A stretch of 32,000 nt of DNA from Candidatus Synechococcus calcipolaris G9. GTDB lineage: Bacteria; Cyanobacteriota; Cyanobacteriia; Thermosynechococcales; Thermosynechococcaceae. Within the stretch, counting starts at the first letter, position 1. The number at the start of each line of letters is the position of its first letter. The notes under the pieces are model-generated. The model ran no database searches. It was not told the DNA's origin and saw only the letters and a list, made by a program, of their open reading frames with translations. A program made the position numbers and the translations under genes. The stretch spans positions 1,886,942 through 1,918,941 of the forward strand of contig NZ_JAKKUT010000002.1 of the NCBI RefSeq assembly GCF_029582805.1. The letters are read 5' to 3'. Positions 1-32,000 of this stretch are shown piece after piece.

Positions 1-586
1 GGCCATAGCCTACGGCATTGAGCCGCTTCAGAGCCGCAATGGATTTTTGGAATGTGCCACTCCCCCGCTGGCGATCGGTCGTTTGCCCCTGGTAGTCCGG
101 CAAGGAACAGATAATTTCCACCTGGTTTTCTGCTAACCATTGGGGTAAATCCTCCATGCCTGGGAGCAATAGGACGGTCAAGTTACAGCGATCGATCACC
201 TTCTTGCCCCGATACCTTGCTTGGGTCACTAAATAACGAAAATGGCGATTTAACTCAGGGGCACCGCCGGTAATATCCACGGTATGGGCCGTTGTTTGAT
301 CCAATGCCGTCAGACAGGCCTCAATGGTTTCTCGATCCATATTTTCTTGGGTGCGCGTGGGGCCCGCATCCACATGGCAATGACTACAGGCCATATTACA
401 AAGCTTGCCCACATTGATTTGTAGAATATCTAGGGTGACCGGGCGTAGTTCAGTCCACTGGTGCGCCTTGAGGGCCTCTTGAAAATGTCCCCCATGGGGA
501 GTTTGGCTTAAATCAAGGGCCCCTAAGGTAGCTAATTGGTTTGCTGGGGCAAGGACTGGAATACGAGAAGTTGACACAGGCGGCAT
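1..586 (-). CDS. arsS: Radical SAM/Cys-rich domain protein, ArsS-like (arsenosugar biosynthesis family); 3' end lies outside the window
   Basis: Own translation of the minus strand from the ATG at 586: MPPVSTSRIPVLAP...ILQINVGKLCNMACSHCHVDAGP (CxxxCxxC radical-SAM motif)...VDITGGAPELN...IDRCNLTVL...SLPDYQGQTTDRQRGSGTFQKSIAALKRLNAVGYG. It is absent from the ORF track because it runs off the window edge. Confidence 0.65.
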   Translation of the reverse strand, partial: MPPVSTSRIPVLAPANQLATLGALDLSQTPHGGHFQEALKAHQWTELRPVTLDILQINVGKLCNMACSHCHVDAGPTRTQENMDRETIEACLTALDQTTAHTVDITGGAPELNRHFRYLVTQARYRGKKVIDRCNLTVLLLPGMEDLPQWLAENQVEIICSLPDYQGQTTDRQRGSGTFQKSIAALKRLNAVGYG

Positions 587-646
587 TTTTTCTTGCCATC
601 ATAATATAAAGGACAGTTAATTTTTAGCTAATCCTGCCATCGTGAA

Positions 647-847
647 CTAGTTCAAAAAACTTTCATATTCATCATGATCACCGATCCATATCCAGTAATA
701 ATTGTCTCCCTTCTTTAAGGCCAATGCTCGATACCCGCCACTGATGCGAGCAGACCAAAGGTTATTGCCAATTTTCTTAGAGTGCAAGGATGGATGAAGT
801 GCGTTTTCCTGCCAAAGTCGATAAGCTTTCCGTGCTTGCTCTTGCAT
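647..847 (-). CDS. RelE/ParE-superfamily (ParE-like) toxin, apparently N-terminally truncated by an upstream in-frame TGA
   Basis: 66-aa ORF with HPSLHSKKI...WSARISGGYRALALKKGDNYYWIWIGDHDEYESFL, a pattern typical of small cyanobacterial ParE/RelE-like toxins. It lies directly downstream of a small antitoxin-like ORF. The same frame continues upstream to an ATG at 904 through a TGA at 875-877. Confidence 0.6.
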   Translation of the reverse strand: MQEQARKAYRLWQENALHPSLHSKKIGNNLWSARISGGYRALALKKGDNYYWIWIGDHDEYESFLN

Positions 848-881
848 TTCAGGTGAAAGTTCAGCATAGGCTTTTCAAAAA

Positions 882-1103
882 TCAGCTGTTGCGAAGGACT
901 TCATCTAGATACTGCACATTATTAGTCGCTATATCTGCCTCTGCTTTAGCGATCAAGTGATCTAGTTTCCCTGCTACAAAATCTGCTTCAATCTGTCTAT
1001 CCCACATTTCATCAAGATATTTCTGGAGCCAGTTTACCAGAGCGCGAATTTCACTCTCTGGCAGTTGCTTAATAGCTGACTCAACTTCTAAGCGATTAGT
1101 CAT
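882..1103 (-). CDS. Small antitoxin-like protein partnering the ParE/RelE-like toxin
   Basis: ORF 882..1133. The start is probably MTNRLEVESAIKQLPESEIRALVNWLQKYLDEMWDRQIEADFVAGKLDHLI at the ATG at 1103, with 1133 as an alternative. It is small, acidic and helical, and lies immediately upstream of the toxin on the same strand. Confidence 0.55.
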   Translation of the reverse strand: MTNRLEVESAIKQLPESEIRALVNWLQKYLDEMWDRQIEADFVAGKLDHLIAKAEADIATNNVQYLDEVLRNS

Positions 1104-1287
1104 TCGACACCCACATTTGAAGATTAAGTCCATTTTATCGCCAATTATGGCTAAGGGGTGAGTGCCGTTGGAATTCCATTAGATGGTAGTTGCTTGGCTT
1201 CTTGCTCCAGCACTTCGGGGGATGGTGTTGCGTGAGACAATTAATCAAATCCAAAAACTGCAACTTGAGTCTTGGGATTAGATCGTT

Positions 1288-1638
1288 TCACCACGGGAGA
1301 TACTGAATTTGCCCTTCCAACTCTCCCTCCTGACTGCACTCTACAAGCACAAGCAAATCTTCAATTACCTGGCCGACTGGAGAATCCGTGGCGATTTCGA
1401 TCACTCCTGGCATGGGCTGTCCTTGCCTTACGCGATCGTAGGCGTAACGAGTAATCGTCGCAACATCATGAGTCAACAGAACACGCCCTTCTTGTGCTGC
1501 CCAGTCTAAGATGGCCGAATCATCCATGCCCGACAACCCGACATCTTGAACACGAACCATGTCAAGCATCGGATTGCGCCGAAACAAGCCTCGACAGATC
1601 GTGTTATCGAAGTTCTCATCCACAAGCAACTTTAACAT
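1288..1638 (-). CDS. DUF5615-family PIN-like (Mut7-C-type) putative toxin
   Basis: 116 aa, MLKLLVDENFDNTICRGL...DDSAILDWAAQEGRVLLTHD. The N-terminal acidic D-E-N motif and the LTHD motif are typical of DUF5615. It overlaps the upstream DUF433 gene by 7 nt. Confidence 0.7.
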   Translation of the reverse strand: MLKLLVDENFDNTICRGLFRRNPMLDMVRVQDVGLSGMDDSAILDWAAQEGRVLLTHDVATITRYAYDRVRQGQPMPGVIEIATDSPVGQVIEDLLVLVECSQEGELEGQIQYLPW

Positions 1639-1970
1639 GCTTCTTGATCTGCTCTACGGGCAAACAGTCGATCTCGTATGCTTTGCGGGTCAAATCTTGC
1701 TTGATTCATTTCCCGAATCTCTTGTGCGTACTGCCGTCGCTGTTGCAAGTAGGCTTCTACTTCCGATGGGTGCTTGAGATAGAAAGCGATTGTGGCATAA
1801 ACGTCAGCTAACTTGAGTGATGGATAACGGTAAATAATCTCCTCTGCTGTCGCACCCTGATTGAAAACGGTAACTACAGTATCCAATGAGACGCGAGTTT
1901 TCCCGACGAGAATTACACCATCTTCGTTTGGTAATAGGGGAGCAAGTTCAGCCACGATTGCTAGTGTCAT
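1632..1970 (-). CDS. DUF433-domain putative antitoxin
   Basis: 112 aa with GKTRVSLDTVVTVFNQGATAEEIIYRYPSLKLADVYATIAFYL, the characteristic DUF433 core. It forms the classic DUF433/DUF5615 gene pair. Confidence 0.7.
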   Translation of the reverse strand: MTLAIVAELAPLLPNEDGVILVGKTRVSLDTVVTVFNQGATAEEIIYRYPSLKLADVYATIAFYLKHPSEVEAYLQQRRQYAQEIREMNQARFDPQSIRDRLFARRADQEAC

Positions 1971-2014
1971 AAGTACCTTTAGAGGGTTTATCCTGCATTT
2001 ACAGTACGATATGC

Positions 2015-2050
2015 TATTACCTATTAATAGTAGTCTTTGAATAGGTAATA
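2015..2050. promoter_or_regulatory. Perfect 11-bp inverted repeat (TATTACCTATT-N14-AATAGGTAATA) between the gloA stop and the DUF433 start
   Basis: Read directly: 2015-2025 is the reverse complement of 2040-2050. It lies in the 85-nt gap upstream of the TA operon. It is a candidate antitoxin operator or a gloA terminator hairpin, although no U-tract follows it on the minus strand. Confidence 0.35.
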
Positions 2051-2055
2051 TTTGA

Positions 2056-2442
2056 CTAAGATTTAACCTCGATCAACTCCACTTTATAGCCATCGGGATC
2101 TTCAACAAAGGCAATCACTGTGGTGCCGTGCTTCATCGGCCCTGGGGGGCGAATAATTTTACCGCCTTTACTGGAAATTGCATCACAGGTTGCATAAATG
2201 TCGTCCACGCCAATGGCAATGTGGCCGTAGGCATTCCCTAGGTCGTAGGAGGTAGTTCCCCAGTTATGGGTTAATTCCAGAACCGTCTCTTGGGATTCAT
2301 CCCCATAGCCAATAAAGGCCAGGGTAAACTCACCCCCTGGATAATCCTGACGACGCAGGAGGGACATTCCTAGAACATTGCAGTAAAAATCTAGGGATTT
2401 CTCTAGATTGCCCACTCGGAGCATCGTGTGCAAAAGTCGCAT
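2056..2442 (-). CDS. gloA: Lactoylglutathione lyase (glyoxalase I)
   Basis: 128 aa, [26 protein letters not shown]...LELTHNWG...[12 protein letters not shown]...[15 protein letters not shown]. This is the canonical GloA pattern, including the metal-ligand H/E positions. Confidence 0.9.
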
Positions 2443-2537
2443 AGGAATTAACCCAAACCCAACAAAATGACGATACTACCTTAGAAAGGCATCGGAGTAC
2501 CAGTGATTGTTGACCAGACTTTTTGACTAAAGTCGAT

Positions 2538-2720
2538 CTAGTCTAGGGACTCTTTAATCTTGTCTTTGACATTCTCGATGGTATGACCAATCTGTGCTTC
2601 GGTTTGCTTGGCTTTTCCTTCCAGTTTGGCTTCGGGATCTCCGGTGATTTCACCGACGGCTTCTTGGATCTTGCCTTCAATGTTTTTAGCAGTCGCTTTG
2701 ATTTTGTCATCTAAGCCCAT
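2538..2720 (-). CDS. CsbD-family general stress protein
   Basis: MGLDDKIKATAKNIEGKIQEAVGEITGDPEAKLEGKAKQTEAQIGHTIENVKDKIKESLD. The ATG at 2720 is preceded by an AAGGAG Shine-Dalgarno sequence. The longer ORF-track start at 2789 is unlikely. Confidence 0.8.
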   Translation of the reverse strand: MGLDDKIKATAKNIEGKIQEAVGEITGDPEAKLEGKAKQTEAQIGHTIENVKDKIKESLD

Positions 2721-2930
2721 GGTAGACTCCTTTAAGCGAAAATTTGCTATGAACACCTCAAGTCTAACATCCATACAAAGATTAGACAAATATTAGTATA
2801 AATATTGGCAATATTGGCGGTGCAAAACGGCTGTAGCGTAGAATTGCAAGGGGAGTGTAAATCCCATTCGTTCAAATTCAAACAGACTCAGAATTAGCAA
2901 CGCAAGATTAAATAGAGGTGATCCTGCCCC

Positions 2931-3551
2931 ATGGCCACCATTGCAATCGTCGATTACGATATGGGTAATTTACATTCGGTCTGTAAGGGACTAGATGTCG
3001 TTGGCGGCCAACCGACCATTAGCGATCGCCCGGAGGAGCTTTGGGCTGCGGATGGGGTGGTCTTGCCGGGGGTGGGTTCCTTTGATCCAGCAATGGAGCA
3101 GTTGCGGCGGCGGGGATTAGGAACGGTTATTCAAGAAATTATTGCCAGTGGTAAACCGTTTTTAGGGATTTGCTTAGGTTTACAAATCTTGTTTCAGGGA
3201 AGCGAAGAGGGAACGGAACCCGGTTTAGGGGTATTTTCAGGGATGGTGAAGCATTTTCAAGCCGAACCCCATTTAACCATTCCCCACATGGGCTGGAATC
3301 AGTTGGAGTTTAGCCAATGCAATCATCCCTGCTGGCAAAATTTACCCCCCCAACCCTGGGTCTATTTTGTCCATTCCTATTATGTGGCCCCGGAAGACCC
3401 GCAGCTAACGGCGGCCTATGTCACCCACGGCCAGCAGCGGGTAACGGCGGCGATCGCCCAGGGGAATGTGATCGCAAGTCAGTTTCACCCGGAAAAATCT
3501 GGGCCCACGGGGCTACAGATCTTGAAAAATTTTGTTCAATCCCTGAGTTAG
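2931..3551 (+). CDS. hisH: Imidazole glycerol phosphate synthase, glutamine amidotransferase subunit
   Basis: 206 aa, IAIVDYDMGNLHSVCKGL...PGVGSF...GKPFLGICLGLQ...HMGWN...FVHSYY...QFHPEKS. This is a class I GATase with the Cys-His-Glu triad context typical of HisH. Confidence 0.92.
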   Translation: MATIAIVDYDMGNLHSVCKGLDVVGGQPTISDRPEELWAADGVVLPGVGSFDPAMEQLRRRGLGTVIQEIIASGKPFLGICLGLQILFQGSEEGTEPGLGVFSGMVKHFQAEPHLTIPHMGWNQLEFSQCNHPCWQNLPPQPWVYFVHSYYVAPEDPQLTAAYVTHGQQRVTAAIAQGNVIASQFHPEKSGPTGLQILKNFVQSLS

Positions 3552-3557
3552 GGCATT

Positions 3558-4769
3558 ATGGCGATCGCTTCCCAGACATTGATCACGGCTGAACTGAGCA
3601 ACGCCCTAGACCAAGGGTGGTTAAACCCGGCCCACGCCCAGCCACTCCTAGAACAGGCCTACCAATGTGCCTCTGCCTTGGTAGATAGGTTAGACCCATT
3701 AGATCAGCTACCGCCCCTTCTCCAGGATGTGCAGAGGAGTGCCGATCACCTCCGTCACCGTCAGGTGGGCGATCGCGTCACCTATGTGATTAATCGAAAT
3801 ATTAACTTTACTAATATCTGTGAGCAGCACTGTGGCTTTTGTGCCTTTCGTCGCGATGCTAATACTCCTGGAGCCTACTGGCTCACCCCAGATGAAATTT
3901 TAGAAAAAACCGCCGCCGGAGTCGAGCAAGGAGCCACAGAAATTTGTATGCAGGGGGGGCTCAATCCAGAGGCAAAGCAAGGGGGGAGATCGCTGGCGTA
4001 CTATGTACAGTTGGTCAAAACCATTAAACAGGCCTTTCCCCAACTTCATCTCCATGCCTTTTCCCCCCAGGAAATTCAGTTCATTGCCCGTCAGGATGAT
4101 CTAGGCTACGAGCAGGTAATTGCCAGCCTCCAAGCCGCAGGGGTAGATTCCCTGCCCGGAACCGCCGCCGAGGTCTTAGTGGATCCCGTGCGCCGGATGA
4201 TCTGTCCTGAAAAAATCAATACGGCAACCTGGCTAGAAATTATTACTACCGCCCATCGCCTCGGCCTTTGGACCACCAGTACGATGCTCTCTGGTCATAT
4301 TGAAACTGCAGCGGATCAAGTTGCCCATTTAGCCCAGCTGCGACGACTCCAAGAGACGGCCCTAGAGCGAGGCTATCCCGGTCGTATCAGTGAATTTATT
4401 CTCTTACCCTACGTGGGAGAGCAAGCTCCCCGGCCGATGCAGCGTTTAGTGGGCCATTCCCAACCCCGTTTACTGCCCACCTTGATTTTGACGGCGATCG
4501 CCCGTTTAATGTTAGGATGCTGGATTCCGAATCATCAGCCCAGTTGGGTCAAATTAGGCCTAGCAGGGGCAACAACGGCCCTGAATTGGGGATGCAATGA
4601 TCTTGGTGGCACATTGATGGAGGAACATATTACAACCATGGCTGGGGCAATGGGCGGAACCGCAATGACGGTTAATCAGTTACGGACGGCCATTCACAGC
4701 CTAGGGCGATCGCCCCAGCAACGGACGACCTTGTACCATCTCCTAGGAGAGTCTTGTCATGCAGCCTGA
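3558..4769 (+). CDS. cofH: FO (7,8-didemethyl-8-hydroxy-5-deazariboflavin) synthase subunit CofH, radical SAM
   Basis: 403 aa. It has [16 protein letters not shown] (a CxxxCxxC motif), [13 protein letters not shown] and HLHAFSPQE, typical of the CofH/CofG/MqnC clade. Cyanobacteria use cofG/cofH for the photolyase cofactor. Confidence 0.7.
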
Positions 4770-6402
4770 GGTTCAAACCAATCCCATCCTCCCCCCCCGT
4801 CCCAACCGCAAACCCCTGATCTGGCTGGGTGTCGGTCTAGCCACCGTAGCGATCGCCGCTGGTGTGGGCTACTGGGCCTGGCAACGGATGCTCCGAAAAT
4901 CTCTCCCAGCGGGTATGTCCCTGGTGCCCCAATCAGCCCTGTATACCCTGTCTGTGTCCACGGTTCCTGAGCATTGGCAACCCCTAGCCGATCGGGATAT
5001 TCTCAAGGCCCTCCCCTGGTTAAATCAATCCTTTGGACCGGTGGATCAAGAGGGGGTGAACATTGCCAATATTGATTATCTCAGGGATATTCGCCCCTGG
5101 ATTGGGGATCAGGCCACCGTGGCCGTCCTTCCCATTTCCCCAGAGACGGTGCTAGGTTCCCCAGAGCAGCCCCAGGTGTGGGTTGTCCCCGTGATTGATG
5201 TTCCTGGGGCCCAAACTTTGCTACAACGCTATAGCCAAAACCCCATTGAGGAAGTTGGTGATGCGGTGATCTATGAAGCCCCGGACTTTATTGGCGATAG
5301 GATAGGAGGCGGTAATCGCAATGGGGCGATCGCCCTAGTCCGCCACGATGATAGTCCCTACTTAGTTTGGAGTAATATCCCCGCCACCCTGCGCCAAGTG
5401 ATTATGACCAGTAAACAGGGGGATTCCGTGGCGGATTTACCCCGATATGCAGCGGCGGTGGCAGACACAACGACATCGGGGCAACGTTTAGCGGAAATCT
5501 ACATTAACGTACCCGCCCTTTTGGGATATACCCGTAGTGGAGATGGGGATAGCGCAGATGGGGCTAATGCCGCCGGTCTGGGCAATGACCTCCAGGGCTT
5601 TGTCGCCTCGGTGAGTTTACAACCCAATCAGGTGAACCTCCAGGCCGTTACCTGGTTGCCCGCCAATAGCGATCGCGCCTTGGTTCCAGAAACACGGGTA
5701 CAAAACCTCAGCGATCGCCTGCCCCAGGATACCGCCTTCTTTTACAGTACGGGGAATACCCAACAGTTTTGGCAAAACGCACCGGACGGGCTGCAAAAAT
5801 CCATTGGCAGCGGCCTCAAGGATATGACGGGACTTGATTGGCAAACGGATTTTATGACTTGGCTGGATGGGGAATTTGCAGCGGCGATCGTACCAACCCA
5901 ACGTCAATACCCAGCCTTTGGTCTAGTGTTCTTAGCGGAAACCAGCGAAGATGCCCGCGCCAATGGGGCCCTGAGTCAACTAGATCAGGCCATGGGCGAT
6001 CGACTGCAATGGATGATCGACCAGAGTACCCAGGATGACCTGACCGTAACCACCTGGAAAATTCCGCCGGGTTTGCCCGTGGCCTACCATGGCTGGTTGG
6101 ACAATCGCACCCTCTTTTTAAGTTTGGGCCCCGCCCTGATGAATCAGTTGGTACCACCGCCCCGGCCCTCCCTCGGTCAATCCCCCCTGTTTCGTTCTGT
6201 CATTACCGCAAATAGTAGTAGCCAGCTATTTATCAATTTCAGCGATTTGGGCAGACTAACCAATAGTCCCCTATTGCCGGAGTTGGGAGGTAATCTGCGC
6301 CAGTCCCTCGCTCCCATTCAGGCCCTAGGGATGAGTAGTACCATTCGGGATGCGAATAGTAGTCGTTATGATGTGCGAATTCTCCTCCATCCTGATGAAT
6401 AA
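4759..6402 (+). CDS. Conserved cyanobacterial membrane-anchored protein (DUF3352-like)
   Basis: 547-aa ORF with a single N-terminal TM segment ([22 protein letters not shown]). It contains HIP1 sites and overlaps the end of cofH by 11 nt. The DUF label comes from memory of its size and taxonomic pattern only. Confidence 0.5.
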
Positions 6403-6417
6403 TTCTGGAGACACTTT

Positions 6418-7350
6418 GTGAATGCGGAAGAATTGTTAAAGGCCTATGGGGCGGGAGAACGAGATTTTCAGGGAGTCAATTTACGCCACGTTAATCTGAG
6501 TCGAGCCTGCCTAGAGCGGATCAATTTAAGTCGTTCAAACCTGGCAGATGCGGGACTTCAGGGAGCCAATTTGCAGGGGGCAGATCTCTGCGGAGCTATC
6601 CTCAGTGAGGTGAGTCTCAGTCATGCGGATCTACGGGGAGCGGATCTGCGGGGGGTGATTTTAACCAGTGGGGATCTCCGTCGCGTCATTCTTCGGAAAA
6701 CAAACCTGACCGGGGCAGATCTCAGTCGGGCCAATTTAGCCAATGCGGATCTCAGTGAAGCCAATCTCACCGGAGCCCAATTGAGCGAAGCCATTCTCCG
6801 GGAGGCAGATCTAACCCTAGCGGATCTAACCCTAGCGGAGTTAGAGCGGGCCAACTTAACCCGAGCGAACCTGACGGAGGCCTACCTGCGGGGCGCAGAC
6901 CTAGCCGATGCCGTTCTCCGGGAAGCCCAACTGCCCCAAGCCAACCTGCGGGGGTCTAATCTCAGCAATACTGACCTACAGCAAACTAATCTAGAGCGGG
7001 CTATTCTGATTGGGGCCAATCTGCGGGGAGCCCGTTTAGAGGAAGCCAATCTACGCCAAGCCTCGTTCAAAGAAGCGAATCTACGCCATGCCTGCCTAGA
7101 TAAAGCCAATTTAGTGGGGGCAGATCTGCGGGGTGTTAGTCTGGCGCGATCGCTCCTGCGGGGGGCCGATCTCAGTGATGCAATTTTGATTGGAGCCAAT
7201 CTGATGGGGGCTAACCTGAGTGATGCTACGCTGCGGGGAGCCAATCTCATTGAGGCAATTTTGACCGGAGCGAGTATGTCTGGGGTTGATTTGACCGGTG
7301 TTGATCTGAGCCAAGCCGTCATGCCCGATGGGGTACTATCGGATATTTAA
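6418..7350 (+). CDS. Pentapeptide-repeat protein
   Basis: 310 aa, almost entirely A(D/N)LxX repeats such as ANLQGADLCGAILSEVSLSHADLRGADLRG. It uses a GTG start. Confidence 0.9.
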   Translation: MNAEELLKAYGAGERDFQGVNLRHVNLSRACLERINLSRSNLADAGLQGANLQGADLCGAILSEVSLSHADLRGADLRGVILTSGDLRRVILRKTNLTGADLSRANLANADLSEANLTGAQLSEAILREADLTLADLTLAELERANLTRANLTEAYLRGADLADAVLREAQLPQANLRGSNLSNTDLQQTNLERAILIGANLRGARLEEANLRQASFKEANLRHACLDKANLVGADLRGVSLARSLLRGADLSDAILIGANLMGANLSDATLRGANLIEAILTGASMSGVDLTGVDLSQAVMPDGVLSDI

Positions 7351-7389
7351 GACAAGTACTTAAGACGGATATGTAGGAGCTAAAACCCA

Positions 7390-8940
7390 TTGGTGTCACC
7401 TCTCTCGTCCCGATCTCAGCCCCTAGGTCTGTCTAGGGTGGGTTGGATATTCCATCTAGCTTTAGTGTTGATTTTAACCCTGAGTTGGCTGCACGTCACC
7501 CAAGGGGCCTGGATGTGGCTCCTGGGTAGGGTGGCGGCAGGTTGGCCAAGTCCGTTGGGAATCCTGATCCTAGGTTCAGTCCTTGGCGGGGTAATCTATG
7601 GTGTACGATTTCTGGGTTGGCGATTTAGACTGGTCGCACTAGCACCTCGGCCTCTTCCGTTCCTATTCATGGTGGGCATGGCGATCGCCACGGTGGTAGA
7701 GCCATACCTTTTAGCCTTGCCCCAATTAGCTGCCGTATTTTGGTTAATGAGTGCCTACGGGTTCCTAGGCTTAGTGATCTCTAAGGAGCGTTGGCAGCGG
7801 GGATTGAGTTTCGGTATTTTGGCGGCGGTGATCCTTCCCTTTAGCCTAGATATGAATGTGGGATTGGGGTTTCCCCTGCGGCTGTGGACAGCAAATACGG
7901 TCGCCCATCTCTTTAGCCAACTGGGTGGGACAGTGATCACCTCCCAGGATATTGTGGTACTGGAAAATACCTTTGCTCAGGTGGACTTGCCCTGTAGTGG
8001 TCTCAAGGGGTTGGGAGTGGGCTTTATTTTTTTCCTGCTGATCACTTGTGTAGAGCGGTGTTCCATGGGTATAGGTTGGCTCTTGGTCTGCCTAACCCAG
8101 GGATTACTCCTAATAGTTGCCAATGTGGGACGGGTGGCTATTTTGGTATTTTTGGGAGCAATCCACCAAGAACGTTTGGCGGCAATTCTCCATGTGCCCT
8201 TGGGGGTGATCGGCTTTATCACCTGTCTGTTGGTTACCTGGGTTCTACTGCGTTGTTTGCCAAAAATAGAACTGAAAACAGTACCAAAAACAGATAGGTA
8301 TCCTGCCCCTAGGACAGAAAAGGACGGGCGATCGCCCCTAGGTATCTCTCCATGGCCCTTGGGAATGGCCACCCTTGTTTTTCTGGTTTTGATGGGACTT
8401 CCTCCGGCTTCCCTCGGCACAACAGGTTTAGCTGATTTGCACCATCTCCCTTGGCCAGCCTCCCTGGAGCGGCAAGTCCTGGCCCTTTCTCCCCTAGAAG
8501 AAACCTTTTTTGCCCAGATACCGGGAACGATTGTTACCAAGGAAGCCTTTGCACAGGGAGACATCTCAGGCACATTTTTAGTGGTGGGTAGTTCCTCCTG
8601 GCGATCGCACCACGCGCCAGAGCAATGTTTTCAGGGGAATGGGTTTCAGTTAACCTCCCTGACGGAAACGACTCTGGGGCCCAATTTGCCGGTACATTGG
8701 TTGACCTTAAATGGGGGAGCGCAAACGGCAGCCTATTGGTTTCAATCACCCCAGCGGATTACACCCCACTACCTGGATCGTTTTTGGGCCAGTCTTGGGC
8801 GATCGCCGGCCAACTCTTGGCTGATGGTGTCGATCCTATTTGATCCCGGGTATCCAGCCACGGATCCCCAGATCCAGGATTTAGCCCAAACGATCCAAGA
8901 AACCCTTCAGTCCGCTTGGCAGGAGTCCTCCCATGGGTAG
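7390..8940 (+). CDS. Exosortase-family protein (cyanoexosortase B-like) with a fused C-terminal EpsI-like domain
   Basis: 516 aa and multi-TM. It carries the three exosortase catalytic signatures: VDLPCSGLKGL (Cys), ANVGRVAILVF (Arg) and ILHVPLGVIGF (His). The soluble C-terminal ~200 aa carries HHAPEQCFQGNGF, resembling the EpsI HxPExCLxGxGW motif. The TTG/GTG start at 7390-7395 is uncertain. Confidence 0.75.
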   Translation: MVSPLSSRSQPLGLSRVGWIFHLALVLILTLSWLHVTQGAWMWLLGRVAAGWPSPLGILILGSVLGGVIYGVRFLGWRFRLVALAPRPLPFLFMVGMAIATVVEPYLLALPQLAAVFWLMSAYGFLGLVISKERWQRGLSFGILAAVILPFSLDMNVGLGFPLRLWTANTVAHLFSQLGGTVITSQDIVVLENTFAQVDLPCSGLKGLGVGFIFFLLITCVERCSMGIGWLLVCLTQGLLLIVANVGRVAILVFLGAIHQERLAAILHVPLGVIGFITCLLVTWVLLRCLPKIELKTVPKTDRYPAPRTEKDGRSPLGISPWPLGMATLVFLVLMGLPPASLGTTGLADLHHLPWPASLERQVLALSPLEETFFAQIPGTIVTKEAFAQGDISGTFLVVGSSSWRSHHAPEQCFQGNGFQLTSLTETTLGPNLPVHWLTLNGGAQTAAYWFQSPQRITPHYLDRFWASLGRSPANSWLMVSILFDPGYPATDPQIQDLAQTIQETLQSAWQESSHG

Positions 8941-11737
8941 GTGGTTTTGGCAACGTTTACTGGCGACCGCCTTTAGTGTATTTTTCTGGATTTTTAATGC
9001 CACATTGCTGCTGGTGGCCCTCATTTGCTGGGTATTGCTCGGCCCGGAACTGGTAGTGGATTTTGCCAGGGGCCAACTGCCCTGGGATTTTATGGTTCCC
9101 TTTGTCGGATTTGTCGGGGCACCGGCGATCGCCACGGTGGTTCGATTTCGACAGCGACAGAAAACATCCCTTCGCCTGTTTCATCTTTTTTATGGCATTG
9201 AACTTCCCCTGATTATCCTGGGGCTGGTGCGCTTTTTAATGCTGCGGCAATTGGTTCCGGCCACGGGATTTATGCTGGTGTCCTTACTGCTGGGCATTAG
9301 TGCCTATGGCTACCTTTGCTGGTTGGAGGATCGCGCCCCCTCGCCCTGGCAAAGACGTTTCCAGAAGATCAGTCAGGCTTTTTTAGTGATTCCAGGGGTT
9401 TATTTACTGGCCCTTGCCAGTTTTTATATGCTGCCGATTCTTGGGGCGATCGCCCTTCATTTTCAGGAGATCGTCATCACCCTGCCTTTTTTGCTGCCGG
9501 TTAGTCCCTTTATTCTTTTGGTTTTAGGGCTACTGTCCATGCCTGTGGGCACGGGGGGACTTTATCTATACCACTGGAGTCAAGGTTGGCGTTCCCAGGC
9601 GCAGCCATGGTACAGGTATCTAGGGGGGACAGCGATTCTGGTAGCGGTTTGGCTGAGTTTATTTTGGGGACTACAACAACAGCCCCAGGTTCAAGCCTTT
9701 CAGTTGTTAGAGCAACCGCCCCAAACCCAAGAGGAGCAGGTTGCCCTTTTAGACCAGTCGAATTTGATTCGGCGGGGGTTACTCAATGCCTATTTAATGC
9801 CCTATCGCTATCTGGGAGTAGCCCAAAGTAATGGCACAATTTACTATATCTATCGAGATAACCTCAACTTCAGCGAAGAAGACAGTTTAACCCTGCAAAA
9901 ACTCCACAATCAACTCCTGTCTCCCTTTTTTGCCCAAGGGCCCCCTTTTGGCTCCGGCGATCGCACCGGTCTATCCAGCTATACCCAGGAAGCGGCGGCC
10001 CTCTATGCCAGCTTTTTCGATCACCCGATTCTCCGGGCCGAAGAACAGGCCATTACCGCTGCCCTCGAATCAACCTTTGAACGCCGATCTGCTAAAGCCA
10101 GCCTCGCGGATATTAACCAAGAAAAGGTTCTCCTGGCCAATCAAGACGTGACGCTGAACCCCCAGGGAGATTGGGCAGAAATTACGATCCACGAGGTCTA
10201 TCAAAACCAAACGGCGGAACCCCTTGAAATTCTCTACTACTTCACCTTGCCAGAAAGTGCGGTGATTACTGGTCTGTGGCTAGGGGATACCCCCAACCTG
10301 AGCGATCGCTATGTCTATCAAATTTCCCCCAGGGGAGCGGCCCAACGGGTCTATGCCAACCAAGTGGTACGGCAGGTGGATCCGGCCCTTTTAGAGCAGG
10401 TGGGGCCAGGCAATTATCGGTTGCGGGCCTTTCCCATTCCCCCAAGGGAACTAACCCCATCACTGGGGCGAACCGAGGTGAACACGGGCGATCGCCCTAG
10501 GGAAATGCACCTCTGGCTCACCTATCGTACCCTGGGGACGGCGGCGGGATGGCCCCTGCCCCAACTCAAGGAGCGGCGGAATATCTACTGGAATCGGCAA
10601 ACCCAGCGGAATCTGAATACCCCTAAGGATCAATGGTTTGCCAAGACTATTCCCAATGCTCTGCCCAGTTCTGCACCCAATTCGGCCCATCCCCAAACCC
10701 ATCAAATTCAATTAACGGATACCGTGGCGATCGCCGCCACCCCACTCCCAGATGGCCCCCCCACCCTGCCAGAGAATAAAACCTTTGCCTTGATTTTAGA
10801 TACCTCCCGGAGTATGCAGGAGCAACAATCAGCCCTCCGTCAGGAATGGCAATGGTTAGCAGAGCACTTGGGCCCCAGCAATCGTTTTGATCTGTATCTG
10901 GCGCGGGCATCGGCCCTAGAGCCAGTCCGCCAGGATGATATTTCCCTGGCAGACCCACCCGACCTTCTGTTCTATGGCAGTCTCCAACCCATGGAAATGA
11001 TTCAACAGTTTGTGGAACTACACCAAAACCAGGCCTATGATGCTATTTTTCTCGTCAGTGATGGTACGACCTACGAACTATCCCAAAACCTTGAGCCGGA
11101 CTTAACCGTTGAGGCTCCCCTCTGGTTTGTTTCCCTAGGTGGACTCCCCATTGCCTTTGATGATCCGAGTCAGGAGATGCTGCAAAATAGTGGCGGCGGC
11201 GCAACCACAACCCTAGGAGAAGCGGTTCAACGTTGGCAGGTACAAGCTACCCCCTCCACCACCAATGCCGTAAATATTAATTGGGTCGATGGCTATCTTT
11301 GGCAACGGATCAACCTCAATGGTGCCGTACTATCCCCGTCCCCCCAGGGCGAATTAAGCAAAGGATTTATGCCCTTAGCGGCGCGACAATGGGTTCAATA
11401 TTTGGGTCAACACCAACAGGCGCAAACTCAGGAACAGTTAGATGCTATTCATGAACTCGCCCAAACCTATTCCATGGTGACTCCCTACTCCTCCATGATT
11501 GTCCTAGTCAATGATCAACAACGCCAAGAGTTAGCTGCCGCAGAACAACAGGGCGATCGCTTTGACCGGGCCATTGAAGATCAGCAACCCCTTCAATCCC
11601 CTAATTTGGAAAGCTCCACCTCGGAACTTGCCCCAGATTCTATTATTAGCGGTGTTCCTGAACCCCCCTTGGTCATCCTAGTGGGCGCGGCAATTTGCCT
11701 GGGGATTGGTGGTATAGTCAACAGGCGAAGCTCCTAA
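8933..11737 (+). CDS. PEP-CTERM integral membrane protein with VIT-like and vWA-like domains (TIGR02921-like)
   Basis: 934 aa. The N-terminal ~250 aa is multi-TM. The centre has YYFTLPESAVITGLWLG (VIT-like) and FALILDTSRSM (a DxSxS MIDAS-like vWA motif). The C-terminus is SGVPEPPLVILVGAAICLGIGGIVNRRSS, that is PEP motif, TM helix and basic tail. Its start overlaps the exosortase stop (ATGGGTAG). Confidence 0.8.
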   Translation: MGRWFWQRLLATAFSVFFWIFNATLLLVALICWVLLGPELVVDFARGQLPWDFMVPFVGFVGAPAIATVVRFRQRQKTSLRLFHLFYGIELPLIILGLVRFLMLRQLVPATGFMLVSLLLGISAYGYLCWLEDRAPSPWQRRFQKISQAFLVIPGVYLLALASFYMLPILGAIALHFQEIVITLPFLLPVSPFILLVLGLLSMPVGTGGLYLYHWSQGWRSQAQPWYRYLGGTAILVAVWLSLFWGLQQQPQVQAFQLLEQPPQTQEEQVALLDQSNLIRRGLLNAYLMPYRYLGVAQSNGTIYYIYRDNLNFSEEDSLTLQKLHNQLLSPFFAQGPPFGSGDRTGLSSYTQEAAALYASFFDHPILRAEEQAITAALESTFERRSAKASLADINQEKVLLANQDVTLNPQGDWAEITIHEVYQNQTAEPLEILYYFTLPESAVITGLWLGDTPNLSDRYVYQISPRGAAQRVYANQVVRQVDPALLEQVGPGNYRLRAFPIPPRELTPSLGRTEVNTGDRPREMHLWLTYRTLGTAAGWPLPQLKERRNIYWNRQTQRNLNTPKDQWFAKTIPNALPSSAPNSAHPQTHQIQLTDTVAIAATPLPDGPPTLPENKTFALILDTSRSMQEQQSALRQEWQWLAEHLGPSNRFDLYLARASALEPVRQDDISLADPPDLLFYGSLQPMEMIQQFVELHQNQAYDAIFLVSDGTTYELSQNLEPDLTVEAPLWFVSLGGLPIAFDDPSQEMLQNSGGGATTTLGEAVQRWQVQATPSTTNAVNINWVDGYLWQRINLNGAVLSPSPQGELSKGFMPLAARQWVQYLGQHQQAQTQEQLDAIHELAQTYSMVTPYSSMIVLVNDQQRQELAAAEQQGDRFDRAIEDQQPLQSPNLESSTSELAPDSIISGVPEPPLVILVGAAICLGIGGIVNRRSS

Positions 11738-11854
11738 CCGTTCCAGATTGGGGTTTTACAATGCTTAGCACTAACCTATTTCGGTCAGCATGCCCTACGC
11801 CAAAATATTTGAACTGGCATTCTCATGACGGCTGTTCAGAAGGGGAATATCTAA

Positions 11855-12607
11855 ATGCCTGTTAACTTTGATACCATCATCAGTACCTCAAGTTCTGAAG
11901 AAAACTTTTTGCAAATCTTTCAAGATGAGATCGCCCAACAAGCCCAGCTATTTCTTGAAGCTCATCGCACAATTTTAACAGCCTGCTACAGAAATCCAGG
12001 GCTTTCTCCTGCCCTGAAAGCTCATGCACCCGAAATGCTAGCTAAAGCTTGGTTGAAAAGGTATAGCGATAGCTATGAAAATCGAATTTCAAAAAGAATC
12101 TCACAACCACCAGGAACAGTCGCTGATCCAATTGTCAGTACAATCATCAATGCTCGATTGACAGGGCTAACAGCAGAGCATCTTGGGCAAATCAAATACG
12201 CCCACAGGCTATCAATGTCGGCAGAAAATATTCAAGGATTACTACTAGAGGAGTTTTTGGCTGAGCAACTTGCCGATTATGGTTGGTATTGCTGTTGGGG
12301 AGAATCCATTCGCCATGTAGATTTTTGCAATATCGATGGTTCTCTCTTACAGATCAAGAACCGTAGCAACTCAGAAAATAGTTCATCTTCCAGAGTGAGA
12401 ATTAACCAGCCGATTGAAAAATGGTACAGAGTTGATGCCAGAACAGGTTTCTATCGATGGTCTTATTTTAACGAAAAGTACGAAACGGATCGATTCTCCG
12501 AAGAAAATTTTGTTGTTTTTGTTCGACAGGTTTTACTCAATAACCCAAATGCCTTAGCTGTAGAAACGAACAATCCTTGGCAAGATTTATCTGATCCATC
12601 AAACTAA
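11855..12607 (+). CDS. Putative type II restriction endonuclease (partner of the adjacent C5-methyltransferase)
   Basis: 250-aa ORF in an AT-richer stretch with no HIP1 site. It is convergent with the methyltransferase gene and overlaps it by 9 nt. It has the PD-(D/E)XK-like pattern ...LEEFLAEQL...HVDFCNIDGSLLQIKNRSN (D-X10-QxK). No family could be assigned by eye. Confidence 0.55.
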   Translation: MPVNFDTIISTSSSEENFLQIFQDEIAQQAQLFLEAHRTILTACYRNPGLSPALKAHAPEMLAKAWLKRYSDSYENRISKRISQPPGTVADPIVSTIINARLTGLTAEHLGQIKYAHRLSMSAENIQGLLLEEFLAEQLADYGWYCCWGESIRHVDFCNIDGSLLQIKNRSNSENSSSSRVRINQPIEKWYRVDARTGFYRWSYFNEKYETDRFSEENFVVFVRQVLLNNPNALAVETNNPWQDLSDPSN

Positions 12608-14029
12608 GTTCAAAGATAACTGTTTTTCTGATGACTCTTCAAGATAACCAAAAGTATCAATTGACCAACTGACATCATCAGTCTTGTGGTATCGAGAATA
12701 GGGAAAATCTGAGTAAATGATCGGCACTTCGCCCTTTAAGTGAGTCAACAACATCCTAGCGATCGCTCTTCCTAAAGAGCAGGGTACTGCATTTCCAACT
12801 TGTCGATATTGATCGAGTAACGTACCTGTGATAATCCAATCATCGGGAAATTCTTGAATACGCTTATATTCCTCAATGCTGAGGGGTCTATCTTCTTCTG
12901 GATGTGCTAGATCGGTTGCAGGCATAGCTGGATGGGTTACTAACGTCGGGGCAGGTTTATCCCAAGCTAGCCTTCGGTAAAAACCAGTTTTTCCCCCTCC
13001 TGCATGATAAGAAGCCCCTAAAGCTTCTTGGTGCAACTCTTTCGGTAAATCCCGCCAATATTGCCCAGGCTTCAGAAGTCTGTAATATTTGAGCCGTTTT
13101 TCAGGAAACTTAACAAAATGGTGTCCATTTTTTGGAAGACCTTCCAACGCTTCTCGTAGAGTTCTCCATCTTGGAAGATCATATAAACTCTTCTCTGAGT
13201 GGGTCGGTGTGAGATAGGGAAGCTTTTTCCCATCACGACTACAAGCAAGAATAACCCTTTCCCGTTGTTGTGGCGATCCAAAATTAGCAGAGTTATATAG
13301 ATTAAAAGAAATGCTATATCCTGCCTCTCTCAGCCTTTGCGTAATAAAGAGCAATGCACCTCCTCTTTGTTCATCCTGAGACAAGGTTGGGAAATTCCTC
13401 CCTCTCATTTCATGAGGTCTATGCTTCAACGGAGCGGACAATAATCCTCGAACATTTTCAATAACTGCAAATCTAGGTTTAAGTTCAGTGATTAAATCAA
13501 TGAACGTCAAGAAAACATTGCCTCGCTCATCATTGAATCCTTGCCGCTTCCCTGCACTGCTAAAGGCTTGGCATGGCGGCCCGCCAACGATTACGTCAAT
13601 CTCGTCAGTCGAACTCAATCCCGCTTTTTCTCGAATTTCTGTGGCCGAGTAATCCCTAATGTCCCCAATCAGTGCCACATCAGGTCGATTTATCTCAATG
13701 GTTTTTCGGGCGGCCGTGTCAATTTCGCAAGCAAGCAGCACTTGGATACCTTCCTTTTCTAGTCCCAAGTCCAAACCCATACAGCCAGAAAAAAAACTTA
13801 GGGCTTTGAGATCAGGCTTACTAAATGAGCGTCGCCCATGATCAGGAACACTTAAACTTTCATCTTCTCCCTTGATGCGGTAGTTCTGAACAGACTCTGA
13901 TGCCACAATCCAACGACTGCTAATCCTCTCTCCGCTGATTTCGCCATACCGGAGCAACTGGCGAACATATTGCTCCGAGCAGTTTAGAATTTCAGAAGTT
14001 TCTTTCACAGAGAGGTATTGGTCAGCCAT
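12599..14029 (-). CDS. DNA (cytosine-5)-methyltransferase with an N-terminal helix-turn-helix domain
   Basis: 476 aa. Motifs seen are I FFSGCMGLDLGL, IV GGPPCQAFSSAGKR, VI AVIENVRGL, VIII QQRERVIL and X QVGNAVP. The N-terminal ~50 aa (LSVKETSEILNCSEQYVRQLLRYGEISGERISSRWIV) resembles an excisionase/MerR-type HTH. Confidence 0.92.
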   Translation of the reverse strand: MADQYLSVKETSEILNCSEQYVRQLLRYGEISGERISSRWIVASESVQNYRIKGEDESLSVPDHGRRSFSKPDLKALSFFSGCMGLDLGLEKEGIQVLLACEIDTAARKTIEINRPDVALIGDIRDYSATEIREKAGLSSTDEIDVIVGGPPCQAFSSAGKRQGFNDERGNVFLTFIDLITELKPRFAVIENVRGLLSAPLKHRPHEMRGRNFPTLSQDEQRGGALLFITQRLREAGYSISFNLYNSANFGSPQQRERVILACSRDGKKLPYLTPTHSEKSLYDLPRWRTLREALEGLPKNGHHFVKFPEKRLKYYRLLKPGQYWRDLPKELHQEALGASYHAGGGKTGFYRRLAWDKPAPTLVTHPAMPATDLAHPEEDRPLSIEEYKRIQEFPDDWIITGTLLDQYRQVGNAVPCSLGRAIARMLLTHLKGEVPIIYSDFPYSRYHKTDDVSWSIDTFGYLEESSEKQLSLNLV

Positions 14030-14066
14030 GATTTCGGATGCGAAACTAAAATCAGGTACCCATATT

Positions 14067-14080
14067 ACTGCTGAAGCAGT
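14067..14080. promoter_or_regulatory. Inverted repeat ACTGCT-GA-AGCAGT upstream of the methyltransferase gene; candidate operator for its HTH domain
   Basis: Read directly: 6+2+6 nt palindrome, 38-51 nt upstream of the methyltransferase ATG at 14029. The regulatory role is inferred by analogy with SsoII-type HTH-methyltransferase autoregulation. Confidence 0.3.
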
Positions 14081-14143
14081 ACACTTACAAGCTTTGTGAA
14101 CAAATGTTTTTATGCTGCCGTTGGGCCTAAAAGGGCGATCGCC

Positions 14144-15259
14144 CTATATCCCATTAATCCCATTAGTGTTGGTTAGGCTTCCCGATAAATACTCCGCTGC
14201 CGCCTCGACGATGGGAATAATCCGGCCGTAGGGCATACGGGTGGGGCCCAGGATGCCAATACTACCGACGGGGGTGTCACCGCGCTTATAACTGGAATAG
14301 ACCAGGGTACAGGCCCGCATTGGCTCCAGGGGATTTTCCGCGCCAATGCGAATGGTGATCGGGGCATCGGGGGAATGGTAAATAAGGGGGTAGAGTTGAT
14401 CTTGTTGATCCTCTAGGAGATGGATCAGCATTTGTACCTGTTGCAGGTGGGAGAACTCCGGCTGTTGTAGGACTTCTGAGAGACCACTCATGACAAGGGA
14501 GCCGCTGTCACTAAAGGGACTGGGTTCACTGAGTTCGACGAGTAGGTTTTGCAGTAGGCGGGCAAACTGTTGAAATTCCCGATCCATATCCTGCCAATCC
14601 AAGGTAGATAGATCCGCCAAAGAGCGGCCCTGGAGGTGGTGATTGAGAAAATTTGAGAGAACATTCAGGATGCGATCGAGCATAGCTTCATCGGGTTCAG
14701 CAGCGTCGGCAGCATCAGTATTTTGGAGTTGCTCTAGGGGAAGATCAAAAACAGCGGACTGGGTTTCATAGTTATCGGTAACAACAATGACCATGATCCG
14801 GGTCGGGGCGATCGCCACCAATTTGATGAAGCGAATCTGACGACCCAGGGTGGCGGGTAGGGTAATCAGGGTAATGCAGCCACTCAAGTCCGAGAGTAGT
14901 TGGGCAGCTTGGCGCAGGATGGTTTCTAGGCGATAGCGGCCCCACTCTAAATGACGATTTAAGAGATGCTCCACCTGTTGGGCAACGTCGGGAGCAGGCT
15001 GGACTAAATGATCAACATAGATACGATAGCCGGAGTCGGAGGGGATACGGCCCGCAGAGGTATGGGGTTGGTATAACAGGCCGCCTTTTTCCAGGACAGC
15101 CATAATATTGCGAATCGTGGCAGAACTAACATTTAGGTTGTATTCTCCTGCCAAGACCTTGGAGCCAACGGGTTCAGCGGTGGCAATGTAATGATTGATC
15201 GTTGCCCAGAGAACGTGTTTTTGCCGTTTATTGAGATGAATCTCCATACCTTCTAACAT
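14144..15259 (-). CDS. hrcA: Heat-inducible transcriptional repressor HrcA
   Basis: 371 aa. LNKRQKHVLWATINHYIATAEPVGSKVL...SSATIRNIMAVLEKGGLLYQPHTSAGRIPSDSGYRIYVD is the canonical HrcA N-terminal winged helix. An alternative start lies at 15247 (MEIHL). Confidence 0.92.
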   Translation of the reverse strand: MLEGMEIHLNKRQKHVLWATINHYIATAEPVGSKVLAGEYNLNVSSATIRNIMAVLEKGGLLYQPHTSAGRIPSDSGYRIYVDHLVQPAPDVAQQVEHLLNRHLEWGRYRLETILRQAAQLLSDLSGCITLITLPATLGRQIRFIKLVAIAPTRIMVIVVTDNYETQSAVFDLPLEQLQNTDAADAAEPDEAMLDRILNVLSNFLNHHLQGRSLADLSTLDWQDMDREFQQFARLLQNLLVELSEPSPFSDSGSLVMSGLSEVLQQPEFSHLQQVQMLIHLLEDQQDQLYPLIYHSPDAPITIRIGAENPLEPMRACTLVYSSYKRGDTPVGSIGILGPTRMPYGRIIPIVEAAAEYLSGSLTNTNGINGI

Positions 15260-15395
15260 CCCAACCCTTTAGATGAGCAGATGGGCCAATGGCAGCCTAT
15301 TTAATGAAACTTAATGCAACCTCACTCTAGCCAAAATTGCTGGGAGGTTCTCTTACTGTACATTTCTTTACGCATAAATATTTGCTTTGCCAACT

Positions 15396-16901
15396 TTACC
15401 AATTGAGTAAGCTCTTTAGCTTTTGCCGTAGTCGGGAAATGGCGTTGGGATACTCCGTATCATTTTCTTGGCTTAAATCCTGTTGATACTGAGATAGAAT
15501 CTCTTGCCGCTCGGCGATCGCCTGGGCAACATCCTCCCCAAGGAAGGGATGCTCCGTGAGCAGTTGGGCAAATCCTTTTTGCTCAAGCATAAATAGCACC
15601 GTTTCGGCCATGGCTTTCATGGTGGTCGGATAGGGAACCCCTAACATCAGCGGAATTTCGCCAAAGTAATCCCCCGGTTCAAAGACAAACACGGGCACAT
15701 TTTCGAGACGATTTTCCGAGAATGCCGCCACTTTACCCCCAAGGACAATACAAAACGTATTGGCCCGTTCCCCCTGCTGAAATAGCGTTTCTCCCTTGGC
15801 TAACTGCTTACGGCAGCCCATTTCAATCAGGGAGCGAAGTTGTAAATCATTTAAGCAATGAAAATAGCTAACGTTTTGTAGTAAGCTCCGTAAACTGGTC
15901 TGGGGGGCCCGGGGAAAGGCTGGAGGTGACGGTAATGGATCCGTTGATGGTTCTGTTCCTGGGTTGGGGGAGGCAGGTAATTTGGGTGGGTTCCGGTACC
16001 ACAGATCCACCTGAGGAAAGGGAATTTCAATTCCATGTTGACGAAAAGTGTACTCAATTTTGAAATTCAAATCACTTCTAATCACAATGCGGCGATCGAT
16101 GGCATCCACCCAAATCCACAGTTCAAAATCCAGGGAGGAGTCACCAAAGCCTTGGAAAATAACCCGTGGTGGCGGATCATGTAAGACATGGGGAGCAGAA
16201 TGGGCCAGATTGAGGAGGACTTCCGTCACTAGCACCGGATCACTGCCGTAGGCCACACCAACGGGAAGATCAATGCGTCCATGACAATTACTGTAGTTCC
16301 AGTTGGTGACTTGATTATCCGCTAGATTCACATTGGGAACGAGAACCTCAGCCCCCTGAAAAGTACGAATGACGGTGGAACGAATCGAAATCTCGGAAAT
16401 GTAGCCGGCAATCTGATCCATTTCAATAAAATCACCGACTTTGACTTTCCGCTCAATTAACAGAATCAGTCCACTGATCAGGTTACGGGTTACGTCCTGT
16501 AGACCAAAACCAATCCCTACTCCTAGACCCCCCACAATCACCGCTAGGGACGCTAAATCAATGCCCACTGCCTGGAGGACAATCACATAACCAAAGGCCC
16601 CAATGACAAAACTCATTAAGGTGGCGATCGCTTCTCGAGTTCCCGTATCTAAACGGAGTTTGATCAAAACATGCGTTTTCAGCATTCGTTTAATCATGCG
16701 GACTGCTAGGGTTACTAACAGGAGCAACACCAAGACTTCAACAATCCAACCCAGGGTTACGGTTTCTGTGCCTAGGGTAAATAGGGGTCGGTTAAAGGTT
16801 TCCTGGAGCCATTGCCAAATTCGAGCAGGGGTTTCCGTAATCAAAAAAAGGACATTTAACATAGAAAATTCAAAGAGTTCAACATTTATCTCAGGAGTCA
16901 A
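15396..16901 (-). CDS. MscS-family mechanosensitive channel with a C-terminal cyclic-nucleotide-binding domain
   Basis: 501 aa. It has TM helices and an MscS beta-domain (NLISGLILLIERKVKVGDFIEMDQIAGYISEISIRSTVIRT). The C-terminal cNMP domain shows LFQQGERANTFCIVLGGKV...GDYFGEIPLMLGVPYPTTMKA. Confidence 0.85.
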   Translation of the reverse strand: MTPEINVELFEFSMLNVLFLITETPARIWQWLQETFNRPLFTLGTETVTLGWIVEVLVLLLLVTLAVRMIKRMLKTHVLIKLRLDTGTREAIATLMSFVIGAFGYVIVLQAVGIDLASLAVIVGGLGVGIGFGLQDVTRNLISGLILLIERKVKVGDFIEMDQIAGYISEISIRSTVIRTFQGAEVLVPNVNLADNQVTNWNYSNCHGRIDLPVGVAYGSDPVLVTEVLLNLAHSAPHVLHDPPPRVIFQGFGDSSLDFELWIWVDAIDRRIVIRSDLNFKIEYTFRQHGIEIPFPQVDLWYRNPPKLPASPNPGTEPSTDPLPSPPAFPRAPQTSLRSLLQNVSYFHCLNDLQLRSLIEMGCRKQLAKGETLFQQGERANTFCIVLGGKVAAFSENRLENVPVFVFEPGDYFGEIPLMLGVPYPTTMKAMAETVLFMLEQKGFAQLLTEHPFLGEDVAQAIAERQEILSQYQQDLSQENDTEYPNAISRLRQKLKSLLNW

Positions 16902-17370
16902 TCTTCGGTGCTGCCTGGCGGGTTTTTGCTTGACGCTGTTGGATCATCCTATCAATGGATATTCGATTAAACCCATGACCGGCCAGCAAAATGAAAAAGA
17001 CGAGGCAATAGACCAGTTGACTGGTGGCGGTTGTCCAGTTTTGCAACAATGTAATACCATACATCAACATTGCCATCAGAGAGAAACCCGCAATCAGGGC
17101 CGGGCGGGTGGCCAACCCCAGAGTGATACAAAAACCACTGATCAGTTCAATGATGGGCACAAATAGGGCAGGGCCCCAAACCAAGGCATCGGGCAAAAAG
17201 GAATCCGCCTCTCGGAAGAGTTCCACCATGGAGTCGGCAAACCCCGGAATATTTCCCAGGCGGACAAAACCATGATTAAAAAAGTTAAGACCCAGGACAA
17301 TCCGCAGTAGGGTATAGGCTAAAACAATATCCCGTGGCCGCAATCTGGGTTGACCGAAACGTTGAGTCAT
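16891..17370 (-). CDS. DoxX-family membrane protein
   Basis: 159 aa with four hydrophobic segments. LLRIVLGLNFFNHGFVRL...IIELISGFCITLGLATRPALIAGF is typical of DoxX. Its stop overlaps the MscS start by 11 nt. Confidence 0.75.
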   Translation of the reverse strand: MTQRFGQPRLRPRDIVLAYTLLRIVLGLNFFNHGFVRLGNIPGFADSMVELFREADSFLPDALVWGPALFVPIIELISGFCITLGLATRPALIAGFSLMAMLMYGITLLQNWTTATSQLVYCLVFFILLAGHGFNRISIDRMIQQRQAKTRQAAPKIDS

Positions 17371-17493
17371 TGTGGTGGCTCCCCCATATCGAATTTTTGT
17401 AAAGACTCGTCAGCTTCACTTTACCGCCTTCACTGAAGACGTAACATTTTGCCGGAGATCGCCGGCCACAAATGCCCAAATTAAGCTACACTT

Positions 17494-17512
17494 CTTAATG
17501 AGAATCTTTTGC
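17494..17512. promoter_or_regulatory. Weak Fur-box-like sequence upstream of the ABC ATPase gene
   Basis: CTTAATGAGAATCTTTTGC matches the 19-bp consensus GATAATGATAATCATTATC at 13 of 19 positions by hand alignment. It lies about 120 nt upstream of the FutC-like gene. Confidence 0.2.
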
Positions 17513-17632
17513 ATTGATCTTGTCAATGGTTAAATCGGTTGAATCATTTAACTGATATAGATCAACCAAGAAACGTAAAGATTCCCTTGACCTGTTGCCT
17601 CTGAGTCTTTAGGGGAGGAGTAACGTCTATTC

Positions 17633-18694
17633 ATGGTGGCCACCGCGATCGCAACATCCACAATCCTGCAAGTAGAGCAGGTTAGTAAAGCCTTTGGTGA
17701 TTTCCAAGCCCTGACGTCCGTTAGTCTAGACCTCCAGCGAGGTGAAATTCTTGGATTACTGGGCCCCTCCGGCTGTGGCAAAACTACCCTTTTACGCTTG
17801 ATTGCGGGTTTAGAGCGGCCCGATAGTGGCAGGATGATCATGGGCGATCGCATTATCTCAGATACCCATACCTATATTCCGCCGGAACACCGCCGTTTAG
17901 GGATGGTCTTTCAGGATTTTGCCCTCTTCCCCCATTTAACCATTGCCCAAAATATCGCTTTTGGCTTGCAGCAACAACGACTGAAGCCCTCAATTATTCG
18001 GGAGCAGGTGGCAGCGGTCTTGGGGTTGGTGCGTCTTCAGGGATTGGAGAAGCGTTATCCCCATGAACTATCGGGGGGGCAGCAACAGCGGGTGGCCCTG
18101 GCCCGGGCCCTAGCTCCCCAACCGGATTTAATTTTATTAGATGAACCCCTCAGTAATTTAGATGCCCAAGTACGGCTGGAATTGCGGGAAGAGTTGCGGG
18201 CAATTTTGAAACGGGCCGGAATCACCACCATTTTTGTTACCCATGATCAAGAAGAAGCCCTGAGTATGTCCGATCGCCTTGCGGTCATGCGCCAAGGGAA
18301 GGTGGAGCAGTTGGGAACCCCGGAGGATATCTATCGCTATCCGGCATCCCGCTTTGTGGCGGGGTTTGTTAGTCAGGCTAATTTTATCCCTGCCGCCGTT
18401 GAGGGCGATCTCCTTCAAACGGATGTGGGGGCGTTTTGCCTATTAACAGAAGCACCGGGTCAGCGGGGGGAAGTAATGATTCGGGAAGAGGATATGGTCT
18501 TGGAAGCCAATGAGGAGACGGGCCTGATCATTGCCGATCGCCAATTTTTGGGCCGGGAATATCGCTATTGTCTAGCCACACCCTCTGGCCAAGAACTCCA
18601 TGCCCGTTTACCCGTTGAATTTTCGTTTCCGGTGGGTACATCCGTGCAAATTTCGGCGGCGGCGGATGCGGTGCGCTTTTTTCCCGTAGATTAG
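17633..18694 (+). CDS. ABC transporter ATP-binding protein (FutC/PotA-type importer ATPase)
   Basis: 353 aa with Walker A GPSGCGKTT, Q-loop, signature LSGGQQQRVALARAL, Walker B LILLDEPLSNLD, H-loop VTHDQEEA and a C-terminal TOBE-like regulatory domain. No permease or binding-protein gene is adjacent. Confidence 0.88.
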   Translation: MVATAIATSTILQVEQVSKAFGDFQALTSVSLDLQRGEILGLLGPSGCGKTTLLRLIAGLERPDSGRMIMGDRIISDTHTYIPPEHRRLGMVFQDFALFPHLTIAQNIAFGLQQQRLKPSIIREQVAAVLGLVRLQGLEKRYPHELSGGQQQRVALARALAPQPDLILLDEPLSNLDAQVRLELREELRAILKRAGITTIFVTHDQEEALSMSDRLAVMRQGKVEQLGTPEDIYRYPASRFVAGFVSQANFIPAAVEGDLLQTDVGAFCLLTEAPGQRGEVMIREEDMVLEANEETGLIIADRQFLGREYRYCLATPSGQELHARLPVEFSFPVGTSVQISAAADAVRFFPVD

Positions 18695-18708
18695 ATTAAC
18701 TTACCCAA

Positions 18709-19368
18709 ATGGTTGCCAAAGCCAACGTTCACCCTGCTGATGCGGCCAGAGCCAAGCTGATGGGCCAACACCTGCAAGATCGCCTTGGGGACGTAGGGAT
18801 TCACTATCGTACCCAACTTCAGCAGCGGGGGTTTAGTCGTCGTCAGGTACAGCGGATCTATCAGGGGGAAATAGAGTCCCTTCGCCTAGAGACCCTCACC
18901 GCCCTAGCCAAGCTCTTTGATCTATCGGCTTGGCAACTCTTGCAGGAACTTGAAGCCGTTGCTATCTCCACCAACCCCCAGGGGCGATCGCCCCACTTGG
19001 ACGTAGAACCATCCTCAGAAACTTTCCTACGGCAAACCATCCAACGCCAAGCCCTAGAGACCCTAGAATCATTTTTGCGCTTTTGGCCCACCGCCGCCTA
19101 TGCCGCCCAACAAAATCCAACGGCTCCAGCGGTAAAACTCTTACCTCTGATAAAACCCGTGATGACGCTGCTATCGGATTGGGATGTGAGGGCGATCGCC
19201 GAGGTGGGGGCTTGGGTCAACTTTGATCCAACACTGCACCAAAGTGGAGTCCCCGATCTTCCCCCAGGTACAACAGTGCGAGTTACCCATCAGGGCTATG
19301 TGTGGGGAAATCCACCCCGATTACTGTTTCGGGCCCAAGTGGTGCCTGGGCAAAACAATAGTCCCTAA
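18709..19368 (+). CDS. Hypothetical protein with a putative N-terminal HTH and a GrpE-like C-terminal segment
   Basis: 219-aa ORF containing a HIP1 site. [38 protein letters not shown] resembles an XRE-type HTH. The C-terminal [23 protein letters not shown] resembles the GrpE beta-domain signature. The assignment is weak. Confidence 0.4.
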
Positions 19369-19606
19369 CAATTTCTCCCCCTAGGAGATGCTCTTGCAGG
19401 ATCCGTTCAATGACCTGGGGTGTTGCCGAATGATACCAAACCCGATCCGGATAAATCAGTAGGATGGGCCCCCGTTGACACACCCGTAAGCAATTCGCCT
19501 TTGTACGATACATACAGAAGGCAGGTTCTGCCTGGGGACGATCTAGACCTAGCTCCCGCAGACGCTTTTTAGATAGTTCCAAGACTCCAAGTCCACTGCC
19601 AATCAT
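19283..19606 (-). CDS. Thioredoxin-like [2Fe-2S] ferredoxin domain protein, apparently lacking the N-terminal cysteine pair (possible 5'-truncated fragment)
   Basis: 107 aa. [46 protein letters not shown] matches the C-terminal half of Trx-like ferredoxins (CxxxCxxGP...YPdgvWY...HL..G). The upstream C-X12-C half is missing from this ORF. Confidence 0.55.
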
Positions 19607-19646
19607 TTTAGGAGGGGACGGTCATGGGGGCAAAAAATCCCTATAA
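19595..19646. repeat. Left copy of an imperfect direct repeat of about 50 bp flanking the protease gene
   Basis: ACTGCCAATCATTTTAGGAGGGGACGGTCATGGGGGCAAAAAATCCCTATAA aligns with 20667-20715. By hand alignment 42 of 49 positions are identical, with one 3-nt indel. Confidence 0.7.
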
Positions 19647-19672
19647 TTCATTATTAGAGCGCAGTGCAAGCT

Positions 19673-20494
19673 ATGGCGATCATCCAGTCTAAAAAAGAGA
19701 TCGTGTGCGATCCTGTGAATGAATGTGCTGAGAAGATTGGTAAGCAATACCTACCATGTGTAAGGCCGATCTATGGGAGCACAATCACAGGCGTTCCCCA
19801 GCTAATTGGAACTTGCTTTCTCATGCGGTGGAAAAATACGTCTTTTCTTGTCACCGCGGCGCACGTCATTGATGAGAATGAGTCGTCAACGCTGTATGTA
19901 GGAGTTCGCGACACGCTTGTTGAAATCGTCGGTGATTTCCACGCCACTAACAAGCCCATGGCGCAGCGAAGTAACGACCGTTACGATTTTGCCTTTCTAA
20001 AGGTGACGAAACAATTTCATGCAACATTAGGAGATGTTTCATACATTGAATGTAATGCAATTTCTCAGAAGCAGGTAGATTCTCATGGTCGTGTGTATAT
20101 GGCAATGGGCTACCCTGCTTCGCAAAACAAGAAGGTTAATGTAGTAGAGAAATCTCTAAAGCCCAAGATTTGGAAATATTGGTCTACGGCAGCTTCCATG
20201 ACCAATCTAGCACAGGAGCTTGACGTCAGCGGCTCGGATCACGTGTTCATTACATACAACCACAAGCAATCTCGCAATTTCGAGGGAAGCATAATTAACT
20301 CCATAAAGCCGCATGGAGCTAGTGGTGGTGTGCTCATCGACCTTGGAATGCTGGGACTAAAGAATTTGGCACCCGATTTCGAGTGCGCCGGACTTGTTGC
20401 AGGTGTGCTTATTGAGGAGCATAAAAACCATAACGCTATCGTTGCGGTGAAAATTGGGCCTGTCCTTGATGCTATGGAGAAACATGCGCTCTAA
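19673..20494 (+). CDS. Trypsin-like (S1/Trypsin_2-type) serine peptidase, orphan
   Basis: The ORF track gives 19664..20494 with a GTG start; an ATG lies at 19673. Catalytic-triad contexts are visible: FLVTAAHVI (His), RYDFAFLKV (Asp) and KPHGASGGVLID (Ser). The gene is AT-richer than its neighbours and contains no HIP1 site. Confidence 0.7.
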   Translation: MAIIQSKKEIVCDPVNECAEKIGKQYLPCVRPIYGSTITGVPQLIGTCFLMRWKNTSFLVTAAHVIDENESSTLYVGVRDTLVEIVGDFHATNKPMAQRSNDRYDFAFLKVTKQFHATLGDVSYIECNAISQKQVDSHGRVYMAMGYPASQNKKVNVVEKSLKPKIWKYWSTAASMTNLAQELDVSGSDHVFITYNHKQSRNFEGSIINSIKPHGASGGVLIDLGMLGLKNLAPDFECAGLVAGVLIEEHKNHNAIVAVKIGPVLDAMEKHAL

Positions 20495-20666
20495 CAATCG
20501 CATCGGGCTGAAGTATTTGTTATCAATCCGCTGGGGATGATGCCTGATGTTAGACCCTACCAGTGAGTTCTAGTTTTTCGTTCATCTCATATCTGGGTTG
20601 GTCGTTGGGGAATAAGACATGGAGTTTCTCAGAGAACGATTTCTCTCCTATCCTTACATTTTTAGG

Positions 20667-20715
20667 ACTACCCATTTTGGAAGGGGACAGTCAGAGGGGC
20701 AAAAAATCCGTATAA
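20667..20715. repeat. Right copy of the imperfect direct repeat of about 50 bp
   Basis: ACTACCCATTTTGGAAGGGGACAGTCAGAGGGGCAAAAAATCCGTATAA; see the left copy at 19595-19646. Confidence 0.7.
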
Positions 20716-20882
20716 AACGCCAATAAGACACCAATATAAGAAAAATTATACAGAAAATTTCCGTATAATATCTTCATGGGGATCATTATATTCATGATGA
20801 AAAAATCCGTGGGATTACGGAACTGCAAACCCTAAGGATGTTCTAGGGTAAGAATATGCTGATTAATGGAAATACAAATTTA

Positions 20883-20945
20883 TTGTGAACATTTGTAGCG
20901 GGGCAGGAATTTGTCGTCTATGGTATGACAGTGGACTACAACCAT
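20883..20945 (-). pseudogene. Candidate detached 5' fragment (21 codons) of the Trx-like ferredoxin gene
   Basis: Own translation from the ATG at 20945 gives MVVVHCHTIDDKFLPRYKCSQ then a stop. It contains the C-X12-C spacing expected for the first two cluster ligands and ends in KCSQ. The 19606 fragment begins (M)IGSG, which together resembles the C-A-Q-R-G-S region of Trx-like ferredoxins. It is divergent from the V4R gene, with 15 nt between the two start codons. Confidence 0.35.
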
Positions 20946-20960
20946 GGGTGAGAATTTGAC

Positions 20961-21650
20961 ATGACATCGACCCTTCCAAAGCGACCGCACCATCTCCAGG
21001 CAGCCCACCCCCAGCGGCGGCATCACTTTAGCCTCAAGGACTTTTTTGAGTACGACTCTAGCCTGGGTAGCATTACCGACTGGCATCAATCTCGTCAGGT
21101 ATTGGTCACGGAAGATTTTGTGATTGGACTTGTTCAGGGCCTCGAAGAAGAAGTGGGTTCTGCCTCCGGCTTAGTGATGTACAAAGTTGGGGAGGTGTGG
21201 GGACAAAAGGATGCCCAGGTTTTCCAAAAACATTTTGAACAGGAGTACGAACGAGAACTCCGCCGCACGGCCCTAACGTTCCTCCTAGAAGCCTGGTGGT
21301 GGCCCTTTGTCAGTGAAGGTTGGGGCAACTGGGAAGTGGATCTGACCGAGCAACGAAATGGTTTTATGTTCATTAATATTTTTGATTCCGTCGTGGCCCG
21401 TACCCTAGGGGATGTGGGCAAGCCGGTATGTTATCTCTATGCAGGTTTGTTTGCCGGATTTTTTACGGAACTCATTCAAAAGCCCCTAGGTTGTATTGAA
21501 ATCCAATGTTATGCCATGGGTGAAACCTATTGCAAATTTTTAGTGGGGAAACAGGATCGGATTGATGCCGCTACCTTTTGGCAAAACGAAGGGGCGACCA
21601 CCCGAGATATTGAAAAACGCCTGCGTCAAGGAGAATTAATTAAAAAGTGA
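20961..21650 (+). CDS. V4R (4-vinyl reductase) domain protein
   Basis: 229 aa with FSLKDFFEYDSSLGSITDW...VLVTEDFVIGLVQGLEEEVG. The C-terminal CYLYAGLFAGFFTELIQKPLGCIEIQCYAMGETYCKF is the Cys-rich V4R signature. Confidence 0.8.
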   Translation: MTSTLPKRPHHLQAAHPQRRHHFSLKDFFEYDSSLGSITDWHQSRQVLVTEDFVIGLVQGLEEEVGSASGLVMYKVGEVWGQKDAQVFQKHFEQEYERELRRTALTFLLEAWWWPFVSEGWGNWEVDLTEQRNGFMFINIFDSVVARTLGDVGKPVCYLYAGLFAGFFTELIQKPLGCIEIQCYAMGETYCKFLVGKQDRIDAATFWQNEGATTRDIEKRLRQGELIKK

Positions 21651-21778
21651 TGATCGTCCTTCCTGCAACTTGAGATGTCCTATAAGTTGAGGTGATTATC
21701 AGCCATTGACCCCACTATTCCCCAAACTTTTCTCTGTTGAGTTATGTCATCTGGTTCTTTTTAGGAGTTAAAAAACAT

Positions 21779-22252
21779 ATGTTAAAACAACTGAATCGTT
21801 TAGCCCTCGATGCCGATGGCCGCTATGCCACGGCCAGTGAGCTTGCTTTTCTTAAGGACTACTTGGCCACCATTGAACCGCGCATCAGTGCATACCAGAA
21901 GATCCGCGAAGAAGGTGAGATTATGGCGGATAAAATTCAAGCCCGTCAGAAAGCCCAAAATGTGAATTGCTTTACCTTCAATAACCAGGATCAATCCTCC
22001 ATTTGCCGTCGGGATTTGGTGAATGCCATTCGTTTGAGTGCAACTGCCGTTCTTTTTGGTGAACTGGATCTATTGCGGGATAATTTTCTGCTGTGGTATC
22101 GCACCATTGTCAAGGCTTTTAACTATGAAAATATGGCCCGCTCCACCTACGGAAAGATTTTGCCCGAATTGATGAAGGCCCTGCTTGATCCCGCAGAAAA
22201 TAAAGTGACTCAGCCCGTTCTCCAACTTAATGCGTCTATCCTATCGGATTAG
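21779..22252 (+). CDS. Phycobiliprotein-like (phycobilisome protein family) globin-fold protein, paralog 1
   Basis: MLKQLNRLALDADGRYATASELAFLKDYL...SICRRDLVNAIRLSATAVLFGELDLLRDNFL. The CxRD...lR...l.G(D/E) pattern corresponds to the Cys84 bilin-attachment region. The ATG at 21779 is preceded by TAGGAG; the ORF-track start at 21737 is less likely. Confidence 0.75.
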   Translation: MLKQLNRLALDADGRYATASELAFLKDYLATIEPRISAYQKIREEGEIMADKIQARQKAQNVNCFTFNNQDQSSICRRDLVNAIRLSATAVLFGELDLLRDNFLLWYRTIVKAFNYENMARSTYGKILPELMKALLDPAENKVTQPVLQLNASILSD

Positions 22253-22316
22253 TAGCTGATTGGTTAAGATGGGATCATGCACAGATTCCATTCAGGACTG
22301 GGAAAATCATTTTCTT

Positions 22317-22787
22317 ATGTTGAATCAGTTAAATCGTCTCGCAATTGAAACCGATGGTCGGTATGCCAGTGTATCGGAACTAAAGTTCGTCAAAGATTAC
22401 CTGGCATCCATCGACCTACGGATTAGTGCCTATGAAAAAATCCGCGATGCTGAGGATCAAATCGTTGATCACATTGAAACTCAGTTAAAGTCCCATAACC
22501 CCAAGTTTTTTCAAAAGGGTAAACAGGACTACAGTGATATTTGTCGCCGCGATCGCAAAAGTGTATTGCGTTTATCTACAACGGCCATGCTGTTTGCGGA
22601 TCTCGATTCCCTGCGGGATGGCTTTTTACTCTGGTATCGCACGATTATTAAAGCTTTTAAGGATGAAAAAGCAGCCCAAGTGACCTATAAACTCCTCCCT
22701 GCTGTTGTCACCAAAGTATTAACCCCAGAGGAAAATAAGTTGATAGAGCCGACATTAGAACTCAGTCGCTCCATTCTTGGGGAATAA
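22317..22787 (+). CDS. Phycobiliprotein-like (phycobilisome protein family) globin-fold protein, paralog 2
   Basis: MLNQLNRLAIETDGRYASVSELKFVKDYL...DICRRDRKSVLRLSTTAMLFADLDSLRDGFL. The start was chosen by alignment with paralog 1. The ORF is open from 22260, so the start is uncertain. Confidence 0.7.
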   Translation: MLNQLNRLAIETDGRYASVSELKFVKDYLASIDLRISAYEKIRDAEDQIVDHIETQLKSHNPKFFQKGKQDYSDICRRDRKSVLRLSTTAMLFADLDSLRDGFLLWYRTIIKAFKDEKAAQVTYKLLPAVVTKVLTPEENKLIEPTLELSRSILGE

Positions 22788-22820
22788 TAGGCAAAGAACC
22801 TCTGACTGAGGGAGTTATCA

Positions 22821-23270
22821 ATGCAGACCCAGGCTGAATCTATCGCACTCTATGACACCGACTTCTATGGGTGGATCCAGGAGCAGGGGGCACTCCTCCG
22901 CTCAGGGAAATTTGACCAACTCGACCTTCAGCATCTCATTGAGGAAATTGACTCTTTGGGCAGACAGGAGCAGCGGGAACTTCGGAATCGCCTGGGCATT
23001 TTGCTCGGTCATCTGCTGAAATGGCACTATCAACCCAAGGGTCGCAGCAAAAGTTGGCGGGCCACTATAGGAGAGCAGCGACGACGGATTTTAGAACATC
23101 TTAGCGAAAACCCAAGTCTGAAACCTTATCTAGCTACGGCGATCGCCAAAGCCTATGGGGATGGACTTGATTTGGTTGACCGAGAAACACCCCTGAACCC
23201 CCAAGAGCTACCTCGAACCTGTCCATTTTCCCAGGCTCAAATCTTTGAGGAATCGATAGAATGGCCCTAG
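22821..23270 (+). CDS. DUF29-domain protein, tandem copy 1
   Basis: 149 aa. LYDTDFYGWIQEQGALLRSGKFDQLDLQHLIEEIDSLGRQEQRELRNRLGILLGHLLKWHYQP is the canonical DUF29 N-terminus. Confidence 0.85.
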   Translation: MQTQAESIALYDTDFYGWIQEQGALLRSGKFDQLDLQHLIEEIDSLGRQEQRELRNRLGILLGHLLKWHYQPKGRSKSWRATIGEQRRRILEHLSENPSLKPYLATAIAKAYGDGLDLVDRETPLNPQELPRTCPFSQAQIFEESIEWP

Positions 23271-23310
23271 TGTTCGGCTAAATTGAATTTCCAGGAGTAA
23301 GGAGTCTTGA

Positions 23311-23754
23311 ATGCAAACCCAGGCTGAATTGACTACGCTCTATAACACCGACTTCTATGGGTGGATCCAGGAGCAGGGGGCACTTCTCCGCGCCAGGAAA
23401 TTTGATCAACTCGACCTTGCCCATCTCATTGAGGAAATTGAGTCTTTGGGTAGACAGGAGCAGCGGGAACTTCGGAATCGCCTGGGCATTTTGCTCGGTC
23501 ATCTGCTGAAATGGCACTATCAACCCAAGGGTCGCTCCAAGAGTTGGCGGGCCACCATACGGGAGCAGCGACAGGAGATTCGCCGTCATCTCAAAGAGAA
23601 TCCCAGTTTGAAACCCTATCTAGAGGAAGCAATCACGATTGGATACGAGAAGGGACTTCATCTAGTGGATCGGGAAACGCCCCTGGATCCCCAAGAGTTA
23701 CCCCCATCCTGTCCATTTTCTCAGATTCAAATCTTTGAGGAGCCGATAGATTGA
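23311..23754 (+). CDS. DUF29-domain protein, tandem copy 2
   Basis: 147 aa, a close paralog of copy 1. The two share an 84-nt run of perfect identity (22962-23045 and 23452-23535). Confidence 0.85.
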   Translation: MQTQAELTTLYNTDFYGWIQEQGALLRARKFDQLDLAHLIEEIESLGRQEQRELRNRLGILLGHLLKWHYQPKGRSKSWRATIREQRQEIRRHLKENPSLKPYLEEAITIGYEKGLHLVDRETPLDPQELPPSCPFSQIQIFEEPID

Positions 23755-23805
23755 CTTGGACTGATCTAGCTGTGGTTATATACAATCTGGTTATATAGAA
23801 ATATC

Positions 23806-23845
23806 CGCAAGAAAAAGAAAATCCCTTCTAGGTTAAATAGAAGGG
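23806..23845 (-). terminator. Rho-independent terminator candidate for the DUF4278 gene
   Basis: The minus strand reads CCCTTCTA-TTTAACC-TAGAAGGG, an 8-bp perfect stem at 23823-23830 and 23838-23845. It is followed by ATTTTCTTTTTCTT and lies about 80 nt downstream of the stop at 23927. Confidence 0.5.
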
Positions 23846-23926
23846 AAAATCCTTTCCTGCAAGGGCCATCAACGGCGATCGCCCCTGGGGAATTGGGTCA
23901 TTCAAACCAATATTGAACAGATTGCG

Positions 23927-24385
23927 TTAGCTCATTGTGGCATGACTGCGATCGTAGCTGATCCGAAAGCCAGGATTGATCTTGCCCTGAATCTGATTCC
24001 AGTAATGGGATGCATCCACGGGGACACCCATTTCATTCACCAAACGAGTTAAAAGAGATTGCTCCCGATTTTTGATCATCTGATGATGGGCCATCATTAG
24101 GGAACGACTCATTGCCGTAACGTTAGGTTGAGTTGCCGGCATATCCACGGGGGATTCTGTCACGGAGGAGACGGCCGCCACTGGACGCACTGGAGCCGTG
24201 GCCTCACCGGTATGATATTCTACACCGCGATAGGTGAGATCCTTTTCCGGTTGAGCCGGAGGGTTCACAACTTTAGTGCAACGGTATTCCCAGCCCCGAT
24301 ATTTGGCAACGACATCCGTCGCCTGGGTGGTTAAGGCCGGGGGAATGTAGTCGTAGTGTGTGCCGCGATAGGTAAGTTTCATCAT
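23927..24385 (-). CDS. DUF4278-domain protein
   Basis: 152 aa. The N-terminal MKLTYRGTHYDY with the repeated YRG motifs (KYRGWEY, LTYRGVEY) is characteristic of DUF4278. Confidence 0.65.
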   Translation of the reverse strand: MMKLTYRGTHYDYIPPALTTQATDVVAKYRGWEYRCTKVVNPPAQPEKDLTYRGVEYHTGEATAPVRPVAAVSSVTESPVDMPATQPNVTAMSRSLMMAHHQMIKNREQSLLTRLVNEMGVPVDASHYWNQIQGKINPGFRISYDRSHATMS

Positions 24386-24785
24386 GATATTCGCCCCAAA
24401 AGATAGGTGGTTGAGGGATCTTGTGATCCCAATGAGGCGCGTTCCTTCGGGATAGCCCTACTTCCGTCTTCCCTAAATCACTGACCCTTAAATTTCCCAG
24501 GTTAAGAAGAAATTTAGCTTTTGGTACTTGAACAGGAAGATGAACGATTCGTTTCTGTATCTAATTTAACAGTTTTCTAATTATGAGAGGGCAAAGACAC
24601 GAAAGTTTATTTTATTTGCACATATGTTAGTATTTCATTACTTTTGCAGTCACCGAAGAGGCAGGGTTCATCGTTTGGAGATGGATAGATAGCCTAGCGG
24701 TCAGGAAGCCGTTCTCCTAGAGATTGCAGTTCTGCGTTGGTTTCGTTATGATCACCCCTGGAATAGCCACAGGATATTTTTAGCC

Positions 24786-24950
24786 ATGACCGAACCCACC
24801 CGTACCCCCAATTTAGAAAATCCCAAGTTTGGTTTTAATAGTTTTGCCGAACGCTTGAATGGTCGGGCGGCAATGGTGGGCCTTGTCACCTTACTGCTTT
24901 GGGAGTACTTCACCGGAGAAGGTCTGCTCCATTGGCTGGGCCTGTTTTAG
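24786..24950 (+). CDS. High-light-inducible protein (HLIP/Scp, CAB/ELIP/HLIP family)
   Basis: This 54-aa ORF is not in the supplied track because it is under 60 aa. Own translation: MTEPTRTPNLENPKFGFNSFAERLNGRAAMVGLVTLLLWEYFTGEGLLHWLGLF. It has the signature FxxxAExxNGRxAMxGf followed by a single TM helix. Confidence 0.85.
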   Translation: MTEPTRTPNLENPKFGFNSFAERLNGRAAMVGLVTLLLWEYFTGEGLLHWLGLF

Positions 24951-24976
24951 GGTGTCTATTTTAGACTCTACAATTT

Positions 24977-26356
24977 TTAGAGCGTAAAATTAAAGTCTGC
25001 CACGAGCATTCCCGGAACTAAGCTGCCCCCTAGGGATCGGCGTTCATAGGTATCTGTATGGGGAATCCATTCCGTCTCATCGGTTAAATTGATTAAGCTT
25101 TCGCCCCAAAAGCGATACAGGCTCTCATCAAATCGTAGGTCTTGAATGGGGGCAATAATTTCTCCCTTTTCCACCCAGAAGCAGGCATAGCGGGTCATGC
25201 CGGTCATGAATCCCTTGGGGCGATCGCTCCAGTTGAGGTAGTGTAAATTACTCAGGTATAGTCCCGTATCTAGGGCGGTCAAGATGTCTTGGTTTGCCAG
25301 AGTTCCCGGCAATAGCTGCGGCGATCGCAGACTTTCGCTAGTATTGGCTCCATTGGAAACCAATTGGTACTCCTCGGCAGTGCGGCGATTGATTAAAAAG
25401 GTTTTGAGGATTCCCTGCTCAATAATGGCTAACTCCATGGGGGCGATCTCTCCTTCCGAATTAAAGCGAGGTACCGTACCCTGGCTAAAATTTTCCTGAA
25501 GCGTGATCAGCGGGGATAGATGTTGCCCCTGGGTGAGCGGGAATAGGGCACTTTGGCCCTGGCGCAAGGAGCTTTCACTGACGGCTCCCCAGGAGAGCAT
25601 TCCCACAAGTTCAGCGGTGGCGGCCGGAGCCAGATAGGTACGATACCGGCCCGGGGGCAGGATTTTCACGGGTTCTTCCAGTTGGCGAAGTTGATAGCGG
25701 CCCCGTTTCAGTTGCTCGGCATACTGTTCAGGCTGCCATTGGCTTCCCGCTAGGGTGGCTTTTACGGCCTTTCCTGCTGCGGTAAAGAGAGAATAATCTA
25801 GGCAATAGGTTGTTGTCGCAAACCAGTGGTGCTGCCCCGCCGAATTATAGTTACCACGAAAAATCGTACCGCCACTATAAATTCCAGTAAAATCCAAATC
25901 TTCAACCCCAGACAACAGCACGTCCACCACTTGATCCGCTGCTAGTAATTGGCCGTGATAGATTTCCTGACTTGAGCCATGATTTTCCGGCGGGGTCAAG
26001 TAGGGGTCCACCGGCAATTGGGCTGTTTCTTGGCGAAGTAGGGTGAGGGCATCTCCTGCTAACTGTTGATCCCTGGGGCGATCGCCGGTAAAGGGAATGG
26101 TTGCTTCGCTGGTGCGTTCTTGGTAACTATATTTCAGGGTGATTGACCCATCCTCAACGGTTCCGATCTGGCGAACACGGGAATGGTTAAAGCGAATAAA
26201 CTGGCTAGTTTCACCCATCACATCCAGGGATAAATGTTCCCCAGGGCTTAACTGACGGATCAGAAATTGAGCAAGCTCTTGACTGGCATCTTCAAGGAAA
26301 TCTAGGGGCAGGGACACGTTGGTCATGGGCAAGTTGGGGGATGGGTGGAGAAACAT
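24977..26356 (-). CDS. TldD/PmbA-family (peptidase U62) metalloprotease
   Basis: 459-aa ORF with HIP1 sites. The C-terminal GFMTGMTRYACFWVEKGEIIAPIQDLRFDESL...LVPGMLVADFNFT matches the PmbA/TldD C-terminal pattern. The start may instead be the second Met (MTNVSLPLD). Confidence 0.7.
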   Translation of the reverse strand: MFLHPSPNLPMTNVSLPLDFLEDASQELAQFLIRQLSPGEHLSLDVMGETSQFIRFNHSRVRQIGTVEDGSITLKYSYQERTSEATIPFTGDRPRDQQLAGDALTLLRQETAQLPVDPYLTPPENHGSSQEIYHGQLLAADQVVDVLLSGVEDLDFTGIYSGGTIFRGNYNSAGQHHWFATTTYCLDYSLFTAAGKAVKATLAGSQWQPEQYAEQLKRGRYQLRQLEEPVKILPPGRYRTYLAPAATAELVGMLSWGAVSESSLRQGQSALFPLTQGQHLSPLITLQENFSQGTVPRFNSEGEIAPMELAIIEQGILKTFLINRRTAEEYQLVSNGANTSESLRSPQLLPGTLANQDILTALDTGLYLSNLHYLNWSDRPKGFMTGMTRYACFWVEKGEIIAPIQDLRFDESLYRFWGESLINLTDETEWIPHTDTYERRSLGGSLVPGMLVADFNFTL

Positions 26357-26379
26357 TTAATCACTTTAGCGTAACCACT

Positions 26380-26751
26380 TTAGCGCGGCCCCAGGGCATT
26401 CAAAACCAAAAATTGGCCAAACAGGCCCAGAGTCCAGATGGATTGCACGGGCAACTCTGTGACGAAAAGACTGGCAACTCCAAGATTATAGTGACGGGTA
26501 TTGTAGGCAATGTAATCCTCAATCTCGCGGGTGTTGCCCTGGGAAAGGGCCTGGCACCCTTCTTGGAGAAAACTGGCGATCGCCGTTGGATTTTTGTGTA
26601 ATCCTGGACAGACCTCCCGAATGAGTAATGAGGCAATTTCCTCACTGGCGGTGGATTGATAGTGTTCTAGGGTGGGATTGGTCAGCCCCGCAACCAGGCC
26701 GACACCGATCATCCCGATGCCAGCAAGGATTAGGGTGAGTCTTTTAGGGTT
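26380..26751 (-). CDS. Small membrane-anchored cyanobacterial protein (DUF4359-like)
   Basis: The start is probably MNPKRLTLILAGIGMIGVGLVAG, an N-terminal TM segment. The ORF track extends to 26793. The DUF label comes from memory only. Confidence 0.45.
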   Translation of the reverse strand, partial: NPKRLTLILAGIGMIGVGLVAGLTNPTLEHYQSTASEEIASLLIREVCPGLHKNPTAIASFLQEGCQALSQGNTREIEDYIAYNTRHYNLGVASLFVTELPVQSIWTLGLFGQFLVLNALGPR

Positions 26752-26834
26752 CATTCTGGGCAGGCAGGTAGAAAAAATTGACCACAGGGGCATGAAAGCA
26801 AGGGTGATATGCTCTAAAATTAACTTTAGAATAA

Positions 26835-26908
26835 GGCGAGCGTAGCCAAGTGGTTAAGGCAGTGGATTGTGGTTCCACCATTCGTGGGTTCGATTCCCAT
26901 CGTTCGCC
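26835..26908 (+). tRNA. tRNA-His (GUG)
   Basis: Hand-folded cloverleaf. Encoded G-1, acceptor stem GCGAGCG/CGTTCGC (one G-T pair), anticodon stem GTGGA/TCCAC, anticodon loop TTGTGGT (anticodon GTG), T-arm GTGGG-TTCGATT-CCCAT and discriminator C73. The CCA end is not encoded. Confidence 0.9.
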
Positions 26909-26931
26909 CTAATTTTACCTGAAGATGCTAA

Positions 26932-28560
26932 ATGATTAAACGCTGCGATCGCTGGGTTTGGCAACGCTGGATTTCTCTGTTTCTTCTGTTTGTGCTAACG
27001 GCCTGTACACCCTCTTTGGGGGACAGGGCTTTGGGGGATGGGGAGGCTAGGGGGCAAACCGTTGTCATTGGCACAACGGCCCGATTGCGTACCCTGGACC
27101 CAGCGGATGCCTACGAAGTCTTGGCGGGAACTTTACTTTATAATTTGGGCGATCGCCTCTATACCTATAAAAGCGGGACCACCGAACTGATTCCCCAGCT
27201 GGCTACGGCCCTACCGGAGGTGAGCGAGGATGGCTTGACCTATCGGATTCCCCTGCGCCAAGATGTCACATTCCATGATGGGACTCCCTTTAATGCCGCC
27301 GCAATGGTTTTTTCCCTGAAGCGTTTTATGGAGAGTGGGGGCCAACCTTCGGCCCTACTAGCGGGCAAAATTGCCGAGATCAGGGCGATCGCTGACTATG
27401 ACCTAGAACTACGCCTGACCCAACCCTTTGTTGCCCTGCCAGAACTCTTAACCTTTAGTGGTCTCTGTGCCGTTTCCCCCACTGCCTATGGTGATCAGGA
27501 AACCTTTCTTCCCACCCAGTTTGTGGGTACGGGGCCCTTCCGCCTCGTTTATTATGGTACCGATAGTATTCGCCTGGAACCGTTTCAAAACTATTGGGGC
27601 GAACCGGCCCAAAATCCAGGGGTGAGTATTCAAATTTTCTCTAGCAGTGCCAACCTCTACAATTCCTTCCGCACAGGTTCCATTGATATAGCGGCGGGAG
27701 CCTTAGATCCCAATCAAATTAAAGCCCTAAGTCAGCAACAGAGCGACCATCCCTGGCGGGAGATCACGGGATCCGGCAATATTATTTCCGTTCTGAGCAT
27801 TAATTTACGCCAACCGCCCTGGGATCAACAGCCCGCCCGACAGGCCCTAGCGGCAAGTATTAATCGTCAACGACTACAGGAGCGAGTTTTTCTGGGGCAA
27901 GCGGAACCCCTCTATTCGTTGGTTCCCACGATTTTTCCCGCCAGCCAACCCGACTTTCAGCAGTACGGCCCAACCACGCCGGAAACGGCCCAACGGTGGA
28001 CGACCCAGGCTGGTTTTTCCGGCGATCGCCCCCTGGTTGTCAATCTTTGGTATCGGGCCAATGTGCCCAGTAATGTTTTAGCCGCCACGGTTCTCAAGGC
28101 TTCCCTAGAGCGGGATTTAGGTGATCTGGTGCAGGTGCAACTGGATAGTTCCGAGTCTGCTACCATTTACCGAAACTTGGATACGGGGGCCTATCCCCTA
28201 GTGCTATTGGACTGGTATGGTGATTTTTTTGATCCAGATAATTATCTAGAACCCTTTTTAAGTTGTGATGCGGGTTCGGCAACCGATGGCTGTACCAGTG
28301 GGGCCAGTTTTGCCTGGGGATCCTTTTTCTATAGCCCCGAAGCCAATCAACTCATTGATCAAAGCCGAACGGAAGCTGATCCAGACCGCCGTAATGCCCT
28401 CTTCCAGGCCTTGCAACAACTGAATGCGGAGCAGGTTGCTTTCATTCCGTTGTGGGAAAATAAAAATCACCTATTTGCCCAGGAGAACATTGAGGGTTTA
28501 CAGCTAGAAGTAACCCAATCCTTTGCCTTCTCAACGCTTTCCAAGCAACCCACCCCATGA
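26932..28560 (+). CDS. ABC transporter substrate-binding lipoprotein, family 5 (peptide/nickel type)
   Basis: 542 aa with a signal peptide and lipobox (LFVLTAC). The pattern LDPADAY...YTYK...PQLA...DGLTYRIPLRQDVTFHDGTPFNA is typical of SBP_bac_5 proteins. Confidence 0.85.
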   Translation: MIKRCDRWVWQRWISLFLLFVLTACTPSLGDRALGDGEARGQTVVIGTTARLRTLDPADAYEVLAGTLLYNLGDRLYTYKSGTTELIPQLATALPEVSEDGLTYRIPLRQDVTFHDGTPFNAAAMVFSLKRFMESGGQPSALLAGKIAEIRAIADYDLELRLTQPFVALPELLTFSGLCAVSPTAYGDQETFLPTQFVGTGPFRLVYYGTDSIRLEPFQNYWGEPAQNPGVSIQIFSSSANLYNSFRTGSIDIAAGALDPNQIKALSQQQSDHPWREITGSGNIISVLSINLRQPPWDQQPARQALAASINRQRLQERVFLGQAEPLYSLVPTIFPASQPDFQQYGPTTPETAQRWTTQAGFSGDRPLVVNLWYRANVPSNVLAATVLKASLERDLGDLVQVQLDSSESATIYRNLDTGAYPLVLLDWYGDFFDPDNYLEPFLSCDAGSATDGCTSGASFAWGSFFYSPEANQLIDQSRTEADPDRRNALFQALQQLNAEQVAFIPLWENKNHLFAQENIEGLQLEVTQSFAFSTLSKQPTP

Positions 28561-29321
28561 GTGCCCGCAAGCAGCGTTTAGATCTGCTCTTAGTGGAACA
28601 AAAACTCTGTAATTCCCGCCAACAGGCCCAGGGATTGATCCGGGCGGGGGAAGTGATGGTCAATAATACGGTAGTCGATAAACCGGGAACCCTCATTCCC
28701 ATGGGTGCTCAATTGCGGGTGAAACAGCGATCGCCCTACGTCTCCCGTGGTGGCGAAAAACTGGCCCATGCCCTGAAAACCTTTCCGATTCAGGTGCAGG
28801 ATCGTATTTGCCTAGATGGGGGGATTTCCACCGGCGGCTTTACGGATTGTTTGCTTCAAAACGGTGCAAAGCAAGTCTATGGAATTGATGTGGGTTATGG
28901 CCAGGTGGATTGGACCTTACGCCAGGATCCGCGGGTAATTCTCAAAGAACGGACGAATATTCGCCATCTCCGTCCCGAGCAACTCTATGAGCCCGATCAA
29001 CCCCAACCGGATTTAGGGGTATTGGATCTATCCTTTATCTCCCTGGCTAAGGTGTTGCCCGCAGTATGGGCCCTCCTAAGTCCGCCCAGAGAACTGATTG
29101 CCCTCGTGAAACCTCAATTTGAGGTGGGGCGATCGCAGGTAGGTAAACATGGTGTGGTTAAAGATGCCCACGCTCACCAAGGGGCGATCGCTCAGGTTCG
29201 TCAGGCGGCCGAAGACATTGGCTGGCATTACCAAGATGTGACCCCCTCTCCCCTACTGGGCCCCGCTGGCAATCAGGAATTTTTACTTTGGTTATTGGCG
29301 GAATCTTTGTATTGCACATAA
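28557..29321 (+). CDS. tlyA: TlyA-family rRNA (cytidine-2'-O)-methyltransferase
   Basis: 254 aa. It has an N-terminal S4 domain (RLDLLLVEQKLCNSRQQAQGLIRAGEVMVN), YVSRGGEKL, and the SAM motif LDGGISTGGFTDCLLQNGAKQVYGIDVG. An ATGA overlap links it to the upstream gene. Confidence 0.9.
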   Translation: MSARKQRLDLLLVEQKLCNSRQQAQGLIRAGEVMVNNTVVDKPGTLIPMGAQLRVKQRSPYVSRGGEKLAHALKTFPIQVQDRICLDGGISTGGFTDCLLQNGAKQVYGIDVGYGQVDWTLRQDPRVILKERTNIRHLRPEQLYEPDQPQPDLGVLDLSFISLAKVLPAVWALLSPPRELIALVKPQFEVGRSQVGKHGVVKDAHAHQGAIAQVRQAAEDIGWHYQDVTPSPLLGPAGNQEFLLWLLAESLYCT

Positions 29322-29645
29322 AGGTTTAATAAAGAGAATACAGGGCTGTCGTTTGTTCAACCTCTTTACATCTTTATGACCTAGCAATTCCTGTACAGTA
29401 CGGATATCAAACCATTTTGAAGTAGATGCAGCAACGTTTTCTGTAATTGCAAGATGGGTAAGGAATGCCTCAACCTCTAGTGACCCCATATCTTTGGGGT
29501 GGCGTTTGTTATGAAAAAGGATATAGCGACGAATCCAGGCTACATAGCTTTGTTCAGTGCGGTAGCTATAGTGCTTGAGTCTGATGGCATCGCGGACTTG
29601 ATCTAAGAGTTTCCGCTTGGGATGATCTGGGGGCAAGGACTCCAT
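29292..29645 (-). pseudogene. Decayed integron-type tyrosine recombinase (IntI-like): N-terminal SAM-like domain joined directly to a C-terminal remnant
   Basis: From the ATG at 29645: MESLPPDHPKRKLLDQVRDAIRLKHYSYRTEQSYVAWIRRYILFHNKRHPKDMGSLEVEAFLTHLAITENVAAST, a typical IntI N-terminus. This is followed immediately by DIRTVQELLGHKDVK, the box II region. About 200 aa of catalytic core is absent. After GHKDVK the frame is lost, and TTALYSLY (compare TTMIYTHV) appears in another frame. Confidence 0.75.
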
Positions 29646-30062
29646 GGAAAAATATGCAGTATAACACTCCTTCAATTTGGTGGTATAACTGTGAGAAGTA
29701 AAGGCCTGTAGCATTTTGAGCTTAAAGTGCATATCCGCTTAATTCTGTATATTATTTGCTTTCTACTGCGCTAAAAACCTTGCTTGATATGGGGTTTGAA
29801 CAAAAATGAAGTTTTGTATATCCTAGATATAGCAATTTTTGACACCTGTATATTCATGTGCTAAAATGTTTCGTATCTTTATGAATATAGAGTTTTGGCT
29901 TTCTATTACTAAATTAGCTAGGCTGCTAATCGCTGCCTAATCAATAGTTAGCCGTCTCAATCTTTGAGTCTAGACAGTAAACCAGATCTATTTGAATTAG
30001 GTTATACTTTTGAAATAACAAGGTTGAACTTCCCTTGATTTAATACTAAGAAATCTTTCTTG

Positions 30063-31133
30063 ATGAGTAGAGATGCTGAGTTTGACATTGCGTTGTCATT
30101 TGCAGGAGAAAATCGTTCTTACGTCGATCAGGTCGCAAATCTATTAAGGGATGCAGGTGTAAAAGTTTTCTATGATCTTTTTGAAGAGGCAAACCTCTGG
30201 GGAAAGAATCTTTATGATTATTTGACAGAAATCTATAAAGATAAAGCGCTGTTCACAATTATGTTTGTTTCCGATCATTATGGTCGGAAGTTGTGGACAA
30301 ACCATGAGCGTCAGGCAATGCAGGCACGTGCGTTTCAAGAGAACCAGGAATATATTTTGCCTGCTAGATTCGACAATACTCAAATTCCGGGAATTTTACC
30401 CACCATAGGTTATGTATCTCTTAATAATCGCGATTCAAGTTCATTTGTGGAAGTGATTCTGAAAAAGCTTGTTTATAGTGGTCGAACTGTCCCATCCGAA
30501 TTGATTCGCAAGTCTCTTTTTTCAACCTCCACTATTCCAAAGGTTGATCCAATTAACTCAAAAGTCATAGTAAGGTCTACTGCTGGTGAGCCGATCTATG
30601 GTGCTAGCGTAATTGCGATTGCTGATAATGGCACCACAAAATCTGCATCAACTGATCAAGAAGGTGTTGCGGATTTAATTATTCCCACCCGCAGACTATA
30701 CAAGCTTCTAGTAGCTCACGCATCTTATCCTGGAGCCGTTATCGAATCCTGGGATCCTCATGAAGACGTTGAAGTTCAGTTGTTTCCAGCAGAAAAGATA
30801 GGGTCAGTTATTTGTGAATCTACCTGTTATATAAATGGACTGGCAGGAAGATTAAATCCTATTCTTGATACCAGTAATCGTACTTATCTTTATGCAGACA
30901 ATATCGCCATTGATGGTGGCAAGCAACAACCAGCTACGTTTAGCAATAATGTTCCTTTTGAGTTGGAAGACTGTAATGGTGTAATTATGCAGGTTCGTAT
31001 TTTATATATTCAGAGCCGCACGTCCTTAATTCAATACATTAAGTCTATGCCTGACGACTGCTCACAAGCGGCTGCACTCGGAACAGATTTGAACGCTATG
31101 GGTTATGATTCAAAGTGTTTTGCCGTCCGGTGA
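30063..31133 (+). CDS. TIR-domain protein with a carboxypeptidase-regulatory-like beta-sandwich middle domain and an uncharacterised C-terminal region
   Basis: MSRDAEFDIALSFAGENRSYVDQVANLLRDAGVKVFYDLFEEANLWGKNLYDYL...FVSDHYGRKLWTNHERQAMQARAF...YILPARFDNTQIPG is a bacterial TIR pattern. It retains a Glu in the WTNHE motif (codon at 30306-30308). VIVRSTAGEPIYGASVIAIADNGTTKSASTDQEGVADLII...YKLLVAHASYPG resembles a CarboxypepD_reg fold. The gene is AT-rich and contains no HIP1 site. Confidence 0.8.
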   Translation: MSRDAEFDIALSFAGENRSYVDQVANLLRDAGVKVFYDLFEEANLWGKNLYDYLTEIYKDKALFTIMFVSDHYGRKLWTNHERQAMQARAFQENQEYILPARFDNTQIPGILPTIGYVSLNNRDSSSFVEVILKKLVYSGRTVPSELIRKSLFSTSTIPKVDPINSKVIVRSTAGEPIYGASVIAIADNGTTKSASTDQEGVADLIIPTRRLYKLLVAHASYPGAVIESWDPHEDVEVQLFPAEKIGSVICESTCYINGLAGRLNPILDTSNRTYLYADNIAIDGGKQQPATFSNNVPFELEDCNGVIMQVRILYIQSRTSLIQYIKSMPDDCSQAAALGTDLNAMGYDSKCFAVR

Positions 31134-31201
31134 GCCGCCAGCCGTTAGAAGCTCTGCATACCAGGGGCATTTATCCCCAGAATAAGTTTTAAATAGCAAA
31201 G

Positions 31202-31834
31202 ATGGATTTTATTGAAGAAGCCGGTGCATACGCCTATCTTTTTACATCACGTGAATCTCTCACTCACGGATTCATTAGTGTCTTTGAATATTTGTCGAGA
31301 CTAATGCATCTTAAACAAATGCTCTCTCCTACAAGCCCTTTAAGGGAGCTAATTTTAGAAGAACTCTTTTGGCGACCTCCAGATTTGGAAGGGGATGGTT
31401 TTCGTTTAGAAGATACTGAAATCCAAGACTCAACTACTGAATCAGCAATAAGAGAAAAAGGAGAAGATACCGCTAATTGGATTCAAGGGTATGACGATGG
31501 TTATCTGGAGTTTTTAACCAAGTCTCAGGGTGTACTTGGGGATAAATGGATGTTTCATCAATATGATCATGATCATTTTCCTAGTATTCCTCATGGTCAT
31601 TTGAATAAGCAACACAGCACCAAGCTAGATGCGTATCGAGGCTACACTTACGACACACTAAGCAATAACAAACCCTTGAAACGTGAAAAAAAGCGTTTTA
31701 TCATTGAGTTGTGGAACAATCCTGAGTTTCGCACTTTTGCTATCAGAGCTATAGATTACTATCTAGAATACTTTCCCGCTTTTCAATGGCGAGTCTCGTA
31801 TCCGAGAAGACTTCCTAGAATCAAGCGCGTCTAA
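31202..31834 (+). CDS. Hypothetical 210-aa protein with a His-rich cluster; no recognisable domain
   Basis: This clean ORF starts 68 nt downstream of the TIR gene on the same strand, with similar AT-rich composition. HQYDHDHFPSIPHGHLNKQH (nt 31556-31615) holds six His in 20 residues. No TM segments are evident. Confidence 0.6.
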   Translation: MDFIEEAGAYAYLFTSRESLTHGFISVFEYLSRLMHLKQMLSPTSPLRELILEELFWRPPDLEGDGFRLEDTEIQDSTTESAIREKGEDTANWIQGYDDGYLEFLTKSQGVLGDKWMFHQYDHDHFPSIPHGHLNKQHSTKLDAYRGYTYDTLSNNKPLKREKKRFIIELWNNPEFRTFAIRAIDYYLEYFPAFQWRVSYPRRLPRIKRV

Positions 31835-31909
31835 CAACCCTAGTGCAACGGATTGACCGAAACCGCCTTGTATTGTTGCAAAGTCTCTGGCAACCGCTGA
31901 CTAGGAACG

Positions 31910-31984
31910 TTATGCTGCTTCAGTTTTTTGTTCGGCAGTAAAAGTTCGTCTTGGTTTTTGGGTCATTTGGACATTCTCCTTCAT
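31910..31984 (-). pseudogene. Remnant of an IS3-family-type transposase OrfA N-terminus
   Basis: Own minus-strand translation: (MKENVQ)MTQKPRRTFTAEQKTEAA then a stop. AAGGAG precedes the ATG at 31966. PRRTFTAEQK resembles the start of IS3/IS911-type OrfA HTH proteins, but the ORF terminates after about 18-24 codons. Confidence 0.3.
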
Positions 31985-32000
31985 TGGCGACTCTTGGAGT

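Follow-up and report, generated by a model that had tools for sequence, protein, structure and literature searches.

The locus described here raises the question of whether a single thioredoxin-like (Trx-like) [2Fe-2S] ferredoxin gene has been split in two by foreign DNA. It lies in a window of 32,000 nucleotides (the whole stretch of DNA that was analysed) from Candidatus Synechococcus calcipolaris G9. The initial annotation took a 107-codon minus-strand ORF as the 3' part of such a gene, and a 21-codon ORF, reading MVVVHCHTIDDKFLPRYKCSQ-stop, as its 5' part, with an insertion of about 1.3 kb between them. Both ORFs are present as it described them, as is a plus-strand trypsin-like protease gene lying between the two. 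The comparisons below make it very probable that the longer ORF is a truncated and inactivated paralogue, situated at a junction of rearrangement and acquisition, and that no split gene, intron or intein is involved. The ABC, HTH, protease and V4R proteins of the window (MDG2991686-689 of G9) are all encoded on a single 1.94-Mb contig. The features of the locus are as follows.

17633-18694: ABC ATPase gene, MDG2991686
18709-19368, plus strand: HTH-domain gene, MDG2991687, converging on the ferredoxin remnant
19283-19603, minus strand: putative ferredoxin pseudogene remnant, codons 34-139 and the stop codon of a 139-aa Trx-like [2Fe-2S] ferredoxin
19566-19570, minus strand: frameshift site in the remnant, a run of five A (CTAAAAAGCG)
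19604-20795: foreign junction segment of 1192 nt, its limits being the ends of the flanking homologies
19604-19646: copy A of a 43-bp direct repeat, from a repeat search (family D2)
19673-20494, plus strand: trypsin-like serine protease gene, 273 aa, MDG2991688 (Pfam Trypsin_2, E=2.6e-8)
20673-20715: copy B of the 43-bp direct repeat, 178 nt beyond the stop codon of the protease gene
20796-20960, plus strand: ancestral ligA-V4R spacer, which is the native V4R upstream region, from alignment to a relative (L085)
20945-20883, minus strand: the 21-codon ORF, inside the ligA-V4R spacer
20961-21650, plus strand: V4R-domain gene, MDG2991689, followed by two phycobiliprotein-like genes

The 107-codon ORF at 19283-19606 scores 149 bits against a family HMM built from 120 homologues, in agreement with its first description as a Trx-like [2Fe-2S] ferredoxin fragment that carries the second Cys pair only, and it has 1469 database relatives. 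The match covers HMM positions 49-134, which is the C-terminal two-thirds of the domain only. Pfam PF01257 gives E=0.02, below threshold (15 against a gathering score of 24.8 bits), and NCBIfam fdxn_Clost gives E=1e-10, again below its cut-off. Homology to the intact 139-aa orthologues ends at about 19603, at codon 34 of 139, and the tblastn and DNA alignments to two orthologues (L001 and L083) and to a paralogue in G9 itself (in L091) all end within 19602-19606. The HTH gene, which overlaps the 3' end of the remnant by 86 nt, forms with the ABC ATPase gene a synteny block that is conserved downstream of the ferredoxin. L083 is collinear with the window through ABC, HTH, DoxX and MscS at 88% nucleotide identity (L001 is 75% identical), and the 2.4 kb upstream of its ferredoxin has no match anywhere in the window. 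Positive family HMM scores are limited to 19621-19286 (149 bits) and a frame -3 piece at 19602-19552 (7.8 bits), and none of the six-frame pieces of 19604-21100 rises above noise, so there is no 5' piece nearby. A search of genome contigs returned relatives only, at 66% identity or less, with G9 not among the matches.

The remnant has a second defect. Alignments show that the A-run at 19566-19570 is one base shorter than in three intact genes (AAA CAA CG), such that the homology runs in frame -3 upstream of it and in frame -2 downstream. The uninterrupted reading frame that a functional family member requires is thus absent from the remnant. The apparent start at MIGSG is an artefact, because the 1-nt deletion shifts the frame: family homology continues upstream of the A-run, at 19602-19567, in another frame, and the first 13 residues of the 107-aa ORF are an out-of-frame translation. 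The ATG of this spurious ORF consists of the last three minus-strand bases of repeat A, and the deletion happens to bring the ferredoxin frame into phase with that donated ATG. The same frameshifted sequence is found in the Logan contig L084. It should be added that the two agreeing assemblies (NCBI G9 and Logan SRR17798921) may both derive from the same reads.

The truncation also costs the remnant its first Cys ligands. The first Cys motif of the family is C-x7-CC (FLCADQTKPxCC), invariant in 120/120 sequences; taken by position, Cys23 and Cys31 are invariant in all 120 and Cys32 is found in 116 of them. Of the four Cys ligands in two pairs (C23, C31/C32, C71, C75) the remnant has only C71 and C75, as C71-x3-C75 (CLRVC), with C23, C31 and C32 absent. 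It is also without the central β1 strand, and carries Arg at position 87, which is Gly in 118 of the 120 family members. Without the β1 strand and the first Cys ligands, the remnant is therefore predicted to be unable to bind a [2Fe-2S] cluster in the way that a normal family member does. Taken together, it is best described as a truncated and frameshifted pseudogene, apparently a second copy that has lost its front.

The intact copy is encoded elsewhere in the same genome, as a 139-aa protein annotated as ferredoxin (MDG2991442.1 / WP_277867310.1, P0001), adjoining a PIN/TRAM (ycf81-like) gene, MDG2991443. The gene upstream of the ferredoxin in relatives is likewise PIN/TRAM, and not V4R. Paralogue and remnant share 88.4% nucleotide identity over 259 nt, and about 85% amino acid identity over codons 34-139, with L083 being less similar to each (83.8% and 84.9% respectively). 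The informative sites in the comparison of paralogue, remnant and L083 number 24, against 15 and 12. These values suggest that the ferredoxin duplication arose in the G9 lineage. The intact orthologues P0154 and P0002 have the same downstream HTH-ABC synteny as the window copy, but they and the G9 paralogue begin 33 codons earlier, directly after the PIN/TRAM gene, whereas the window copy has lost both these first 33 codons and the PIN/TRAM neighbour.

The ratio dN/dS between paralogue and remnant is 0.16, compared with 0.04-0.075 for pairs of intact genes; for the remnant it is about 0.16-0.27, well below 1. This pattern indicates a relaxed constraint, mostly recent. With a ratio well below 1 and a frame in phase with an ATG, the remnant may conceivably give rise to a short expressed product. 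One could then regard the ORF as a live new gene, whose 107-aa protein starts at the repeat-donated ATG in a frame restored by the 1-nt deletion and has taken on a new role, for example as a C-terminal half-domain forming dimers or binding to a partner. The ORF does run without a break between the ATG at 19606 and the native stop codon, the Logan gene caller predicts it as a gene, and dN/dS values of 0.16-0.17 lie far below 1; low values are however equally expected if the truncation is recent. The loss of the β1 strand and of two or three invariant Cys, the replacement of G87 and the 13 out-of-frame residues all speak against such a gene, as does the absence of a Shine-Dalgarno sequence, with promoter-like matches at chance level (2, where 3.0 are expected). 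Nor is the ORF annotated as a G9 protein, the accessions passing directly from 687 (HTH) to 688 (protease), and the database search gave no 100%-identical 107-aa protein. We consider a live new gene unlikely, and the remnant probably non-functional.

If the remnant is a truncated pseudogene, the 21-codon ORF calls for a different explanation. The proposal that it supplies the missing end, as one half of a gene interrupted by a mobile or intron-like element of about 1.3 kb, drew on its VVVHC...C pattern, which recalls C9-x12-C22 of Aquifex Fd4, and foreign DNA does separate the two ORFs. The family nevertheless uses C-x7-CC and not C-x12-C as its first ligand motif, and the 21-aa peptide scores -1.1 bits on the family HMM, ranking 16th among 124 six-frame pieces, which is chance level. 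Some 33 codons are missing from the remnant, and the piece offered to replace them supplies 21, unrelated ones. An Rfam scan of 19200-21100 found no match at E<=1, and hence no group I or group II intron RNA or other family, and the insert has no transposase.

Further evidence comes from the DNA around the small ORF. Positions 20796-22849 of the window are 88.6% identical to 3881-5946 of L085, the homology beginning at the ligA stop codon at 20796, and V4R is preceded by ligA in relatives (L085 and L086). The 21-codon ORF thus belongs to a conserved ligA-V4R intergenic region. Its L085 counterpart reads MVVVHCHTIDDKFLPCYNYSQLICISFNGIFLP*, in which Tyr replaces Cys19 and Leu replaces the stop codon, and this close relative, which shares the spacer sequence, has its intact ferredoxin at another locus. 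On these alignments the 21-codon ORF appears to be a fortuitous sequence in the V4R upstream region. The flanks of the insert are not contiguous as one gene in relatives: the left flank leads to the ferredoxin 5' end and PIN/TRAM (L083), and the right flank to ligA (L085, L086). As to the uninterrupted ferredoxin gene divergent from V4R that the initial annotation suggested looking for, 0 of 80 more distant relatives carry V4R at a distance of 6 kb or less from the ferredoxin. At the G9 methyltransferase locus, unlike that of the relative, NUDIX-ligA does not follow. The spacer alignment, the HMM score and the comparison of the small ORF with L085 already refute the split-gene model, to which we assign next to no probability.

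A further argument was the resemblance to the Synechocystis slr0144-slr0152 gene set, with which the window shares a V4R gene and two phycobiliprotein-like genes. That set includes a plant-like ferredoxin, slr0150, and an adrenodoxin-like one, slr0148 (PMC4284462). The argument is inapplicable because these are not thioredoxin-like; and unlike that set with its ferredoxins, the close relatives have ligA as the neighbour of V4R.

Other candidate pieces were considered and rejected. The peptide ICISINQ (20879-20859) resembles ICLGINQ, residues 9-15 of P0002, but gives -0.6 bits on the family HMM; it falls within the conserved V4R spacer, and the L085 sequence there is ICISFNG. A second peptide, IHRIAHDLFFRLDDRHSLHC (19720-19661), when compared with INQIQHHLFLCADQTKPLCC, gives 0.1 bits on the same HMM; it is read antisense to the protease N-terminus, and has no DNA homology to L083, L001 or L091. 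Reading RPLLK* as a decayed KPLCCD leaves 9 of 24 nt in common, which is chance level.

What separates the two ORFs is the junction segment at 19604-20795. Aligning across the junctions does define its ends, as had been suggested, giving 1.19 kb, although the flanks that it separates are not two halves of one gene. On the left it is bounded by the point where ferredoxin homology ceases, and on the right by the point where homology to the ligA stop codon and ligA-V4R spacer starts. The 5' end of the remnant accordingly adjoins foreign, lower-GC DNA that carries the protease gene. The description of this DNA as AT-rich holds (GC 44%, against 49% for the window), and it is free of HIP1 sites as stated, but with only 1.7 expected per 1.2 kb this absence is not significant. 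The segment opens with repeat A and the protease gene; 178 nt then separate this gene from repeat B, after which come 80 nt of AT-rich DNA with a 25-nt palindrome at 20745-20769. The protease gene is the only sizeable ORF, and the segment contains no transposase, integrase or terminal inverted repeats. A 14-nt inverted repeat flanking the protease CDS is at chance level, with about 0.5 expected by our estimate.

The protease MDG2991688 matches the G9 protein P0121 with 100% identity. Among the 33 homologues found, the next best is 47% identical; they neighbour integrases, a reverse transcriptase and AbiEi, and occur also on proteobacterial plasmids and one phage contig. Their neighbours are not conserved, and no remnants of these are present in the insert. 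As judged from these matches the protease is an accessory gene of sporadic distribution, without a close cyanobacterial orthologue, and was apparently acquired horizontally.

The 43-bp repeat, CATTTTRGRAGGGGACRGTCAKRGGGGCAAAAAATCCSTATAA, occurs only twice in the window (0 expected by chance), its copies being 86% identical, and copy A directly adjoins the end of ferredoxin homology. The 14-nt core of the repeat, GGGGCAAAAAATCC, is absent from the ferredoxin locus (L083) and V4R locus (L085) of relatives and from the G9 paralogue locus (L091), which suggests that the repeats derive from neither target. When JGI metagenome contigs were scanned for the exact pattern of the core there were 0 matches. 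Inspection found no GTTRRRY/RYYYAAC integron cores in the repeats, and no stable fold is common to them (z-scores -0.4 to +1.4). A combined reading would have an expressed 107-aa 'half-ferredoxin' under purifying selection, and/or the repeats marking a new integrase-less protease cassette; the 43-bp repeat would supply the start codon, and possibly the promoter, with the 1-nt deletion restoring the phase. This we regard as distinctly improbable.

It is also worth asking whether remnant, protease and V4R were joined by misassembly, for example through the repeats. Logan contigs do break at 20643-20661, near repeat B, and the Logan contig that carries PIN/TRAM stops partway through the paralogue, in the stretch that this shares with the remnant. 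Set against this, L084 (19345-20661) runs across the left junction and all of the protease gene, and L082 (20643-22884) across repeat B and the right junction, both at 100% identity and with a 19-nt overlap; moreover, the truncation point and the frameshift both lie within a single contig. A chimera has only a very slim chance of being correct.

The truncated-paralogue reading suggests the following history. The ancestral ferredoxin locus, as seen in relatives, would have been PIN/TRAM -> ferredoxin -> <- HTH <- ABC, and the ancestral V4R locus a separate one, ligA -> V4R -> phycobiliprotein-like genes. In G9 the intact ferredoxin MDG2991442 is found with PIN/TRAM, and a diverged duplicate (88% nucleotide identity), cut at codon 34 and bearing the 1-nt frameshift, with HTH-ABC. 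The cut end is linked, via the 1.19-kb lower-GC segment, to the V4R upstream spacer, whose own break falls almost precisely at the former ligA stop codon, and the linking segment contains the acquired trypsin-like protease gene and both 43-bp direct repeats. It is probable that the duplicate was full-length and functional through most of its past, and that the rearrangement or insertion truncated it only late.

The import of this goes little beyond annotation: a ferredoxin pseudogene, and neither a split nor a novel gene, is what the locus should be labelled, and MDG2991442 is the Trx-like ferredoxin that functions in G9. In a carbonate-forming cyanobacterium whose genome is heavily rearranged, it records one lineage-specific junction of rearrangement and acquisition. 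It also provides a caution for sequence-only reading, in that a short two-Cys ORF beside a truncated metalloprotein gene can mimic the missing half by chance.

One of the closest known systems is Aquifex aeolicus Fd4 (PDB 1F37/1M2A; Pfam PF01257), to residues 5-101 of which the cyanobacterial family profile aligns with E=3e-12. Intact cyanobacterial members differ from Fd4 in having C-x7-CC and not C-x12-C as the first pair, and some 20 extra N-terminal residues. The remnant still has the C-x3-C pair and the GP(I/V)xxxYPDGVWY motif of Trx-like [2Fe-2S] ferredoxins, but differs from them in lacking the entire first pair and in being frameshifted. In comparison with ordinary bacterial junction pseudogenes, the locus is unusual in that the segment is asymmetrically bracketed by imperfect 43-bp direct repeats, with no transposase, integrase or terminal inverted repeats. 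In other respects it resembles them, with its 5' truncation, its frameshift, an intact copy elsewhere in the genome, and an adjoining lower-GC accessory gene whose homologues are found near integrase, reverse transcriptase and Abi genes and on plasmids. The finding is thus an ordinary one, a pseudogene with an intact copy in the same genome.

The minus-strand ORF at 19283-19606 (107 codons) appears, on sequence grounds, to be a 5'-truncated and frameshifted ferredoxin pseudogene at a junction of rearrangement and acquisition: real but ordinary. The initial annotation had proposed a ferredoxin gene split by an insertion of about 1.3 kb. Its components are all present, these being the 107-codon ORF, a 21-codon ORF at 20945-20883 as the supposed 5' half, and between them a plus-strand gene for a trypsin-like protease (273/276 codons; Pfam Trypsin_2, E=2.6e-8). 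The intervening DNA is indeed AT-richer, with a GC content of 44% in 19604-20795 vs 49% across the window. HIP1 sites are lacking from it as well, but with an expectation of just 1.7 sites their absence carries no statistical weight. The window is from Candidatus Synechococcus calcipolaris G9: its genes for an ABC ATPase, an HTH protein, the protease and V4R correspond to MDG2991686-689 of G9, all on one contig of 1.94 Mb, and the protease matches its G9 counterpart at 100% identity. Two contigs of a separate Logan assembly also match the region, though this assembly and that of G9 may share their reads.

19345-20661: contig L084, 100% identity, Logan SRR17798921
20643-22884: contig L082, 100% identity, Logan SRR17798921

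Searched against the database, the ferredoxin ORF has 1469 relatives, almost all of them from cyanobacteria and with lengths of 125-170 aa. Their N-terminus carries a RHIFLCADQTKPKCC motif, followed by WDYLKxRLKELGLDRP. Of 120 family sequences, all have C23, C31, C71 and C75 and 116 have C32, which makes C-x7-CC the first ligand motif, rather than the C-x12-C originally claimed. Fd4 of Aquifex aeolicus (1F37/1M2A) is matched by the family profile over residues 5-101 (E=3e-12), which argues that the family is a thioredoxin-like [2Fe-2S] ferredoxin lineage, despite scores for Pfam PF01257 that fall below the gathering threshold.

The remnant was aligned as DNA with three intact genes: an orthologue (L001, 75% identity), the gene of a close relative (L083, 88%) and the G9 paralogue (L091, 88%). 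Similarity to all three stops at 19602-19606, equivalent to codon 34 of 139, and compared with all three one base is missing from the A-run at 19566-19570 (CTAAAAAGCG vs AAA CAA CG). Upstream of 'KKRLRELGL', tblastn shows family homology going on in another frame, as a 12-residue stretch in frame -3. Given the frameshift and the end of homology, the first 13 residues of the ORF are out-of-frame translation, and its ATG is part of the adjacent repeat. In addition, G87 of the family (Gly in 118/120 members) is Arg in the remnant. At its other end the remnant overlaps the convergent HTH gene (18709-19368, plus strand) by 86 nt (19283-19368). The intact ferredoxin genes of relatives overlap it likewise (L001 375-460; L083 2682-2767), which places the 3' end of the ferredoxin gene under a double constraint.

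An HMM of 120 family members was run on every stop-to-stop piece of 19200-21100. Only two pieces scored above zero, the main ORF with 149 bits and the one in frame -3 with 7.8 bits; the 21-aa peptide, proposed as the ferredoxin N-terminus, scored -1.1 bits and ranked 16th of 124 pieces. A close relative (Logan ERR14790933), with a V4R protein 97% identical, has ligA upstream of V4R, and its ligA stop codon and ligA-V4R spacer are 88.6% identical to the window from 20796-20960 and onward. The spacer holds the same small ORF (MVVVHCHTIDDKFLPCYNYSQLICISFNGIFLP, then a stop), in which Cys19, the supposed second ligand, is replaced by Tyr and the stop by Leu. This relative keeps an intact ferredoxin at a different locus, in the order PIN/TRAM -> Fd -> <- HTH <- ABC (L083). 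From these sequences, we regard it as decisive evidence against the 21-codon ORF as a ferredoxin 5' half, and together with the HMM score it refutes the split-gene reading. ligA is upstream of V4R in a more distant relative too, and none of 80 more distant genomes has V4R within 6 kb of this ferredoxin.

The spacer (20796-20960 vs L085 3881-4046) shows few mismatches between two species about 88% identical genome-wide, and has a hairpin, TCCGT-loop-ACGGA, directly after the old ligA stop codon. The spacer may serve the V4R/phycobiliprotein-like operon as its 5' regulatory region. The two phycobiliprotein-like genes are followed by two tandem DUF29 genes (22821-23270, 149 aa; 23311-23754, 147 aa; Pfam E about 1e-50), at a position occupied in a more distant relative (L086) by PRC-barrel and DciA genes.

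Nothing equivalent to the 1192 nt between the two homology limits (19604-20795) is present in the relatives, either at the ferredoxin or at the V4R locus. The segment is made up as follows.

19604-19646: 43-bp direct repeat A, at the left end of the segment
19673-20494, plus strand: trypsin-like protease gene
Between the protease gene and repeat B: stretch of 178 nt
20673-20715: 43-bp direct repeat B, 86% identical to A
After repeat B: 80 nt of AT-rich DNA, holding a 25-nt palindrome at 20745-20769

The imperfect repeats bracket the protease gene. They were rejected as target duplications, their 14-nt core being missing from L083, L085 and L091 and their placement asymmetric to both junctions. 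No shared stable fold and no Rfam match were found for them, and the core pattern had no match in JGI metagenome contigs. The motif TTATACGGATTTTTT (minus strand) occurs four times, once in each repeat (19604-19646, 20673-20715) and as related 15-nt copies at 20754-20768 and 20800-20814, one of these in the native V4R spacer hairpin. Repeat B and that hairpin, just inside the spacer, have in common the 11-nt string ACGGATTTTTT (20800-20810), a possible sign of microhomology at the junction on the right. The palindrome is near-perfect (ATTATACAGAAAATTTCCGTATAAT), contains TATAAT and has half-sites resembling the repeat motif; the surrounding 20735-20830 folds unusually strongly (z = -3.7). Lying in the foreign DNA upstream of V4R, the palindrome could be an operator or a promoter element.

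Homologues of the protease are few and scattered (33, the next best 47% identical). They lie beside phage-type integrases, a reverse transcriptase, RNase T and AbiEi, and are also carried by proteobacterial plasmids and by a single phage contig. One homologue sits between phage-type integrases (L087 1720-5346); another has a reverse transcriptase of 580 aa, RNase T and AbiEi within a few genes (L090 5001-9509). Similarity of the window's protease to defence-system proteases (PADLOC) is weak and at domain level only (E about 1e-5). The family may be part of uncharacterised defence or mobile modules, and we read the protease as cargo gained by horizontal transfer on a vehicle that can no longer be recognised.

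G9 also has an intact ferredoxin, MDG2991442 (139 aa), which adjoins the PIN/TRAM gene MDG2991443, its ancestral upstream neighbour. This gene and the remnant are 88.4% identical over 259 nt, each being 84-85% identical to L083, and 24 informative sites group the two, vs 15 and 12 for the alternatives, which argues that they are paralogues arisen in the G9 lineage. Their dN/dS is 0.16, with 0.04-0.075 for intact pairs; evidently constraint acted on the window copy through most of its past, and its loss of function is fairly recent. The database search found no 107-aa protein at 100% identity, and G9 accessions go straight from HTH (687) to protease (688), which suggests that the ORF is left out of the annotated proteins. 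It is quite improbable that a truncated protein is made from it: the ORF is continuous from ATG to stop and dN/dS is low, but the product would be without the central β-strand and the first Cys ligands, a Shine-Dalgarno sequence is lacking, and promoter-like matches are no more frequent than chance predicts.

As a pseudogene, the locus would have the following history. The ferredoxin gene was probably duplicated in the G9 lineage, the copy beside PIN/TRAM staying intact. The copy beside HTH-ABC would later have lost its first 33 codons and upstream neighbour, in a rearrangement that parted the V4R operon from ligA and linked it to this copy, with the acquired protease segment in between. The 1-nt deletion would have come after the truncation. 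G9 is extensively rearranged compared with its close relative, and its methyltransferase locus too has different neighbours from those in the relative, where the methyltransferase is near ligA. At all the loci examined (L091, L092, L083, L085 vs the window), gene order is different from that of this relative, which is approximately 88% identical. In the relative ligA adjoins V4R, and NUDIX and ligA come after the methyltransferase, where G9 has DUF6825 and ABC1. The comparison indicates frequent rearrangement in this lineage.

The ferredoxins of the corresponding Synechocystis gene set had been offered as a parallel, which does not hold: slr0148 is adrenodoxin-like and slr0150 plant-like (PMC4284462).
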